64,000 nt of DNA from Clostridia bacterium (GTDB lineage Bacteria > Bacillota > Clostridia > Oscillospirales > CAG-382): contig JAFQHL010000064.1 of the NCBI GenBank assembly GCA_017397955.1, positions 4,384 through 68,383 on the forward strand, written 5' to 3'. Made by a program: the position numbers and the translations under genes. The notes beneath the pieces are model-generated. The model did not search any database. It saw only the letters and a list, made by a program, of their open reading frames with translations, and was not told the origin of the DNA. Positions 1-64,000 of this stretch are shown piece after piece (the first letter of the stretch is position 1; each line of letters begins with the position of its first letter).

Positions 1-54
1 CAGCCTTTGGGCTGTGCCGTTTTTGCGTGTGTATGGGGGGTGGAGCGCGGAACG

Positions 55-600
55 GGATTTGTAGCGTCGTGTCCATGATGACGAGCGGCGATTGTTGTAG
101 GGACGGGCGCCCTCGACCGTCCGCCACTCTGCGCATATATGTAGCGCCGTGTCCGTGGTGATGGGTGACGGTACGCACCACCGTAGGGCGGGGGTTTATC
201 TCCCGCCGCCGCGTGGCAACACGGCATGCCGCACCGTTCTGTGGACGAACCGCGGCGTTTTGTACCGTAAGGTATATTGCACCGCACAGGGTTTTATTTA
301 TTTGCCGCGTTTGCGATAATGGGCGGCGGTACGCTCGTAGTCCGCCACGCGACGCATATATGTAACGCCGTGTCCGTGGTGATGGGTGACGGTACGCACC
401 ACCGTAGGGCGGGGGTTTATCTCCCGCCGCCGCGTGGCAACACGGCATGCCGCACCGTTCTGTGGACGAATCGCGGCGTTTTGTACCGTAAGGTATATTG
501 CACCGCACAGGGTTTTATTTATTTGCCGCGTTTGCGATAATAGGCGGCGGTACGCTCGTAGGGACAAACCGTCCTCGACCGTCCGCCACGCGACGGGGAT
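55..600. repeat. Mosaic GC-rich hairpin repeat, locus 1: forward GTAGGG-hairpin-CGCC heads at 98, 183, 404 and 558, plus a 221-bp tandem duplication
   Basis: GTAGGGCGGGGGTTTATCTCCCGCCGCC occurs at 183-210 and 404-431. Segments 134-340 and 355-561 are near-identical (3 mismatches) with a 221-bp period. The locus lies downstream of the tmcAL 3' end and may continue past the window edge. Confidence 0.85.
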
Positions 601-668
601 GAGCGAAGATGTGTCTGTAAAAATGCGTGGCGGCACATTATAGAGGGCGGTGTCACCTGCATGAGACA

Positions 669-1793
669 TTAAACCTTAATATACGGTGTTGATGAAAGGG
701 GCGAGACGTAGCTTTCGATTCGGGGCGTGCACAGAGCGGCTTGCTCCTCTGCGGTAACGGTACGCTCAAATGCGGCGCGGGCAGGCTCCGGCAGTTTTGT
801 GTAATTCGCGGGTTTTGTAACTATCGGTAACAAAATACGCTTTTTGTTATCCTTTAAAAACTCTGTCCCCGCCTTGTTTGCCGCCAACAAGCAGGTGTAT
901 GCGGGCGGTGCTTTTACCGCGGTGCTTTCTATCCCCAGCCACGCCGCAATTACGGCACGGCGCACCCGTGCGGCGGTGTAGGTCTTGCTTGTGGCTTCAG
1001 CAATTAAATCTTCAAGGCTTGTTGCTTTTTTTGCGCTTACCCTAAGTGTTGCCGCAAGCGTTTCGTCAATGCAGTACAAACCTTTAAAATCTCCTCTGCG
1101 AAGCAAAGAAATTATTTCCCGCTCCCTGTGTTTAATGCTTCGCGCCTCACCAAAAAACTCGGGGAACGGAAGCTCAGACTTCATATCCGCGGCGGCGCGG
1201 ATTTCTCCCGCGCTCTTGTACCCTGCCTGCCGTTGCATGGGGTACAGCTCAAGAGCCGCGCCTTCCTTTATGCAACTACGCATATACTCCACCGCCAATA
1301 TGTTGTTTGGGGTGGTTACGGCTTTTGCCGCTTCCGCGCCCAGATGCTTTTCTATAAGCATACTGCGCCCGCGCGGATAGGACAGATTGGGCTGTGCCTT
1401 AATAAGGGCGGCAAGCTCTTCCTCAAACTTGGGTAGGGCTGTCAGCTCTGCTATCTGCTCCAAGGTTGCATCCGGACTCTCGCAGCCGAACGAAAGTGCA
1501 TCTACACCCAAGGTTGCGGCGATACGTACACCTGCGGCGGCAAAATCCCCGCCCGACGACACACAGTAGGGGAAGGGGAGCTCTACCACCAAGTCTGCAC
1601 CGCCTGCTATTGCAGCGGCGGCACGGCGGTACTTGTCCTCAACGGCAACCTCGCCCCGTTGGACAAAAGCGCCGCTCATTATGCACACCACGCGGGCGTA
1701 TTTTTCCTTAAGATGGGATATTTGATAGCGGTGCCCGTAGTGGAACGGGTTGTATTCACATATAACTGCAACGGTTTTTCTTTCATTTTCCAT
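669..1793 (-). CDS. tmcAL: tRNA(Met) cytidine acetate ligase (YlbM/UPF0348 nucleotidyltransferase family)
   Basis: ORF 669..1877 trimmed to the ATG at 1793. The N-terminus VAVICEYNPFHYGHRYQ is the HxGH nucleotidyltransferase signature typical of YlbM/TmcAL. Length ~374 aa. Confidence 0.8.
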   Translation of the reverse strand: MENERKTVAVICEYNPFHYGHRYQISHLKEKYARVVCIMSGAFVQRGEVAVEDKYRRAAAAIAGGADLVVELPFPYCVSSGGDFAAAGVRIAATLGVDALSFGCESPDATLEQIAELTALPKFEEELAALIKAQPNLSYPRGRSMLIEKHLGAEAAKAVTTPNNILAVEYMRSCIKEGAALELYPMQRQAGYKSAGEIRAAADMKSELPFPEFFGEARSIKHREREIISLLRRGDFKGLYCIDETLAATLRVSAKKATSLEDLIAEATSKTYTAARVRRAVIAAWLGIESTAVKAPPAYTCLLAANKAGTEFLKDNKKRILLPIVTKPANYTKLPEPARAAFERTVTAEEQAALCTPRIESYVSPLSSTPYIKV

Positions 1794-1878
1794 ATAATTG
1801 CACCTTTTCCTCTTGCAATCGGCGGTTTTTGGTAGTATAATTGTAATGTTAGAATAATTTTCTGTAAGGAGAAACACT

Positions 1879-3090
1879 ATGTTTATATTGGTTGTTAACG
1901 CAGGCAGTTCTTCCCTTAAGTATCAGCTTTTTGAAATGACCAAGGAAGAAGTGCTTGCAAAGGGTCTGTGCGAACGTATCGGCATAGACGGCAAAATCAC
2001 CCACACAAATCTGCAAACGGGCGAAAAGTTCTCTAAAGAAGTGGCTATGCCCACCCATAACGAGGCTACCCGCGCTATGATTGACGCGCTCCTTGACGCA
2101 CAGTACGGTGTTATCAAGGATATGAGCGATATCTCTGCTATCGGTCACCGTGTGGTACAGGGCGGTCCTTGGATAACCAAGCCTACCCTTGTTACCGACG
2201 AAGCTATTGAAGACCTTAAGAAGTGCGTGGTGCTTGCACCCCTTCACACTCCCCCTCATCTTCAGGGTATAGAGGGCTGTAAGGCGGTAATGCCCAACAC
2301 CCCCATGGTGCTGGTTATAGACACATCTTTCCACGCAACTATCCCCGAATACGCTTCCACCTTCCCCATCGACATAAATGTTTCCAGAAAGCATCATATC
2401 AAGCGTTACGGCGCCCACGGTACCTCCCACAGATATGTGGCACAGGAATGTGCAAAGTGGCTTGACAAACCCGTTGAGGAAACCAAGATAGTTACCTGTC
2501 ACCTTGGCAACGGTTCTTCCATCAGCGCAGTTAAGGGCGGCAAGGTTGTGGATACCAGCATGGGCTTTACCCCTCTTGACGGTATCATTATGGGCTCCCG
2601 TTGCGGCGCTATCGACCCTGCTGTTGTTCCCTATGTTATGGAAAAGGAAAACATCCCCGTTGATAAGATCGGCGACTGGATGAACAAGAAGTGCGGCCTC
2701 CTCGGCGTTTCCGGTGTTTCCAGCGACCTGCGTGATGTTCACGCCGCTATCGCTGAGGGCAATAAGGATGCAAAGCTCGCCTTCGATATCCTCGTTTACG
2801 AAATCAAGAAGTTCGTTGGCGCATACGCCGCCGCTATGAACGGTGTTGATGCTGTTGTGTTCACCGCAGGTATCGGCGAAAACGACCACGACGTACGCTT
2901 CCACTCCCTTAAGGATATGGAATATCTTGGCATTAAGGTGGATGCAGAGAAGAACAACAATGTTCGCTCTCTCCCCGCTCCTTGCGATATCTCCGTAGAC
3001 GGCAGCGCGGTACGCGTATTCGTTATCCCCACCAACGAAGAGCTTGTTATCGCAAGAGATACCAAAGAAGTACTTGACTCTCTTAAATAA
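1879..3090 (+). CDS. ackA: Acetate kinase
   Basis: 403 aa. N-terminal ILVVNAGSSSLKYQLF motif and full-length acetate/propionate kinase-like sequence. Confidence 0.95.
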   Translation: MFILVVNAGSSSLKYQLFEMTKEEVLAKGLCERIGIDGKITHTNLQTGEKFSKEVAMPTHNEATRAMIDALLDAQYGVIKDMSDISAIGHRVVQGGPWITKPTLVTDEAIEDLKKCVVLAPLHTPPHLQGIEGCKAVMPNTPMVLVIDTSFHATIPEYASTFPIDINVSRKHHIKRYGAHGTSHRYVAQECAKWLDKPVEETKIVTCHLGNGSSISAVKGGKVVDTSMGFTPLDGIIMGSRCGAIDPAVVPYVMEKENIPVDKIGDWMNKKCGLLGVSGVSSDLRDVHAAIAEGNKDAKLAFDILVYEIKKFVGAYAAAMNGVDAVVFTAGIGENDHDVRFHSLKDMEYLGIKVDAEKNNNVRSLPAPCDISVDGSAVRVFVIPTNEELVIARDTKEVLDSLK

Positions 3091-3117
3091 TACAATATTA
3101 TCTCAAATAAATCAAGG

Positions 3118-3146
3118 AAAAGCCTCCGTTTTCGGGGGCTTTTTTG
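3118..3146 (+). terminator. Rho-independent terminator of ackA
   Basis: Stem AGCCTCCG/CGGGGGCT with loop TTTT, followed by TTTTTT. Confidence 0.8.
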
Positions 3147-3217
3147 CTTTGAGATAAGAGAGAACAGATAAAAAATAAAAGAAAAGTATTTATTTAGATT
3201 AAACATTACAATTCGTC

Positions 3218-3679
3218 TGTGGGACAAACCGTCCTCCACCGTCCGACTAATAACGGATATATGAAACGCCGTGTCCGTACGGTCGCGCGTGATGATGGGC
3301 GACAATTGTTGTAGGGGAGGGGTCTCCCCTCCCGCCACGCGGCGCATGTGTGAAACGCCGTGTCTGTGATAACAGGCGGCGGCGTGTTCGTAGGGCGGGG
3401 GTTTATCTCCCGCCGCCACGCGGCGCATATATGAAACCTGATGTGGTGTAAAATATGTTGCGGGAAAGATTGTTACGGTTTATCTGCAAAACGCGGCGTT
3501 TTACCGAATTGTCACGGGGCGGCGGGAGATAAACCCCCGCCCTACGAGGATGTGTTCCGTTGCCGCGTAGACGGTTGCGTTGATGCGGTGCGAGGCGTGG
3601 CGGCGGGAGATAAACTGTTTGCCCTACGGTGGTGTGTTCCGTTGCTGCGCAGACGGTTACGCGGTTTTTTGTGCGTAAC
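3218..3679. repeat. Mosaic hairpin repeat, locus 2: 3 forward units, 80-nt core, 2 inverted units
   Basis: Forward heads at 3218, 3311 and 3390. Core at 3438-3517. Inverted heads at 3518 and 3600. No RBS-supported ORF. Confidence 0.85.
3390..3545. mobile_element. Minimal MITE-like unit: 28-bp perfect terminal inverted repeats flanking a linker stub plus core
   Basis: 3390-3417 GTAGGGCGGGGGTTTATCTCCCGCCGCC is the exact reverse complement of 3518-3545. A homologous 155-bp unit lies at 10213-10367. Confidence 0.4.
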
Positions 3680-3695
3680 AAAATTTTGCCAAACC

Positions 3696-3724
3696 TTGCA
3701 AAAAGTGCCATCTTGTGCTAATAT
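3696..3724 (+). promoter_or_regulatory. Sigma-A type promoter for the PHP gene
   Basis: TTGCAA (3696-3701), 17 nt, TAATAT (3719-3724). Confidence 0.5.
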
Positions 3725-3765
3725 AGCTTCGACAAAGCTATTTACCGAGAGGAAAAATACATACG

Positions 3766-4575
3766 ATGTTAAAAATTGACAGCCACAACCACACAACCCA
3801 CTCTCACGATGCGGTAAGCAGTCCTGAGGAGTTGTGTGCGGGTGCTTTGAATTTTGGCTTGGACGGCATAGTTATCTCCGACCACGCCGATATACAGGAT
3901 TACACGAGAAAAGAAAGCATAGCCCATATTTTGGCTTCTGTAGCAGATGCCCGCCGCCTTGACGGAAAGCTACAGGTGTTTGCGGGAGTAGAGTTGGGTG
4001 AGGCTGTATGGAGCCCTGCCAAAGCGGCGGAAATTGTTGCCGCCGTAAACCCCGATGTGGTACTCAGCTCCGTCCACGCCGTGCGCTACGGGGAGTATAC
4101 CGAGTGCTTCAGCCGCCTTGACTTTACGGACTGGACGGACAGGATGCTGGACGAGTATATGGTGCAGTACTTTGCGGATATGCAGGAGATGCTGGAACGG
4201 GTGGATATGGATATACTGCCCCACCTGAGTAACCCCGTTAAATATATAAACGGCAGGTACGGTAAGAGCGTTACCCTTGTTCCATACTCCGCCGCTATAG
4301 ACAAAATATTAAAGACGGTTATAGAAAAAGAAATAGCCTTGGAGCTTAATCTTGCTCTTATCGGCACTTCCTACAGCGTTACCATGCCCGAAGCGGATGT
4401 AATGGTGCGCTACAGACAGCTTGGTGGCAGGTTTGTAACAATCGGCTCCGATGCTCATATCAAAACCCGCATAGGCGTAAACTTTGACCACGGCATAAGG
4501 ATACTTAAAGAGGCGGGCTTTGACAGCTATAATTATTACCAAAACAGGGAAATTCAGACAGTAAAGATAGGGTAG
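3766..4575 (+). CDS. PHP-domain phosphoesterase (HisJ/histidinol-phosphatase family)
   Basis: 269 aa. The N-terminal KIDSHNHTTHSHD metal-binding motif is typical of the PHP fold. Confidence 0.7.
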   Translation: MLKIDSHNHTTHSHDAVSSPEELCAGALNFGLDGIVISDHADIQDYTRKESIAHILASVADARRLDGKLQVFAGVELGEAVWSPAKAAEIVAAVNPDVVLSSVHAVRYGEYTECFSRLDFTDWTDRMLDEYMVQYFADMQEMLERVDMDILPHLSNPVKYINGRYGKSVTLVPYSAAIDKILKTVIEKEIALELNLALIGTSYSVTMPEADVMVRYRQLGGRFVTIGSDAHIKTRIGVNFDHGIRILKEAGFDSYNYYQNREIQTVKIG

Positions 4576-4633
4576 GTTTATAGTGAAGTTTTCGCCTGCG
4601 GCAAAAGTTATAATGGACGGCGTTTATTTGTAT

Positions 4634-4683
4634 GGATAGGGGCATCCCTCCCTACGAGCATGCCGTTACCGTTATCACGGACG
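4634..4683. repeat. Solo inverted unit of the mosaic hairpin repeat family (degenerate)
   Basis: GGATAGGGGCATCCCTCCCTAC followed by GAGCATGCCGTTACCGTTATCACGGACG resembles the reverse complement of head plus linker. Confidence 0.55.
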
Positions 4684-4786
4684 GGGGCCCGTTTATCGTT
4701 TTTGCATATACGGAGGTGTTAGGTATTGACTTTTTGCGTTTCCGGATGTAAAATGTAGCAGAAATAATTATGTATAAGGAGTTTTT

Positions 4787-5458
4787 ATGAAAAAATTTTT
4801 ATGTTTGTTTTTAATCTCTTCCTGTATTGCTACAAGCTTTGCCGCTTGCGGTAAAAACGAAGAAGCTGTATCCGGCGCCGATTCCTCTGTCAGCGAATCC
4901 TCTGAAATTACCGAAAGCAGTACGGTATCTGTAGAAGAAAGCAGCTTTGAAGCAGAGAGCACATCCGAGGCGGAAAGTGAATTTGTAGAAGACAGCTCCG
5001 AAGAAAGCGGTGCTGAAGACAGCGAATTCGAAGACAGCTTAGAAGAAAGCAGCTTTGAAGCAGAGAGTACATCCGAGGCGGAAAGTGAATTTATAGAAGA
5101 CAGTTCCGAAGAAAGCGGTGCTGAAGACAGCGCATTCGAAGACAGCTTAGAAGAAAGCAGCACCGAGGCCGTTTTGTCCATAGAGGGTAGCGTTTCCGAA
5201 GAAGCTATGGAGCTGGTAGGCTATTGGACGGACGGTGTAGGTGACAGCTTTATTTTTTCCGGTGACGGCACGGGTAAACTTAAAATAGAAAACTACTCTC
5301 AGGATTTGGTATGGTCCGCAACCGCCGACACAATTAGCATAAAAGTGGACTTTGGTGGTCAGATAGCAGATTATTGCAAGGACACGCCCTACACGATAAA
5401 CGGCGACGAGCTTATTATCACCATGGCTTACGGGGATGTAGTGTTTAAAAAAGCATAA
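4787..5458 (+). CDS. Lipoprotein with an acidic Ser/Glu-rich repeat linker, function unknown
   Basis: Signal peptide plus lipobox (SFAAC). Good RBS (AAGGAG). The low-complexity E/S region contains a 36-aa duplication. Confidence 0.8.
   Translation: MKKFLCLFLISSCIATSFAACGKNEEAVSGADSSVSESSEITESSTVSVEESSFEAESTSEAESEFVEDSSEESGAEDSEFEDSLEESSFEAESTSEAESEFIEDSSEESGAEDSAFEDSLEESSTEAVLSIEGSVSEEAMELVGYWTDGVGDSFIFSGDGTGKLKIENYSQDLVWSATADTISIKVDFGGQIADYCKDTPYTINGDELIITMAYGDVVFKKA
4934..5149 (+). repeat. In-frame 108-bp tandem duplication inside the lipoprotein gene
   Basis: 4934-5041 and 5042-5149 are near-identical (ESSFEAESTSEAESEF[VI]EDSSEESGAEDS[EA]FEDSLE). Confidence 0.9.
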
Positions 5459-5465
5459 AAAACGC

Positions 5466-5506
5466 AGAAAATTCGGGGAGTGTATATCACAACCCCGAAT
5501 TTTTTG
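5466..5506. terminator. Bidirectional rho-independent terminator between convergent genes
   Basis: Stem AAAATTCGGGG/CCCCGAATTTT with an A-run upstream and a T-run downstream. Confidence 0.85.
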
Positions 5507-5510
5507 TTGC

Positions 5511-5915
5511 TTATGTTCTTGTAAGCTTTTTGATTCGCTTGTGGGCGGAAACTTTTCTTTTTGCACCGAACAGCGCACCTGCCAAAGCGCCTGCAACAGC
5601 GGCGGCAAGCAATAGGTAAGCTGAGATTTCACCCCGCTCACCCCAAAGAGATGCGGCAAGTAAAATCAGCAAGTAAAATCCGCCCGCCGCAAAGCCGGCG
5701 GTAATTTTCCCCTCGGTTTTTCGCCCGCCGAAAGCGGCGGCAAAAGCGCCAAGCCCCACGCTTGCAAGGGCAACAACGCTTACCGCATTCAAGGGGGAGG
5801 CGGTCTTCATTGCCGCATAGCTCCCTACAAGACTTATCAAAAGGGCGGCGGCTATACCCAGCACTCCCCATAGAAATATGTTTTTTACGGAACCTAAAAC
5901 ACTTTTTTTAGTCAC
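5511..5915 (-). CDS. Small integral membrane protein (TIGR04086/YrzE-like)
   Basis: 134 aa with about 4 hydrophobic segments rich in G/A. The family call is made from memory of sequence style only. Confidence 0.55.
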   Translation of the reverse strand: MTKKSVLGSVKNIFLWGVLGIAAALLISLVGSYAAMKTASPLNAVSVVALASVGLGAFAAAFGGRKTEGKITAGFAAGGFYLLILLAASLWGERGEISAYLLLAAAVAGALAGALFGAKRKVSAHKRIKKLTRT

Positions 5916-5959
5916 AGCAAATACACCTCGTTAAAAACTGTATGCCGCAACCCTTGTTT

Positions 5960-6991
5960 TTATGCAAAAATTTCTTTAATTATCTCTTCAGTTACCTCGT
6001 CAACCTTGGAAAAATCCATAGTGGGGGTATATATGTCCTCAAGCGCGGCGTGGGCTGTACGACTTTCTGCCATAGCAAGCCGCGCTTCCTCAAGCAGTGC
6101 CGCCACGGTCTTGCAAATAAACCTAAGCTTTCCTCTTACTGCGGAAAGCTTTTCTTTGTCCAAAAAACGCTCCATATTTACGGGCTTGCTTTGGGGTGCC
6201 GCTTCTGCGGCGAACAAAACGCCCGTGTCCTCCAACAGCAGACCGCCAAGCTTGCAAGGGGATAAAGCCGTGGGAGACACCTTTACTCTAAGCCCTCTGC
6301 CGTAGGCGGCGGCAAGCATCTGCTCTAAAAACAAATGAGCTATTCCGTAACTGTCTTTCAAGGAGATTGTTCTGCTTTCGCCGTAGCGTGGCGCAGTTAC
6401 CAATCCTTTACTGCAAAAAGCTTGGCGCGGACGCACGGTAGCGCAAAACTCGCCGCCGGCAGGCGCACTTTGCTTTATAAGCCGCACTGCCGCGGCGTTC
6501 ATTTTATCCCACAGCACCGCACCTTCCAAAAGCTTTTGTTTTTCTTCTTCCAGACAGCCGACCGCCGCAAACAGGCTGTAAGCCCTGTTCATTGCCGCCT
6601 CTTTTTTCTCTGTCAGCGCCTTTACGGTACCGCGTTTTGCCCGTAGCTGTTTTGCATCCCAAAACTCTCCCAGATTAACAAGTCGGTCTGCCACGCCGGG
6701 CAATCGGGGGCTTAGTTCGTGCGGGGCGGTGCCGTCGGCAACGGCGGCTCCTCTTTGGGGCAAAAACACACCGTCCAGACTTTCGGGGTCAGAGGCGCAG
6801 TATATCCTTTCTACCGCTTCGCCGCGCTTTTCCGCCTCTGCCGCCACTTTTTTCATCAGCGCAGACTTACCGCAGCCACAGCCGCCCTTAAGTATATAAA
6901 GGTGCCTTGCTTCTCCAAGTGCGCCTTCAAAATAGCTTACAAATCCCCGTTCTCCGTTAGCGCCGCCGAAGTATCCTGTGGAAATTGCCAT
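5960..6991 (-). CDS. Uncharacterised P-loop NTPase
   Basis: 343 aa. Walker A motif GGCGCGKS near the N-terminus. No further recognisable domain. Confidence 0.7.
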   Translation of the reverse strand: MAISTGYFGGANGERGFVSYFEGALGEARHLYILKGGCGCGKSALMKKVAAEAEKRGEAVERIYCASDPESLDGVFLPQRGAAVADGTAPHELSPRLPGVADRLVNLGEFWDAKQLRAKRGTVKALTEKKEAAMNRAYSLFAAVGCLEEEKQKLLEGAVLWDKMNAAAVRLIKQSAPAGGEFCATVRPRQAFCSKGLVTAPRYGESRTISLKDSYGIAHLFLEQMLAAAYGRGLRVKVSPTALSPCKLGGLLLEDTGVLFAAEAAPQSKPVNMERFLDKEKLSAVRGKLRFICKTVAALLEEARLAMAESRTAHAALEDIYTPTMDFSKVDEVTEEIIKEIFA

Positions 6992-7054
6992 ATTATCGCC
7001 TGCAAAACACAGGCTTTTTCCCCCTTTCGCATATAAAAAATACGCTTTTTCTTA

Positions 7055-7083
7055 TTGACAGTTGCAAAGCGTAAGAGTATAAT
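7055..7083 (+). promoter_or_regulatory. Consensus sigma-A promoter
   Basis: TTGACA (7055-7060), 17 nt, TATAAT (7078-7083). Confidence 0.65.
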
Positions 7084-7133
7084 GTAATATTAGATTATGC
7101 AGTATTATGTGCTTTTGACAGGAGTTTTTGCTT

Positions 7134-7868
7134 ATGAGATTGCTTGTTTTAGCAGCAGGACAGGGTAAACGTCTTAACAGCGATGCGGCAATGTTGCCCA
7201 AGGTTATGCGTACCGTTTTAGGAAAACCTCTTATGGCTTATGTATTGGACGCGGCGGATTTTATACCCGCAGATGAAGTGTACGGCGTGGTTGGTTATTT
7301 GAAGGAAGCGGTTATGGATGCTTTCCCTCAAATAAACTTTGTTGTACAGGATGAGCGCAAGGGGACAGGCCACGCCGTTATGTGTGCCGCAGATGCTTTT
7401 AAGGATTATAAGGGCGAGGTTATGGTCATTAACGGTGATATGCCCTTGTTTAAGCGCAGTACCCTTATTGATATGTGGAACAGCCATAAAGCAAGCGGCG
7501 CGGTTTGCACACTGGGGACCTTTGTTGCAGAAGGGGAGATACCGCCCTTTGGCAGAATAATAAGAGACGACGACGGCTTTGTTTGCGATATTGTGGAGCA
7601 GAAGGATGCCACAGAGGAACAGCGCGCTATAAGGGAGCTTAATGTGGGCGTTTACATCTTTGACAGTGAAAGTCTTTTTGCCGCCTTGCCCAAGCTTACA
7701 AAAAGCCCTGTCAGTGGGGAGTATTATCTTACCGATGTGCCCCGTCAGTTGGCAAAGGAAGGCAAAAAAACAGCCGCATACGTGCTTAGCGACCCTGACG
7801 AAACGCTGGGCGTTAATACAGAGGCAGACCTTGCCGCGGTGGAAGCACTGCTTAAAAGTAAAATATAA
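7134..7868 (+). CDS. Sugar-phosphate nucleotidyltransferase (GlmU N-terminal-domain-like)
   Basis: LVLAAGQGKRL signature. The ATG at 7134 is preferred over the TTG at 7128 because of its spacing from AGGAG (7120-7124). Confidence 0.8.
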   Translation: MRLLVLAAGQGKRLNSDAAMLPKVMRTVLGKPLMAYVLDAADFIPADEVYGVVGYLKEAVMDAFPQINFVVQDERKGTGHAVMCAADAFKDYKGEVMVINGDMPLFKRSTLIDMWNSHKASGAVCTLGTFVAEGEIPPFGRIIRDDDGFVCDIVEQKDATEEQRAIRELNVGVYIFDSESLFAALPKLTKSPVSGEYYLTDVPRQLAKEGKKTAAYVLSDPDETLGVNTEADLAAVEALLKSKI

Positions 7869-7889
7869 AGGAAATGCAGGTATAAAAAA

Positions 7890-9710
7890 TTGATACGTAA
7901 CGATTTAAGAAATGTTGCAATTATCGCCCACGTTGACCACGGTAAGACCACCTTGGTTGACGGTATGCTTAAATTCAGCGGCACCTTCAGAGAGAATCAG
8001 GACGTGGAGGAGAGGGTTATGGACTCTAACGCTCTTGAGCGTGAGCGCGGCATAACCATCCTTGCAAAAAACACCTCTGCTTTCTATAAGGGGGTAAAAA
8101 TAAATATAGTAGACACTCCCGGCCACGCAGACTTTGGCGGCGAGGTGGAGCGTATACTTAAAATGGTTAACGGTGTACTTCTTTTGGTAGATGCTGCAGA
8201 AGGCCCCATGCCCCAGACTCGTTTTGTACTTCAAAAGGCTATAGAGCTTGGTCATCCCATTATAGTGGTGGTTAACAAGATAGACCGTCCCGATGCCCGC
8301 GTTTATGAGATAGGCGACGAGGTGCTGGAGTTGCTTCTTGACCTTGATGCCAACGATGACCAGCTGGAAAGCCCCGTGCTCTTCTGCTCTGCCCGTAACC
8401 TTACCGCAAGCCTTTCCCCCGACCATCAGGGCGAGGACTTGTCACCTCTCTTTGATACTATCCTTTCCCATATCCCCGCGCCCGAGGGTGACGAAAGCGG
8501 CGAGGCGCAGATGCTTGTTTCCGCCGTTGATTACAACGACTATGTGGGCAAAATGGCAATAGGGCGCATAGAACGCGGCTCTCTTAAACTTAAACAGGAT
8601 GTTTTGGTTTGTGATTATCATAACGACGTTGCCCCTTACAAGGGCAAAATAAGCGCCATGTATCAGATAGAAGGCCTTGCCAGAAAAGCGGTTGAAAGCG
8701 CGTCTGTGGGCGATATCGTCTGCGTATCCGGTCTTGAAGATGTAAACATAGGCAACACGCTTTGCTCTATGGAAGGCGCAGACCCCCTTCCTTTTGTGAA
8801 GATAGGCGAGCCTACCATTGAAATGACCTTCTCCGTTAACACGGGTCCTTTTGCAGGCAGAGAGGGTAAGTATGTAACCACCCGTCATATAAGAGATTAT
8901 CTGTTTAAGGAAGCTATGAAGGATATGTCCCTCCGCGTTAGCGAGACGGACAGTGCCGATAGCTATAACGTGGCAGGCAGAGGCGAAATGCACCTTTCCA
9001 TACTTATGGAAAATATGCGCCGCGCGGGCTATGAATTTATGGTAAGCACCCCCCGTATCATATACAAAGAGATAGACGGTGTGCTTTGCGAGCCTGTTGA
9101 CCGCGCCTTTATGGACGTTCCGCAGGACTACGTAAGTGCGGTTATGGAAAAGATGGGCTACCGCAAGGGCGAGCTGGTTGAAATGACCCCCAAGGGCAGC
9201 AGAATGCACCTTGAGTTCCTTATACCCACCCGCGGACTTTTTGGCTATAAGACAGAGTTTTTGACCGATACCCGCGGCGAGGGCGTGCTTAACACCGTGT
9301 TTGAAAGCTATGAGCCTCAAAAGGGCGAGATACAAAAACGCTTTACAGGCTCTCTTATCGCCTACGAGGACGGCGAAGCTACCTCCTACGGCTTGTTTAA
9401 TGCTCAGGACAGAGGGCAGATGTTTATCGACCCCGCCACTAAGGTTTATACGGGTATGATAGTAGGTATGTCCCCCAAGGGTGAGGATATTGTGGTTAAC
9501 GTGTGCAAGAAGAAGCACCTTACCGCCATAAGAAGCGCAGGCGCGGACGAGGCACTACGCCTTGTTACCCCCAAGAAGATGAGCCTTGAGGAAGCTATTG
9601 AGTTTATAGCAGATGACGAGCTTATAGAAATAACCCCCAAGTCCATTCGTCTCAGAAAGCGTACCCTTGATAATTCCCTCAGAATGAAGGAAAAAGCAAA
9701 GCTTAAATAA
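7890..9710 (+). CDS. typA: Translational GTPase TypA/BipA
   Basis: 606 aa. [14 protein letters not shown]1 motif, [15 protein letters not shown] start, so the start position is moderately uncertain. Confidence 0.95.
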
Positions 9711-9718
9711 CAACAAAA

Positions 9719-9757
9719 AGATTCGGCAGAGGTTTTAACCTCTGCCGAATTTGTTTT
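9719..9757 (+). terminator. Rho-independent terminator of typA
   Basis: 12-bp stem ATTCGGCAGAGG/CCTCTGCCGAAT followed by TTGTTTT. Confidence 0.9.
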
Positions 9758-9805
9758 CGGGCTCATCATAAAGCCAACAGGCTTCGTGGGGTGATTTGGT
9801 ATAAA

Positions 9806-10607
9806 CCCCCCCGCAAACCGTCCTCGACCGTCCGCCGCGGCGCATATACGAAACGCCGCGTCCGTGATGATGGTAACGGCACGCCGTAGGGACAAACCGT
9901 CCTCGACCGTCCGCCACACAACGAATATACGAAACGCCGCGTCCGTGATGATGGGTAACGGCACGCCGTAGGGACAAACCGTCCTCGACCGTCCGCCGCA
10001 AAACACATATACGAAACGCCGTGTCCGTGATGATGGCAACGGCACGCCGTAGGGACAAACCGTCCTCGACCGTCCGCCGCAAAACGCATATACGAAACGC
10101 CGTGTCCGTGATGATGGCAACGGCACGCCGTAGGGACAAACCGTCCTCGACCGTCCGCCGCAAAACACATATACGAAACGCCGCGTCCGTGATGATGGGT
10201 AACGGTACGCTCGTAGGGCGGGGGTTTATCTCCCGCCGCCACGCGGCGCATACATGAAACCTGATGTGGTGTAAAATATGTTACGAGAAAGATTGTTACG
10301 GTTTATCTACAAACGCGGCGTTTTACCAAATTGTCACGGTGCGGCGGGAGATAAACCTCCGCCCTACAACGGTGTGTTCCGTTGCCGCGCAGACGGTTGC
10401 GTTGGTGCGATGCGCCGCGTGGCGGCGGGAGATAAACCCCCGCCCTACGGTGGTGTGTGTGTTCCGTTGCCGCGCAGACGGTTGCGTTGGTGCGATGCGC
10501 CGCGTGGCGGCGGGAGATAAACCCCCGCCCTACGATTATGCGTTCCGTTGTCGCGTAGACGGGTGATGATTGTATATGAAAAGGGCGGGAGATAAACCCC
10601 GCCCTTT
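9806..10607. repeat. Mosaic hairpin repeat, locus 3 (largest): six forward 81-82-bp units, 79-nt core, three inverted units plus a terminal hairpin
   Basis: Forward heads at 9806, 9886, 9968, 10049, 10130 and 10213. Core at 10261-10339. Inverted heads at 10341, 10421 and 10506. Head-like hairpin at 10581-10606. Confidence 0.9.
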
Positions 10608-10612
10608 ATTTT
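10576..10612 (-). terminator. Terminator of the 10622-12007 gene, built from a repeat-family hairpin
   Basis: Minus strand reads AAGGGCGGG-GTTTATCT-CCCGCCCTT followed by TTTC. It has the same stem and loop as the repeat heads. Confidence 0.7.
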
Positions 10613-10621
10613 GTATTGACC

Positions 10622-12007
10622 TTATTTCTTTTTGCTGAAAAGACCGATAATCTTGTCGATAATGCCCTTATTCTTTTCCTCCAGCTGAGAGGGGAAGGCC
10701 TCTTTCCAAGCGATTTGCTGTTGGCTGTTTTGCAATTGCATATCTCTGTAATCCTGATAAGGATTTTCGGTAACAACCTTGGACATAAGGTTGGATTCAC
10801 CTGCGCTGAGAAGCAATCTGTTTTCGCCGCAGAAGAATGCAACACCGTCTGCGCCCTTAACCTTCTTGTCAAGCGTTACAAACTCAAAAACATCGCTAAA
10901 GGAGAACATACCAATGTTTACGTCTTCACCGTATTCCGCATAAATAGCATCAACATCGGTAAAGGCAGAGATATAGCAATATTTGCGGTTTTCGGTAACC
11001 AAAAAGTCAAATGTGCCTTCTTCCAGCGCGGTATCTGCAACGGTAAGCTTTTCGCCGCCCAAAACGCCGAGGGATGCGGCAGATGCGCCTGCAACCAGCT
11101 TAGCCTCGGAGGTGTAATAAAGCTTATCCTTGGGATATGTACCCTTCCCCTTGGGAACAAAGGGAAGCAATATCATGGTAGAAGAAACAGCCTGTCTTAG
11201 GTTAACCATAACCTCGCCGCCGTAGTTGATAAGGTGGTCGCTGCTTCTGCCTTCGCTAAGGCAAAGACAAGCCAGAACAGAGCGCGCAACGGGTGCGGCA
11301 TAGTTAGGTGTAGCTACATCCACCAAGTCGCGGCAGTTAAAGGCAACATTTATGTCGTTGGTATGGGGGTTAAGACGCACCATCTTAATACCCATATTGA
11401 TAAACTCAGCCAGCTTTTGTGTTAAAGCGTTTGCGGGGAAAGAAGCGACGGAGCACTTGAAGCAGTCAGCCTTGGGCATAGCTTCCACAGCATAGTTTTC
11501 CGCGGTGAAAAGCCAAGGTAAGCCTGCCTTGTCAAGGAAGGGATAGTCGCCGTTTACAACGTCCGCCTTAAGGTAATAAACGGTGCTTGCTGCGGCAAAC
11601 GCATTCTTAACGCTGTCAAGAATCGCATCCTGCTCTGCCTGTTCGGCAAGCAGTTCTTCTTCATACTTTGCGCCAAGACGAAGCTTAAGCTGTTCAATAA
11701 TAGGGTCAAGCGCAAGGAACATGGAATCCTTTATGCCTGCGGCAGGACCAAAATGCTCAATAGCCTTGTAAGCAACAATAAGGCTGTCTACGCCGCAAAC
11801 GGAAATGTTATGCAAATAGTCTTCCTCTCTTATAAAGTGGAGTGAAACGCCCAAAGATTCAAATGAAGTAAAGTTGGGCACAAGCCTTTTAACGGCGTTT
11901 TGACCCTCTTCTACGTTGTGGGGGGTTCTGAAATGTCTGGGATTGTGTCTTTGAATATCACGGAACAAACGCTTTGTTAAAAGCTTGTCGTCTATAGTGT
12001 GGGGCAT
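10622..12007 (-). CDS. Hypothetical protein (possible tandem SseB-like domains)
   Basis: ORF 10622..12028 trimmed to the ATG at 12007, which follows AAGGAGAG. It has its own consensus promoter. The domain guess is weak. Confidence 0.6.
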   Translation of the reverse strand: MPHTIDDKLLTKRLFRDIQRHNPRHFRTPHNVEEGQNAVKRLVPNFTSFESLGVSLHFIREEDYLHNISVCGVDSLIVAYKAIEHFGPAAGIKDSMFLALDPIIEQLKLRLGAKYEEELLAEQAEQDAILDSVKNAFAAASTVYYLKADVVNGDYPFLDKAGLPWLFTAENYAVEAMPKADCFKCSVASFPANALTQKLAEFINMGIKMVRLNPHTNDINVAFNCRDLVDVATPNYAAPVARSVLACLCLSEGRSSDHLINYGGEVMVNLRQAVSSTMILLPFVPKGKGTYPKDKLYYTSEAKLVAGASAASLGVLGGEKLTVADTALEEGTFDFLVTENRKYCYISAFTDVDAIYAEYGEDVNIGMFSFSDVFEFVTLDKKVKGADGVAFFCGENRLLLSAGESNLMSKVVTENPYQDYRDMQLQNSQQQIAWKEAFPSQLEEKNKGIIDKIIGLFSKKK

Positions 12008-12049
12008 ATATCTCTCTCCTTTTAGCAAAAAATAAATAGCCTTTTAGTA

Positions 12050-12078
12050 AGTATAGCACAAAGCTTTCCCCTTGTCAA
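12050..12078 (-). promoter_or_regulatory. Consensus sigma-A promoter (minus strand)
   Basis: Minus strand reads TTGACA (12078-12073), 17 nt, TATACT (12055-12050). Confidence 0.6.
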
Positions 12079-12149
12079 CGCAAAAAATAAACATCGGCGG
12101 CTCTTTTTGCGTTTTTGTTTTTGCACCGGTCGCTTCCCTTTTTGACGCA

Positions 12150-12182
12150 AAACCAAAAAGCCGCAGCTACCGCGGCTTTAAA
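12150..12182 (-). terminator. Rho-independent terminator downstream of the PLP-enzyme operon
   Basis: Minus strand reads AAAGCCGC-GGTAGCT-GCGGCTTT followed by TTGG. Confidence 0.75.
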
Positions 12183-12232
12183 AACCGACATGCTACAGCT
12201 TTTTATTACAATTGTTATATAAAGGGGGCCCG

Positions 12233-13396
12233 TTAACCAAGCATCTTTTTAAGGTCTGCAATAATATCCTCTGCATCCTCAATGCCTACGGAAAGGCGGA
12301 TAAGACGGTCGGTTATACCGATACGGTTACGTATATCCGCAGGTATGCTGGCGTGGGTCTGGGTCTGTGGATAGGTTATAAGGGTTGCGGTGCCGCCAAG
12401 ACTTTCCGCAAACATTATCATATCGCCGCCGCAAAGAACCTGCTCCACCTTGTTTACATCCTTTATTGTAAAGGAAATCATACCGCCAAAGCCTGTGGTC
12501 TGTTTTTTGCTTACCTCATAAGAGGGATGTTCGGGAAGCCCCACAAAATAAACCTTCTCAACCGCGGGGTGGTCTTTGAGGAACGCCGCTACCTTAACGG
12601 CGTTTTCTTCGTGTTTCTTCATACGAAGCGCAAGGGTCTTTATACCTCTGAGCAACAGCCAGCTGTCAAAAGGTGCAAGTCCGGAGCCTTCAGTACGCAA
12701 AATAAGCCCCATACGTGCCGCAATAGCTTCGTCATTAACCACTACAAAGCCTGCCGTGGTATCGTGGTGCCCTGCCAAAAATTTGGTGCCGCTGTGGATT
12801 ACTATATCAGCACCGAGAGGGATGGGCTTTTGAAAATAAGGGGTAAGGAAGGTGTTGTCTACCACAAGGTACGCACCGCAATTTTTGCTTATTTCGGAGA
12901 TAGCCGCAATATCTGCCACCTTCATCATGGGGTTGGTGGGGCTTTCAAGATATATCATCTTGGTGTTGGGCTTTACGGATGTCTTTATAGCATCTATATC
13001 CCCCACGTCAACATAGGTAAACTCCACGCCGAAATTCTTCCACAGCTCCTCTATCTGACGGTAAGAGCCGCCGTAAATGTCGTCGGAAACAACCACGTGG
13101 TCACCGCTTTTTAAAAGGGAGAACACCGCGGTAACCGCCGCCAGTCCACTGGCAAAGGCAAAGCCTGCAAGCCCGTTCTCCAACATTGCAACGGTATCTT
13201 CCAGCTCTGCCCTTGTGGGGTTGTCACAGCGGGAATAGCTGAACTTTATGTTAGAGTTAAGACCGGGGTTTTTGTATGTAGAGGTTTGGTAGATGGGAAA
13301 GCTTATTGCACCTGTAAGGGGGTCACAGCCCTGATATCCGTGCACTACCGCAGAATCCATTTTTCTGCCAAACTGCTTGTGGTTCTTGTCTATCAT
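12233..13396 (-). CDS. Cys/Met-metabolism PLP-dependent enzyme (cystathionine beta-lyase/gamma-synthase family)
   Basis: 387 aa. PLP-lysine motif HSGTKFLAGH and family-typical length. AGGAG RBS. Confidence 0.85.
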   Translation of the reverse strand: MIDKNHKQFGRKMDSAVVHGYQGCDPLTGAISFPIYQTSTYKNPGLNSNIKFSYSRCDNPTRAELEDTVAMLENGLAGFAFASGLAAVTAVFSLLKSGDHVVVSDDIYGGSYRQIEELWKNFGVEFTYVDVGDIDAIKTSVKPNTKMIYLESPTNPMMKVADIAAISEISKNCGAYLVVDNTFLTPYFQKPIPLGADIVIHSGTKFLAGHHDTTAGFVVVNDEAIAARMGLILRTEGSGLAPFDSWLLLRGIKTLALRMKKHEENAVKVAAFLKDHPAVEKVYFVGLPEHPSYEVSKKQTTGFGGMISFTIKDVNKVEQVLCGGDMIMFAESLGGTATLITYPQTQTHASIPADIRNRIGITDRLIRLSVGIEDAEDIIADLKKMLG

Positions 13397-13414
13397 AAAA
13401 ATTACTCCTTAAAA

Positions 13415-14113
13415 TCAATCTATCTTCAAGGGCTTAAAGCCCAACGCGTCTGCCGATATCAAAAACAAATCCGTCTTGCCAAGACTTTTTTCCGGTAGGG
13501 CGGGATTTATTCCGTGCAAATGACCGTAATAACAGCGTTTAATGTCATATTCCCAAAGTATATCTGCCAAGGGACCGCACTTAACGCCTCCAAGGGCAGG
13601 TGGGTAGTGGAGGAAGACAATAATTTCGTCCCCTTCGCTCATTATAGCCTTGCCCGCGTCCAAAGAGCGGCAAAGCCTTCCTGCTTCTCTCAGCACGATT
13701 TTTTCGTCGTCGGGGCCGTAACTTCCGTCAGGGAACCAGCCCCTGGTGCCGCATATTATTTTGTTGCCTACCTTGTAGGCGTTGTTAAACAAAAAGTCAA
13801 TACTGTCCGCACCGATGTTCCTTGTAAAATCGTAAAGCTTTGTAAGGGTGCCCCACCAATAGTCGTGGTTGCCCTTGCCTATAAGCTTGTGACCGGGCAG
13901 ACCGTGTATAAATAACAGATCTTTTTCCGTGTTGTCAAAACGCATCCCCCAGGATATATCGCCGGGGATAACCACCGTATCCTCCTCGGTAACGGTAGCG
14001 CGCCAAGCTTCTTCCAGCCTTTCCTTGTGGTTTGCCCAAGCTTTGCCGAAAACGTCCATAGGCTTATCGGTGCTTTCGGAAAGATGCAGGTCGGCAATAA
14101 CGTAAAGTGCCAT
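13415..14113 (-). CDS. Metallophosphoesterase
   Basis: 232 aa. Calcineurin-like motifs DLHL, GDISW, GNHDYWW and HYP/GHLH. The start overlaps the upstream stop (TAATG). Confidence 0.8.
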   Translation of the reverse strand: MALYVIADLHLSESTDKPMDVFGKAWANHKERLEEAWRATVTEEDTVVIPGDISWGMRFDNTEKDLLFIHGLPGHKLIGKGNHDYWWGTLTKLYDFTRNIGADSIDFLFNNAYKVGNKIICGTRGWFPDGSYGPDDEKIVLREAGRLCRSLDAGKAIMSEGDEIIVFLHYPPALGGVKCGPLADILWEYDIKRCYYGHLHGINPALPEKSLGKTDLFLISADALGFKPLKID

Positions 14114-14415
14114 TAACGCTTAACCCTTGCAGGTGCGCCCGCCCAGATTTCAAAGTTTGCGCCCGCAAACAAAATCAGGCTTGCGCCGCGTATCCACGCA
14201 ACAAGACCTTCGTCGCTCCACTTTTTAGCCTCAAAGGTTTCCACGGCAACATACTTAAAAACGATGTAAAGCAGCAAGCAAAGCAAAAAGCTGGTAGCTA
14301 TCCGTGTAGCTTTGCCTGCAAAGCTGTTTATGTTATAGAATGCACAGGAGCGCAAACACAAAACCAATGCGCCCGCAAATACTATCGCTATTACAATATA
14401 GGGAACCAAATACAT
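14113..14415 (-). CDS. Small membrane protein, function unknown
   Basis: About 100 aa with 3 hydrophobic segments. The ATG at 14415 is preferred over the GTG at 14424 (GGGGTG upstream). Confidence 0.55.
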   Translation of the reverse strand: MYLVPYIVIAIVFAGALVLCLRSCAFYNINSFAGKATRIATSFLLCLLLYIVFKYVAVETFEAKKWSDEGLVAWIRGASLILFAGANFEIWAGAPARVKR

Positions 14416-14487
14416 AAATTTCACCCCGATAAAATCTTAAAAATCCGTCCATAATAACGTAAAGCACACAGAAAGGAGGCTTTGTAT

Positions 14488-14667
14488 ATGCTTTACGAGA
14501 AAAAGGACAACGAAAAGCCAATAAAAGGCATAAGCTGTGCGGTTAAAAGCTGTCAGTACCATAACGGTGACTGCCGCTGTGTTGCGGGTAACATTGCCGT
14601 AGGTCCCTCCAACGCTTGTTGCAGCGCAGAAACAGTTTGCGCTACCTTCCGCAAAAAAGAGCAATAG
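14488..14667 (+). CDS. DUF1540-like cysteine-rich small protein
   Basis: 59 aa. AGGAGG lies 8 nt upstream of the ATG. Motifs C-x-V-x-x-C-x-Y-H and CCSAETVC are typical of DUF1540. Confidence 0.7.
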   Translation: MLYEKKDNEKPIKGISCAVKSCQYHNGDCRCVAGNIAVGPSNACCSAETVCATFRKKEQ

Positions 14668-14670
14668 CCC

Positions 14671-16152
14671 TTAAAGCTTTTCTGCCGCAAAGGCGTAAAC
14701 CTTAGCGTCTATATCCGCCTTGTCCGTAACGCCCTCAAAGCGCACAGCTTTGTTTTTAAGCTCTGCAAGGGCTTTGGGCGGGCGGGTGCCGCTAAGTCTT
14801 TCAAGGTCGTCAATACAGTCAAAGTCACTGCTGCCCTTATCCTCGCCCATGGCTTTAAGCACCGCGCGGGGGAATTTATAGGGAGAGGCGGTGGAGGCAA
14901 CAAGCATAGGAGTGTTGTCGCCGCTTTCTGCTTTGTACTTATCAGCACAGTAAAGGGCAACTGCCGTGTGCGGGTCGCAAAGGTAGCCTGCCTTAAAGTA
15001 GCGGGCTATTGTTTCTGCCGTGTCGTTTTCGTCGCCGTAAAGCGCGGCAAAATCCTTGGCAAGCCGTGCCTTTGTTTCTTCGTCTACGGTGTAAATACCC
15101 TTTTCGTTAAGCTCCTTCATAAGCGCTGCACACTTCTCTGCTCCCAAAGTAAAGTAAAGCAGTCTTTCAAGGTTGCTTGATATCAGTATATCCATAGATG
15201 GAGAACTTGTTGTATAGAAAGGACGGCGCTTGTCGTAAACACCGGTGGTAAAGAAGTCGGTAAGGATATTATTTTGGTTGGAAGCGCAAACCATTGTTTT
15301 AACGGGCAGCCCCATTACCTTGGCTATATATGCCGCCAAAATGTTACCGAAATTGCCTGTAGGTACGGTTATGTTTATCGCATCGCCCATGGCTACGGTG
15401 CCTGCCGCAACCATATCAAGATACGCGCTGATGTAGTACACTATCTGAGGCGCAAGTCTGCCCCAGTTTATAGAGTTTGCACTGGAGAAGAAAAGCCCCT
15501 CTCCGTCTATCTTCTTTGCCGCCTCTGTGCTGGTGAATATGCGCTTAACGGCAGATTGAGCATCGTCAAAGTTGCCCTTTATGCCGCAAACGGAAACGTT
15601 GCCGCCGTCCTGCGTAGCCATCTGAAGCTTCTGCACTGGGCTAACGCCTTCGCTGGGGTAGAACACTTGTATACGCACTCTGGGCACATCTGCATAACCT
15701 GCAAGTGCCGCCTTGCCCGTGTCACCGGAGGTGGCTACAAGTATAAGGGCGTCCTTTTCCTCGCCGCATTTGCCAAGGGAGAGGGAAAGAAGGTGAGGCA
15801 TTATCTGAAGCGCCATATCCTTAAATGCGCTGGTGGGACCGTGCCACAGCTCCAATACGCTGTTGCCCTCCGCTATGCTTATGGGGGTGGTAACTGCACC
15901 AAAGCGGTCTGCGGAATAAGCGGTGTCCGCCGCCTTTTTCAGCTCTTCCGCACTATAATCCGTAAGGAACATCCCCAGTATTTCTGCGGCTCTTTCCGCA
16001 TAGTTCATACCCATAAGCTTGTCAAGCATCTCTTTCGTAAGAACCGGTATGGTCTCGGGCACAAACAGACCGCCGTCTGCGGCAATACCGTTTTTTATTA
16101 CATAAGCAGAGCTGTGTCCGCTATCCTTACCTCTTGTGCTGTTATACAACAT
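14671..16152 (-). CDS. thrC: Threonine synthase
   Basis: 493 aa, long-form ThrC. Contains the PLP-lysine region HGPTSAFKDMALQ. Confidence 0.9.
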   Translation of the reverse strand: MLYNSTRGKDSGHSSAYVIKNGIAADGGLFVPETIPVLTKEMLDKLMGMNYAERAAEILGMFLTDYSAEELKKAADTAYSADRFGAVTTPISIAEGNSVLELWHGPTSAFKDMALQIMPHLLSLSLGKCGEEKDALILVATSGDTGKAALAGYADVPRVRIQVFYPSEGVSPVQKLQMATQDGGNVSVCGIKGNFDDAQSAVKRIFTSTEAAKKIDGEGLFFSSANSINWGRLAPQIVYYISAYLDMVAAGTVAMGDAINITVPTGNFGNILAAYIAKVMGLPVKTMVCASNQNNILTDFFTTGVYDKRRPFYTTSSPSMDILISSNLERLLYFTLGAEKCAALMKELNEKGIYTVDEETKARLAKDFAALYGDENDTAETIARYFKAGYLCDPHTAVALYCADKYKAESGDNTPMLVASTASPYKFPRAVLKAMGEDKGSSDFDCIDDLERLSGTRPPKALAELKNKAVRFEGVTDKADIDAKVYAFAAEKL

Positions 16153-16175
16153 AAAATCTCACTCTCCGTTTTTTC

Positions 16176-16583
16176 TTAAAAAGCATTTTCTGTATGTGTC
16201 AGTCGTTTTACACCGTTTTCGTCTGCTATAATCTCTACGGTGTCAAAACGGCGTTTTTTGTATTTTCTTGTGTATCTTAACTTCCAAATATACAGCGGAA
16301 CTCTGTGATTCGCCCCGTCCACACGACAAAACTCCGTGGCGGCGCGGCGCATTCTGCCCATCTTGGCGTAGTCTATATGCCCTGCGGGATATCCGTAGGC
16401 AAGGTTTCTGCGGGTCTTAACCTCCACAAATACCAGCACCTTGCGCCGTAAAGCGATAATATCCAACTCTCCGTGGCGGGTGTTGTAGTTCATGCCCACT
16501 ATGCGGTAGCCCTTCTCCTTCAGATAGCCCAGTGCAGCATCCTCACCAATTCTGCCAAATATCTTGTTGTTCAATACTGTCAC
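16176..16583 (-). CDS. YraN-family endonuclease (UPF0102)
   Basis: GEDAALGYLKEKGYRIVGMNY...GELDIIA signature. The GTG start overlaps the rnhB 3' end by ~40 nt, so the start is uncertain. Confidence 0.8.
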   Translation of the reverse strand: MTVLNNKIFGRIGEDAALGYLKEKGYRIVGMNYNTRHGELDIIALRRKVLVFVEVKTRRNLAYGYPAGHIDYAKMGRMRRAATEFCRVDGANHRVPLYIWKLRYTRKYKKRRFDTVEIIADENGVKRLTHTENAF

Positions 16584-17178
16584 CCAAGGTCTTTCTCAAA
16601 AAGCTTTTCCTGTGCAAGGGGCAAGGACCAAGCTTAAGTATTGCCGCCTTGTGTGCCTTGGTGGCGTAGCCCTTGTGCTTGGCAAAGCCGTAGCCGGGGT
16701 AAAACTTTTCCATCTCCCCACAAAAATTATCGCGCTCTACCTTTGCCAAAATAGATGCCGCCGCAATAGAGGGGCTTTTTCCGTCGCCCTTTATTACGGG
16801 TACTGCCTTAATATGAAAATCCCTTGCCACATTGCCGTCTATCAGCGCGATGTCCGGCACGGTTTTAAGCTTTTGTATGGCGCGTCGCATTGCAAGCATA
16901 GAGGCGTTAAGGATGTTTATCGCTTCTATCTCATAAACCTCCGCATGGGCAACGGCAAAATCCACCGCTACCTCTTTTATACGGCGGCACAGCTCGTTCC
17001 GCTTGGCCTCGCTAAGCTTCTTGCTGTCGTTAAGTCCCTCTATCTCTATACCGCGCGGCAATATGACTGCCGCCGCAAATACAGGTCCCGCAAGGGGGCC
17101 TCTGCCCGCTTCATCGCAACCGCAAAGCACCTCTGCGCCCTGCTCAAAAAAGCCATTTTCTATATCCCAGTTAAGCAT
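16543..17178 (-). CDS. rnhB: Ribonuclease HII
   Basis: 211 aa. CGCDEAGRGPLAGPV active-site motif. Confidence 0.92.
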   Translation of the reverse strand: MLNWDIENGFFEQGAEVLCGCDEAGRGPLAGPVFAAAVILPRGIEIEGLNDSKKLSEAKRNELCRRIKEVAVDFAVAHAEVYEIEAINILNASMLAMRRAIQKLKTVPDIALIDGNVARDFHIKAVPVIKGDGKSPSIAAASILAKVERDNFCGEMEKFYPGYGFAKHKGYATKAHKAAILKLGPCPLHRKSFLRKTLGDSIEQQDIWQNW

Positions 17179-17200
17179 AAGGTAAAGCCTCCTTCGTCCC

Positions 17201-18046
17201 TCAGTCCAAAGTTATCCTGCCTATCTTTCCTGCCCTGTATTCATCAAGCAAACAGGCGGCAAACCTTTCTGTGTCTGCAACACCGCCCCTTTGCAAAAAA
17301 CCGCGCTTTTTTGCCATACGCTCAAGCAACTCCTCCATAGGCTCACCTTCTATGGCAGAAACCTTGTAGCGTTGCTCCGTCAGCTGTGGGTACTTTTCCA
17401 AAAGCAGCACCGCCAGCTTTGCGCCCAGCTCCGTTATATCAAGTATATCGTCCCTTATCGCGCCCGTAAACGCCAGCTTCTCACCCACGCTTTGATCTTC
17501 AAACTTGTGCCAGAGAAGACCGGGAGTGTCCAGCAGCTCAATACCGCCGGGTGCGCTTATCCATTGGGTGCTGCGGGTAACGCCGGGTCTGTCCTCCGCC
17601 TTAGCCTTGGAAGTGCCCGTAAATCGGTTTATAAAGGTGCTTTTGCCCACGTTGGTTATACCCAGCACCATACCGCGTATCTTCCTGCCCGCCATGCCCT
17701 TATCGGCATATTTCTGCAGCTTTTCCTTGCAAAGCTCCTTTATTGCAGGCGCAATGGCGTTGTAACCTGCGCCGCTTTTGCTGTCTATTGCTATAACCAA
17801 GGCACCCTCCGCCTCTATCTGCTTCTTAAACAGAGCGGTGCGGTTAGGGTCAGCCAAGGCGGTCTTGGTAAACAGCGTAAGCCTCGGCTTATCCTTGCAT
17901 ATCTCTTTAAGGTCGGGGTTGCGGCTGGAAAGGGGGATGCGCGCATCAAGCAGCTCCACCACAAAATCGGCAGGCACTATGCTGTTTATTATGGCGCGCT
18001 TCGCCGCCGCCATGTGCCCCGGATACCAAACTATAGGTTCACTCAT
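17201..18046 (-). CDS. rbgA: Ribosome biogenesis GTPase A (YlqF)
   Basis: 281 aa. WYPGHMAAAKR N-terminus and circularly permuted GTPase motifs (GITNVGKST, DTPG). Confidence 0.92.
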   Translation of the reverse strand: MSEPIVWYPGHMAAAKRAIINSIVPADFVVELLDARIPLSSRNPDLKEICKDKPRLTLFTKTALADPNRTALFKKQIEAEGALVIAIDSKSGAGYNAIAPAIKELCKEKLQKYADKGMAGRKIRGMVLGITNVGKSTFINRFTGTSKAKAEDRPGVTRSTQWISAPGGIELLDTPGLLWHKFEDQSVGEKLAFTGAIRDDILDITELGAKLAVLLLEKYPQLTEQRYKVSAIEGEPMEELLERMAKKRGFLQRGGVADTERFAACLLDEYRAGKIGRITLD

Positions 18047-18759
18047 TCTACAGTACCAAAGCTTTCAAAGGGCGATATTCTGAAAAGCACCCTTCCAAGC
18101 AATCTTTCTTCTTCAAAAAAACCAACCGCGCGGCTGTCCGCAGACTTGTTGCGGTTGTCGCCCATTACAAAAAGCATTCCTTCGGGTACGGTAAACGCAA
18201 TATCGTCTTCGCCCTCAGGCTTATACGCGCCCGTAAGCTTCTTTCTGTCTGCGGTGTTCATAGGTGCATCGGTCTTGTTTATGTAGTTTTCCTTAAGCAC
18301 CACGCCGTCCACGGTAACGCGCCAGCTTTCATAATCAATACTTACGGTCTGACCGCCCGTGGCTATCACACGCTTAATGATGTACTTTTCGCTAAGCTTA
18401 CCCTCTGCATTCAACACCACAATGTCACCGGTTTCCGGTGTAAAGAACAGGTCGGATATAACCAGCTTATCCAAATGTGCCAAGGTGTTGTTCATAGAGC
18501 CGCCGTCAACGGTTACAAACCTAAGCACAAAGGTAAAAATAAGCATCATCAGCACAAGGGCAACACAAAAGGTTTCAAAGCTGTCAAACAAATCAGCCAG
18601 CAGGGATTGCTTCTTGCGCTTCGGTACTTCCTCTTGGGGAGCAGGGGGCGTTTCCCCTCCTTCCTCCTCGTCTAAACTTAAAACTTCTTCCTCTTCCACG
18701 GGCACAATCTGCTCAAGCTCTTCAATATCGCCATCGTCGGTCCTTAAAATATCAGACAT
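18043..18759 (-). CDS. lepB: Signal peptidase I
   Basis: 238 aa. TM segment, catalytic Ser in a GGSMNNTL box (SM dipeptide) and a GDNRNKSADSR box. Confidence 0.9.
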   Translation of the reverse strand: MSDILRTDDGDIEELEQIVPVEEEEVLSLDEEEGGETPPAPQEEVPKRKKQSLLADLFDSFETFCVALVLMMLIFTFVLRFVTVDGGSMNNTLAHLDKLVISDLFFTPETGDIVVLNAEGKLSEKYIIKRVIATGGQTVSIDYESWRVTVDGVVLKENYINKTDAPMNTADRKKLTGAYKPEGEDDIAFTVPEGMLFVMGDNRNKSADSRAVGFFEEERLLGRVLFRISPFESFGTVE

Positions 18760-18783
18760 TACAAAACGCTCCTAAAAAATCGT

Positions 18784-18813
18784 TACGCGTGCGCGCACAC
18801 ACGCGCACACGCG
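18784..18813. repeat. 30-nt perfectly alternating pyrimidine/purine tract (Z-DNA-prone), contains the palindrome GTGCGCGCAC
   Basis: TACGCGTGCGCGCACACACGCGCACACGCG, read directly. Lies between the rplS terminator and the lepB start. Confidence 0.9.
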
Positions 18814-18850
18814 ATAATACAAAAGTGTCCGCGCAAAACAGACACTTTGT
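18814..18850 (-). terminator. Rho-independent terminator of rplS
   Basis: Minus strand reads AAAGTGTC-loop-GACACTTT followed by TGTATT. Confidence 0.7.
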
Positions 18851-18865
18851 ACCTCGCATAATACT

Positions 18866-19207
18866 TTAGATCTTTTCCTTGACCTTAGCGTATTTGCCAA
18901 CCCTGCCGCGGAGATAGTAAAGCTTTGCACGGCGAACCTTACCGCGGCGAACAACGGTTACATCCTGTACGTTGGGGCTGTGGATGGGGAAGGTCTTCTC
19001 AGTACCGACACCGTAGGAAATACGGCGAACGGTAAAGGTTTCGCTAACCCCGCTGTTTCTCTTTGCAATAACAGTACCCTCAAAAATCTGAGTTCTTGTT
19101 CTTGCACCTTCCACTATTCTCTGATGAACCTTAACGGTATCACCAATCTCGAACTTAGGAAGCTCTTTCTTAAGCTGCTCATTTGTAAAAGCCTTTAAAA
19201 TATCCAT
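18866..19207 (-). CDS. rplS: 50S ribosomal protein L19
   Basis: ORF trimmed to the ATG at 19207 (GAGAGGAGG RBS). [14 protein letters not shown]... is typical of L19. Confidence 0.95.
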
Positions 19208-19274
19208 AAAAGCTCCTCCTCTCAAACCGCGTTCGTGCCGAGCCGCAGAGGACCGCAGTATTTATTAACGACTG

Positions 19275-19303
19275 ATTATAGCACATATTTTTCCCCATTG
19301 CAA
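19275..19303 (-). promoter_or_regulatory. Consensus sigma-A promoter for rplS
   Basis: Minus strand reads TTGCAA (19303-19298), 17 nt, TATAAT (19280-19275). The 5' UTR would be about 60 nt. Confidence 0.6.
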
Positions 19304-19426
19304 GCCCTATTTTAAATTTTTTTGTAAAGTCGAAAAATGTTGGGCAAAAAAGCAGGCTTTTTGTTGACAAATCTGCCTTTTAATGGTAATATATTGAATT
19401 AGGGAAATAGGGGGAGGTTTGACCTT

Positions 19427-20206
19427 TTGGGCAGAATACTTTTTGTCACTTCCTTTAAAGGCGGAGTGGGGAAGACCACAGTGGCCGCCAATATATCAGC
19501 CGCCCTTGCCGCCTTGGGCAAGAACGTTCTTGTGGTGGACGGGGATTACGGCAACCGCTGTATGGACTTGGTGCTTGGTATGGAAAACGCCGCTATTTTT
19601 GATGGGGCGGATGCCATAACGGGCAAGGTTATTGCAAAAAATGCCATACTAAGGCATGAGGAGCAGGGCAGGCTTTACTTTTTGCCCGCGCCCGCGTTTT
19701 TCAGCGGCAAACTTAAGCAGGAGGATACCTGTGCCTTTTTTGCGGGACTGAAGGCGCAGTTTGATTTTATTGTTGTTGACAGCTCTGCAGAGGATAGCGA
19801 TACCTACCGTGCATTTGCCCGTGCGGCAGATGATGCGCTGGTTGTAAGCCTGCATCAGTCCACCGCAATACGCGCCGCGGAAAAGACTGCGGCAATGCTG
19901 GCATCTCTTGGATTTGCCAACATTCGTATGGTGGTAAACTGCTACCGCGCGGCGGCGGCAAAGAAGGGTGTTTTGCCATCTATGCTGGACATTATCGGCA
20001 GGGCAAAGATACAGCTTATAGGTGTTATCCCCTTTGATGAGGAGCTGGTTCCCAAGCAGGAGGCGGGTGTGCTTCCCTATATAGGCGGGGGCAAGCTTTT
20101 ACCCTACGAGGCGGCGTGTATGAATATCGCCAAGCGTTACGCGGGTGAGCGGGTGCCGCTGTTTAAAGATGTTTACAAACCGAAAAAACTAAAGAAATAT
20201 CTGTAA
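19427..20206 (+). CDS. MinD/ParA-family ATPase (orphan, no minC/minE adjacent)
   Basis: 259 aa. Deviant Walker A motif KGGVGKTT. TTG start 8 nt after GGGGGAGG. Confidence 0.8.
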   Translation: MGRILFVTSFKGGVGKTTVAANISAALAALGKNVLVVDGDYGNRCMDLVLGMENAAIFDGADAITGKVIAKNAILRHEEQGRLYFLPAPAFFSGKLKQEDTCAFFAGLKAQFDFIVVDSSAEDSDTYRAFARAADDALVVSLHQSTAIRAAEKTAAMLASLGFANIRMVVNCYRAAAAKKGVLPSMLDIIGRAKIQLIGVIPFDEELVPKQEAGVLPYIGGGKLLPYEAACMNIAKRYAGERVPLFKDVYKPKKLKKYL

Positions 20207-20232
20207 AATAACCGTGACAGGAGGGTGTTTTA

Positions 20233-20640
20233 ATGGAAATAGCAGTTATAGCCAGCGACAAAAGAAAAGAGCTTATGACAGAATTTTGTATTGCCTATTG
20301 CGGCATTTTAAGTAGGCACCATCTTTGTGCAACCGGTACAACCGGCAAGTATTTAAAAGAGGCTACGGGGCTGGATATCGAAATGCTTTTATCAGGCTCT
20401 CACGGCGGGACCCAGCAGGTTGCCGCCCGTATAGCATATAACGAGATAGACGTATTGCTTTATTTTCGCGATGCGGCAGACGAAAACGAGTATGCCAACG
20501 ACCAGCTTGACCTGGTGCGTATGTGCGATAAGCAGAATATACCCGTAGCTACCAATATAGCCACGGCGGAAGCACTTATCCTTGCCCTTGACAGAGGCGA
20601 TTTGGATTGGCGTATGCTTGTAAGAGAAGAAAAGCAGTAA
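20233..20640 (+). CDS. Methylglyoxal synthase-like protein, probably non-catalytic
   Basis: 135 aa, collinear with MgsA (ATGTTG, NIPVATN). The AHD motif is ASD, GGDQQ is GGTQQ, and the PHDPD histidine is Tyr. Confidence 0.75.
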   Translation: MEIAVIASDKRKELMTEFCIAYCGILSRHHLCATGTTGKYLKEATGLDIEMLLSGSHGGTQQVAARIAYNEIDVLLYFRDAADENEYANDQLDLVRMCDKQNIPVATNIATAEALILALDRGDLDWRMLVREEKQ

Positions 20641-20655
20641 GGAAGGAAAAAGGCT

Positions 20656-21918
20656 TTGGCAAATTATATACAAAAACCCAAGGGCACAATAGATATTCTG
20701 CCCGATAAAAGCTATGTTTGGCAATATATAGAAAGCAATGTGCGTAACGTTGCCGCACTTGGCGGCTTCGGTGAAATACGTATGCCCACCTTTGAGGTGA
20801 CGGAGCTGTTTGACCGCGGCGTGGGCGATACCACCGATATCGTGCAGAAGGAAATGTATACCTTTACGGATAAGGACGGCAGAAGTATGTCTCTTCGTCC
20901 CGAGGGTACGGCAGGCGTTGTACGCAGTATTATAGAAAACGGGCTTTGTATGCAGGCAATGCCCTTAAAGCTTTATTATATAAGCAACTTTTTCCGCTAC
21001 GAAAAGCCGCAGGCGGGCAGAAGCCGTGAGTTCTTTCAGTTCGGTGCGGAAACCTTCGGGTCCGATTCTCCTTTGGCGGATGCGGAAATGATTTTGCTGG
21101 CTTCAGACGTTTTTAAGCGTTTGGGCGTAAAAAGCGTAGTGCTAAAGATAAACTCCATCGGCTGTCCTAATTGTCGCGGCGGGTTCAGAGATGCGCTTAA
21201 GGCGTATTTTGAGTCGAAAAAAGACGGACTTTGCGATACCTGCAAGGGTAGGCTCAACACCAATCCCTTACGTATACTGGACTGCAAGTGTCCCGAATGT
21301 AAGGCGATTGCGGCAGATGCACCAAAGACCATAGAGCATCTTTGTGACGATTGCAACACCCACTTTGAGGCTCTTAAGGATATACTTAAAAACGCGGGCG
21401 TAGCCTTTGAGGTTGACCCCTTTATAGTGAGGGGCTTGGATTATTATACGGGCACCGTGTTTGAGTTTGTTTCGGAAATAGGCGCCCAATCTACAGTTTG
21501 CGGCGGCGGCAGGTACGACGGGCTGGTTAACAGTCTCGGCGGCCCCAAGCTTTCCGGCGTGGGCTTTGGTATGGGTATAACCCGTCTTATCGCGGCTATG
21601 GAAATGGATGGTGTTATCCCCGAGGACCCCTCTGCGCCCGATATATTTATCGCTTCTGCCTGTGCGGAGGCGAGGGAGAGGGCGTATTTGCTGGCAAGAG
21701 AGCTGAGAGCCTTGGGGCTTAAAGCGGAAGGTGAGCTTTGCGGCAGGTCCTTAAAGGCGCAGATGAAGTATGCGGATAAGAAGGGCGCCCGCTTTAATAT
21801 CGTGCTTGGCGGTGACGAGCTTGCCGCAGGCAAAGCAACGTTAAAGAATATGATAAGCGGCGAGAGCGTGGAAACCGCCCTTGACGCAAAGGAAATAAAA
21901 GACCTTATGGGTCGTTAA
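20656..21918 (+). CDS. hisS: Histidine--tRNA ligase
   Basis: 420 aa, class II aaRS. MSLRPEGTAGVVR and FRYEKPQAGRSREF motifs. TTG start. Confidence 0.95.
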   Translation: MANYIQKPKGTIDILPDKSYVWQYIESNVRNVAALGGFGEIRMPTFEVTELFDRGVGDTTDIVQKEMYTFTDKDGRSMSLRPEGTAGVVRSIIENGLCMQAMPLKLYYISNFFRYEKPQAGRSREFFQFGAETFGSDSPLADAEMILLASDVFKRLGVKSVVLKINSIGCPNCRGGFRDALKAYFESKKDGLCDTCKGRLNTNPLRILDCKCPECKAIAADAPKTIEHLCDDCNTHFEALKDILKNAGVAFEVDPFIVRGLDYYTGTVFEFVSEIGAQSTVCGGGRYDGLVNSLGGPKLSGVGFGMGITRLIAAMEMDGVIPEDPSAPDIFIASACAEARERAYLLARELRALGLKAEGELCGRSLKAQMKYADKKGARFNIVLGGDELAAGKATLKNMISGESVETALDAKEIKDLMGR

Positions 21919-21933
21919 TTTGAGGAGAAAATT

Positions 21934-23718
21934 ATGGCAGAGCTTATGGGTAATCTGAAGCGCAGCTGTTACTGCGGCGAGCTTCGTGAAACAGATATAG
22001 GAAAAACCGTAACCGTTATGGGCTGGGTACAGCGTCAGCGCGACCTTGGCAGTCTTGTGTTTATCGACCTGCGTGACCGCAGCGGTATAATACAGCTTGC
22101 ATTTGATGAGGGCAGTGACCGCGCCGTGTTTGAAAAGGCGTTTAGGGCAAGGAGCGAATATGTGCTTGCCGCCGTTGGTACGGTAAGAGAGCGCAGCAGT
22201 AAAAACCCAAACCTGCCCACAGGTAACATAGAGATTTTTGTTACTGAGCTGAGAGTGCTTTCCGCGGCGGAAACACCTCCTTTTGAAATAGTGGAAAACA
22301 GCAAGGCGGGCGAGGAGCTTAGGCTTAAGTACCGTTATCTGGATTTGCGCCGTCCCGACCTGGCTAAGAATATAATCTTCCGTCATAAGGCGGCAAAGGT
22401 TGTAAGAGATTATTTTGACGAAAACGGATTTTTGGAGATAGAGACCCCTATGCTTGTGCGCTCCACCCCCGAAGGTGCAAGGGACTACCTTGTTCCCAGT
22501 CGTGTGCACAAGGGCTCTTTCTACGCACTCCCTCAGTCTCCTCAGCTCTATAAGCAGTTGCTAATGGTTTCGGGCTTTGACCGTTATTTCCAGCTTGCCC
22601 GTTGCTTCAGAGACGAGGATTTGCGTGCCGACCGTCAGCCCGAATTTACCCAGATAGACCTTGAAATGTCTTTTGTGGATGTGGATGATGTGCTTGCCAT
22701 AGGCGAAGGCTTTATGGCGCGTATGTTCAAAGAGCTTTTGGACTACGATATGGAATCTCCCATCCCCAGATACACCTACAGAGAGGTTATGGAGCGTTTC
22801 GGCTCCGATAAGCCCGACCTTAGGTACGGTATGGAGATTTGCGATATTACCGATGCGGTAAAGACCAGCGAGTTTGTGGTGTTTGCCGGCGCAATAAACG
22901 GCGGCGGCAGTGTAAGAGGCATCAACGCCAAGGGCCTTGCCGATAAGCTCACCCGTAAAGAGGTGGACAAGCTTACCGAGTATGTAAAGGGCTGCGGTGC
23001 TAAGGGTCTTGCCTGGGTAAGAATGACCGAGCAGGGCGTGACCTCCTCTTTCGCAAAGTTTATGAGCGATGAGGAAATGAACGCAATCTATGAAAAGATG
23101 AACGCCGAAACAGGCGACGTATTGCTTATAATGGCAGATACCGACACCAACAGATTGCTTTCCATCCTTGGTATGCTCCGTATAGAAACCGCAAACCGCG
23201 GCGGCGTTAAAAAGGAAGGCTTTAAGCCTCTTTGGGTTGTGGAATTCCCCTTCTTTGAGTTTGATGCAGAGCTTGGTGATTTTGTGGCAATGCACCACCC
23301 CTTCACCGCGCCTCTTGACGAATGTCTGCCTTATCTTGAAACCGACAAGGCGGCTGTGCGCGCAAAAGCGTACGACCTTGTGCTTAACGGTATCGAGCTG
23401 GCAAGCGGTTCTATCCGTATAACCGACCCGGATTTGCAGACCACCATATTCCGTCTGCTGGGCATCTCCGCAGAGGAAGCAAAGCTTAAGTTCGGCTTCC
23501 TTACCGACGCGTTCCGCTTCGGTCCTCCTCCTCACGGCGGCATGGCTTTGGGTCTGGACAGACTTGTTATGCAGCTCTTGGGTTGTGACACGCTGCGTGA
23601 CGTTGTTGCCTTCCCCAAGGTGCAAAACGCGTCAGAGCTTATGACCTCCTGCCCCGCAGAGGTACCCGTTGCCTGTCTTGAGGATTTGGGTATAGAGGTT
23701 AAAGCCGATAACCAGTAA
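21934..23718 (+). CDS. aspS: Aspartate--tRNA ligase
   Basis: 594 aa. Contains an FRDEDLRADRQPEFTQ motif and GGMALGLDR. Confidence 0.95.
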   Translation: MAELMGNLKRSCYCGELRETDIGKTVTVMGWVQRQRDLGSLVFIDLRDRSGIIQLAFDEGSDRAVFEKAFRARSEYVLAAVGTVRERSSKNPNLPTGNIEIFVTELRVLSAAETPPFEIVENSKAGEELRLKYRYLDLRRPDLAKNIIFRHKAAKVVRDYFDENGFLEIETPMLVRSTPEGARDYLVPSRVHKGSFYALPQSPQLYKQLLMVSGFDRYFQLARCFRDEDLRADRQPEFTQIDLEMSFVDVDDVLAIGEGFMARMFKELLDYDMESPIPRYTYREVMERFGSDKPDLRYGMEICDITDAVKTSEFVVFAGAINGGGSVRGINAKGLADKLTRKEVDKLTEYVKGCGAKGLAWVRMTEQGVTSSFAKFMSDEEMNAIYEKMNAETGDVLLIMADTDTNRLLSILGMLRIETANRGGVKKEGFKPLWVVEFPFFEFDAELGDFVAMHHPFTAPLDECLPYLETDKAAVRAKAYDLVLNGIELASGSIRITDPDLQTTIFRLLGISAEEAKLKFGFLTDAFRFGPPPHGGMALGLDRLVMQLLGCDTLRDVVAFPKVQNASELMTSCPAEVPVACLEDLGIEVKADNQ

Positions 23719-23739
23719 TTTATTTGGGAGCCTTTGGTA

Positions 23740-24699
23740 ATGATAGAATTTAAAAACGTTTATAAGGACTACGGTCAAAACCACGCCCTTAAAGGTATAA
23801 GCTTTAGTGTAAAGCAGGGCGAAATACTGGGCTTTTTGGGACCTAACGGCGCAGGCAAAAGCACCGCGCTTAATATTCTTACGGGCTATCTTTCCGCCAC
23901 TGCAGGTGAGGCGTTTGTGGACGGCGTAAGCATATTTGAAAACCCTATGGAGGCAAAGAAGCAGATAGGCTTTTTGCCGGAGATGCCGCCCCTTTATCCC
24001 GAGATGCGGGTAGGGGAGTACCTTAATTTTGTGTACGACCTTAAAAACTGCAAAATCTCCCGCAAGCAGCATATCAACGATATCTGCGAGGTGGTAAAGC
24101 TCAGCCATGTAAAAAACAGACTTATAAAAAACCTTTCCAAGGGCTATAAACAGCGTGTAGGTATAGCGCAGGCACTTATCGGCAACCCTAAGGTACTGGT
24201 GTTTGACGAGCCTACCGTTGGTCTTGACCCTAAACAGATTATAGAGATACGCAACCTTGTAAAAATGCTGGGCAAGGAGCACACCATCATACTCTCCACC
24301 CACATCCTGCCCGAGGTACAGCAGGTTTGCAGCAGGGTTGTGGTTATAAACGAAGGTCTTATTGTTGCCGACGAAAGTATTGAGACCCTTACCGAGGCAC
24401 TTGAAGGCACAAGAAGATACATTGCAAAGATTTGCGGTGCAGAGCAGGATGTGCTCAAGTTGCTTCGTTCCCTGCCCGTGCTCCGCAGTGCGGATGTCAT
24501 CGGCGCTCAGGACGCCAACTCAGTCAGCTATCTTATAGAGTCCGACGAGAATATTGATGCCCGCGTGCCCTTGTTTAACGCCTTGGCGGCAAAGGGCTAT
24601 GCCATAATCGGGCTGGAGGGCGTGGATATGAGCCTTGAGGATGTGTTTGTAAGGCTTGTTTCCAACAAAGAAAAGCGCGAAGGCGGCAAGAGGAGGTAA
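23740..24699 (+). CDS. ABC transporter ATP-binding protein (GldA-like, ABC-2 type)
   Basis: GPNGAGKST Walker A, LSKGYKQR signature, VLVFDEP Walker B. The ATG at 23740 is preferred over the TTG at 23734. Confidence 0.9.
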   Translation: MIEFKNVYKDYGQNHALKGISFSVKQGEILGFLGPNGAGKSTALNILTGYLSATAGEAFVDGVSIFENPMEAKKQIGFLPEMPPLYPEMRVGEYLNFVYDLKNCKISRKQHINDICEVVKLSHVKNRLIKNLSKGYKQRVGIAQALIGNPKVLVFDEPTVGLDPKQIIEIRNLVKMLGKEHTIILSTHILPEVQQVCSRVVVINEGLIVADESIETLTEALEGTRRYIAKICGAEQDVLKLLRSLPVLRSADVIGAQDANSVSYLIESDENIDARVPLFNALAAKGYAIIGLEGVDMSLEDVFVRLVSNKEKREGGKRR

Positions 24700-24702
24700 A
24701 GT

Positions 24703-25407
24703 ATGTTTGCAATTTACAAGCGAGAGCTGAAGGCTTACTTTATCTCTCCCATCGGTTATCTGTTTGCCGCTAACTTTTTGGCAATTTCCGGTCTGCTGTT
24801 CAGTATTTGCACCCTGCAAAAGCAGGAAGCCAGCAGTGTTTCCACTTATTTTGAGTATCTTATTTACGCGTTTGCAATACTTCTTCCCTTGCTTACTATG
24901 AAATCCTTGTCGGAAGAACGCAAAACAAAGTCAGAACAGCTGCTTATGACAAGCCCCGTTTCCATAAGCGGTATCATAATGGGCAAGTATTTTGCCGCGC
25001 TTACCGTGTTTACCGCCGCTTTGCTGTTTAACAGCCTTAACTTCGGCTTGCTTGCCAAGTACGGCAACGTAAACGGAATGCTTATCGTTTCCAACCTCAT
25101 CTGCCTGTTCTTTATAGGCGCGCTGTTTTTGGCAATAGGTATGTTCTTCTCCTCTCTTACCGAGGATGCGCTCGTTTCCGCCATCGGCTCTATTGATACC
25201 ATCTTCATTATGCTGGCGGTAAGCTTTCTTTCCGATATCTCCATCCCTTGGGTAAAGTCCGTGGTGGATTTTATATCCATTCTTTCCCGTTACGAGCCTT
25301 TTACCTACGGTATACTTGATATAACGTCAGTAATATATTATGTCTCCATAGCCGCCGTGTTCCTGTTCTTTACCGTCAGGGTATACGAGCGCCGCAGATG
25401 GGCGTAA
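24703..25407 (+). CDS. ABC-2 type permease (GldF-like)
   Basis: 234 aa with about 6 TM segments. Immediately follows the ATPase. AGGAGG RBS. Confidence 0.8.
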   Translation: MFAIYKRELKAYFISPIGYLFAANFLAISGLLFSICTLQKQEASSVSTYFEYLIYAFAILLPLLTMKSLSEERKTKSEQLLMTSPVSISGIIMGKYFAALTVFTAALLFNSLNFGLLAKYGNVNGMLIVSNLICLFFIGALFLAIGMFFSSLTEDALVSAIGSIDTIFIMLAVSFLSDISIPWVKSVVDFISILSRYEPFTYGILDITSVIYYVSIAAVFLFFTVRVYERRRWA

Positions 25408-25420
25408 AGGAGGTACGGCT

Positions 25421-26986
25421 GTGAACAACAATATTATGGACAAACAAAAAGAAGCCGTTACCCGCAAGCTTAAATACGGCTCACTTTCCGCAGGCTTTGC
25501 GGTTATGGTGGTGGTGCTTTGTATAGCACTCAACCTTGCCGCCTCGTTGCTTTCCGCTAAATGGGATTTGCGAGTTGACATAACCGACGACGAAGCGCGC
25601 TACTACACCATAAGCGAGGGTACAAAAAAACTTTTTGACACCTATTTTGAAGATAATCCCGATTGGAAAATAACAATCCGCTTCCTTGCCCCTGAGGATA
25701 AGGTTGCAGACACTATGGTGCTGGAGCTGGCGCGCTCTTACGCAAGCACCTTTAACGGTCATATAGACCTTGCTTTTACGGATATCAACAGCAATGTTGA
25801 TAAGTGGGAGCAGTATTGTGAGGAAACACAGGTAGAGCTTACTCAGTACCACGTGCTTGTGGAGGGTGAATATCATACCCGCGCCATAAGTTTTGCCAAC
25901 TTTTATTATACCGATGTGGAAAGTAATACCACCGTTGCTTTTGCGGGCGAAAAGACTTATACCTCTGCCATGGTAAAAGCAGGGCTTAAGGAAAGCCCCC
26001 TTGCGGTATTCACCGCAGGTCACGGCGAAAGCCTTGACAACGGTAAATATCTTCTTGCCGACTTTAAGGGGCTTGACCCCAAACAGCTGGCACAGGCAAA
26101 CAAGCTTACACTTTTTGATACGCTCTACGATATGGGCTTTGACGTGCAGGTTGTTGACCTTAACGAGTCGGAGCTGCCCGCAAATACCCGTCTTGTGTTT
26201 ATAAGCGACCCTCAGCGCGACTTTATGGATTACGACCCTGAAAACAAGGGCATTAAGAGCGAGCTGGAAAAGATAAAAGAAGCTATGGACAGCTTTAATC
26301 TTACCCTTATGGTTTCCGTGGATAACAAGACTGTAGAGCTGCCTAACCTCTCCCGCTATTTGGAGGTGGATTTTGGACTTATGTATAAGTCCGGCGTTTC
26401 CGTTACGGATAACGACCGTTCTATTAAGGGCAGCGGCGGCAACAAGCTTCTCGGCTCTGTTGCGGCAACAAAAAGCGGCTCTTTAGGTGCCCAGATAGTA
26501 CAGGGCTTCTCTTCGGACGAGCGTTTTGTGTTTGCAGACAGCGTGTTGCTTAGCACCAGCACCGCCCTTGACGTACAGGGCGAGGATGTGCTTATGGCTA
26601 CCTCTCCCGCCGCTGTGGCAGACGGCAAGACCGGCGTTTTCCCGCTTATTGCCTACACTATGCAGGCAAACTCCATAGAGGACGAGGAAGGTAACGATAC
26701 CGATAACAAAGAGTACAAGACCGCATATCTCTTTGGCTCTACCGAGTTTTTGGCAAGTGACTATATCAACACCCGCTATTCCAACCGCGCACTTTTGGAA
26801 AGCATACTTCGCAAAGCCAATACAGTGCAGGAATACGTGGCAATAGACGAGGTCTATTTTGTAGATGAGGCGTTGGAGATTACCACGGGCGATGCAAGAG
26901 CGTGGACCGTTATAGTAACACTCCTTGCTCCTGCGGTAATATTTGCCGTAGCCGCCGTGGTTTGGCTTAAACGCCGCCACGCATAA
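25421..26986 (+). CDS. GldG-like ABC-transporter auxiliary protein
   Basis: 521 aa with N- and C-terminal TM anchors and a large extracytoplasmic domain. Its position after the ABC-2 pair is typical of GldG. GTG start after AAGGAGG. Confidence 0.6.
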   Translation: MNNNIMDKQKEAVTRKLKYGSLSAGFAVMVVVLCIALNLAASLLSAKWDLRVDITDDEARYYTISEGTKKLFDTYFEDNPDWKITIRFLAPEDKVADTMVLELARSYASTFNGHIDLAFTDINSNVDKWEQYCEETQVELTQYHVLVEGEYHTRAISFANFYYTDVESNTTVAFAGEKTYTSAMVKAGLKESPLAVFTAGHGESLDNGKYLLADFKGLDPKQLAQANKLTLFDTLYDMGFDVQVVDLNESELPANTRLVFISDPQRDFMDYDPENKGIKSELEKIKEAMDSFNLTLMVSVDNKTVELPNLSRYLEVDFGLMYKSGVSVTDNDRSIKGSGGNKLLGSVAATKSGSLGAQIVQGFSSDERFVFADSVLLSTSTALDVQGEDVLMATSPAAVADGKTGVFPLIAYTMQANSIEDEEGNDTDNKEYKTAYLFGSTEFLASDYINTRYSNRALLESILRKANTVQEYVAIDEVYFVDEALEITTGDARAWTVIVTLLAPAVIFAVAAVVWLKRRHA

Positions 26987-27016
26987 AACTTTTTATTGGT
27001 GAAAGACTTTTAAACT

Positions 27017-28933
27017 ATGAAAAAGCTTACAAAGTTTCAAAAGCAAATAATAGCAATCTGTGCCGTTGCCTTTTTGGCGGCGGCGCTGTTTGCCGCTTAT
27101 ATCATTGCAAAGCCCGATGAAGCCCCCAAGGAGGAAGCACCCAAAAAGGTAGTGCTTAACTACAGCTTCACGGAGGCGGAGGAAGATGCCCTAAAAGCCT
27201 TTACAGGCACCGCAAGCTTTAGCTTTAAAGCGGAAAAGGGCAAAGCGAGCGAAAAGCTTGCGCCCCTTATGGCGTTGGCAGAGGACTATGCTGCTATGAA
27301 TAAGGGCATAAGCGTAAACTACAAGAGCGGCGACGCTGATATGAGCCTTACTGCAGGCGGCAAGACCACAAGCTTTGATGTGGAAAAGGACATAGAGTAC
27401 TACACCAATACAGACGGTAAGCTTTATGCCTTTAACGCCCGTCCTCTTGTTAACAGCGCATTGTTTGGGGATACCCTGGGTGTTGACGAAAAACAGCCCT
27501 TCAGCGGCTTTGACAAGGATGGCGACATCCTTAACAGAGGCGGCAACATCCTTATGTTCTCTATGGGCAGTAAGTATACCGAGCTGGAGTTTGTACAGAT
27601 AAACAACAAACACGGCAAGGAGATAACATTCTACTCCGATAAAAAGACGGGCACCCCCGCAATTATAGGGGCGGAGGCTATGATGGTGGATTCTTCCGCC
27701 GCCATAACTCTTATGTCCTTTGCCCAAAACCCCGTTGCTACGGGTAAGGTGGAAAAGCCGGAGGCACTTTCTGTTTACGGCTTGGACAGCGATGAAAACG
27801 CCACCGCAACAATCCTTGTTGCTACCGACGAAAACACCTTCCGCAGTGTGCGTATAGGTAAACCCCTGCCCGACGGCAGTGGTTATTACGCCCTGTGTGA
27901 TGACGCGGAAAATAAGTTTAAACCCTATGTTTATATGACCAACTCCTACGCAAGCTACGCGCTTATGGCAATGGAAGATTTCCTTAGTGCGGAGTACGGT
28001 GTACCTCTTGAGGAGATGACCGATGTCTTCACCGCTATTGACGATATGAGCGTGGAGATGAACGGGGAAACAGTAAGGCTTGATCAGCTTAGCACCGCAG
28101 AAAAGAAGGAACTGCCTGTAAACTATTCTTGGAAGGTAACTTCACCCGACCGCTATATCCACAGCGAAAGCGGTTATGCCCTCAGTAATTACTACAACGT
28201 GGGTGACCTGTTTAACGCACTTTCCTCCCTCAAAAGCGATGATATAAGGGTTGCCATCCCCACCGAGGAGGATTTGGCGGAATACGGCTTGGATAAGCCC
28301 TATCGTAGCTATAAGTGGACGGTTTACGAGCTTATAACCTGCAATGTGCACATGACAAAGCCGGACGACAAGGGGCAGATTTATCTTTACGGCACCATTG
28401 CCTATTATGACAAGGAAAACGACAGCACTTATACGGAAACCCTTGGCATCGGCGTAATCGAAACCTCTGCTTTCAGCAACGAGGACAAGGTTTGTTATGT
28501 GGACTTTACCGCCCTTAACTTTATAGACAGCAAGCTGTTTACGGATTATATTACCGCTGTTGACAGCATAAGCGTTACCAAGGACGGAGAAACCCATGTG
28601 TTCAGATTTGAAAAGAACGATAAGAATGAGCTTACGGCTGCAACTCTTGACGGCAGAGTGGCAGACCTGCAAAGTGTACGCCGCTTTTACGTGGATATCA
28701 TCCATCCCGAAATAATAGGCGAGCATAAGGGTGATGCCCCCAAGACCACCGACCTTAGCATAGTGTTAAGCCGCGGCAAAAAGGATACGACCCTTGCCTT
28801 TACCCGCATCAACTCCGTACAGGTATATGCCACCATCAACGGCGGCGGCGGTTACTACGTTAACTATGACGATTTGGCACCTATATTGGATTCTTATAAA
28901 ATACTGCTTGAAGGCGGCATAGTACCCAGATGA
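27017..28933 (+). CDS. DUF4340-like membrane-anchored protein
   Basis: 638 aa with an N-terminal TM. Follows GldG as in conserved GldA/F/G-DUF4340 operons. The family assignment is from memory. Confidence 0.45.
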   Translation: MKKLTKFQKQIIAICAVAFLAAALFAAYIIAKPDEAPKEEAPKKVVLNYSFTEAEEDALKAFTGTASFSFKAEKGKASEKLAPLMALAEDYAAMNKGISVNYKSGDADMSLTAGGKTTSFDVEKDIEYYTNTDGKLYAFNARPLVNSALFGDTLGVDEKQPFSGFDKDGDILNRGGNILMFSMGSKYTELEFVQINNKHGKEITFYSDKKTGTPAIIGAEAMMVDSSAAITLMSFAQNPVATGKVEKPEALSVYGLDSDENATATILVATDENTFRSVRIGKPLPDGSGYYALCDDAENKFKPYVYMTNSYASYALMAMEDFLSAEYGVPLEEMTDVFTAIDDMSVEMNGETVRLDQLSTAEKKELPVNYSWKVTSPDRYIHSESGYALSNYYNVGDLFNALSSLKSDDIRVAIPTEEDLAEYGLDKPYRSYKWTVYELITCNVHMTKPDDKGQIYLYGTIAYYDKENDSTYTETLGIGVIETSAFSNEDKVCYVDFTALNFIDSKLFTDYITAVDSISVTKDGETHVFRFEKNDKNELTAATLDGRVADLQSVRRFYVDIIHPEIIGEHKGDAPKTTDLSIVLSRGKKDTTLAFTRINSVQVYATINGGGGYYVNYDDLAPILDSYKILLEGGIVPR

Positions 28934-29733
28934 GGCGGCTGATTTATATTCTGCTCTCTTTGTCTTTTGTCCTTTGCGCCTGCGGTGAGAAAACACCTGA
29001 AAAACAGTCCTTCAGCTTGGATATGGAGGTATATAACGCGGTGGCGGCGGCGGTAGAGGGCTTTAACAGTCAGAACCTACGCCAAACGGCTGTTATATTA
29101 AGCCTTACCGAGGGTGAGGAAAGCAGGTACTTTAATCAGGGTGGCTACTCCTACAATCGTGGCGAGCCTGTGGCGATGTCCGGCAAAAGCACCGAGGTTT
29201 ACGGCGGCGACGGAGTAAGCACCGACGTTTATTATAAAGCGGGAGCTTATTATTACAGCGGTAACGCAGGCAAGTATTACGAAAGCTTTGATAAAGAGCT
29301 GTTTTTAAAGCAGTATATTTGCACAAACCTAAGCTTTTGCGGGGCAGATAAGGTAACACAGCTCAGGACGGCGCAAACCTCCGCGGGTACAAAATACGTC
29401 TTTAACGCAGTGGAAGAGCAAGTGTTTAGGGATTTGTTTGCAGATGTGCTGGCGGTGTATTCCGGCGTAAAAAAGCCGCAGGAGGAAAAAACTTTATACA
29501 AAAACGGTGCGTTTACCTGCGTGCTGGATAAAAACGGCGACTTGGCGGATTTTTTAATAAGTTGTGACGTTTTGGTTTACGATACTCCCGCCTATTACCC
29601 TACGGGCTATATCCCTACTGATGAGGAGCTTTGCCACAGCTTTACCCTAAGCTATCAGCTTAACGTAAAATCCATGGGCAAGGACGTAAAAATAGAAAGC
29701 CCCGAAACAAAGGACTTTACATTCTTAGGATAG
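28930..29733 (+). CDS. Lipoprotein, function unknown
   Basis: 267 aa. Lipobox LCAC. ATGA start/stop overlap with the upstream gene. Confidence 0.7.
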   Translation: MRRLIYILLSLSFVLCACGEKTPEKQSFSLDMEVYNAVAAAVEGFNSQNLRQTAVILSLTEGEESRYFNQGGYSYNRGEPVAMSGKSTEVYGGDGVSTDVYYKAGAYYYSGNAGKYYESFDKELFLKQYICTNLSFCGADKVTQLRTAQTSAGTKYVFNAVEEQVFRDLFADVLAVYSGVKKPQEEKTLYKNGAFTCVLDKNGDLADFLISCDVLVYDTPAYYPTGYIPTDEELCHSFTLSYQLNVKSMGKDVKIESPETKDFTFLG

Positions 29734-29814
29734 AATCCTCCCCACTACTCACTCCGTTCGTAGAGGGGAATGTGTAGTTGTGGGCATCGGGAAACAGCAC
29801 TTTTTAGGTTGAAA

Positions 29815-29857
29815 ATACGCGCTTACGGCGGCAGATGCGGCTGTAAGCGCGTTTTTG
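29815..29857 (+). terminator. Rho-independent terminator of the ABC/GldG operon
   Basis: Stem ACGCGCTTAC/GTAAGCGCGT followed by TTTTT. Confidence 0.85.
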
Positions 29858-29865
29858 GTATAAGA

Positions 29866-29960
29866 AAACCCCCGCCGACACGCGGCACATACATGGAACG
29901 CCGTGTCCGTGATGATGGGTAACGGCACGCCGTAGGGCGGGGGTTTATCTCCCGCCGCTA
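29866..29960. repeat. Solo unit of the mosaic hairpin repeat family (truncated inverted head + linker + forward head)
   Basis: AAAACCCCCGCCGAC, then linker ACGCGGCACATACATGGAACGCCGTGTCCGTGATGATGGGTAACGGCACGCC, then GTAGGGCGGGGGTTTATCTCCCGCCGC. Confidence 0.85.
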
Positions 29961-29978
29961 TGCGGGCGCATTTTTTTA

Positions 29979-30007
29979 TTGAAAAAAGTACGGGGCTGTG
30001 TTATAAT
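29979..30007 (+). promoter_or_regulatory. Near-consensus sigma-A promoter firing antisense into the 3' end of the 30074-30961 gene
   Basis: TTGAAA (29979-29984), 17 nt, TATAAT (30002-30007). Confidence 0.55.
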
Positions 30008-30057
30008 TACCGTGTGTATCATAATATAGCTGTGCGAACATCATAGGAGGTAGGCGT

Positions 30058-30135
30058 ATGACAGTATATATTCTTATTCCGCCACCCTCACAATATCGGG
30101 ATAGGCTATATCCTCAACGCTTATGCAGGGCATAG
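30058..30135 (+). CDS. Candidate 25-codon small ORF (MTVYILIPPPSQYRDRLYPQRLCRA)
   Basis: AGGAGG (30045-30050) lies 7 nt upstream of the ATG at 30058. Overlaps the last 62 nt of the convergent lipoprotein gene. No homology evidence. Confidence 0.25.
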   Translation: MTVYILIPPPSQYRDRLYPQRLCRA

Positions 30136-30961
30136 GATATGCTTTTGCCGAAAACAACAGGGACCCTTCGTTTTCACAATACGATTTTAAAGCCGTTATC
30201 TGTTCTTTTGTGGCATACACAACGTAAAAAACGATGGGAACTTTACCATATCTGTTTTCGTACAGCAGTTCCTTTGTTGCTCTTGTTTCCAAATAGTTAT
30301 CCGGAAGATTATTGTCGTAATATAAAAAAGATAATTCGCTTGTCCAATCCGCTCCGTTTAAATGAGCAATCACATCAATTTGCGCCTGCGTATATATGCC
30401 AAGGCTTTCAAGCGTGTTCTTTATCTCGGCGTACTTGTCACTCATGGTATCGTCATCATCGTGATTTATCAGTACACGCAAACACAAATAGATAGGCACG
30501 TCCTCCTCCAAAACTTCATAGCCTATAGGGGTATCATCCTCGCTTTTTTTATATTCTGTTAAGCCTGCAACGGTCGCCTGTGAAAGAAGACTTGTATCAA
30601 GGGTCTTTTCGCTGTTTTCGTAATCGATTTTCTGTATCGACATCCCCGGCACCAAATCATCGGGTATGCAGTACTTATGATTTGCGTTGTAGTACGCTAC
30701 ACTTTTACAAGTAGAGTTCAGATATTCAACACCCTTTATTTCAGAATGGGGAATTACCTCCTCTCCCCCCGATTCACTGTTGTCTTGCACCAAGCTTTCG
30801 CTAATATCTTCTATACTTTCGCTTGCGTCGAAGCTTGAATTTTCGGCAGAAGCTGTGCCGTTTGAAACGGCATTTTCCTTTTCTGCGGCACAAGAAGCCA
30901 AAAGTACGTTTGCAAGCAAAAGAAGCAATGCACAAACGGTTTGCAAACGCTTTTTGTTCAT
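30074..30961 (-). CDS. Lipoprotein, function unknown (AT-richer than neighbours)
   Basis: 295 aa. Signal peptide plus lipobox LLASC. AAGGAGGG RBS. Confidence 0.75.
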   Translation of the reverse strand: MNKKRLQTVCALLLLLANVLLASCAAEKENAVSNGTASAENSSFDASESIEDISESLVQDNSESGGEEVIPHSEIKGVEYLNSTCKSVAYYNANHKYCIPDDLVPGMSIQKIDYENSEKTLDTSLLSQATVAGLTEYKKSEDDTPIGYEVLEEDVPIYLCLRVLINHDDDDTMSDKYAEIKNTLESLGIYTQAQIDVIAHLNGADWTSELSFLYYDNNLPDNYLETRATKELLYENRYGKVPIVFYVVYATKEQITALKSYCENEGSLLFSAKAYPMPCISVEDIAYPDIVRVAE

Positions 30962-30998
30962 AGAACGCCCTCCTTGTTCGGTTTATCGCTACAACTAA

Positions 30999-31027
30999 AT
31001 TGTAGACTGTTGTTTTTTTGCTGTCAA
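30999..31027 (-). promoter_or_regulatory. Sigma-A promoter for the 30074-30961 lipoprotein gene
   Basis: Minus strand reads TTGACA (31027-31022), 17 nt, TACAAT (31004-30999). Confidence 0.55.
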
Positions 31028-31149
31028 CTAAAATTTGCACAAAAAACCATTTTTGTAACAACGCATCAAACTGTCGAGCCTGTTTTGTGCACAATTCATA
31101 TTTTTAATTATAAACAAAAGGACAAAAAGCCTTTTGTCTTAATTCTTTG

Positions 31150-31178
31150 TTGAAAAGCCGTGTGATATATGCTATAAT
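31150..31178 (+). promoter_or_regulatory. Sigma-A promoter for the CDF/Trk operon
   Basis: TTGAAA (31150-31155), 17 nt, TATAAT (31173-31178). Confidence 0.6.
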
Positions 31179-31228
31179 TAAAAGGTACAGCATATTATTG
31201 CAGTACAAATCTTTGGGAGGCAAGGTGT

Positions 31229-32392
31229 ATGACAGGGCTTTTGCTTAGGCTTTTTGTAAAAGACTATAAAAATCACAAAGACAGCGCCGTGCGTAGCTCT
31301 ATAGGCAAAACCGCGGGCATTACGGGCATAGTTTGCAATTTTCTTTTGTTTTGCTTAAAGCTTGTTGCCGGCATTATGGCAGGCTCTGTTTCGGTTTTTG
31401 CGGATGCAGCCAATAACCTTTCCGACTGTTCCGCATCGGCACTTACTTTTTTCGGCTTTAGAATGGCACAACGCCCTGCAGATAAAGACCATCCCTACGG
31501 GCACGCAAGATATGAATACCTTTCGGGGCTGGCTATTGCGGTATTTGTGTTGCTTTTAGGGTCGGAGATGATAACGTCCTCAATAAAGCGTATTGTTCAT
31601 CCGACAGATAACAAAATGTCGGCACTTACCGCACTTATACTTGCGGGCGCAATAGTATTAAAGCTGTGGATGTTTTTCTTCTACCGCCGGCTTGGCAAGC
31701 TTACCAATTCTTTATCCCTTGCCGCCGCCGCCGTTGACAGCCGCAACGACGTGGTTACAACCTCTGCTGTTCTTGCAGGCTGTGTGTTAAGGCTGGCTTG
31801 GGGCATAAACTTAGATGCTTATATCGGTCTGGGCGTGTCTGGGTTTATCTTATATTCCGGCATTATGCTGGTAAAGGATACTATTTCCCCTCTCCTTGGC
31901 AAACAGGCGGATGCACAGCTTGTAGAGGATATAACCCGCCTTGTACTTTCTGACCCCAAGGTGCTTGGTGTCCACGACCTGCTTGTGCACGACTACGGCC
32001 CCGACAAACGCTTTGCCTCCATCCACGTGGAGATAAGCGCCGAGGAGGACCCTTTTTCGGGTCACGATATAATCGACAGAATAGAGCGCGAGGTGCAAAA
32101 CTGCCTCAATGTGCATCTGGTTATCCACTACGACCCCGTTGCGGTAAACGACAGTGAGTGGCAGGATATGCGCTGTCGGGTAGACTCCGTAATAAAGGAT
32201 ATCAACCCCCGTTTTTCCATGCACGGATTCAGAATAATTAAGGATAAGGACGCGGATGTTTTGGCATTTGACCTTGATATCCCCTACGATGTAAAATACA
32301 AGGGCGAGGAAGTGTCCGCCCGAATAGAAGCCGCGCTGAAGGAGCAAGGGAAGCACTATACAACTCTTATCCGATTCGACGGCAAGGAATAA
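31229..32392 (+). CDS. Cation diffusion facilitator family transporter
   Basis: 387 aa. FADAANNLSD and DHPYGHARYEYL motifs, 6 TM segments, cytoplasmic C-terminal domain. Confidence 0.85.
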   Translation: MTGLLLRLFVKDYKNHKDSAVRSSIGKTAGITGIVCNFLLFCLKLVAGIMAGSVSVFADAANNLSDCSASALTFFGFRMAQRPADKDHPYGHARYEYLSGLAIAVFVLLLGSEMITSSIKRIVHPTDNKMSALTALILAGAIVLKLWMFFFYRRLGKLTNSLSLAAAAVDSRNDVVTTSAVLAGCVLRLAWGINLDAYIGLGVSGFILYSGIMLVKDTISPLLGKQADAQLVEDITRLVLSDPKVLGVHDLLVHDYGPDKRFASIHVEISAEEDPFSGHDIIDRIEREVQNCLNVHLVIHYDPVAVNDSEWQDMRCRVDSVIKDINPRFSMHGFRIIKDKDADVLAFDLDIPYDVKYKGEEVSARIEAALKEQGKHYTTLIRFDGKE

Positions 32393-32395
32393 ATT

Positions 32396-33742
32396 ATGAA
32401 AAAAGCCAACACAACACAAATAATACTTGCAAGCTTTGTTGTCGTAATACTTTTGGGCAGTCTGCTTTTGTATCTGCCCATAAGCGCGGCAGAAGGCGTT
32501 ACGGTTTCTTATGAGGATGCACTGTTTACCGCAACCACCGCCACCTGCGTTACCGGGCTGGTAACCTTACCTACCTTCAGTACTTGGAGCGTTTTTGGAC
32601 AAGCAGTTATCCTTTTGCTTATCCAAGTGGGCGGCTTGGGGGTAATAACCGTAATGGCAGGGCTTATGGTGCTCCTTAACCGCCGCATTGGTATGGGGGA
32701 CAGGCTTCTTTTGCAGGATGCCTTTAACCTCAACTCTATGTCCGGCTTGGTGCGCTTTGTAAAACGGGTCGTAAAGGGCACATTCTTCATCGAAGGGATA
32801 GGCGCCTTACTGTATATGACCGTGTTTGTACCTGATTATGGCATAAAAGGCGTGTGGATTTCGGTCTTCACCGCCGTTTCTGCCTTCTGTAACGCGGGTA
32901 TTGACCTGCTTGGTTCCGTCAGCCTTGCGGATTACGCATTTGATCCCGTAATTAACGCCGTTACCTGCGCGCTTATTGTAATGGGCGGTCTTGGCTTTAT
33001 AGTCTGGTGGGATATTATGAGGGTAATAAAGTTGCGCCGCAAGCAGGGACGAAGGATGTTTCGCAATCTGACTTTGCATAGCAAAATAGCAATCACCGCC
33101 ACCCTTGCTCTTATAATCATCGGCGCCGTGCTTGTTTTTATCTTTGAACACAACAACCCTGCCACTATGAAAGACCTTAGCCTGTGGCAAAAAACACAGC
33201 TCTCTTTGTTCCAATCGGTAACAACAAGAACGGCGGGTTTCTTTACACTCCCGCAGGAAAACCTCAGTGCCCCCACCGCCGTTGTTTGTCTTGTGCTTAT
33301 GTTTATCGGCGGCTCACCCGTGGGCACCGCAGGCGGCATTAAAACCGTTACTGCCGCGGTACTTATCATGACTGCCGTGGCATCCCTTCGCGGTAAAGAA
33401 AGCATAGAGCTGTTCGGCAGACGGCTGAAGACTCAGGCAGTAAGTAAAGCCGTAGCCGTTACCTGCATGTCGTTCTTTATTATGCTGGTGTCAACGGTGG
33501 CGCTCTCTGCCGTTTGCGGCGGTGATGTTTTGGATATCCTGTACGAGGCCGTAAGCGCTACCGCTACCGTAGGGCTCACAAGAGGCGTTACGCCCGTGCT
33601 TAACACGGCGGGGAAGTTGATTATTACGGCAACAATGTATCTTGGCAGAGTAGGCCCTATATCGCTAGCAAGCGCCTTTGTGCTCAAGCGGGAAGGGGAG
33701 GAGCTTATACAAAATCCCACCGAGGAAATAAGCGTGGGTTAG
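32396..33742 (+). CDS. TrkH/KtrB-family K+ transporter membrane subunit
   Basis: 448 aa, polytopic. Repeated pore-loop GLGV/GGSPVGTAGGIKT motifs. Confidence 0.85.
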   Translation: MKKANTTQIILASFVVVILLGSLLLYLPISAAEGVTVSYEDALFTATTATCVTGLVTLPTFSTWSVFGQAVILLLIQVGGLGVITVMAGLMVLLNRRIGMGDRLLLQDAFNLNSMSGLVRFVKRVVKGTFFIEGIGALLYMTVFVPDYGIKGVWISVFTAVSAFCNAGIDLLGSVSLADYAFDPVINAVTCALIVMGGLGFIVWWDIMRVIKLRRKQGRRMFRNLTLHSKIAITATLALIIIGAVLVFIFEHNNPATMKDLSLWQKTQLSLFQSVTTRTAGFFTLPQENLSAPTAVVCLVLMFIGGSPVGTAGGIKTVTAAVLIMTAVASLRGKESIELFGRRLKTQAVSKAVAVTCMSFFIMLVSTVALSAVCGGDVLDILYEAVSATATVGLTRGVTPVLNTAGKLIITATMYLGRVGPISLASAFVLKREGEELIQNPTEEISVG

Positions 33743-33758
33743 GAAAGGAAGTAATACT

Positions 33759-34409
33759 GTGAGTATAAATAAAACATACGGCGTTTTCGGACTTGGCAGA
33801 TATGGCAGAGCCGTGGCGGCAGAGCTGGTAAAAAACGGAGCAGAGGTTTTGGCGGTGGATAAAAACCCCACCCTTGTGGTAAGCGCCGCGGCGGATATCC
33901 CCGTGTGCAAGTGTGCCGATGTTACAGACCCCGAGGTTATTGAACGGCTTGGTGTATCCAACCTTGATGTGGTTATTGTCTCTATGGCAAGTAATCTGGA
34001 GGCGAGTGTGCTTGCCGTTACTCTGTGCAAAGAGGCAGGCGTCCAAACGGTTATAGCCAAATGCGGAAGCGAAATGCACCAAAAGATACTGTCCCGTGTG
34101 GGCGCGGACAGGGTGATTATACCGGAGCAGGAGTCGGGCAAGCGCTTGGCTAAAAATCTGCTCACTGCAGGCTTTTCGGAGATGATGGAGCTTTCCGACG
34201 AGGTTTCTATGATAGAGCTGGAAGTAAAGGACGAATGGGTAGGAAAAAGTCTAATAGAGCTTAGCCTGCGTAAAAAATATTCCCTCAATGTGGTTGCCCT
34301 GTCGGGCGTTGACGGCATAAATACCGAGATAGACCCCGCCCGCCCCTTAAAAGCGGGTGAAAAACTTATAGTTATAGCCAACCCCCTAAAGCTAAAAAAG
34401 CTTAAATAA
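33759..34409 (+). CDS. TrkA/KtrA-family K+ uptake regulatory subunit (RCK domain)
   Basis: 216 aa. GVFGLGRYGRAVA Rossmann motif. GTG start after AGGAAAGGAAG. Confidence 0.85.
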   Translation: MSINKTYGVFGLGRYGRAVAAELVKNGAEVLAVDKNPTLVVSAAADIPVCKCADVTDPEVIERLGVSNLDVVIVSMASNLEASVLAVTLCKEAGVQTVIAKCGSEMHQKILSRVGADRVIIPEQESGKRLAKNLLTAGFSEMMELSDEVSMIELEVKDEWVGKSLIELSLRKKYSLNVVALSGVDGINTEIDPARPLKAGEKLIVIANPLKLKKLK

Positions 34410-34419
34410 TGCATAATAA

Positions 34420-34465
34420 TGCAGCTCCGCTTAATCTGTCGAGGATAAGCGGAGCTGTTTTTTTA
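34420..34465 (+). terminator. Rho-independent terminator of the CDF/Trk operon
   Basis: 12-bp stem CAGCTCCGCTTA/TAAGCGGAGCTG followed by TTTTTTT. Confidence 0.9.
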
Positions 34466-34507
34466 CAGTATACGCCCCCCGCCGCTATGGCGGGGGGTTA
34501 AACTAAA

Positions 34508-35356
34508 TTATAAAGCGGCGAAAAGTGCTGCCGCTTCGGCGGTCAGCGGAGCACCGTATTGGCAAAGGGCAAAGGCTTCTGCATACCGTATCTTTGCGCC
34601 CTTTTCTTTTCCGTATTTTTCTGTCAGCTTATCTCTGAATTTTGCGGCAGGCTTTGCAAAGCGCACGGCATATCCGCGGGGCAGGCTCAGTATTTCTTCG
34701 TCTGTGTACGCCTTATCCGTATCCATGCCCTTAAGCCACTCAAAGCGCTCCTTTTCGCCCGCGGGCACGGTTTCACCGTTGGTGTAGGGCAACCACTCAT
34801 ACACCTGCGATACATTCAGGTGGGCGATTTGCAGCTTTGTATCTATCACCTCGTCAATCCCAACAATAAAATCGCATCTGAAGGCGGGCTCGGTAAAGCC
34901 GTCCTCGTAGTACATAATAACGGGCATGTTTTTCATAGCGGGCACATCGGGGCACTCGTGAGGTACAACAAGCATATAGGATGCATCCATTACCAGCTGT
35001 GCACTTGCGCGGTGGTCGGCGTGGTAATCGTTAGGGCGGTGGGCGATGACGATATCGGGGGCAAAACGCCTTATATCACGAATCAGGCGGCGGCGGGTAG
35101 TCAAATCCGCCAAGAGGGCGCAGTCGGCTTGGTCTTTCCATATTTCGTACTCTATGCCAAGTAGCTTTGCTACTGCGGCAGACTCCTTGGCGCGTACCGC
35201 CACCGTCTCCTCGGCAGACAAAATATGGTGACCGCCGCAACCGTTGGTCATGCTTAAAAAACGCACCCTGTGCCCAAGCTGTGCCAGCTTGTACGCGGTG
35301 CCTCCGCAACGGAATTCCGCATCGTCCTGATGCGCGCCTATCATCAGTATTTTCAT
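34508..35356 (-). CDS. PIG-L/LmbE-family deacetylase
   Basis: 282 aa. N-terminal ILMIGAHQDDAEF motif and a later HADH motif. Confidence 0.75.
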   Translation of the reverse strand: MKILMIGAHQDDAEFRCGGTAYKLAQLGHRVRFLSMTNGCGGHHILSAEETVAVRAKESAAVAKLLGIEYEIWKDQADCALLADLTTRRRLIRDIRRFAPDIVIAHRPNDYHADHRASAQLVMDASYMLVVPHECPDVPAMKNMPVIMYYEDGFTEPAFRCDFIVGIDEVIDTKLQIAHLNVSQVYEWLPYTNGETVPAGEKERFEWLKGMDTDKAYTDEEILSLPRGYAVRFAKPAAKFRDKLTEKYGKEKGAKIRYAEAFALCQYGAPLTAEAAALFAAL

Positions 35357-35371
35357 AGGTGTTCTCCTTGC

Positions 35372-36724
35372 TTATTCTGTATACCAAGGCAAGTCTCTTT
35401 CGGAATCGGCAAAACTCACCTCAAAGCCGTTGGCTTTCAATAAAGGCAAAACTTCTTTTTCAGTGTAATCAACGGAAGCATAGCCGTCCAAGTCAAGGGA
35501 TGTTTTGTCGTCAAACAGAATCACATAAGAGCCGCGTTCTATTCTGTTGCCGGAAGGGCCATACCTTGCATCAATGTAATAAACGCTGTCTATCCGACTG
35601 TAGTTATAGGACGAATCGTCAAACTCAAGGCTGTCTTTGTAAAATCTGACATTTGGCAGCATAATCATAACAGCAAAAAAGATTGAAACCGCTGTAACAA
35701 GCACAAAAACTATAAACGCGGCTTTTTTCTCTGCTTTGGAGATAAACAGCCTTTCAAAGTTTTTCCGTTCCGTTTTGCTAAGGTGCTTGTTTGGCATATA
35801 CATAAAAAAGGCAATTGCGCCGAAAATAGAGCAAAGCGCGGCGCACATAAAGCCTGCATACCACGGAGCAGACAGAAAAACCAGCGTACCTGCGGAAGCT
35901 ATTAAATTCCAAACGGCGCAAAAGCCGCAAAAGAAAACCGAAGCGACGGCAAAACACAGCACAAAGGCTTTCAGGCCCGAAACCGGGGACATAAACTTGT
36001 ATGCAACAGAGGTGTCGCAACCGGGGTCAAACGCATGGAATTCCCGCGTTTCGGAATCACAAACATGCGCCGTCAGCGCTTTTTCATATTCCAAAAGCTT
36101 GTTCTTTTGGTTAAGCTTTTCGTATTTTGCCAAGGCTTTGGCGGTCTTGTTTTTCAAAAGCAGTGCGTACGGCTTGAAATTGCAATATCTTGAAAAAATA
36201 TAGCCGTCCCGCGCTTTTTGCAGATGCAAAAAATATCCGTGTGCAAAATCGTCTATGTTATCAATTTTTTCAAAATCAATATCCCTCGGCTTGAGGTTGT
36301 AAACGGTTTTATAGCTTTGAAACAGTGCCTCTTTCAAAACCGTATCGTCCGACAAAAAAGGCTCTATCTGCGATAAAATATCCGTGAGTGTACTTTCAAG
36401 GCTTTTAAAGCAGCACTTCAGCCTTTCGGGGCTTTCGATGTTCCAAAAATAACAAGACTTAAAAGTTTTGTGTTCCAGAAACGGGATTATATCCGTCAGA
36501 TGGTAATAAACCGCGCTGTTTTTTCTAAGCTTCAGCACGCAGTACAGAGAACCGGGTTTATAAAAAACAGACGCTTTTTTCATATATCTGAATTCTAAAA
36601 TATAGCTTTGAAACTCTATGCTGTATTTGCAAAGCTTTTTAGAATCTTCGGTGCTTTCATCCAAAACATCGGTTCTGCTTTTGGCGTAAGCTTGGCAGAG
36701 CAAAATGAATTCGTTTGTAAACAT
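35372..36724 (-). CDS. Hypothetical membrane protein (AT-rich islet)
   Basis: ORF trimmed to the ATG at 36724, 6 nt after GAGGAGG. Cytoplasmic N-terminal half, about 4 TM segments, C-terminal extracytoplasmic domain. No recognised family. Confidence 0.6.
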   Translation of the reverse strand: MFTNEFILLCQAYAKSRTDVLDESTEDSKKLCKYSIEFQSYILEFRYMKKASVFYKPGSLYCVLKLRKNSAVYYHLTDIIPFLEHKTFKSCYFWNIESPERLKCCFKSLESTLTDILSQIEPFLSDDTVLKEALFQSYKTVYNLKPRDIDFEKIDNIDDFAHGYFLHLQKARDGYIFSRYCNFKPYALLLKNKTAKALAKYEKLNQKNKLLEYEKALTAHVCDSETREFHAFDPGCDTSVAYKFMSPVSGLKAFVLCFAVASVFFCGFCAVWNLIASAGTLVFLSAPWYAGFMCAALCSIFGAIAFFMYMPNKHLSKTERKNFERLFISKAEKKAAFIVFVLVTAVSIFFAVMIMLPNVRFYKDSLEFDDSSYNYSRIDSVYYIDARYGPSGNRIERGSYVILFDDKTSLDLDGYASVDYTEKEVLPLLKANGFEVSFADSERDLPWYTE

Positions 36725-36907
36725 TGTGCGCCTCCTCAAACAACGGCAGATTTATATACAGCTATATTATCACAAAACCGTTGCGTTTGCAAGCACAGCT
36801 GACGGCCATTCGGGGCAATAACTTACAAAAGAGGTTGCACATCTCAAAAAGTTTATTAAAGAACTAAAATTAAAAGCCCCCACAGATAGTGAGAGCTAAA
36901 AAGGGTA

Positions 36908-36936
36908 TTGACAAAGCCGATATTTGGGCTTATAAT
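36908..36936 (+). promoter_or_regulatory. Perfect consensus sigma-A promoter with no downstream CDS
   Basis: TTGACA (36908-36913), 17 nt, TATAAT (36931-36936). Confidence 0.6.
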
Positions 36937-36942
36937 GAGTAT

Positions 36943-37034
36943 AGAAAAGGTGCTACCTAATAGACGGTTAGCCCCTAAAAAATTGGTTAAAGATATAACC
37001 GCTTAGTTTGGAGACGGGGCGGTTATTTCTTTTT
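36943..37034 (+). ncRNA. Candidate ~90-nt orphan small RNA (promoter-to-terminator unit)
   Basis: The predicted TSS lies after the consensus promoter. It ends in the hairpin ATAACCGC (36995-37002)/GCGGTTAT (37019-37026) followed by TTCTTTTT. No SD-supported ORF inside. Confidence 0.35.
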
Positions 37035-37070
37035 GCCTTGTAATTCGTTTAACAGTATCAATATCGTAAA

Positions 37071-37568
37071 TCATAATGCCCCCTGTTGTTCTTTTGCCTT
37101 GTTGCTTAAATGCTTTTGCAATATGTCCTCGATTTCCTGCTCGTCTAAAGTGTATTCCTCGTGCATTTCGTTGCAAAGCCATGCATAGTAATATGCAATA
37201 GCCGTAAGGAACGAGCTCAAAATTTCCTCAATCGTATAGTATTCCGTTCTGACGGGCAAGCGTATCAGGGGGAGTGAATCGTTGATGCCAAACACGGGAT
37301 AAGGCGAAAAATCGCTCCAATAAAATATAAAGCCCACTCGCTCGCCTTTTTTGCTCACTAAATAATGCCTATATTCAAACTCCACCGACAAAGTGATGGG
37401 GATGCGAAAATTGTCCTCCATCCAGACTACAAAATCAATAAGCTCTTTTTTTGTGTTTTCGGGAATTTTTTTGTCAAACCAAAGAGAAAATTCGGGCAGG
37501 ATACCTTCGTCGATTTTAAGCTCTACGGTTTGGGCTTTTTGCCAAAGGCTGTTTTTTGACACAAGCAT
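37071..37568 (-). CDS. Hypothetical protein (AT-rich islet)
   Basis: ORF 37071..37736 trimmed to the ATG at 37568. The upstream extension only translates tRNA-fragment and terminator DNA. No recognised family. Confidence 0.55.
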   Translation of the reverse strand: MLVSKNSLWQKAQTVELKIDEGILPEFSLWFDKKIPENTKKELIDFVVWMEDNFRIPITLSVEFEYRHYLVSKKGERVGFIFYWSDFSPYPVFGINDSLPLIRLPVRTEYYTIEEILSSFLTAIAYYYAWLCNEMHEEYTLDEQEIEDILQKHLSNKAKEQQGAL

Positions 37569-37613
37569 CACCTCTACAAGCCTAATTGTATCATATACTG
37601 TGCGGTTTTGCAA

Positions 37614-37682
37614 CAAAAGACCGCAAAAAAAGAACTCCCGCAAAGGGGAGCCTTTTTTTCGTGGTGCGGATGACAGGACTTG
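37614..37682 (-). repeat. Duplicate of the tRNA-Leu 3' end (21 nt) plus its terminator (69 bp, 3 mismatches versus 37762-37830)
   Basis: CAAAAGACCGCAAAAAAAGAACTCCCGCAAAGGGGAGCCTTTTTTTCGTGGTGCGGATGACAGGACTTG matches 37762-37830. The two copies are a direct repeat with a 148-bp period. Confidence 0.9.
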
Positions 37683-37754
37683 CTTTTCTGCGGAAAAGCG
37701 CGGACGGCTCTGACAGTCCACCGGACTGTCATTCACTACCGTCCGTCAAGTCCT
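37675..37754 (-). other. 80-nt strongly structured element closed by an 8-bp stem that uses the tRNA-fragment sequence
   Basis: AGGACTTG (37675-82) pairs with CAAGTCCT (37747-54). It encloses the hairpins CTTTTC-TGCG-GAAAAG (37683-98) and CGGACGG..[GACAGTCC-ACC-GGACTGTC]..CCGTCCG (37701-45). Confidence 0.5.
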
Positions 37755-37764
37755 CTCGTATCAA

Positions 37765-37809
37765 AAGACCACAAAAAAAGAACTCCCGCAAAGGGGAGCC
37801 CTTTTTTTG
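37765..37809 (-). terminator. Terminator immediately after tRNA-Leu
   Basis: CTCCC/GGGAG stem extended by A-run/T-run pairing. On the minus strand a T-run follows the hairpin. Confidence 0.75.
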
Positions 37810-37892
37810 TGGTGCGGATGACAGGACTTGAACCTGCAAGCCGAAGCACTGGTTTCTAAGACCAGCATGTCTGCCAATTCCATCACATCCGC
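37810..37892 (-). tRNA. tRNA-Leu (anticodon UAG), class II with long variable arm, encoded CCA
   Basis: Reverse complement: GCGGATG..CTGGT-CTTAGAA-ACCAG..GTGCTTCGGCTTGC..AGGTTCAAGTCCT..CATCCGC-A-CCA. The cloverleaf was checked by eye. Confidence 0.9.
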
Positions 37893-37916
37893 ATATTAGA
37901 TTTGTTTGCAACGGAT

Positions 37917-37945
37917 AGTATAACACACGGGGCAACCAATGTCAA
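37917..37945 (-). promoter_or_regulatory. Consensus sigma-A promoter for tRNA-Leu
   Basis: Minus strand reads TTGACA (37945-37940), 17 nt, TATACT (37922-37917), about 25 nt upstream of the tRNA 5' end. Confidence 0.65.
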
Positions 37946-38110
37946 TAGAAAACAAAAAAAGAACAAAAACCACTGCTAAAAATGTGAAAATCAAAGAAGA
38001 CTGAACGCACACGGTAAAGCGAGCCGCGTTTTTAAAAGATTTGCCTGTATATTTTATGCGGCGACTGAGCAAATTATGTTCAAACGCAATTTGAAAGCAG
38101 GAAAAAAACT

Positions 38111-39265
38111 ATGTTCAAACGATTAAAAATAACGGCGATTTCTGCATTATGCACCTTGCTTTGCGCGCTGTTTACGGCGAATGCTGCCTTGCCTGACAGC
38201 CTTTGTGTTTTCGGGGCGGAAAGCACCGCGGTGGAAGAAAAACTGGCTTCCCCCGTGTTTACCGCGGCTGTGGACGGTAACGTGGCCACGGTAAAGCTTT
38301 GGGGCTTATTGCCCGTAAAAAGCCTTAGTCTTAAGGTGCTTGACCAAAAAAGTTTGTACCTTGGTGGCACGGCATTTGGCGTAAAATACTTTACCAAGGG
38401 CGTGCTTGTGGTGGGGCTTTGTGCCGTAGAGGGCTTTGGCGGCTCTGTATGTCCTGCAGAGGAGGCAGGCATACAAAAGGGCGATATAGTCCTTTCTGCT
38501 GCAGGCAAAGAGCTTGAAAACGCAGAAAGCCTTAAAAATATAATTGCCGAAACAGGCGGCAACGCCCTGCCGCTGGAGGTACAGCGAGGGGACGATGTGT
38601 TCACCACCGCCATATATCCCGCCCTTTCTGCCGCCGACAACAATTACAAGGGCGGTATGTGGGTGCGCGATTCTACTGCCGGCATAGGCACCGTAACCTA
38701 TATATGTGCCGACGGCAAGCACTTTGGTGGCTTGGGGCACGGAATATGCGACACCGATACAGGCACTCTTATGCCGCTTGACACAGGCGCGGTAGTTGAC
38801 GTGGACATAAACACCGTGCGTAAGGGCACGGCAGGCTATCCGGGTGAGCTGAAGGGCGAAATGGGCAACCTGCGCCGCGGATATCTTACCGCCAATACCG
38901 AAACAGGGGTCTACGGGATTTGGGAGACCGTACCCGAAGCCTTGGGGGAGCTTGTCCCCGTGGGGCTTTCCGACACGGTAAAGAAGGGTAAGGCGCAGAT
39001 ATTTTCCACCGTGGACGGCAAGCGCCAAAGCTATGAGATAGAGATAGAAGAAATTGAAGCGGGTGCAGAGGAAAACCGCAATATGCTTATAAGGGTTACA
39101 GATAAAGCGCTGCTTGCAAAAACAGGCGGAATAGTGCAGGGGATGAGCGGCAGTCCCATAGTGCAAAACGGAAAAATAATAGGTGCCGTGACCCACGTGC
39201 TGATAAACGACCCCACCCGCGGATATGGCATATTTATAGAGAATATGCTGGCTGAACAAAGGTAA
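38111..39265 (+). CDS. spoIVB: Stage IV sporulation protein B (SpoIVB peptidase, S55)
   Basis: 384 aa. Signal anchor, PDZ-like region (GIQKGDIVLSAAGKEL), and S55 motifs GTVTYI..GGLGHGI and GMSGSPIVQNGKIIGAVTHV. Confidence 0.9.
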   Translation: MFKRLKITAISALCTLLCALFTANAALPDSLCVFGAESTAVEEKLASPVFTAAVDGNVATVKLWGLLPVKSLSLKVLDQKSLYLGGTAFGVKYFTKGVLVVGLCAVEGFGGSVCPAEEAGIQKGDIVLSAAGKELENAESLKNIIAETGGNALPLEVQRGDDVFTTAIYPALSAADNNYKGGMWVRDSTAGIGTVTYICADGKHFGGLGHGICDTDTGTLMPLDTGAVVDVDINTVRKGTAGYPGELKGEMGNLRRGYLTANTETGVYGIWETVPEALGELVPVGLSDTVKKGKAQIFSTVDGKRQSYEIEIEEIEAGAEENRNMLIRVTDKALLAKTGGIVQGMSGSPIVQNGKIIGAVTHVLINDPTRGYGIFIENMLAEQR

Positions 39266-39315
39266 AACGCGGCAGATGGATTTAAACCTCCGCCCTTTTA
39301 AAAAAAACAATAATA

Positions 39316-39343
39316 ACAGGGAAGGAAAAAACCTTCCCTTTTT
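39316..39343 (+). terminator. Rho-independent terminator of spoIVB
   Basis: GGGAAGG-AAAAAA-CCTTCCC followed by TTTTT. Confidence 0.8.
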
Positions 39344-39392
39344 GTCGGATTCGTGGTACAATAATATTAAATTCTTTGTATTGGAGACTGGG

Positions 39393-40250
39393 ATGAAGTT
39401 TGACAACGTATATTTTATAAACGGTACCGCTTATGCCGGCAAGTCCACTATGGTAAAATTGCTTGCGGCGCGGCACGGCGGTATTGCCTGCGAGGAAAAT
39501 TATCACAACGCGTGGCTGGACCGACTTGACCCGAAGGAGTTTCCGGGGCTTTGCTACACACGCGACCTAAAGGATTGGCGACATTTTATAAGGCGCACGC
39601 CCGACGAATATGAGGCGTGGATAAACACTACTTCCAAAGAGTGCGCCGCCATAGAACTGCAAATGCTGGAGGAGATAGCAGCCCACGGCAAGCCTGTGTT
39701 TGTGGACACCAATATTCCCCCTGAAATTTTGCACCGTGTATCCGATAAAGCCCACGTGCTTATAATGCTTGCTGAGCCGCAAATATCCGTAAACAGGTTT
39801 TTCGACCGTCCTGACAGAGAAAAGCAGTTTTTGTACCGCTTGCTGACAGAGGAGGACGACCCCAAAGCCGCAATGGAAAACTTTAGGGCTTGCTTAAGCC
39901 GCATCAACTCCAAGGAAGCCTACGAAAGTTTTATGAACTGCGGCTTTAAGGTTCTGGTTAGGGATGACAGGCGCAGTGTGAAGGAAACTCTTGTGCTGGC
40001 AGAGCACGCTCTTGGCTTGCCTGTTGACATGATGGTTTTGGAAGAAGCTGTTGCCTGTATTAAAGAGATGGAAACGCTTTTTGACAGGCTTAGCACTGTA
40101 CCTGACAGGGAAGGACTGGCTATACTGACAGAGTATTATGAGGGCGGCAAGTGGCAGTACCACTATCATTTGGATGAGCTGGGGCTTTTGCCTGCAGACC
40201 TGAAACGGGGCGTTTTGTCGGAGGACGGGGTGTATAACCTTTTGACGTAA
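39393..40250 (+). CDS. P-loop kinase-like protein with a C-terminal DUF4298-like region
   Basis: Start moved to the ATG at 39393, because ORF 39276 begins upstream of the spoIVB terminator. Walker A motif GTAYAGKST. The C-terminal family call is tentative. Confidence 0.5.
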   Translation: MKFDNVYFINGTAYAGKSTMVKLLAARHGGIACEENYHNAWLDRLDPKEFPGLCYTRDLKDWRHFIRRTPDEYEAWINTTSKECAAIELQMLEEIAAHGKPVFVDTNIPPEILHRVSDKAHVLIMLAEPQISVNRFFDRPDREKQFLYRLLTEEDDPKAAMENFRACLSRINSKEAYESFMNCGFKVLVRDDRRSVKETLVLAEHALGLPVDMMVLEEAVACIKEMETLFDRLSTVPDREGLAILTEYYEGGKWQYHYHLDELGLLPADLKRGVLSEDGVYNLLT

Positions 40251-40271
40251 AACGATGCATGGAGGTTTATT

Positions 40272-40688
40272 ATGAGTTTTTTAAAATTTTTAAAATCCCG
40301 CGCTTTTGCGTGGGAGGATATAAACTTTTTCGAGTTTGAGTACAGCACGGGCAATATGATGAACGCAAGCGTGCTCTTTAGGTTAAGTCTGAACGAGGGC
40401 GTTTACACGGCACAGTACAAGAAAAACGGTGTGCCCGATGATAAGGCGGAGAGCTTTGTTGTTGACAGCGAGTTTGTTAATAAGCTGACCGCGCTTTTAA
40501 AGCTTTACAGGCTTGACAAATGGGACGGGTTTAAGAAAAGCGACAAGCGGGTTTTGGACGGATATCACTTCCACGCATACATACATAATACCAAAAATCA
40601 AAGAATAAGCGCCTCCGGCTATATGAAATGGCCGAAAAACTATTCCGCGGTAAAAAAAGCCTTAACAGAATTGTATACAAGTCTTTAG
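40272..40688 (+). CDS. Hypothetical protein
   Basis: 138 aa. GGAGG RBS. No recognised family. Confidence 0.55.
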   Translation: MSFLKFLKSRAFAWEDINFFEFEYSTGNMMNASVLFRLSLNEGVYTAQYKKNGVPDDKAESFVVDSEFVNKLTALLKLYRLDKWDGFKKSDKRVLDGYHFHAYIHNTKNQRISASGYMKWPKNYSAVKKALTELYTSL

Positions 40689-40691
40689 AGG

Positions 40692-40730
40692 AAAACGGAC
40701 TGCCCTTAAAAGCAGTCCGTTTAGGTTTGT
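40692..40730 (+). terminator. Terminator hairpin after the 40272-40688 gene
   Basis: AACGGACTGC/GCAGTCCGTT stem. The T-tract is weak (TTAGGTTTG). Confidence 0.55.
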
Positions 40731-40731
40731 T

Positions 40732-40763
40732 AACAAAAAGGCTTGGTTGGCTAAAAGCCTTTC
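40732..40763 (-). terminator. Terminator after the 40778-42064 gene
   Basis: Minus strand reads AAGGCTT-loop-AAGCCTT followed by TTTTGT. Confidence 0.6.
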
Positions 40764-40777
40764 TTGCTTATTGCTTT

Positions 40778-42064
40778 TCAAAACGCGTGGCGCAAGTTTT
40801 TGTTTATCAATACGCAAAGCGCAAGGCTAAGCAACGACAATACATAAAGACTTGCTGTACCGTCGCCTGTGGGTGGCACGGTAGGCGTTTGTTCCTCCTC
40901 AGCGGCGCACAGGTTTTCCAAAAGCGCATCTGTTTCTTCATCGCTAAGCCCTATGGATTTTACATAATCGCGGGCTTCTGTCGCAAGGTCGGCGCTTTCA
41001 AGGTCTTCCGTATCAAATGCCGCCTCAAGGGATTTTACAATGTTGCTTTGGCAAATAGCTGTGTACATTTCCGTACCTGCCTCTACGCCGTAGTAGTTGG
41101 CGTAGGTCAACATATAGTCCTCGCAAACCTCATCAAGGCTTGCGCCTGTTAAACATTCCAGTATCGCCGCCACAAATCCTGCGCGGTCCTTGCCTTCTTT
41201 GCAATGTACGGCATAAACCCCTTTGTTTTGGGCAAAGAATTTAAGCCCGCGGGCAAGCCCTTCCTTAAACTCCGCGCTTTCAAAATCCACGCCTACCCCA
41301 AGGTATATAACCTGCTGTTTGCCGTAATAGCTGTCTGTAAAATCGGGATATGCGGCAGCAGCGCTTTCGCTGTCGGCAAGGTTCATTATTACCGTAACGC
41401 CTGCCGCTTCAAGGGCGGCATCCGCAAAGAGGTTGCGCCCCAGCTCCGGATTTACGGGATTAGAGCTGCGGAAAAGCACACCTTCCTTAAGTCCCGTAGT
41501 GGTTATTGCGCGGAAATTGGCATATTCCTCGTCGCTAAGGTGGGGGTAATCCTCCCGCGCGTTACTGCGGCTAAGCTCTCCCAGCAGGTAGCCTGCCATG
41601 TAGCCGCCCTTTTCTTCAAGTGCAAAGTCTACGTTTATGGGAAAACTTACGCCCTCTGCGGCGGTCCAAGACCAAGTGCCGTCGGCGGCACTTTGCTTTT
41701 TGGCTATACCGTAGCTTTCCGCAAAGTTGCCCATATTTACCGCAAGCGCCACATTGCCGGTGGGTGCACCGTCCTCTGCTTTTTTCACTATAATTGCGGC
41801 ACTGCCGCTTTCCACATGATTATAGGTGGGCACTACGGGCAGTACAAGCTCTTGGTTTAAAAAGCTTACACGCACCGTATCGCCCCAATCAAAGTTGCGG
41901 CCGTTAAAAAACATTTCACCGCTGCAATCCGTATATACGTTGCCGTATTTGCTTATCCAAATGTCGTTATCGGTACCGCCTATTATAACCTGTTCCGCGG
42001 CACTGACACAAAGAGACCCGCAGATAAGAACCGCAGCAAAAACAAATACTAAAGCTCTTTTCAT
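40778..42064 (-). CDS. Secreted, probably sortase-anchored protein-tyrosine-phosphatase-like enzyme (Y_phosphatase3-type HCX5R)
   Basis: Signal peptide. Active-site VHCKEGKDRAG. C-terminal VPPTGDG, then a hydrophobic stretch and a KNLRH tail, which together form a sorting signal. Confidence 0.7.
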   Translation of the reverse strand: MKRALVFVFAAVLICGSLCVSAAEQVIIGGTDNDIWISKYGNVYTDCSGEMFFNGRNFDWGDTVRVSFLNQELVLPVVPTYNHVESGSAAIIVKKAEDGAPTGNVALAVNMGNFAESYGIAKKQSAADGTWSWTAAEGVSFPINVDFALEEKGGYMAGYLLGELSRSNAREDYPHLSDEEYANFRAITTTGLKEGVLFRSSNPVNPELGRNLFADAALEAAGVTVIMNLADSESAAAAYPDFTDSYYGKQQVIYLGVGVDFESAEFKEGLARGLKFFAQNKGVYAVHCKEGKDRAGFVAAILECLTGASLDEVCEDYMLTYANYYGVEAGTEMYTAICQSNIVKSLEAAFDTEDLESADLATEARDYVKSIGLSDEETDALLENLCAAEEEQTPTVPPTGDGTASLYVLSLLSLALCVLINKNLRHAF

Positions 42065-42204
42065 ACATAATCACTCCTTTAATTTAAGTTTAACATTTGC
42101 GTTGCTTATTGTCAATAAAAATCCCTTGTTTTGTTCATCGGCCGTGTTGACAAAAGCGGCGGCAAATGTTATACTTTAACATAACACTATCATGGAGGAG
42201 ACCT

Positions 42205-45200
42205 ATGAAAAGAATAACAGCATTTTTGCTTTGTCTTGCTTTTGTGTTGGGGCTTTGCGGCGTTTCTGCAAGTGCTGCTCCTGCAAAAGAGCTTACCACA
42301 CAAACAAAAGAAGTTTATGAAAGTAAGTATTTTTATACCGACGAGGACGGACTGCCCGAGTCTGCTCATAACTACAGCAGCAGTATGGAGCAATCCTGGT
42401 ATGTCATCCGTGAGGGTGCTTCCGGCGTCAGCGTAACCTTTTCCGATGATACGGAAACAGAAAGCGGCTATGACAAAATAACCATTTATAACGCTAACGG
42501 CGAAGAGCAGGGTGAGTACAGCGGTACTGCATTGGCAGGTCAAACCATCACTGTTGAAGGCGATACCCTGCAGATACGCCTTACCTCTGACGGTTCCGTT
42601 GTTCGCTACGGTTTCAGGGTTACAGACATATCCTATACCATCTCAGGAGAGGAAGACTCTGAAGAAAGCTCCGAGGCGCCCCGTCGTGACGGCTATTATT
42701 ACACCGATGCAGACGGTATGCCCGAATCCGCCCATAACTACGAAAACTATAGCGACGAATCTTGGTATGTTGTCCGCGAAGGTGCAATAAGTGTTTCCCT
42801 TACCTTCTCTGAGGAAACAAGAGTAGAAAACGGCTATGACAATATTGAAATTTACAACGGCGCCGATGTGCTTATTGATACTTATACCGGAACAGAGCTT
42901 GCAGGGCAGACTATTACCATAGAAGGTGATACGGTTCGCATTCGTCTTACCTCTGACGGTTCTTATACCCATTACGGCTTTGCCGTTACGGGCATAAGCT
43001 TTGTCGGCAGCTATACAACCTATACTGCTCATATATACCGCAGTGCAGAGGATAGGGTGACCGTTGAAATAGCATTGCCCGCAGGCGTTGACAGCGGCGT
43101 TCTCTATCTTAATACTACAGACAATCTTACCATAAGTCAGGAGCCTGATTGTGTAATTTTTGACCGCGTAGATACAAACGGTACTTATTCCGTAAGCTAT
43201 GAAGAAGGCAGGGGCTATAAGTTAGAGTTTTCTGTTGACTCCGCCATACCCGAAGGCACTACCGCGTTTAAGGCACAGTACAGCGTTTCCGCCGATTATG
43301 AGCTTTCCACCGCAGACGTTTTTGTTCGCGAGTGGAGTTTGAGCAACAATAACGAGCTTGTTGCAGACCAAAGCTTTGGCGATATAAGAAAGTGTGTTTG
43401 CTCCACCGTTATAATTACCGTTTTAGACTGGGACGGCACAGAGCTGGGTACCTTTAATGCACCCAGAGGAATTGTTCTTGATTCTCTGCCCTTTAATCCT
43501 CAGCGTGACGGACGTGAGTTTATCGGTTGGAGTGTGGATTCACTTTGCTTTATGTATGATACTACCGTAAACGCAGTGTATGCAGCTCCTTACTACACTG
43601 TTGTGTTTAAGGACTACGACGGCACGGTGCTTGATACCGTTACCGTGGAAGAAGGCGGCAGTGCAAGCACAAACGTAGTGCCCGAAAGATTCGGCTTTGA
43701 GTTTATCGGCTGGTCCGAAAACATCGACTGTGTAATGGATGACACCACCGCGATTGCCACTTACGAAACTAAGTTCCTTGTTGGTGATGCCAACGGTGAC
43801 GGCTACGTTAACAGCCTTGATGCCGCGACCATCCTCAGACACGATGCACAGCTTATAATACTTGAAGGTATTGCACGCCTTTGCGCGGACACTAACTGGA
43901 ACGGCGAAATAAACAGCCTTGATGCGGCGTTGCTTTTAAGATACGATGCCGATTTGATTGACCATCTTCCCGACTGTCCTCTTTACGGTCTTACCGCAGA
44001 TGGTAAGTTCTTCCGTGCAGACGTAACCCAAACAATAACCTTTACCGTAAGCACCGGCGTTCCTTATGAAAACATAAAGCTTTATGACCAGTTCGGCAAC
44101 CTTCTTGGTGTTATGAGCGATGACGGCACCGGTGCAGACCGCGTGGCAAACGACGGTGTTCACACGCTTAAGACAGATGTGCTTTACTATTCAAGCGGCG
44201 CATCTACCCAGGTTGAATTTTACTGCCAAAGCGGTAACGATACCAGCTTGCCCCTTACACTTAACTTCCTTTCCGGTGAGCAAGGCTCGCTTTCCGGCGT
44301 GGTTCGTTTGGCTTCCGACCGTGCAACTGCCGTTAACGGCGCTTGCGTAAAGGTTTATAACGGCGCGGCACTTTACACCACCGTTTACACCAACGAAAAC
44401 GGCCAGTACAGCTTTACTCTTCCCAACGGCAACTACAAGGTAGTGGTTTCCGCAAACGGTTATATTGATTTTGTTGCTTTTGCATCCATAGAAAACGGCT
44501 ATGACACTTATCTTGAAACATTCCTTATGGTTGAGAACACAGGCGTTTCCGAAGGTTCTGCCACAGGCGTTATCAAGAACTCTCTTACCGGTATCGGCGA
44601 GGGTGGCGTAAGCATTTCCTTTGTAAAGAATTGGAGCAATTATGCGCCTAACGCAAGGGTTATCGGCACCGCGCTTACCGACGAGGACGGTCAGTACAGC
44701 GTAGAGCTTCCTTTGGGCAATTACACCGCAGTTCTTAACAAAAACGGCTTTACAACCGCATACTTTAACGTAGTGGTTTGCGAAGGAACCTTGGCTAATC
44801 AAGACGGCGTTATTACCCCCGTTATAGAAGACGGCGAGCTGGGTGACAGCTATCTTATAACCCTTACTTGGGACGAAAACCCCAGAGATTTGGACTCCCA
44901 CGTACGCGGACCTCTTTCCGGCGGCGGCAGTTTCCATGTTTACTTCTCCGACAAGACGCAGGATGACGGAGATAGACAGATTTGTAATTTGGACTACGAC
45001 GATGTAAACAGCTACGGTCCCGAGCATATCACCCTTGTACCTACAACCGAGGGCGCATACTACTATTACATCTACAAATATTCCGGCACAGGTTCTCTTG
45101 CAACCTCCGGTGCCCGCGTAACCATAGAGCGCGGCAACCGTTTGATTGCTACATTTAACGTGCCCACCGACCAAGGCGAGGGCAGATATTGGAATATATT

Positions 45201-45273
45201 TGCCATTAAGGACGGAGAGGTTATCATAGAAAACACCGTTACAAATGACTATGATACAAGCTATGCCGAATAA
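42205..45273 (+). CDS. 1022-aa secreted multidomain protein: 2 CUB-like modules, FIGW (Listeria-Bacteroides type) repeats, internal dockerin, 2 CarboxypepD_reg-like domains, YfaP/DUF2135-like C-terminus
   Basis: Start at the ATG at 42205 after GGAGGAG. Dockerin EF-hand pairs DANGDGYVNSLDAA and DTNWNGEINSLDAA at about 43783-43960. The other domains are called from motifs only. Confidence 0.7.
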   Translation: MKRITAFLLCLAFVLGLCGVSASAAPAKELTTQTKEVYESKYFYTDEDGLPESAHNYSSSMEQSWYVIREGASGVSVTFSDDTETESGYDKITIYNANGEEQGEYSGTALAGQTITVEGDTLQIRLTSDGSVVRYGFRVTDISYTISGEEDSEESSEAPRRDGYYYTDADGMPESAHNYENYSDESWYVVREGAISVSLTFSEETRVENGYDNIEIYNGADVLIDTYTGTELAGQTITIEGDTVRIRLTSDGSYTHYGFAVTGISFVGSYTTYTAHIYRSAEDRVTVEIALPAGVDSGVLYLNTTDNLTISQEPDCVIFDRVDTNGTYSVSYEEGRGYKLEFSVDSAIPEGTTAFKAQYSVSADYELSTADVFVREWSLSNNNELVADQSFGDIRKCVCSTVIITVLDWDGTELGTFNAPRGIVLDSLPFNPQRDGREFIGWSVDSLCFMYDTTVNAVYAAPYYTVVFKDYDGTVLDTVTVEEGGSASTNVVPERFGFEFIGWSENIDCVMDDTTAIATYETKFLVGDANGDGYVNSLDAATILRHDAQLIILEGIARLCADTNWNGEINSLDAALLLRYDADLIDHLPDCPLYGLTADGKFFRADVTQTITFTVSTGVPYENIKLYDQFGNLLGVMSDDGTGADRVANDGVHTLKTDVLYYSSGASTQVEFYCQSGNDTSLPLTLNFLSGEQGSLSGVVRLASDRATAVNGACVKVYNGAALYTTVYTNENGQYSFTLPNGNYKVVVSANGYIDFVAFASIENGYDTYLETFLMVENTGVSEGSATGVIKNSLTGIGEGGVSISFVKNWSNYAPNARVIGTALTDEDGQYSVELPLGNYTAVLNKNGFTTAYFNVVVCEGTLANQDGVITPVIEDGELGDSYLITLTWDENPRDLDSHVRGPLSGGGSFHVYFSDKTQDDGDRQICNLDYDDVNSYGPEHITLVPTTEGAYYYYIYKYSGTGSLATSGARVTIERGNRLIATFNVPTDQGEGRYWNIFAIKDGEVIIENTVTNDYDTSYAE

Positions 45274-45288
45274 TTAAGGCTTTATACA

Positions 45289-45331
45289 AAGACGGCAGAG
45301 AGCAAAAAGCCCTCTGCCGTCGGGTGTTTTT
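45289..45331 (+). terminator. Rho-independent terminator
   Basis: GACGGCAGAG/CTCTGCCGTC stem followed by GGGTGTTTTT. Confidence 0.8.
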
Positions 45332-45347
45332 AAAACGGAGGATGTAT

Positions 45348-45983
45348 ATGAAGATTGTCAGCGATTTTGTTAAAGCGGTTATGGCGGGCTTTTGCATAGG
45401 CGTGGGCGGCACGGTGTTTTTAAGCCTTATACCCGACAGCAAGCCTCTGGGTGCCTTTTTGTTTGCAATAGGTTTGTTTCTTATCTTTTGCTACGGATTT
45501 AACCTGTTTACCGGCAAGGTGGGCTTTGTCTTTGACGAAGGGCTTAAGTTTATACCCACCCTTGGCATAATATGGCTGGGCAACTTTGTGGGTACCGCTG
45601 CAGTGGGGCTTTCGCTTTCCAAACTTACACGCCCTGCTGTTTCGGAAAAACTTGTAAGCGGTGCAAAAGCATTGTGCAAGGCTAAGCTGGATGATACGCT
45701 GCTTTCTGTTTTTGTGCTTGCAATATTCTGCGGGTTTTTGATGTTTGTTGCCGCAGACAACTACAAAAACGGCAAGGAGCCCTTACAAAAGTATTTGGCA
45801 ACCTTTTTGCCCGTAGCCGTGTTTATACTTGCAGGCTTTGAGCATTGCGTGGCAAATATGTATTACTTTGCCGTTGCGGGTGAATTTTCCGGCAAAATGC
45901 TTTTGTATTTGGCTGTTATGACAGCGGGCAACGCTTGCGGTTCTTTCCTTGTGCCGTTGGCAAAAAAGCTTATAAAACAGTAA
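45348..45983 (+). CDS. Formate/nitrite transporter (FNT) family protein
   Basis: GFEHCVANMYYF matches the FNT signature GFEHSIANM. About 6 TM segments. The start is the ATG at 45348 or 45342. Confidence 0.75.
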   Translation: MKIVSDFVKAVMAGFCIGVGGTVFLSLIPDSKPLGAFLFAIGLFLIFCYGFNLFTGKVGFVFDEGLKFIPTLGIIWLGNFVGTAAVGLSLSKLTRPAVSEKLVSGAKALCKAKLDDTLLSVFVLAIFCGFLMFVAADNYKNGKEPLQKYLATFLPVAVFILAGFEHCVANMYYFAVAGEFSGKMLLYLAVMTAGNACGSFLVPLAKKLIKQ

Positions 45984-45987
45984 ATAT

Positions 45988-46020
45988 CTGCAGGAGAGGG
46001 AAACTTCTCCTGCTTTTTTG
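45988..46020 (+). terminator. Rho-independent terminator
   Basis: GCAGGAGA/TCTCCTGC stem followed by TTTTTT. Confidence 0.85.
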
Positions 46021-46082
46021 TGTTGATTATTGTCAAACTTTGTGGTATAATAGTCTCAGAATATTGTGCTTTGAGGTAGATT

Positions 46083-46637
46083 ATGAGGATAATTACAGGT
46101 AAAGCGAGGGGCGCGCGTCTTGCAACCCTTGCGGGCGACGAAACAAGACCCACCGCAGAGCGTGTTAAAGAAGCCATGTTTTCGGCAATACAATTCAATA
46201 TAGAAGGCAGACGCGTGCTTGATCTTTTCGGCGGCAGCGGTCAGCTTGCTTTGGAGGCGCTAAGCCGCGGCGCGCAAAGTGCTGTGGTGGTGGACAGCAA
46301 CCGCAAAGCGGCAGAGATAATACGTGCCAACAGTATAAAGGCAAATCTTTTTGACTGCTGTAAGACTGTTTGTGCCGACTGGCGTGATTTTATAAAAACC
46401 CAATCGGGCAGGGATAAGTTTTCTCTTGTTTTCCTTGACCCGCCTTATAAGGACGGTTTCCTTGACGAGGTTATAAAGCGTGTGTCGGCGGCGGATTTGC
46501 TGGCAGACGGCGCAATTATCGTTTGCGAAAGCGGCGAAAGCGGTATACCTCTACCGCCCGACGGTTACACAGCAAAGCTTTACCGCTACGGTAAGACCTA
46601 CGTAACCATTTTAAAATCGGAGGCGGATGTTATATGA
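46083..46637 (+). CDS. rsmD: 16S rRNA (guanine966-N2)-methyltransferase
   Basis: 184 aa. RIITGKARG..L..P....RPT N-terminus, SAM motif LDLFGGSGQLALEA, and DPPY. Confidence 0.88.
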   Translation: MRIITGKARGARLATLAGDETRPTAERVKEAMFSAIQFNIEGRRVLDLFGGSGQLALEALSRGAQSAVVVDSNRKAAEIIRANSIKANLFDCCKTVCADWRDFIKTQSGRDKFSLVFLDPPYKDGFLDEVIKRVSAADLLADGAIIVCESGESGIPLPPDGYTAKLYRYGKTYVTILKSEADVI

Positions 46638-47095
46638 AAGCCCTTTGCGCGGGTAGCTTTGACCCCATAACAGTAGGGCATTACGACTATATAAGCCGCG
46701 CGGCGGCAATATTTGAAAAAGTTGTTGTTGCCGTTACCGACAATACGGAAAAACGCTATATGTTTACCGCTGAGGAAAGACTGCGCTTTGTAAAGCAGGC
46801 GTTTGCGGAGCTTGAAAACGTAAGCGTTGTGGCTTTTGACGGCTGGACGGCGGATTTAGCAATCGCCCACGGTGCCCATGTTATAGTAAAAGGCGTACGC
46901 AACAACGCAGATTTTGAGTATGAAAAGCTGATAGCGGAAGTCAACAGGGACGCAAACGGGATAGAGACATTGCTTATCCCCTGTGCGCCCAAGTACAGCG
47001 AGGTATGCTCTTCCACCGTGCGGGAGCGGATAAAGTACGGCAAGCCCTACAAGCATTTGATTCCTGACGGAGTGGAGATAAAGGGGGAGGAATAA
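46634..47095 (+). CDS. coaD: Phosphopantetheine adenylyltransferase
   Basis: 153 aa. GSFDPITVGHYD motif. ATGA overlap with rsmD (conserved rsmD-coaD pair). Confidence 0.92.
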   Translation: MKALCAGSFDPITVGHYDYISRAAAIFEKVVVAVTDNTEKRYMFTAEERLRFVKQAFAELENVSVVAFDGWTADLAIAHGAHVIVKGVRNNADFEYEKLIAEVNRDANGIETLLIPCAPKYSEVCSSTVRERIKYGKPYKHLIPDGVEIKGEE

Positions 47096-47100
47096 GCCCT

Positions 47101-47733
47101 ATGAAAAAACGTATAATACTAATAGTTTGTTCCGCCGTTCTTGTTGCCGCTTTTTGCTTAAACGCGGTGCTTATAAGCGGCGCAAAGCAGACGGCAAGGG
47201 AGTATGATGCAGTTGCAGCTCTTTCGGATAACGAGGATAAGCTTAACGTTGCTCTTTCAGTTATATACAAGCGGGCGGGGGATTTGGTTTTGTCCTTGCC
47301 CCACGCAGGCATAACCCTTACGCAAACCGCGGTAATGAAGCATTTTGCGGGGGATGCGGATGCAATACTGTATCTTAACACCCGTGCGGCAGACCAGCTT
47401 GCCAACGCTTATGCGGCAATGGACGTTTTGCTGGCGGATTTTGACGGTGTGCTGGCAAAATACGCGGTGCCCTCTGGCAGCGTATTTCGCACCAAGCGGG
47501 TAGAGCTGGCAAGTCTGTTTTCGGGGCTTGAAAGCTCTAATAACGAGCTTATAAAGCGAACCCGCACCTTTATAGGTAACGCAGGCAGCGGCTATGACGG
47601 CTATTATACCGCTTATTGTGAGCAGCTGCAAATAGTTTCCGACAAATTCCAAAACGCCGCCACCCAAATAGGTAACGAATACGATGCGCTTATAAGCGAT
47701 ATGCTTGGCGCAGATTTTGAGTTGGTATCATAA
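47101..47733 (+). CDS. Membrane-anchored hypothetical protein
   Basis: 210 aa with an N-terminal TM. GGAGG RBS. Confidence 0.6.
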   Translation: MKKRIILIVCSAVLVAAFCLNAVLISGAKQTAREYDAVAALSDNEDKLNVALSVIYKRAGDLVLSLPHAGITLTQTAVMKHFAGDADAILYLNTRAADQLANAYAAMDVLLADFDGVLAKYAVPSGSVFRTKRVELASLFSGLESSNNELIKRTRTFIGNAGSGYDGYYTAYCEQLQIVSDKFQNAATQIGNEYDALISDMLGADFELVS

Positions 47734-47754
47734 CTTTTTTACGGAGGGTTTTTA

Positions 47755-48651
47755 ATGGCAAAAGACAAGACCCAAAAGAAACGTCGCCGTCGCTTAGGCG
47801 ATCGCAAGGATGGCAGAAAGGTGCGCTCCTTGTGCCCCATGAACTATGTTGCGCCCTATATAATGCCCGACCGCGGCGCGGCTTCCAATTACATAGAGGA
47901 CAGGGTTGACACGGCAAAAATGGACGACTACATTGCAAAAAAACGCGCCGAAGGGCTTAAAGGCTTTGGTGCTTTGCACGTGTTTATAGCTACATACGTG
48001 CGCGTGGTTTCTCAACGTCCGGGTATAAACAGGTTTATTAGCCGCCAAAAGATTTTTGCCAGAAATAATATAGAGGTAATGCTTACCATAAAAAAGGAGC
48101 TTTCTCTTAACTCTGACGAAACGGTTGTGAAAGTTAAACCGCAGGCTGATTTCACCGCAGAGCAGGTCTACAGACAGCTTAACGAGGTTATAGCCAAGGA
48201 TAGAGAATCTGCAGAAGGCAATGCTATGGATTCCGTGGCAAAGCTTTTAAGCTACATCCCCGGCTTGTTTTTAAAGTTTATAGTATGGTTTCTAAAAACT
48301 CTTGACTATTTTGGGTTGTTGCCAAGGTTTTTGCTGGATGTAAGCCCCTTCCACGGTTCAATGTTCATAACCTCAATGGGCTCACTGGGCATCCCGCCCA
48401 TTTATCACCATTTGTACGATTTCGGCAACGTGCCCATCTTTATTTCCTACGGTGCCAAGTACAGAGAAAACTATATTAACGATAAAGGTGAGGTGGAAAA
48501 ACGCTCTTATATAGACTATAAGATCGTTACGGACGAGCGCACCTGCGACGGGCACTATTACGCCTCTGCCCTTAAGCTTATACGCTATTATATGCAAAAT
48601 CCTCATCTTTTGGACTCACCGCCGGAGCAGGTTTTTGAGGATATTGACTAA
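47755..48651 (+). CDS. 2-oxoacid dehydrogenase acyltransferase catalytic-domain-like protein (no lipoyl domain)
   Basis: 298 aa. Basic N-terminus. The DERTCDGHYYA motif resembles the DHRxxDG catalytic motif. Confidence 0.6.
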   Translation: MAKDKTQKKRRRRLGDRKDGRKVRSLCPMNYVAPYIMPDRGAASNYIEDRVDTAKMDDYIAKKRAEGLKGFGALHVFIATYVRVVSQRPGINRFISRQKIFARNNIEVMLTIKKELSLNSDETVVKVKPQADFTAEQVYRQLNEVIAKDRESAEGNAMDSVAKLLSYIPGLFLKFIVWFLKTLDYFGLLPRFLLDVSPFHGSMFITSMGSLGIPPIYHHLYDFGNVPIFISYGAKYRENYINDKGEVEKRSYIDYKIVTDERTCDGHYYASALKLIRYYMQNPHLLDSPPEQVFEDID

Positions 48652-48660
48652 AAAAACATC

Positions 48661-48689
48661 TTGACAAACAGGTATAAAGGGTGTATAAT
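48661..48689 (+). promoter_or_regulatory. Consensus sigma-A promoter for the TPP riboswitch-thiT unit
   Basis: TTGACA (48661-48666), 17 nt, TATAAT (48684-48689). Confidence 0.7.
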
Positions 48690-48737
48690 CGTCCATACTA
48701 AGTTGCGGACAAACAAAGGTCCGACGGAACAATTAAA

Positions 48738-48816
48738 AATCGGGGTGCTTGGTGCGGGTTGCATCAGGCTGAGAAATACCCATTGAACCTGAACGGATAA
48801 TGCCGGCGTAGGGATA
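48738..48816 (+). promoter_or_regulatory. TPP (THI-box) riboswitch aptamer
   Basis: GGGGTGC...CTGAGAAATACCC...GAACCTGAACGGATAATGCCGGCGTAGGGA matches the conserved THI element. The downstream gene is thiT. Confidence 0.9.
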
Positions 48817-48852
48817 TAATGCAGGGGTTTTGCCCCTTTGCTTGTGCTTTTT

Positions 48853-48897
48853 AAGAGCCCTCGACGTCCATGTAACGTCCGTGGGCTCTTTTGTTTG
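48853..48897 (+). terminator. Riboswitch expression-platform terminator
   Basis: AAGAGCCC..GACG-loop-CGTC..GGGCTCTT followed by TTGTTT. A weaker hairpin plus T5 lies at 48822-48852. Confidence 0.75.
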
Positions 48898-48996
48898 GTT
48901 ATACTGCTTTTTTGCCGTGTAGCTGCAGTAAGCGTGTAATGTAAGCGGGTTTCGCAACAAGGTGGAATTTTATGTTTTAAAGGAGGTTTTTAAGTT

Positions 48997-49596
48997 TTGA
49001 AAACCAAAAAGCAATTGCAACTGCGTACCCTTACAGAATGTGCTTTGCTTATTGCACTTGCCACCGCGCTTTCCTTTGTAAAGGTATATCAGGCTCCCTT
49101 GGGCGGCTCTGTTACCCTGCTTTCCACTCTGCCCATAATGTACCTTTCCATTCGTCACGGCGTTGCTTACGGTATGGGCGGCGGCTTTGTGTACTCTCTT
49201 ATCCAGCTTTGGCAGGGAAGCGGCAATTTGGCGTATGTTCCCACCGCGGCAGGTATAGCGGGCTGTATCCTGCTTGATTATATTGTGCCCTTTACTCTGC
49301 TGGGCACTGCGGGCATCTTTTGTCGCAAAGGCCAAAACGTAAGCCTTGCTACAGTGCTGGCAGGCGTTGTTACCGCAACGGTGCTCCGCTTTGTTTGCCA
49401 CTTTGTGGGCGGTGCCGTAGTTTGGTATGAGATAACCAAGGAGGGGCAATGGAACGACTACGTTCAAAAAGTGGGTATGTGGACCTATTCCTTCGTGTAC
49501 AACATCACCTACATCGGCCCCGACGGTGCTATGGCCATAGCCGCATCCGTTGCTTTGCCCGCGCTGGAAAAGGCGCTGAAAAAAGCAAAGCTTTAA
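48997..49596 (+). CDS. thiT: ECF-transporter thiamine-specific S component
   Basis: 199 aa with 6 TM segments. Lies under a TPP riboswitch. TTG start 10 nt after AGGAGG. Confidence 0.8.
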   Translation: MKTKKQLQLRTLTECALLIALATALSFVKVYQAPLGGSVTLLSTLPIMYLSIRHGVAYGMGGGFVYSLIQLWQGSGNLAYVPTAAGIAGCILLDYIVPFTLLGTAGIFCRKGQNVSLATVLAGVVTATVLRFVCHFVGGAVVWYEITKEGQWNDYVQKVGMWTYSFVYNITYIGPDGAMAIAASVALPALEKALKKAKL

Positions 49597-49646
49597 GGTA
49601 ATATTATCGCCGCTGACGGCATATACATATTGCAGAGGTGCTTTTT

Positions 49647-50192
49647 ATGGGGGCAAATTTGCAGGATGTATTCTTAAAAGCTACGGCGGCAGTCCTTGCT
49701 TGCTTTGGCGGGCTGTGCCTGCTTAAATACGTTTTAAAGGCCGTTCCCCGCTTTTGGGGGACGGCTTTTCGCGCTCTTGCGGATTGGGGGCTGTGGCTTT
49801 GCTTGCAGCTGTTTTTAAACCTTGCCTTTTTGGTAAGCTACGTTTTGTACGTTAAAAACGGCACTGACCTTGGGGCTGCCGACCTTGGGGTGGCGTTTAT
49901 AGCGGTTTCGATAATCCTGTTCTTTTTGGCGTGGCGGGGAAAGGTGCTAAGCGACGGCGTGTATACCTTGTTGCCCGCCGGTCTTTACAGTGCTTTTTTG
50001 CTGTATCGCTTTTTTGCCGCGGACGGTGGACTAGGTTTTTTCGGCTACGTTTTGTACAACCCTATGTTTGCCTTTATAGGCAGTAATTTGCAGGGTAAGG
50101 AGCGCGCCATTGCCTGCCTTAGTGCCGTTTTGCCCTTGGTTTGCGGAGTGCTGGGCAGAGGGCTTGCCCTTAAAAGGATTGACAAAAGTTAA
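49647..50192 (+). CDS. Hypothetical membrane protein
   Basis: About 181 aa with 5-6 TM segments. The ATG at 49647 is preferred over the GTG at 49638. Confidence 0.55.
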   Translation: MGANLQDVFLKATAAVLACFGGLCLLKYVLKAVPRFWGTAFRALADWGLWLCLQLFLNLAFLVSYVLYVKNGTDLGAADLGVAFIAVSIILFFLAWRGKVLSDGVYTLLPAGLYSAFLLYRFFAADGGLGFFGYVLYNPMFAFIGSNLQGKERAIACLSAVLPLVCGVLGRGLALKRIDKS

Positions 50193-50238
50193 AAACTGTG
50201 GCATAATAAGCAATAACGTTAAACTCCGGAGGATATTT

Positions 50239-51459
50239 ATGAAAAAGCTTATAACACTTTTGTTAGCCTTGGGGCTTTGTCTTTGCTCTTGCGGTGAAAA
50301 GGAAAAAGAAACCGACAAAAACGACAGCCAAAGCAAAGCGGAAAGTTCGGTGCAGTCCGAAAGCACAGATGAAACAACGGAAAGTGCTGATGAAAGCACC
50401 GAGGAAGACAGCACTTCCGCCGAGGAAAGCACTGATGGCGAAAGCAGTGAGGAAGACCGCCCTAACGTAGGTGATTTGGAGGACATAACCCCCTACATCA
50501 AGCTTGGCGCGTGGAAGGGTATTAACATAGCCAAAAAGGTAGAGGTTACCGAGGAGCTGAAGACCCAAATCCTTAACGAAAACTACCTTGCAAAATACGC
50601 AACACAGGAAGAAACCGATGCACCCGCAAAAGAGGGCGATACTGTGATTATGGATTACAAAGGCTATTTGGTGGACACAAACGAAGCCTTTGAGGGCGGC
50701 GAAGCTAAGGATGCAGAGTTGCTTCTTGGCTCCGGCAAGTTTGTAGATGGCTTTGAAAGCGGCATTATAGGGCACAGCAAGGGCGAAAGTTTTGATATAT
50801 ACCTTACCTTCCCCAAGGATTATCACGAAGAGCTTGCCAATAAAGAGGTTAGGTTTGCCATAACATTAAAAAAGATTACCCAAACCGTGTATCCCACTCC
50901 CGACGAAAAAATTCTTAAAGAGCTGAAGTTTGACAGCGTAGATGCTCTTAACGCCGCCGTACAGAAAGAGGCGGAGGAAACTGTTTACACCGAAAATCTT
51001 ACCAACGTGTGGGCGGCAGTTTTGAAAGAAGCAGAGGTTTTGGCGTATCCCGAGGAGCTACACAAAGACCATGTTGACTATTTTATTGACTATTACGAAG
51101 GTATGCACAAATATTACGCAACCTACTACGGGATGGAATATGCCGACTATTTACAGGCAGCTTTTAAGATGACCGAGGAGGAGTTTAAGGCAGACCTTGA
51201 AAAAAACGCCAAGGAATATGCAGACGGCGCGCTTAAAGAGGAGCTTACCGCTTACGCGGTGGCAGACGCCGCTTTTAACAGAGAAGTAAGCGACGAGGAA
51301 TACGATGCCTTTGTTGAAAAATACGCAGCAGACAACGATATGACCATAAAAGACATTACCACAAAGTACACAAGGGATGAGATTATTGAGAACATCCTTT
51401 GGGACAAGGTAATGGTTTATCTGTACGATAACGCTGTGTTTGGCGCGCAGACAGAGTAG
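50239..51459 (+). CDS. Trigger-factor-like FKBP-type PPIase lipoprotein
   Basis: ORF trimmed to the ATG at 50239 (GGAGGA RBS). Lipobox LCSCG, an acidic S/E/T linker, then an FKBP-like GDTVIMDYKGY...GSGKFVDGFE and a TF C-terminal-like region. Confidence 0.65.
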   Translation: MKKLITLLLALGLCLCSCGEKEKETDKNDSQSKAESSVQSESTDETTESADESTEEDSTSAEESTDGESSEEDRPNVGDLEDITPYIKLGAWKGINIAKKVEVTEELKTQILNENYLAKYATQEETDAPAKEGDTVIMDYKGYLVDTNEAFEGGEAKDAELLLGSGKFVDGFESGIIGHSKGESFDIYLTFPKDYHEELANKEVRFAITLKKITQTVYPTPDEKILKELKFDSVDALNAAVQKEAEETVYTENLTNVWAAVLKEAEVLAYPEELHKDHVDYFIDYYEGMHKYYATYYGMEYADYLQAAFKMTEEEFKADLEKNAKEYADGALKEELTAYAVADAAFNREVSDEEYDAFVEKYAADNDMTIKDITTKYTRDEIIENILWDKVMVYLYDNAVFGAQTE

Positions 51460-51465
51460 GCGTGA

Positions 51466-51500
51466 TAAATGGTACGGGCTTTGGCGAGTACCATTTTTTG
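51466..51500 (+). terminator. Rho-independent terminator
   Basis: AATGGTAC/GTACCATT stem followed by TTTTT. Confidence 0.8.
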
Positions 51501-51537
51501 CTTAATAAAAATATCACAAAAAAACAAACAAAAGCTA

Positions 51538-51566
51538 TTGACAAAGCGCAAAAACAGCGGTATAAT
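51538..51566 (+). promoter_or_regulatory. Perfect consensus sigma-A promoter for the sortase locus
   Basis: TTGACA (51538-51543), 17 nt, TATAAT (51561-51566). Confidence 0.65.
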
Positions 51567-51644
51567 AAAGCTAAGATTTTATCTGTATAAATAGGTTAAT
51601 ATTCTTTTGCGTTTTTCGCGCGATATAGTTTAAAGGTGATATTT

Positions 51645-52253
51645 ATGAGAAGATTTACAGTTTTATTGCTAAGTATAGCTGTTTTGGCACTTAGTTTGTC
51701 GGCAAGCATAACGGCTTCTGCTTATACTCAAGAGGATTTGATGGAGGAGTTTAAGACCATCCCCGCATCCCATTGGGTACTTGCGGATTTTGAGAATTTG
51801 TCCCGTACAATGCGTTTGACCGAGGACCAGTGCAATCAGCTTTGGCCCATATTGCAGGAAGTTAAGGCTTTGTTACCTACGGATAACGGTCCTACCGTAC
51901 ACGCAGGCACAAACAACGGCAATACGGGTAGAATGTACTCTGCAGAGGTTGTGGCAAAGGTTATGGATCATATCCGTGCCGCTTGCCGTGTAACGGGCTG
52001 CACATTTGTTAAAACCTTGGTACCCAACCCCACCCATAGCATAGATATCGTTTTTAAGCTTTATGACAGCACCGGCAAGCTTATTTTTGAGTACGACGGT
52101 GACCTTATAAAGCAGACCGGTACAGACGTTGCAGTTGATAATTCTTCTGCTTCTGCTTGGTATCTTTTCGGCGGCATAGGTGCCTTGCTTATTTCTCTTG
52201 CAGGTGCGGCTTTTGCAGGTAAGCGCGTTCGCGGTGCTTTGGCGGCTGCGTAA
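51645..52253 (+). CDS. Secreted protein with a C-terminal sorting-signal-like tail (candidate sortase substrate)
   Basis: Signal peptide. C-terminal IKQTGTD, then a hydrophobic segment and KRVR. Lies directly upstream of a sortase. Confidence 0.55.
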   Translation: MRRFTVLLLSIAVLALSLSASITASAYTQEDLMEEFKTIPASHWVLADFENLSRTMRLTEDQCNQLWPILQEVKALLPTDNGPTVHAGTNNGNTGRMYSAEVVAKVMDHIRAACRVTGCTFVKTLVPNPTHSIDIVFKLYDSTGKLIFEYDGDLIKQTGTDVAVDNSSASAWYLFGGIGALLISLAGAAFAGKRVRGALAAA

Positions 52254-52306
52254 TTTCCGTTGGTTTTTCCCTGCATTAAAGTGTATGGCATGGCGGGGGT
52301 TTTAAT

Positions 52307-53185
52307 ATGAACGGCTATTATAATTATTCTAAGGAAAGTAAAGGAACAGTAGCAAAGCGTAGGGCTGTGCTGCTTGTTCCTTTTGTTTTTTTTGCTGTGG
52401 CGGTCGCCCTTATCTGTGCTTTTATGGCAGACGTTTTTGTGTTTGGCAGTCCCTATTGGAACGCTGTTTTTACCGAGACGGTTGTGGAAACGGAACAAGA
52501 AAACTTAAACTATATAAGCAAAGAGAAGACGGAACGACCCGTGCAGCCCCAACAAGCGGAGGATGGCGTTACTGTTACGCCTCCTGTTTTACAGCCTATG
52601 GAGCCTGAGACGGAAGAAAAACCCTTTAGTTATCTGGATGAGCTGCCTTCTTTGGAGGAAAATGCATATATTTCTTCAGCAGAGGTGGGGGGCTTTGCCT
52701 TGGGTGAGCTGTGGGCGACAATCTCCGTTAACGGGGATGAGCTTGTGCAGGAAATCCCTGTATATCAAGGCGATAACAGCAGCATCCTGTCCCAAGGCGT
52801 AGGCCATTTGTACGGCTCTTCCTTCCCCGGCGAGGGCGGCGTGTGTGTGTTGCCTGCTCACGTAAGCGGCAGGCTGGGCTATTTTGGCAATCTGGCAAAC
52901 ACGGATATATATAAGGAAGGCACCCAAATTAAACTGGATACCGCCTACGGCGTTTATGTTTATGAGGTTGTGCATACCGAAATACTTAACTATACCGATA
53001 CCAAATATGTTCGTAAATACGGATATGAAAACGGTAAGACCGTTAATTACTACGACATATTAACAGAAAAATTCGGCGCGGATGAGTTGCTTGCAATGTA
53101 CACCTGCTATCCTGCTGGTACTTCCTTCCGCACCCAACGTTATTTTGTAATAGCACGCCGCATATACGGCTACAGCTGGAGGTAA
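52307..53185 (+). CDS. Sortase-family transpeptidase
   Basis: 292 aa with an N-terminal TM. Catalytic-type His (LPAHV), Cys (LAMYTCYP, a TLxTC-like motif) and Arg (QRYFV). Confidence 0.75.
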   Translation: MNGYYNYSKESKGTVAKRRAVLLVPFVFFAVAVALICAFMADVFVFGSPYWNAVFTETVVETEQENLNYISKEKTERPVQPQQAEDGVTVTPPVLQPMEPETEEKPFSYLDELPSLEENAYISSAEVGGFALGELWATISVNGDELVQEIPVYQGDNSSILSQGVGHLYGSSFPGEGGVCVLPAHVSGRLGYFGNLANTDIYKEGTQIKLDTAYGVYVYEVVHTEILNYTDTKYVRKYGYENGKTVNYYDILTEKFGADELLAMYTCYPAGTSFRTQRYFVIARRIYGYSWR

Positions 53186-53191
53186 GTGAAT

Positions 53192-54109
53192 ATGAAAAAG
53201 CTTTCTACATTCCTGCGCGTGCTTGCGGCTGTTTTTGCTTGCCTTTTTGTGCTGCTTTCTGCCTTGGTGTTAATGGTGCGCTTGTGCTTTTTGGATGAGG
53301 ACAGGTACGTTAACTCCATTCTTAATGAGGAGTTTTATCAGCAGTTGGAAAAAGACCGTGCCCGTAGTTTGGATGCACTTGGTACTATGATAGAGGTTAA
53401 CGACGGCGTGTTTGACAAATATGCTTCGGTTGAGGATTGCCGCGCTTTGGGCGAAAAATATGTGCGCGCCCTTGTTTATGATTTGATGAACGGCAAAAGC
53501 ACCGCCGCAAAGATAAAGTTTGATAACTCTGACCTGCTTAATTATCTAAAAGCAGACTATGCGGGCTACGACTTTACGCAAGCCGGCTTTAAAACCTCCG
53601 ATGCCGCGGCAGAGGCGGCGTATACTATGATTTGTGACCGTGTAAACACAGCGGTTTTGTTTGTGCCCGAAAAAATAATGGGCAAGCTGGACGTGGTATC
53701 AAGGCTTATAGCTTTGGCGGCACAGCTTAGTTTCTTCTGGTTTGTACCCCTTCTTCTGGGGCTGGGGCTGTACGCCTTTGTGGTACTGAGCAGTCAAAAC
53801 CGTATAAACGGTTTGTTTGGCGCATCCGCTTCCTTTTGGTGTGCGGCGGTGCTGTGCTTTATGCCTGTGCTGGTGCTGTTCTTGGGTACAAACGAAAGCT
53901 ATTTGGATTTAGACCGCAACTCCCTTTACTTTTTCCTAAACGGTTGCGTAAGCGCGGTTAGAACCTCGGCGCTTTTGTTTGTCGGTGTCTTTTTTGGGCT
54001 TGCAACGGTGTTTGTTGCCGCCTTTGGATTAAAGGCCACGGCACCTCGATATGTGGCGGTGCCCGCGCCCACTGTTGCTGACGACGAACTGCAAATTTCG
54101 GAGGACTGA
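53192..54109 (+). CDS. Hypothetical polytopic membrane protein
   Basis: About 305 aa. The ATG at 53192 lies 8 nt after GGAGGT and directly follows the sortase stop. Confidence 0.6.
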   Translation: MKKLSTFLRVLAAVFACLFVLLSALVLMVRLCFLDEDRYVNSILNEEFYQQLEKDRARSLDALGTMIEVNDGVFDKYASVEDCRALGEKYVRALVYDLMNGKSTAAKIKFDNSDLLNYLKADYAGYDFTQAGFKTSDAAAEAAYTMICDRVNTAVLFVPEKIMGKLDVVSRLIALAAQLSFFWFVPLLLGLGLYAFVVLSSQNRINGLFGASASFWCAAVLCFMPVLVLFLGTNESYLDLDRNSLYFFLNGCVSAVRTSALLFVGVFFGLATVFVAAFGLKATAPRYVAVPAPTVADDELQISED

Positions 54110-54110
54110 A

Positions 54111-54824
54111 ATGGAAGACTTTTGGGGTCACAGAGGAAGACTTAGAGCGCAATACATACAAACAGGCGGCAAAAGCTTTGCCGCCCATAATTTGTTGGAG
54201 CTACTTTTGTTTTATGCCATACCGCGGCGGGATACCAAGAATATAGCCCACGCGCTTTTAAAACGCTTTGGGGATGTAAGCGGCGTGTTTAACGCCACGG
54301 TGGAGGAGCTTTGTCAGGTAAAGGGCATAAGCGAAAATTCTGCCGTGCTTATAAAGCTTACGGCAGAGCTGGGAAAGCGTTATTGCGATAACGATATGGT
54401 TGACAGCGTGCGCTTTTATACCTATGATGATATAGGCGGTTTTTTGCAGGACCAGTACATAAACGTAACAAAAGAACGGGTAATAGCGCTGTATTTGGAT
54501 AACGTGGGCAGGCTTATAAAGCTTGGTATGGTTTGCGACGGCGGCGTTAATTCTGCCCGCTTTGACGTACGCAAAATAGTTGCGGATGCCATAGCAGCGG
54601 ATGCAGGCGCGGTTGTGGTGGCTCATAACCACCCAAGTGGCTCCCATATTCCCTCCTCGGACGATTTGGATGCCACAAAGATGATGAAAAAGGTTATAGA
54701 ATCGGCAGGCATAGAGTTTGTGGAACATTATGTGGTAGCAAGCGACGGCACCTGCCGTTTGCTGGAAAAATGTGCAGAACAAGGGAATGTGGAGCTGCGG
54801 CAGTATTTCAAATTCGACGTATAA
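54111..54824 (+). CDS. radC: RadC-like JAMM-domain protein (UPF0758)
   Basis: ORF trimmed to the ATG at 54111. Contains a helix-hairpin-helix-like region and the VVAHNHPSG JAMM motif. Confidence 0.9.
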   Translation: MEDFWGHRGRLRAQYIQTGGKSFAAHNLLELLLFYAIPRRDTKNIAHALLKRFGDVSGVFNATVEELCQVKGISENSAVLIKLTAELGKRYCDNDMVDSVRFYTYDDIGGFLQDQYINVTKERVIALYLDNVGRLIKLGMVCDGGVNSARFDVRKIVADAIAADAGAVVVAHNHPSGSHIPSSDDLDATKMMKKVIESAGIEFVEHYVVASDGTCRLLEKCAEQGNVELRQYFKFDV

Positions 54825-54883
54825 CGCTCCGCGTTTTTAAAAGAAACACCATAAGCAGAAAGAAAAAGGAACAATAAATTAAC

Positions 54884-54922
54884 GAAGGCTTTTCGGCACG
54901 CGCCGAAAAGCCTTCCTTTTTT
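54884..54922. terminator. Terminator between convergent radC and the 54935-55555 gene
   Basis: 14-bp stem GAAGGCTTTTCGGC/GCCGAAAAGCCTTC followed by CTTTTTT. Confidence 0.9.
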
Positions 54923-54934
54923 CTTCTCTATTCT

Positions 54935-55555
54935 TTATTCTTTATACAATGAAAGTGTTTGTTTTAGATACATGACATGGAACAGATTGAGGATAACACT
55001 CAAAAAAACGAGGATAATCAATACAAAAGACATGATTGCATAGGGATCCGCTTCTGCAAGAACGGCCATTACGGCAACGGCCAAGGTAATAAAAGCAGAA
55101 ATCAAGCCGACAACCAATTCATAGTAAAACAGCGAATGCCAATTTTTTGAAAGTTTGGCATTTTTAGGGGCGGTGATTTCGGAGTGAGCATTGAGTTGTT
55201 GGTAGGAGGCGATGATAGAACAAATAGATATAACCAATCCTAATATATCTTTATTCAAATCTTTATTCAGAAATGCGGAAAGGATGCCGCCAACAACTGA
55301 AATGCCATAGAAAAGCGCTGCCTTACGGTATCTTTCATTGACCGCTGACAGGCTGAACAGCGAAACAGTTATTATGATTGTAATTATGCGGGAAATCCAT
55401 TCAACACTACTTCCGATTGCGCCGATTGCTCCAAAAGCCGTTGTGAATAGACTGGCAACTTGACAAATATACAAAACTTGCACCCATTTTACGATTACAT
55501 CTTTGTGGGAATCAAAACAGGGAACTGTCTTGACCTTTTTGTTGGTATTGCTCAT
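54935..55555 (-). CDS. Hypothetical membrane protein (AT-rich single-gene islet)
   Basis: 206 aa with 5-6 TM segments. AGGAG RBS. Visibly lower GC than the flanking genes. Confidence 0.6.
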   Translation of the reverse strand: MSNTNKKVKTVPCFDSHKDVIVKWVQVLYICQVASLFTTAFGAIGAIGSSVEWISRIITIIITVSLFSLSAVNERYRKAALFYGISVVGGILSAFLNKDLNKDILGLVISICSIIASYQQLNAHSEITAPKNAKLSKNWHSLFYYELVVGLISAFITLAVAVMAVLAEADPYAIMSFVLIILVFLSVILNLFHVMYLKQTLSLYKE

Positions 55556-55698
55556 TTCGATGCTCCTTTCTTGATATCATGCCTTCTTCTGCTTCTGCTG
55601 ACAGTCGTGGGGGAACGGTGACGGTTTTTATAGTGGTCCCCGTTGCGAACAAAGTGAGTAGTGGGGTGTTTCAAGAGCGAACGAAAATGGGGTATTTT

Positions 55699-56418
55699 CT
55701 ATTCTTCCCAGTTATGCCAAACATTCTGAACATCGTCGTTGTCTTCGAGTGCGTCCAGAAGCTTTCGCATCTTTACAAGCTGTTCTTCTTCCGTAAGGGT
55801 AACATAGTTCTGGGGCACCTTTTCCGCTTCTGCGGAAACATAGGTGTAGCCCAGCTTCTCCAAGGCTTCTGCCACGGAGCCAACCTCTGCGGGTGCGGTG
55901 TATATCTCAAACACATCGCCTTCGTTGGACATATCGTCTGCGCCGCACTCAATTATATCTTCAAAGAGCTTGTCTTCGTCAACATCTTCGGCTTCGATAA
56001 CTATAACGCCCTTGGTGTCGAACATAAAGGACACACAGCCGCTGGTACCCATATTGCCGCCGAACTTATCAAAATAATGGCGTATATCCGCGCTGGTGCG
56101 GTTGCGGTTATCGGTAAGGGTTTCAACAATAACAGCAACGCCGCCGATGCCGTAGCCTTCGTAAACTATCTCGTCGTAGTTGCCGCCGTCACCGCCTGCC
56201 GCCTTCTTTATAATACGGTCGATGTTGTCGTTGGGCACATTGTTTGCCTTTGCCTTAATGATTAAATCCCTGAGTTTGGAGTTGCTCGTAGGGTCGGCGC
56301 CGCCTTCCTTTACGGCAACGGAAATCTCTTTACCTATTTTTGTAAAGACTTTTGCCTTTTGAGCATCGGTCTTTTCTTTTTTATGCTTGATATTACTCCA
56401 TTTGGAATGTCCGGACAT
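55699..56418 (-). CDS. yebC: YebC/PmpR-family transcriptional regulator
   Basis: 239 aa. The MSGHSKWSNIKHKK N-terminus is diagnostic. Confidence 0.95.
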   Translation of the reverse strand: MSGHSKWSNIKHKKEKTDAQKAKVFTKIGKEISVAVKEGGADPTSNSKLRDLIIKAKANNVPNDNIDRIIKKAAGGDGGNYDEIVYEGYGIGGVAVIVETLTDNRNRTSADIRHYFDKFGGNMGTSGCVSFMFDTKGVIVIEAEDVDEDKLFEDIIECGADDMSNEGDVFEIYTAPAEVGSVAEALEKLGYTYVSAEAEKVPQNYVTLTEEEQLVKMRKLLDALEDNDDVQNVWHNWEE

Positions 56419-56436
56419 TGTCGGTTCCTCCTTAAC

Positions 56437-58134
56437 TTATATTTCTTCTGTACGCTTCATACCCAGCAGGTCAAGGCATTTGCCCAGCACATGCTTTGCG
56501 GTGGCGGTAAGCTGCAGGCGGAACGCCTTTGCCTCACCCTCTGCCTTGAGTATGGTGCAATTATGGTAGAACAGGTTGTAAGCGGCGCAAAGCTCAAGAG
56601 CGTAGCGGGCTATAACGCAGGGCTCGTGGTCAGCAAGCGCGGCAAGCACTTTGTCGGGGAATGTGCAAAGGAGCTTGATAAGCGCGCTTTCCTCAGCCAA
56701 GGGGCTGTATGCGCTGTAATCGCCCATATCACCTTCGGACTTGCGAAGAATGCTTGCGGTACGGGCGTATGTGTACTGAACATAAGGACCTGTGTTGCCG
56801 TCAAAGCTAAGCGCTTCTTCCCACACAAAATTGGTGTCCTTTATTCTGCCGTCCCTCAGCGCACCGAAAACTATTGCGCCAACGCCAACGGCTTCAGCCG
56901 TGCCACGCTTATCCTTCAGGTCGCTGTTCTTTTCTTCTATAATCTTTTCCGCTTTGGCAATCGCTTCGCCAAACAAATCGTCCAGCAATATTACATTACC
57001 CGTGCGGGATGCAAGTTTTTCACCGTTAACGCTCATGGTGCCGTAGGGTACATGCACCAAATCCTTTGCCCAGTCGTAGCCCATAAGCTCCACAACCTTA
57101 AAATACTGGGCAAAATGCAAACTCTGACCTGCGGAGGTAACATATACGCATTTGTGGAAATCGTAGTTGTTCTTGCGCCATATCGCCGCCGTAATATCGC
57201 GGGTGGCGTAAAGGGTAGAGCCGTCCTTCTTCAGGATTATGGCGGGTGGCATATCATAGTCGTCAAGACGAACTATAGATGCGCCGTCGTCCACCACAAG
57301 CAGCCCCTTCTCCCTCAGCTCGTCTACTATGGCATCCATCTTGTCGTTATAGAAGCTCTCGCCGTTGTAGCTGTCAAATTCCACGCCCAACAGCTCGTAA
57401 GTCTTCATATACTCACGCAGGCTTATTTCCTTAAAGCTCTGCCAGATGGCTATATATTCTTCGTCAAGACTTTCCAGCTTGGCAAAAGCGGCACGGGCTT
57501 CGTCGTTAAGGCTGTCGTCCTTTTCTGCCTCTGCGGAAAAACGCACGTAGATATCAACAAGCTCGCTTATGCCGCGCTCCTTAACCTTTTCCGCACTGCT
57601 CCACTTTTTGTAAGCCACAATCAGCTTGCCAAACTGGGTACCCCAGTCACCAAGGTGATTGATGCCCACGGTGGTGTAGCCGCAGAAATCGTAAAGGTTT
57701 TTAAGACAGCCGCCGATAGCGGTGGTTCCCAGATGCCCTACATGGAAGCGTTTTGCAATGTTGGGTGAGGAAAAGTCAAGACAAACGGTCTTGCCCTTGC
57801 CGACTTCGGAAGAACCGAAGTTTTCCTCTGCGGAAATACGGGCAAGCGCGTTAACAAAGAACTCACCCTTAAGGTAGAAATTAAGGTAGCCGCCCATAGC
57901 GTCTATCTTTTCAACCTGAGGCAGTGCGCCCTCAATAGCTTCCTTAAGCTGTGCGGCAATCATGGGAGGAGCACAGCGGAGCGCTTTGCTGAAACGGAAG
58001 CAGGGCAGGGAAAGGTCGCCGTTCTTAGTGTCGGCAGGGACCTCTAACAAAGAGGCTATATCTGTAGCTTCTGCCCCTTTGGATTTAAGGAACTCCTCCA
58101 CCAAAGTGGCAATAGCGTTTTTAACTGTATACAT
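56437..58134 (-). CDS. argS: Arginine--tRNA ligase
   Basis: ORF trimmed to the ATG at 58134. HIGH-type motif FHVGHLG. Full-length class I ArgS. Confidence 0.95.
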   Translation of the reverse strand: MYTVKNAIATLVEEFLKSKGAEATDIASLLEVPADTKNGDLSLPCFRFSKALRCAPPMIAAQLKEAIEGALPQVEKIDAMGGYLNFYLKGEFFVNALARISAEENFGSSEVGKGKTVCLDFSSPNIAKRFHVGHLGTTAIGGCLKNLYDFCGYTTVGINHLGDWGTQFGKLIVAYKKWSSAEKVKERGISELVDIYVRFSAEAEKDDSLNDEARAAFAKLESLDEEYIAIWQSFKEISLREYMKTYELLGVEFDSYNGESFYNDKMDAIVDELREKGLLVVDDGASIVRLDDYDMPPAIILKKDGSTLYATRDITAAIWRKNNYDFHKCVYVTSAGQSLHFAQYFKVVELMGYDWAKDLVHVPYGTMSVNGEKLASRTGNVILLDDLFGEAIAKAEKIIEEKNSDLKDKRGTAEAVGVGAIVFGALRDGRIKDTNFVWEEALSFDGNTGPYVQYTYARTASILRKSEGDMGDYSAYSPLAEESALIKLLCTFPDKVLAALADHEPCVIARYALELCAAYNLFYHNCTILKAEGEAKAFRLQLTATAKHVLGKCLDLLGMKRTEEI

Positions 58135-58159
58135 AAACAATTACTCCAAACCGTTAATA

Positions 58160-58208
58160 AAAAGAAAACGGCACGGCGGCAGCCGAAACAGACCTGCCAC
58201 CGCACCGT
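58160..58208 (-). terminator. Rho-independent terminator after rpsI
   Basis: The minus-strand RNA forms a 15-bp stem ACGGTGCGGTGGCAG/CTGCCGCCGTGCCGT (with G-U pairs), followed by TTTCTTTTT. Confidence 0.85.
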
Positions 58209-58237
58209 AAAAGACGGGATAATAATTTGTAAAAAAC

Positions 58238-58639
58238 TTATCTCTTGCTGAACTGAGAAGCTCTTCTTGCAGCTTTGAGACCGTACTTCTTTCTTTCCTT
58301 CATTCTGGGGTCACGGGTGAGGAAACCTGCCTTCTTAAGAAGGGGACGGTATTCTTCGTTAGCCTGAAGGAGAGCACGGGAGATACCGTGTCTGATAGCG
58401 CCTGCCTGACCGGAAACACCGCCGCCGTTAACGGAAATAACAACGTCAAACTTGCCTTCGGTAGAGGTAACGCCAAAGGGCTGACGAACAACGAGCTTGA
58501 GGGTGTCAAGACCGAAATAATCGTCAATATCTCTCTTGTTTATAGTGATTGCGCCGGAGCCGGGTATAAGGCGTACACGGGCAACGGAATGCTTTCTTCT
58601 GCCGGTGCCGTAAAAATAAGGTTTCTTAGGTGTATACAT
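58238..58639 (-). CDS. rpsI: 30S ribosomal protein S9
   Basis: 133 aa. [14 protein letters not shown] motif and a C-terminal ..QFSKR. Confidence 0.95.
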
Positions 58640-58660
58640 ATCTTATAGTCCTTCCTTTCT

Positions 58661-59092
58661 TTACTTAACCTCAACCACTTCGGGCTGCTGAGCCTGCTGC
58701 TTGTGCTCACCGTTCTTGTAAACAAGAAGTCTGGTAAGGCTTGCAGAGCCTATCTTGTTCTTAGGCAACATACCCTTAACTGCAGGGGAAACAGCCATTT
58801 CAGGCTTGGTTGCCATAAGAGTGCGGTACTTGGTAGCCTTAAGACCGCCAACATAACCGCTGTGACGGTAGTAGTACTTTTGGTCAAGCTTCTTACCGGT
58901 AAGAACTACCTGAGAAGCGTTGATAACTATAACACAGTCACCACAGTCAACGTGGGGAGTGTATTCGGGCTTATGCTTGCCGTTGAGGATGGTAGCCGCG
59001 AGTACTGCAACCTTACCAAGGGTCTTGCCGGCTGCATCTATAACGTACCACTTACGGTTGATTTCCTCTTTTTTTGCCATAAATGTGGACAT
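58661..59092 (-). CDS. rplM: 50S ribosomal protein L13
   Basis: 143 aa. [19 protein letters not shown]-terminus. GGAGG RBS. Confidence 0.95.
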
Positions 59093-59137
59093 AGGGGATT
59101 TCCTCCAATATCATAGAATTAGTTTTATCGTCCACCG

Positions 59138-59165
59138 ATTATAACAGAAAAAAAATAAATGTCAA
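59138..59165 (-). promoter_or_regulatory. Sigma-A promoter for rplM-rpsI
   Basis: Minus strand reads TTGACA (59165-59160), 16 nt, TATAAT (59143-59138). Confidence 0.6.
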
Positions 59166-59613
59166 TACCTTTTTGCAAAAAAATTTAATTTTTCTGCGAT
59201 TTTCTTCGTTTTCCTGCGTTTTTGTTGCAAAACGGCGTTTGATAAATAAGTTTTTTGCTTGCCACAATTTCACCATAAAACGAAGCGCTTCTCGTACCAC
59301 ACTGAATTGTAGGACGCGGCATCCTCTATACTCCAATGCCAAACGACAAACCAAAGGGCAAAAGCCGCGAAAACCGCAATTCTTGCCAGTTGTTTTTTTG
59401 CACAAATCGTTGACCGTTATTTTGTTCACTCCTACAAAAATGCGTGTTCACCAAAAGGTTAACAGTTGATTTTTTAGGCTTTGAATGATATAATGAACTT
59501 GCGAAATATGATTCGTTCGCAAAGCGCAAAGCGAATAAAAGGAGGGATGCTTATGAAATGAGGTTGTATTTATGAAAAAAGGCAACACTTATGAGAAAGA
59601 AAGGAGCGATAGT

Positions 59614-60783
59614 ATGAGAAACGTAAATAAACTTTTATCCCTTTTGCTGGCAATGCTTATGCTTTGCCAAGGGATAGTGCTTGTTTCCGCCGAGGAGAGA
59701 ACGGAAGCACTCGAATGGACTTATGACAACAGTATGCTTATAAAAATCAACACCGAGGAGGCTAAAATCTTTACCCCCGAGGATTTTCCCGATACAAACT
59801 GCACAGAGGTTTTGACCACGGAAAAGCTACCCACCGAAACAGGCTACAGCTACGAGCTTATGCTTATCTTTGATACCGCCGCAGAGGGCTTTGATTGGCA
59901 AGCCATAGCAGACGGACTTTTGGAAAGAGGAATAGCCGTGGAGGTCGAGCGTAACATATATGCCGAGGATTATAACAGCAAGATTTGTAAAGTGACCCTA
60001 ACACACAATGATTTGCTTGTGCCGATTGGCGGTACAGCAAGCTTGGGAATAGAAAGCGTTGATTTTGCTGAGTTTGATTACAGCGTGTACGATACAAAAG
60101 CTGTTTTGTTCACAGTAGACCCCGATATTATAGACGAAACGGCTTTTACCGCAGAAAGCTTTTCAGAAACAGGGATAGTTGAATTTTATCCGCAAATTGA
60201 ATGGACGCAAGAGCTTGGTTGGGGCGACGAGCTGATACTGATTAACCGTCCTGAGGAATACTTGGGCAAAGCAAGCGATAGCCACAGCTATTACGGTGCG
60301 GTGGATTGGTATGGTCTGGGAGACAAAGCTTGTGTAACCGCAATTAACGCATTGACAGAAATGGAAGGAATCCTTTCCGCGACCATAATCATATATGACC
60401 GCAAAGAAGGTCTTTGCGATACCGAAATATGGGGAACAAAGACAGATATTGTTTCCGTAAGTCTTAGCGGAGGAACACAAGACCCCAACAACGGAAATGT
60501 TATAAACCAAAACGCGGAAATAAAAGGCAAGGCAGAGGGCGTTACCGAGGTTTATGTTACAAGACGAAACGCCGTTACTGCAAGCTGTAACGTGACCGTG
60601 TATTTGGCTGATGCAAATAATGACGGCGAATGTGATTCTTTAGATGCGGCTTTGGTGCTGAAATACGATGCGGAAATGGCAGAAGCAACCGAAGAATTGC
60701 TTTTGTGCGATATGAACAGTGATGGTATTGTCAACAGCCTTGATGCGGCGTTTATTTTAAGATACGATGCGGAGCTGGAGTAA
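59614..60783 (+). CDS. Secreted dockerin-containing protein, unknown N-terminal module (paralog of 62421-63581)
   Basis: Start set at the ATG at 59614 by analogy with its paralogs (AAAGGAGCGATAGT-ATG). Signal peptide. C-terminal type-I-like dockerin (DANNDGECDSLDAA / DMNSDGIVNSLDAA). Confidence 0.75.
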   Translation: MRNVNKLLSLLLAMLMLCQGIVLVSAEERTEALEWTYDNSMLIKINTEEAKIFTPEDFPDTNCTEVLTTEKLPTETGYSYELMLIFDTAAEGFDWQAIADGLLERGIAVEVERNIYAEDYNSKICKVTLTHNDLLVPIGGTASLGIESVDFAEFDYSVYDTKAVLFTVDPDIIDETAFTAESFSETGIVEFYPQIEWTQELGWGDELILINRPEEYLGKASDSHSYYGAVDWYGLGDKACVTAINALTEMEGILSATIIIYDRKEGLCDTEIWGTKTDIVSVSLSGGTQDPNNGNVINQNAEIKGKAEGVTEVYVTRRNAVTASCNVTVYLADANNDGECDSLDAALVLKYDAEMAEATEELLLCDMNSDGIVNSLDAAFILRYDAELE

Positions 60784-60873
60784 ATAGCTAAGGCATTTAA
60801 AAAGGAGCGATAGTATGAGAAACGTAAAGAAGCTTTTGTCCCTTTTGCTGGCAATGCTTGTACTTTGCCAAGG
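60733..60873 (+). repeat. 141-bp junction repeat (dockerin 3' end + intergenic + RBS + signal-peptide 5' end), copy 1
   Basis: Identical to 62339-62479 except for 1 nt (offset 1606 bp). Confidence 0.9.
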
Positions 60874-62389
60874 AGCTCTGATTGTTTCCGCCGAGGAAAG
60901 CTGCGAGGATAGTACAGAAGCGCCCGAAACAAGCTACAGCGGCATCTGCGGTGAAAACCTTACTTGGAGTCTTGATGTGGAAACAGGGGTTCTCGATATA
61001 ACCGGCACGGGAGAAATGTACAATCAAGCGCCATGGCATAACTACAATAAGTATATCAAAACCGTAAATATTTCAAACGGCGTTACTTTTGTTGGGGCGA
61101 GGGCATTCAATGAATGTTCTTTCCTCAAAAGCATCTCCATTCCAGACAGTGTTACCCGTATTGCCATCTCTGCATTCTCCGGTTGTCATTCCCTTACAAA
61201 CGTTACCTTAGGACGTGGCATTACTACTATTGCGCCGTATACATTTTATGGGTGTACCTCACTTACAAGTATTACAATACCTGACAGCGTTATTTCCATT
61301 CGTGGCGAGGCGTTCTCCGGTTGCCATTCTCTTGTAGACGTCACAATTCCAGACAGTGTTACTCGTATTGCCATCTCTGCATTCTCCGGTTGTCATTCCC
61401 TTACAAATGTTACCTTAGGACGTGGCATTACTACTATTGAGCCGTATACATTTTATGGGTGTACCTCACTTACAAGTATTACGATACCTGACAGCGTTAT
61501 TTCCATTGGTGGCGAGGCGTTCTCCGGTTGCCATTCTCTTGTAGGCGTCACAATTCCAGACAGTGTTACTTCTATTGGAGACGCTTCGTTCTTCCGCTGC
61601 ATCTCCCTTACAGAAATTATAATACCCGACAGCGTTACTCATATTGGGGCCGAAGCGTTCTCCATGTGCTATGACCTTGCAAGTGTTACCATAGGAGCCG
61701 ATGTTACTTCTATCGGAGTTTCTGCATTCTACGGCTCTACCAACCTTTCAAGCGTGTATATTGATTCCTGTACGATTGCTGCCGATTTGAACTCTCATTC
61801 CGCTTGCGGAAATTTGGTTAACTACGCTGAATCAGTAATGTTTGGAGAGGCTGTTGCTGATATAACGGATTACGTAAAAAACGGTAACCCCTATGCCGAA
61901 AGCCTTGATTATAACGGCAAAACCTATTATTCCTACAGTAACCACGAACACGCTTGGGAAGAATATATCGTGGAGGTAAACGGATGCGCCAATCCCGGCT
62001 TTGATGGGTACAAATGTTCCGAGTGTTATGCGCTAAAAGGGGATTTTGTTACAATTCCTCATGATTGTTCTGCAAAGTGGTACTCCAATAGCAATAATCA
62101 TTGGCACTTATGCTCCGTTTGCGGCGACAGAACAGACACAACCGAACACGCCTTTAGCGGCGATACCGACAAAGATTGTAACGTATGCGGCGAACTGCGT
62201 AATGTTTTCGGTGACGTGAATAATGATAGCGCAATAAACAGTCTTGATGCGGCGCTTGTGCTTAAATATGATTCCGACCTAATAGACGAAACACAGCTTG
62301 CGTTGGATAACGCCGATATGAACCGCGACGGCGAGATAAACAGCCTTGATGCGGCGTTTATTTTAAGATACGATGCGGAGCTGGAGTAA
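60815..62389 (+). CDS. Secreted BspA-type leucine-rich-repeat protein with a Cys-rich region and C-terminal dockerin
   Basis: 524 aa. Repeated IPDSVT.I...AF.GC.SLT..T LRR_5-like units. Dockerin DVNNDSAINSLDAA / DMNRDGEINSLDAA. Confidence 0.8.
   Translation: MRNVKKLLSLLLAMLVLCQGALIVSAEESCEDSTEAPETSYSGICGENLTWSLDVETGVLDITGTGEMYNQAPWHNYNKYIKTVNISNGVTFVGARAFNECSFLKSISIPDSVTRIAISAFSGCHSLTNVTLGRGITTIAPYTFYGCTSLTSITIPDSVISIRGEAFSGCHSLVDVTIPDSVTRIAISAFSGCHSLTNVTLGRGITTIEPYTFYGCTSLTSITIPDSVISIGGEAFSGCHSLVGVTIPDSVTSIGDASFFRCISLTEIIIPDSVTHIGAEAFSMCYDLASVTIGADVTSIGVSAFYGSTNLSSVYIDSCTIAADLNSHSACGNLVNYAESVMFGEAVADITDYVKNGNPYAESLDYNGKTYYSYSNHEHAWEEYIVEVNGCANPGFDGYKCSECYALKGDFVTIPHDCSAKWYSNSNNHWHLCSVCGDRTDTTEHAFSGDTDKDCNVCGELRNVFGDVNNDSAINSLDAALVLKYDSDLIDETQLALDNADMNRDGEINSLDAAFILRYDAELE
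61139..61552 (+). repeat. In-frame 207-bp tandem duplication (3 LRR units each) inside the LRR gene
   Basis: 61139-61345 and 61346-61552 are near-identical. A third, diverged copy starts at 61553. Confidence 0.9.
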
Positions 62390-62479
62390 ATAGCTAAGGC
62401 ATTTAAAAAGGAGCGATAGCATGAGAAACGTAAAGAAGCTTTTGTCCCTTTTGCTGGCAATGCTTGTACTTTGCCAAGG
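62339..62479 (+). repeat. 141-bp junction repeat, copy 2
   Basis: See 60733-60873. Confidence 0.9.
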
Positions 62480-63581
62480 TACCCTGCTTGTTTTTGCGGA
62501 AGAAACAGCAGAGACTGCGGAATGGACTTATGACAACAGTATGCTTGTAAAAATCAACACCGAGGAGGCTAAAATCTTCACTCCTGAGGATTTTCCCGAT
62601 ACAAACTGCACAGAGGTTTTGACCACGGAAAAGCTACCCACCGAAACAGGCTACAGCTACGAGCTTATGCTTATCTTTGATACCTCAAACGACTTCGATT
62701 GGCAATCCACCGCAGATGCGCTTTTGGCAACCCAGACGATTTGCAACGCATCTCGCAACGTATACGCCGAAGATTACAATATGAAGCACTGCACTTTCAC
62801 GCTTACAGCTGAAGAGCTACACGTGCCTGTCGGGGGCAAGGCTTGGTTGCAAATCAAGGACGAAAAATACACCGGTTATTCACATAATATGTGGAACAAA
62901 AAAGCAATTGCGTTTACCGTTGACCCCGATATTATAGACGAAGATGCGTTTACATGGGGATATTTCAAGAGCTTTGGGGTTGATTCATTCTTTCCTGATA
63001 TTGAGGGAATTGGTGATAGTCTGTGGGAGGTAGAACATTTAATATATTCTTGCCCTTCGGAATACAGAGATACAAAAAGCGAAATCCATCGTTATTACGG
63101 AATGGTGGAGTATAGCTATAACGGATACGAAGATACTTTAAAAGCCGCAAATACTTTGTCGCATGTTGAAGGAATCACATCAGTAAAAGTGTATGCCTTT
63201 TCTGCCCCTACAGGTACAATAACTTCTGAACATTGGCAGGTTGATTCAGAAAGCGTATCACTTTTATTATCCGGCGGTATAGATCACGATTATCCGGGAG
63301 GACCATACAATCAAACGGCAGAAATAACGGGCATAAATGTGGGGTCGGCGGTTGTATCCGTTTCAAAAAGGCTTGTAGCAAGCTGTAATGTGACCGTGTA
63401 TTTGGCTGATGCAAATAATGACGGCGAATGCGACTCTTTAGATGCGGCTTTGGTGCTGAAATACGATGCGGAAATGGCAGAAGCAACCGAAGAATTGCTT
63501 TTGTGCGATATGAACAGTGATGGTATTGTCAACAGCCTTGATGCGGCGTTTATTTTAAGATACGATGCGGAACTGGAGTGA
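62421..63581 (+). CDS. Secreted dockerin-containing protein, unknown N-terminal module (paralog of 59614-60783)
   Basis: 386 aa. Shares a ~165-nt 5' block (62520-62684 versus 59713-59877) and a 204-nt 3' dockerin block with its paralog. The central ~700 nt has diverged. Confidence 0.8.
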   Translation: MRNVKKLLSLLLAMLVLCQGTLLVFAEETAETAEWTYDNSMLVKINTEEAKIFTPEDFPDTNCTEVLTTEKLPTETGYSYELMLIFDTSNDFDWQSTADALLATQTICNASRNVYAEDYNMKHCTFTLTAEELHVPVGGKAWLQIKDEKYTGYSHNMWNKKAIAFTVDPDIIDEDAFTWGYFKSFGVDSFFPDIEGIGDSLWEVEHLIYSCPSEYRDTKSEIHRYYGMVEYSYNGYEDTLKAANTLSHVEGITSVKVYAFSAPTGTITSEHWQVDSESVSLLLSGGIDHDYPGGPYNQTAEITGINVGSAVVSVSKRLVASCNVTVYLADANNDGECDSLDAALVLKYDAEMAEATEELLLCDMNSDGIVNSLDAAFILRYDAELE

Positions 63582-63601
63582 CATAAATTAAGGAGACTAT
63601 T

Positions 63602-64000
63602 ATGAAAAAAAGCTTAATGTGTATTTTGTCTACTTTCTTTGCTGTTGTTTTAGCTTGTAGTTTTTCTTTTTCGGTTGGGGCAGAACATGTTGAAATTTTG
63701 CCAACAACTCAACTTGAAGAGCTGCAACCGGCAACTGATGATGGTGTAGGCTTACCAAGCAACATTAACTTAGCGGAAACCGTTTCCGAAACTACGGGGA
63801 AGCCATATTTCCCCGCACTCAGAAATCAGTATGGCGGATCTTGCACTGCATGGGCAACCGCTTATTATCAATTTACTTATCAGGTAGCCAAAGAATTTGA
63901 TTTTGATATAGGATCCGCCAATATGTTTTCTCCCTATTATTTGTGGAATTACTATAACGAGGGGAACGAAGAAAGAGGCGTATATTACTATGAGGCTTAC
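63602..64000 (+). CDS. Papain-like (C1 family) cysteine peptidase, N-terminal part (truncated by the window end)
   Basis: AAGGAG RBS and signal peptide. NQYGGSCTAWATAYY resembles the catalytic-Cys motif Q..GSCWAF. Not in the ORF track because no stop lies within the window. Confidence 0.6.
   Translation, partial: MKKSLMCILSTFFAVVLACSFSFSVGAEHVEILPTTQLEELQPATDDGVGLPSNINLAETVSETTGKPYFPALRNQYGGSCTAWATAYYQFTYQVAKEFDFDIGSANMFSPYYLWNYYNEGNEERGVYYYEAY

Follow-up and report, generated by a model that had tools for sequence, protein, structure and literature searches.

REP elements are small mobile DNAs thought to be spread by RAYT transposases; they have long been known in proteobacteria, and research on REP/REPIN-RAYT systems has dealt almost entirely with Proteobacteria. 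Modular extragenic repeats with variable tandem internal units and hairpin potential are also represented by the BOX elements of Streptococcus pneumoniae, for which we know of neither a GTAG-tagged hairpin nor an associated RAYT. For GTAG REPs, the survey of Di Nocera et al. (2013; PMC3733652) names Proteobacteria, Cyanobacteria, Chloroflexi and the PVC group as carriers, lists neither Firmicutes nor Clostridia, and already describes both the GTAG tags and the tandem reiteration of REPs together with their flanking DNA. The REPINs of Pseudomonas fluorescens pair two REPs in inverted orientation; the larger hairpin that results behaves as the replicating unit, and its partner transposase occurs in one copy and is passed on mostly by vertical inheritance (Bertels and Rainey, 2011; PMC3116915). 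Likewise published are the REPs that lie in frame within the tnpAREP genes of TnpA_REP subclass 2.4 (Quentin et al., 2018; PMC6006769).

We analyzed a window of 64,000 nt from an uncultured gut Clostridia genome, in which an array of hairpin repeats (9806-10607) lies between two convergent genes. We consider this main locus, with a probability of about 0.78, to be a cluster of GTAG-superfamily REPs with a BIME/REPIN-like organization that is linked to RAYT. Because REP-type repeats have long been known in proteobacteria, the locus is an ordinary example of its class; its newness is the occurrence of a REP cluster in uncultured gut Clostridia, where none was previously described. The results leave the concept of REPs unchanged and show GTAG REPs to be abundant in uncultured gut Clostridia, which also have two RAYT lineages. 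The first-pass annotation, which took the repeats for an undescribed family of REP/BIME-like extragenic hairpins, was right about the likeness, a GTAG tag standing at the hairpin foot, and the family is indeed uncatalogued for this lineage, without an Rfam match; it nevertheless falls within the published framework of GTAG REPs and TnpA_REP subclass 2.4. The likeness to BOX and RUP elements that was drawn at the same time extends to architecture only.

The gap that carries the array comprises about 800 bp without genes, 3' of typA (7890-9710, plus strand; Pfam GTP_EFTU/BipA_C), which converges with a 461-aa ORF at 10622-12007 on the minus strand. The intrinsic terminator of typA (9721-9750, plus strand; 13-bp stem and T run) is located upstream of the array. 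At the other end, a tagless hairpin resembling head B lies between A and T runs (10580-10607), at a distance of 15 nt from where the gene at 10622-12007 has its stop codon; as initially proposed, it is probably the terminator of that gene, and possibly a bidirectional one. The GTAG strand of each arm of the main locus has the sense of the adjoining gene.

Tandem Repeats Finder resolves the locus into a left array at 9814-10218 (period 81, 5.0 copies, 93% matches) and a right array at 10341-10562 (period 85, 2.7 copies, 87% matches); the repeat architecture is genuine and far above chance. The left arm, on the plus strand, opens with a unit of head A, lacking its 5' part, and a linker (9806-9885), continues with four complete tandem units of 82, 81, 81, and 83 nt (9886-10212), each composed of head A (GTAGGGACAAACCGTCCTCGACCGTCC) and a linker of ~55 nt, and runs into a forward head B, a GTAG-tagged REP hairpin with an 8-bp stem including one G.T pair and a TTTAT loop (10213-10237). 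Of the six forward units originally counted, the one at 9806 has a 5'-truncated head without GTAGGG, so the arm amounts to five full periods plus head B. Head B at 10213-10237 forms the left arm of a perfect 40-nt inverted repeat (10212-10251 with 10410-10449). Next to it lies the core or spacer of a central inverted doublet (10252-10340), which is AT-richer and has no significant fold, followed on the minus strand by an inverted head B with one mismatch (10343-10367) and by a right arm of inverted ~85-nt units with diverged inverse linkers (10368-10579), within which head B recurs at 10424-10448 and 10509-10533. The inverted right-arm heads noticed earlier are copies of head B at 10343, 10424, and 10509, with a period of 85.

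All five or six heads of the left arm point forward and all three of the right arm are inverted, so that inverted pairing is limited to the central pair and the alternating head orientation initially assumed does not hold. Classical BIMEs are built of alternating REPs, whereas this locus has long head-to-tail arrays of ~80-nt units; the regular alternation and defined linkers of E. coli-type BIMEs are not seen here, and strictly speaking the cluster is no BIME, although it works in the manner of one. A CRISPR array was rejected as a candidate because the would-be spacers, i.e., the linkers, are themselves repeats that are 93% identical.

The absence of a credible CDS from these ~800 bp was borne out, since the ORFs change frame and no Pfam family scores above threshold. 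Gene callers do annotate a 134-aa ORF, and a gene is called here in public assemblies; the array is also crossed by long ORFs, two on the minus strand (161 aa and 240 aa) and one on the plus strand (100 aa), and 81 nt, a multiple of 3, is the exact length of two among the four full units. That the array encodes a repeat protein is nonetheless a negligible prospect, given that the unit lengths of 82, 81, 81, and 83 nt shift the frame between units (phases 0,1,1,1,0), two overlapping ORFs read identical repeats in different frames, no Pfam family passes the threshold, and the same DNA is present in both orientations and in non-coding contexts. The 134-aa "gene" and peptides such as VGRGFISR exemplify the spurious ORF calls to which such arrays give rise.

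The heads are REP elements: short GC-rich hairpins whose 5' foot is immediately preceded by a GTAG tag. In 792 kb of sequence, 260 of 506 occurrences of GTAGGG (51%) are followed immediately by an 8-bp hairpin, as against 0-1% for ten control hexamers, and GTAG forms the 5' foot of 251 out of 699 GC-rich hairpins, the runner-up 4-mer reaching 56. This agrees with the GT[AG]G tag 0-2 nt 5' of the hairpin foot that is typical of REPs, and head B and the heads at 3311 and 97 have the form of a 20-40-nt GC-rich imperfect palindrome that folds into a stem-loop. Both GTAG REPs in general, including E. coli REP/BIME, and the present heads are GC-rich hairpins of 20-30 nt with GTAG at the 5' foot (Di Nocera et al., 2013; PMC3733652). 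Heads such as the one at 10213-10242 also have the "double foot" of subclass 2.4, 5' GTAG ... CCAC 3' (PMC6006769).

Selection on the stem, which had been suspected from compensatory changes, is supported by a head covariation score of 0.859 in a MAFFT alignment with N-padded loops, whereas shuffles score 0.161 and slid partners do not exceed 0.198; six of the eight stem pairs have changed on both sides. Read on the GTAG strand, 62 distinct heads contain 473 Watson-Crick pairs, 28 G.T pairs and one A.C; the stems vary through compensatory changes, and their mismatches are G.T on that strand. Among 43 distinct heads, 99% of the cells are paired, a percentage that is circular because the set was chosen for pairing. 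Self-complementarity, which had been ascribed to the head stems as a whole, applies to head B and to the heads at 3311 and 97, the only good hairpins. Head A, with a stem of only 4 bp and a weak fold, is a degenerate REP of the "..GGCG-YCCT-CGAC.." type, and the fold of the tandem unit that contains it is not improved over that of shuffled sequence (z = +1.26). Since the GTAG strand of head A makes a poor hairpin, RAYT may no longer be able to use most of the left arm as a substrate.

Head B (GTAGGGCGGGGGTTTATCTCCCGCC; 25 nt) has nine matches in the window at one mismatch or fewer, with 0.00 expected: five forward (starts 183, 404, 3390, 10213, and 29932) and four inverted (3521, 10343, 10424, and 10509). 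Altogether, about 20 heads are distributed over five extragenic loci, each of which sits 3' of a gene end, and the further modules that had been listed by eye are all present. The second locus (55-645, plus strand), which lies beyond the 3' end of a minus-strand gene (669-1793), has heads at 97 (intact, of the "..GCGCCCTCGA.." type), 183, 404, and 559 and contains a 221-nt unit that is repeated twice. The third locus (3218-3679), between the ackA terminator and the next gene, repeats the layout of the main locus (forward units, head B, core, inverted heads) with 80% identity over 451 nt and ~92% in the centre; its right arm is antisense to the downstream gene. One compensatory change of an anecdotal kind within the linker and pre-head stretch, CCGT/ACGG to CTGT/ACAG, was noted at 3366-3378. 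The remaining two are solitary units, one inverted with a degenerate head and linker (4634-4690, minus strand) and one forward with a linker and head B directly after a terminator (29866-29965, plus strand). The core described as unique to the main locus is not so: it recurs at 3435-3513 with ~92% identity, and diverged inverted copies are found at 208-310 and 429-531. The whole composite of the central doublet is found again at 3389-3640.

Outside the window, exact copies of the 25-nt head B are found in some 60 or more species of gut Clostridia/Oscillospiraceae known from MAGs, in at least 115 stretches from ~60 MAG assemblies, with many copies in related MAGs; viral contigs gave zero head B matches. 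A purely local duplication, which the first-pass annotation had named as the finding that would undo its interpretation, is excluded because members of the family are scattered across many genomes and, in these 64 kb, across five loci. An inverted tagged head follows head B in 75 of 127 copies, with a modal spacer of 28 nt, i.e., as a REPIN-like doublet. The window doublet shares with REPINs (PMC3116915) the two inverted REPs, here with a predicted long hairpin (z = -7.9), and its composite recurs as a unit, but its core of ~100 nt is unusually long against the typical 28-nt spacer in other MAGs and is embedded in tandem arrays. By crude ORF calls in 116 sources, 44 heads lie in convergent, 77 in tandem and 16 in divergent intergenic spacers, so the extragenic 3' placement seen in the five window loci extends to the relatives as enrichment downstream of genes and depletion from divergent spacers. 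Placement in convergent and tandem spacers downstream of genes, and the presence of some families in several species, are likewise features of GTAG REPs (Di Nocera et al., 2013; PMC3733652).

The linkers and core, on the other hand, are limited to this species. A metagenome scan with the species-specific linker returned nine matches, and because all nine were chance matches within high-GC coding DNA, we regard the linker as confined to this species. The unit length of 78-85 nt is found with three unrelated linkers, in the window, in MAG LOHA04 and in the sister species.

Perfect 40-nt inverted repeats around a core, in a composite present at two loci of the window, would also suit a MITE, another remnant of a conventional insertion sequence or a purely local tandem satellite without relation to RAYT. 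Such an origin is very improbable: these inverted repeats are themselves GTAG-tagged hairpins common to ~60 species, no target-site duplication is evident at the array, and RAYTs are the only transposases found in association with GTAG-tagged inverted repeats.

The first-pass annotation had suggested looking in the genome for a RAYT-type transposase flanked by heads; RAYT genes with the same heads came to light in related genomes, one of them in the same typA-PLP-gene interval in sister species. Two lineages of RAYT (TnpA_REP-like Y1 transposases) carry matching head types in frame within the gene, head A corresponding to the lineage with the peptide VGVGALDDP and head B to the second, with VGRGLAPA. 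The Y1 transposase of L098 scores 61.6 bits against NCBIfam REP_Tyr_transpos (NF047646) and 76.7 bits once the head-encoded peptides are removed, both below the cut-off of 80 bits, and its sole PDB match is E. coli TnpA_REP (4ER8, E = 4.5e-9). The MPNHVH and Y..NP motifs are conserved, and the genes have the hallmarks of RAYTs: the HUH motif and the catalytic Y, a homolog in E. coli TnpA_REP, and single-copy status at housekeeping loci (between remA-like and gyrB, after dprA, or after typA). Public data contain at least 1898 RAYT homologs at E <= 0.001; with the limit set to E <= 1e-10, there are at least 949. The L098 gene contains one forward and one inverted head in frame, both matching extragenic variants, and a head B lies 15 nt 3' of its stop codon. 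One in-gene head precedes the HUH motif and one follows it; both are nearly fixed across the RAYT family, and the pair co-varies (R/R 80, Q/C 5, Q/R 0). REPs flank the RAYT gene, forming a REPtron, in L098, L131, L134, and L136. In-frame heads within the gene and REPs on its flanks are shared with subclass 2.4 REPtrons (PMC6006769), to which the related RAYTs are likened here rather than formally assigned; the near-fixed placement of one in-gene head on either side of the HUH motif sets the present lineages apart, and the window locus itself differs from these REPtrons in having no RAYT.

No RAYT was detected in the window by tblastn with E. coli YafM or with the RAYTs of L098 and the sister species, and ~14 kb of additional flanks (4.4 kb left, 9.6 kb right) contained no RAYT and, on the right side, no new heads. 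The window also lacks gyrB, remA, and recF, the neighbors that RAYT has in two MAGs, and none of the RAYT homologs in NCBI has the IJB65 locus tag or a neighboring MBQ319... accession.

In two sister species, whose typA genes have 90% nucleotide identity, a RAYT gene occupies the same typA-PLP-gene interval, in one of them 78 nt downstream of typA. In L148, typA is followed by a full-length RAYT, then by 83-nt head units in forward orientation and a head resembling head B, and, past a spacer, by inverted heads; in L137, a RAYT missing its 5' part adjoins 83-nt units. The interval holds a REP cluster in three sister lineages. The array resembles the sister-species clusters in position and module order, their sequences being not alignable, and its homology with them rests on these two features. 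A conserved post-typA position of the second RAYT lineage was considered and dropped, as it applies to the sister species only; two more distant genomes have the gene elsewhere.

Because the sister species have RAYT in the same interval, the best reading of the window locus is as a REPtron's REP flank without the transposase, the gene having presumably been lost or moved. Across sister species, the loci form a natural series from an intact REPtron over a truncated RAYT to an expanded array without RAYT. In the proposed mechanism, the GTAG-footed hairpin would be the form recognized on single-stranded DNA by the RAYT/TnpA_REP HUH-Y1 transposase, and heads of the two REP types that are mixed at the locus, A and B, would have been mobilized by RAYT. 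Forward head B, core and inverted head B in the centre constitute a REPIN-like inverted doublet, and this composite has been copied to at least one further site in the window. Head-plus-linker units would have multiplied in tandem to form the arms, possibly via slippage or unequal recombination, and tandem duplication of the 81-85-nt units after the loss of the transposase would have expanded the locus. The transcriptionally insulated gap between two terminators may have served as a safe harbor, with one tagless head-like hairpin presumably acting as a terminator.

A wider proposal, which we regard as doubtful, is that gut Bacillota have a large REP-RAYT system of their own with two unusual properties: the forward and inverted heads fixed in frame within the RAYT gene would be an anchored master copy that seeds and homogenizes the extragenic heads, keeping them identical in nucleotide sequence over 60 or more species, and the two-part arrays of ~80-nt units would persist and expand at former REPtron sites without a local RAYT, perhaps kept by the host as an insulator or terminator between convergent genes. 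Retention by the host is also the essence of a reading as a protein-binding or topological element, such as the gyrase or nucleoid-protein sites that have been proposed for E. coli BIMEs or a replication/transcription buffer between the convergent genes, with the ~80-bp phasing set by protein binding and not by selfish spread. The recurrence of 78-85-nt units with three unrelated linkers, the REP cluster in the typA-PLP interval of three sister lineages and the strong potential for a long hairpin or cruciform predicted across the region (-210 kcal/mol, z = -7.9) would be in line with it. We nevertheless judge it unlikely, since neither a binding protein nor a motif was identified, the linkers are not conserved between species, and the copy number varies between samples in a manner that fits neutral slippage; moreover, such a role is compatible with the REP reading and is not an alternative to it as an origin.

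Rather improbable, too, is that the array is mainly an RNA element, functioning in 3'-end stabilization, in termination or as long double-stranded or antisense RNA from read-through. REPs are reported to act as RNA elements in other bacteria (Di Nocera et al., 2013; PMC3733652). On the GTAG strand, the mismatches in the stems are of the kind that RNA would tolerate as G.U (28 versus 1), but G.T pairs stabilize single-stranded DNA hairpins as well. The GTAG strand of each arm is the sense strand of the adjacent gene at the main locus, yet the right arm at 3218-3679 is antisense to its downstream gene, and across genomes head orientation is unbiased relative to neighboring genes (21 versus 19 and 18 versus 19, with doublets and gene-strand bias as confounders). 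The last hairpin has a terminator-like T run; both genes, however, have terminator-like hairpins ahead of the array, and promoter-like sites are not enriched in the array region (one found, 1.2 expected). RNAalifold predicts no pairs in the linkers or the pre-head module, for which no consensus structure is supported, and the tandem unit folds like shuffled sequence. In Rfam, which the first-pass annotation had proposed to consult, the 64-kb window matched only a TPP riboswitch and a tRNA, the best E-value in the array region was 0.034, far below the gathering score, and at both gathering and lenient thresholds no family matched the repeats in the window and eight related loci.

A comparison of assemblies, likewise proposed at the outset, revealed differences in unit number. 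One 81-nt and one 85-nt unit are the sole differences between L116 and the window, L117 is identical to the window, L118 has a hybrid unit, and L137 and L138 differ by one 83-nt unit. The arrays break short-read assemblies: five of the six contigs found for the neighboring gene end inside the array, and part of the differences in unit number could reflect collapse of repeats in such assemblies. Because unit number varies between samples, the arrays could be used as strain markers.

The 911-bp intergenic gap between typA (7890-9710, +; Pfam GTP_EFTU and BipA_C) and a convergent 461-aa ORF (10622-12007, -; without Pfam or NCBIfam match) contains the array layout that the first-pass annotation had described. 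Beyond the typA terminator (9721-9750), Tandem Repeats Finder reports a forward tandem array at 9814-10218 (period 81, 5.0 copies, 93% matches) and an inverted one at 10341-10562 (period 85, 2.7 copies, 87% matches). Their heads are short GC-rich hairpins with a 5' GTAG tag: head A of the left-arm tandem units is GTAGGGACAAACCGTCCTCGACCGTCC, with a stem of only 4 bp, and head B is the 25-mer GTAGGGCGGGGGTTTATCTCCCGCC, which has nine matches in the window at no more than one mismatch (five forward, four inverted) versus 0.00 expected. The core lies between the arms of a perfect 40-nt inverted repeat (10212-10251 and 10410-10449). The core had been considered unique; it has a second copy at 3435-3513 with ~92% identity, and inverted and diverged copies at 208-310 and 429-531. 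The first proposed head, at 9806, lacks GTAGGG and is not a full head. Array modules do recur elsewhere in the window, at 55-645, 3218-3679, 4634-4690 and 29866-29965. A head-like hairpin without the tag and with A and T runs on its flanks (10580-10607), located 15 nt from the stop codon of the 461-aa ORF, appears to be the head of a repetitive extragenic palindrome (REP) recruited as a terminator.

The whole region folds as one long hairpin (-209.9 kcal/mol vs -165.6 +/- 5.6 for shuffles, z = -7.85); the fold of a single 81-nt tandem unit is not better than that of shuffled sequence (z = +1.26), and RNAalifold gives no consensus structure for the linkers. Terminator-like hairpins stand on either side of the array, and it shows no enrichment of promoter-like sites; this setting speaks for a largely selfish or neutral element acting at the DNA level rather than for an RNA gene. 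The array has no Rfam match as a known RNA family, and a CRISPR is rejected because the "spacers" between heads are repeats themselves. As coding DNA it is likewise rejected: ORFs crossing it match no family above threshold, the units, which are 82, 81, 81 and 83 nt long, do not keep one frame, and the same repeats are read in different frames by two overlapping ORFs. Genes of 134 aa and 123 aa annotated in public records that lie wholly inside REP arrays (L116 11672-12076, L145 11125-11496 and window 298-669; L-numbers denote stretches retrieved from related MAGs or other assemblies) are almost certainly spurious. Translated heads also yield recurrent peptides, e.g., VGRGFISR.

In a one-genome-per-species scan, exact head B occurs in at least 115 stretches, which trace by accession prefix to ~60 MAG assemblies labelled Clostridia, Eubacteriales, Oscillospiraceae or Acutalibacteraceae, from gut samples of ruminants, deer, humans and others. 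In other species the similarity is confined to the head and does not extend into linker or core; the contexts of these matches contain many different hairpins, all with GTAGGG in front. An 8-bp hairpin directly follows GTAGGG in 260 of 506 occurrences (792 kb) vs 0-1% for ten control hexamers. At the 5' foot of GC-rich hairpins GTAG is found in 251 of 699 cases, the next 4-mer in 56; about 135 of the tagged hairpins are head B by construction, and the GTAG signal is still strong without them. Since the GTAG strand of 62 distinct heads has 28 G.T pairs and 1 A.C beside 473 Watson-Crick pairs, this is the strand that folds. The compensatory stem changes noted at first pass are borne out by a 43-sequence alignment of heads, where six of the eight stem pairs have changed on both sides. 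Its covariation score is 0.859, compared with 0.161 when shuffled and no more than 0.198 with slid partners; this set was preselected for pairing, and therefore the diversity of compensated pairs is the only informative part. The heads show every testable defining feature of REPs; the window array lacks the alternating orientation of a strict BIME. Other small hairpin repeat families, such as CCTCCCTTGTGCAAAGGGAGGGGGACCGC, are interleaved with REPs in L019, L027, L031, L046 and L021 (2260-2300).

Among 127 head B copies in other MAGs, 75 have an inverted tagged head downstream in the next 115 nt, with a modal spacer of 28 nt; the usual partner is head C, GTAGGGCGG(G/T)GGCTTGCT(C/G)CCGCC. This is the layout of a REPIN, an inverted REP doublet. 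Heads occupy 77 tandem and 44 convergent spacers, divergent ones being rare (16), with no bias in head orientation relative to neighbouring genes. In at least 11 species (L008, L010, L017, L021, L023, L034, L047, L085, L087, L108 and L111), a terminator and a ~90-nt conserved stretch without Rfam match precede a head B/head C doublet, which suggests an orthologous REPIN kept across species.

Two lineages of RAYT, the Y1 transposase associated with REPs, were found. L098, one of the loci with heads, codes for a protein of 170 aa that has both the HUH motif (MPNHVH) and a Y..NP motif. It scores 22.5 bits against Pfam Y1_Tnp (cut-off 23) and 61.6 bits against NCBIfam REP_Tyr_transpos, or 76.7 without the head-encoded peptides (cut-off 80). 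In the PDB its family profile matches only E. coli TnpA_REP (4ER8, E = 4.5e-9). It has at least 1898 homologues, and JGI annotates some of them as "REP element-mobilizing transposase RayT". The peptide VGRGLAPA, invariant in 20 aligned members, is head C translated, and AGASPRPT is the inverted head translated; the DNA agrees in four loci. These in-gene heads co-vary, VGQGLAPA going with ASPCPT (R/R 80, Q/C 5, R/C 2, Q/R 0 in 120 proteins), and in L134 an extragenic head carries the same variant as the in-gene head. Head B is a loop variant of head C and lies 15 nt past the L098 stop codon. In two MAGs (L098 419-931, -; L136 4001-4480), a VGRGLAPA-type RAYT sits in the origin cluster dnaA-dnaN-S4-recF-remA-like-[RAYT]-gyrB-gyrA, 13 nt downstream of the remA-like gene and 46 nt upstream of gyrB; a further RAYT C-terminal fragment lies between gyrB and gyrA (L136 6495-6650).

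For the second lineage, at least 949 homologues (E <= 1e-10) carry the peptides VGVGA(L/H/F)DDP and GSS(R/K)APTPT; its head type includes the window head at 97, which is intact, and the degenerate head A. It is found in the typA-PLP interval of sister species (nucleotide identity to the window 90% for typA and ~86% for the PLP-enzyme gene that borders the interval). In L148, typA and its terminator are followed, 78 nt past the stop codon, by a full-length 176-aa RAYT with the in-gene heads GTAGGGGTCGGCGCCCACGACGACCC and its inverse, then by two forward 83-nt head-plus-linker units. A forward head resembling head B comes next, and after it a spacer that includes a terminator hairpin, inverted heads of the two types and the 3' end of the PLP gene. 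In L137-L142 the RAYT is cut exactly at the first in-gene head (L137 7691-8081); the remnant adjoins three 83-nt inverted units (two in L138), next to an insertion of two genes, one HTH and one of 144 aa. The same module of head, CGATGATTGTTGCGCATCAC and terminator stands on both flanks of the L137 remnant, as if a rearrangement had ended in the REP. The window has the same module order as L148, namely forward type-A units, forward head B, spacer and inverted heads; no RAYT was found in the window. On the simplest reading of these sequences, the window locus would be the REP flank of a REPtron (a RAYT with flanking REPs) whose transposase gene was lost, a step drawn from position and module order because interspecies alignable sequence is limited to heads. 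The 461-aa ORF is absent from the sister typA-PLP interval, where L148 has the RAYT and L137 has the truncated RAYT and two small genes including an HTH_3 gene; its part 10685-10916 matches at 81% a partially fetched 570-aa gene with weak DUF805 similarity elsewhere in L148.

Unit number differs between assemblies of the window's species. L116, a second assembly, is identical except that it lacks exactly one 81-nt forward and one 85-nt inverted unit; L117 agrees with the window along 270 nt, and a hybrid unit is present in L118. Of six contigs retrieved with the neighbouring gene, five stop within the array. These observations fit slippage or unequal recombination; short-read assembly collapse may also play a part. 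All tandem head-plus-linker units measure 78-85 nt despite unrelated linkers (window 9886-10212; L115 2685-2908 and L035 1-147 from another MAG; L137 7430-7624 and L148 5600-5766 from sister species). In the proposed scheme, the two RAYT lineages would, by homology, spread their respective head types, the composite of head B, core and inverted head B would be copied as a unit, and the arms would be built afterwards by tandem amplification. The presence of the composite twice in the window, with ~92% centre identity, argues for copying of the doublet as a unit.

According to PMC6006769, E. coli TnpA_REP cleaves and rejoins single-stranded head hairpins with 5' GTAG. In-frame REPs and "double-foot" REPs are already described for subclass 2.4 tnpAREP genes (PMC6006769) and are therefore known biology; the latter have the form GTAG...CCAC, which is present at window 10213-10242. 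Head A (9886-9917, and again at 559 and 3219) gives a better stem on the other strand, GTGGC-GGACGG...TTGTCC-CTAC, where two of the six pairs are G.T, and taken from its GTGG end it may function as such a double-foot REP. A survey of GTAG-REPs does not list Firmicutes (PMC3733652), and RAYTs in Clostridia have been noted (PMC5581495). The results are thus useful as annotation and yield a neat evolutionary series, and no new mechanism.

Elsewhere in the window, a 69-nt direct repeat (37614-37682 and 37762-37830, 96% identical; third partial copy 37942-37964) spans the end of tRNA-Leu (37810-37892, -) on the 3' side together with the terminator-like hairpin downstream of it, and may be the relic of an integration-site duplication. 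Segments of dockerin-type repeats, and a 207-nt tandem repeat within the coding sequence of an LRR_5 protein, occur at 43782-43952, 60606-63571 and 61134-61685. The gene cluster at 59572-63581 and beyond encodes several dockerin proteins, and the organism therefore probably makes a cellulosome-like assembly. A TPP riboswitch (Rfam RF00059, 58.3 bits) is located at 48731-48832 (+).
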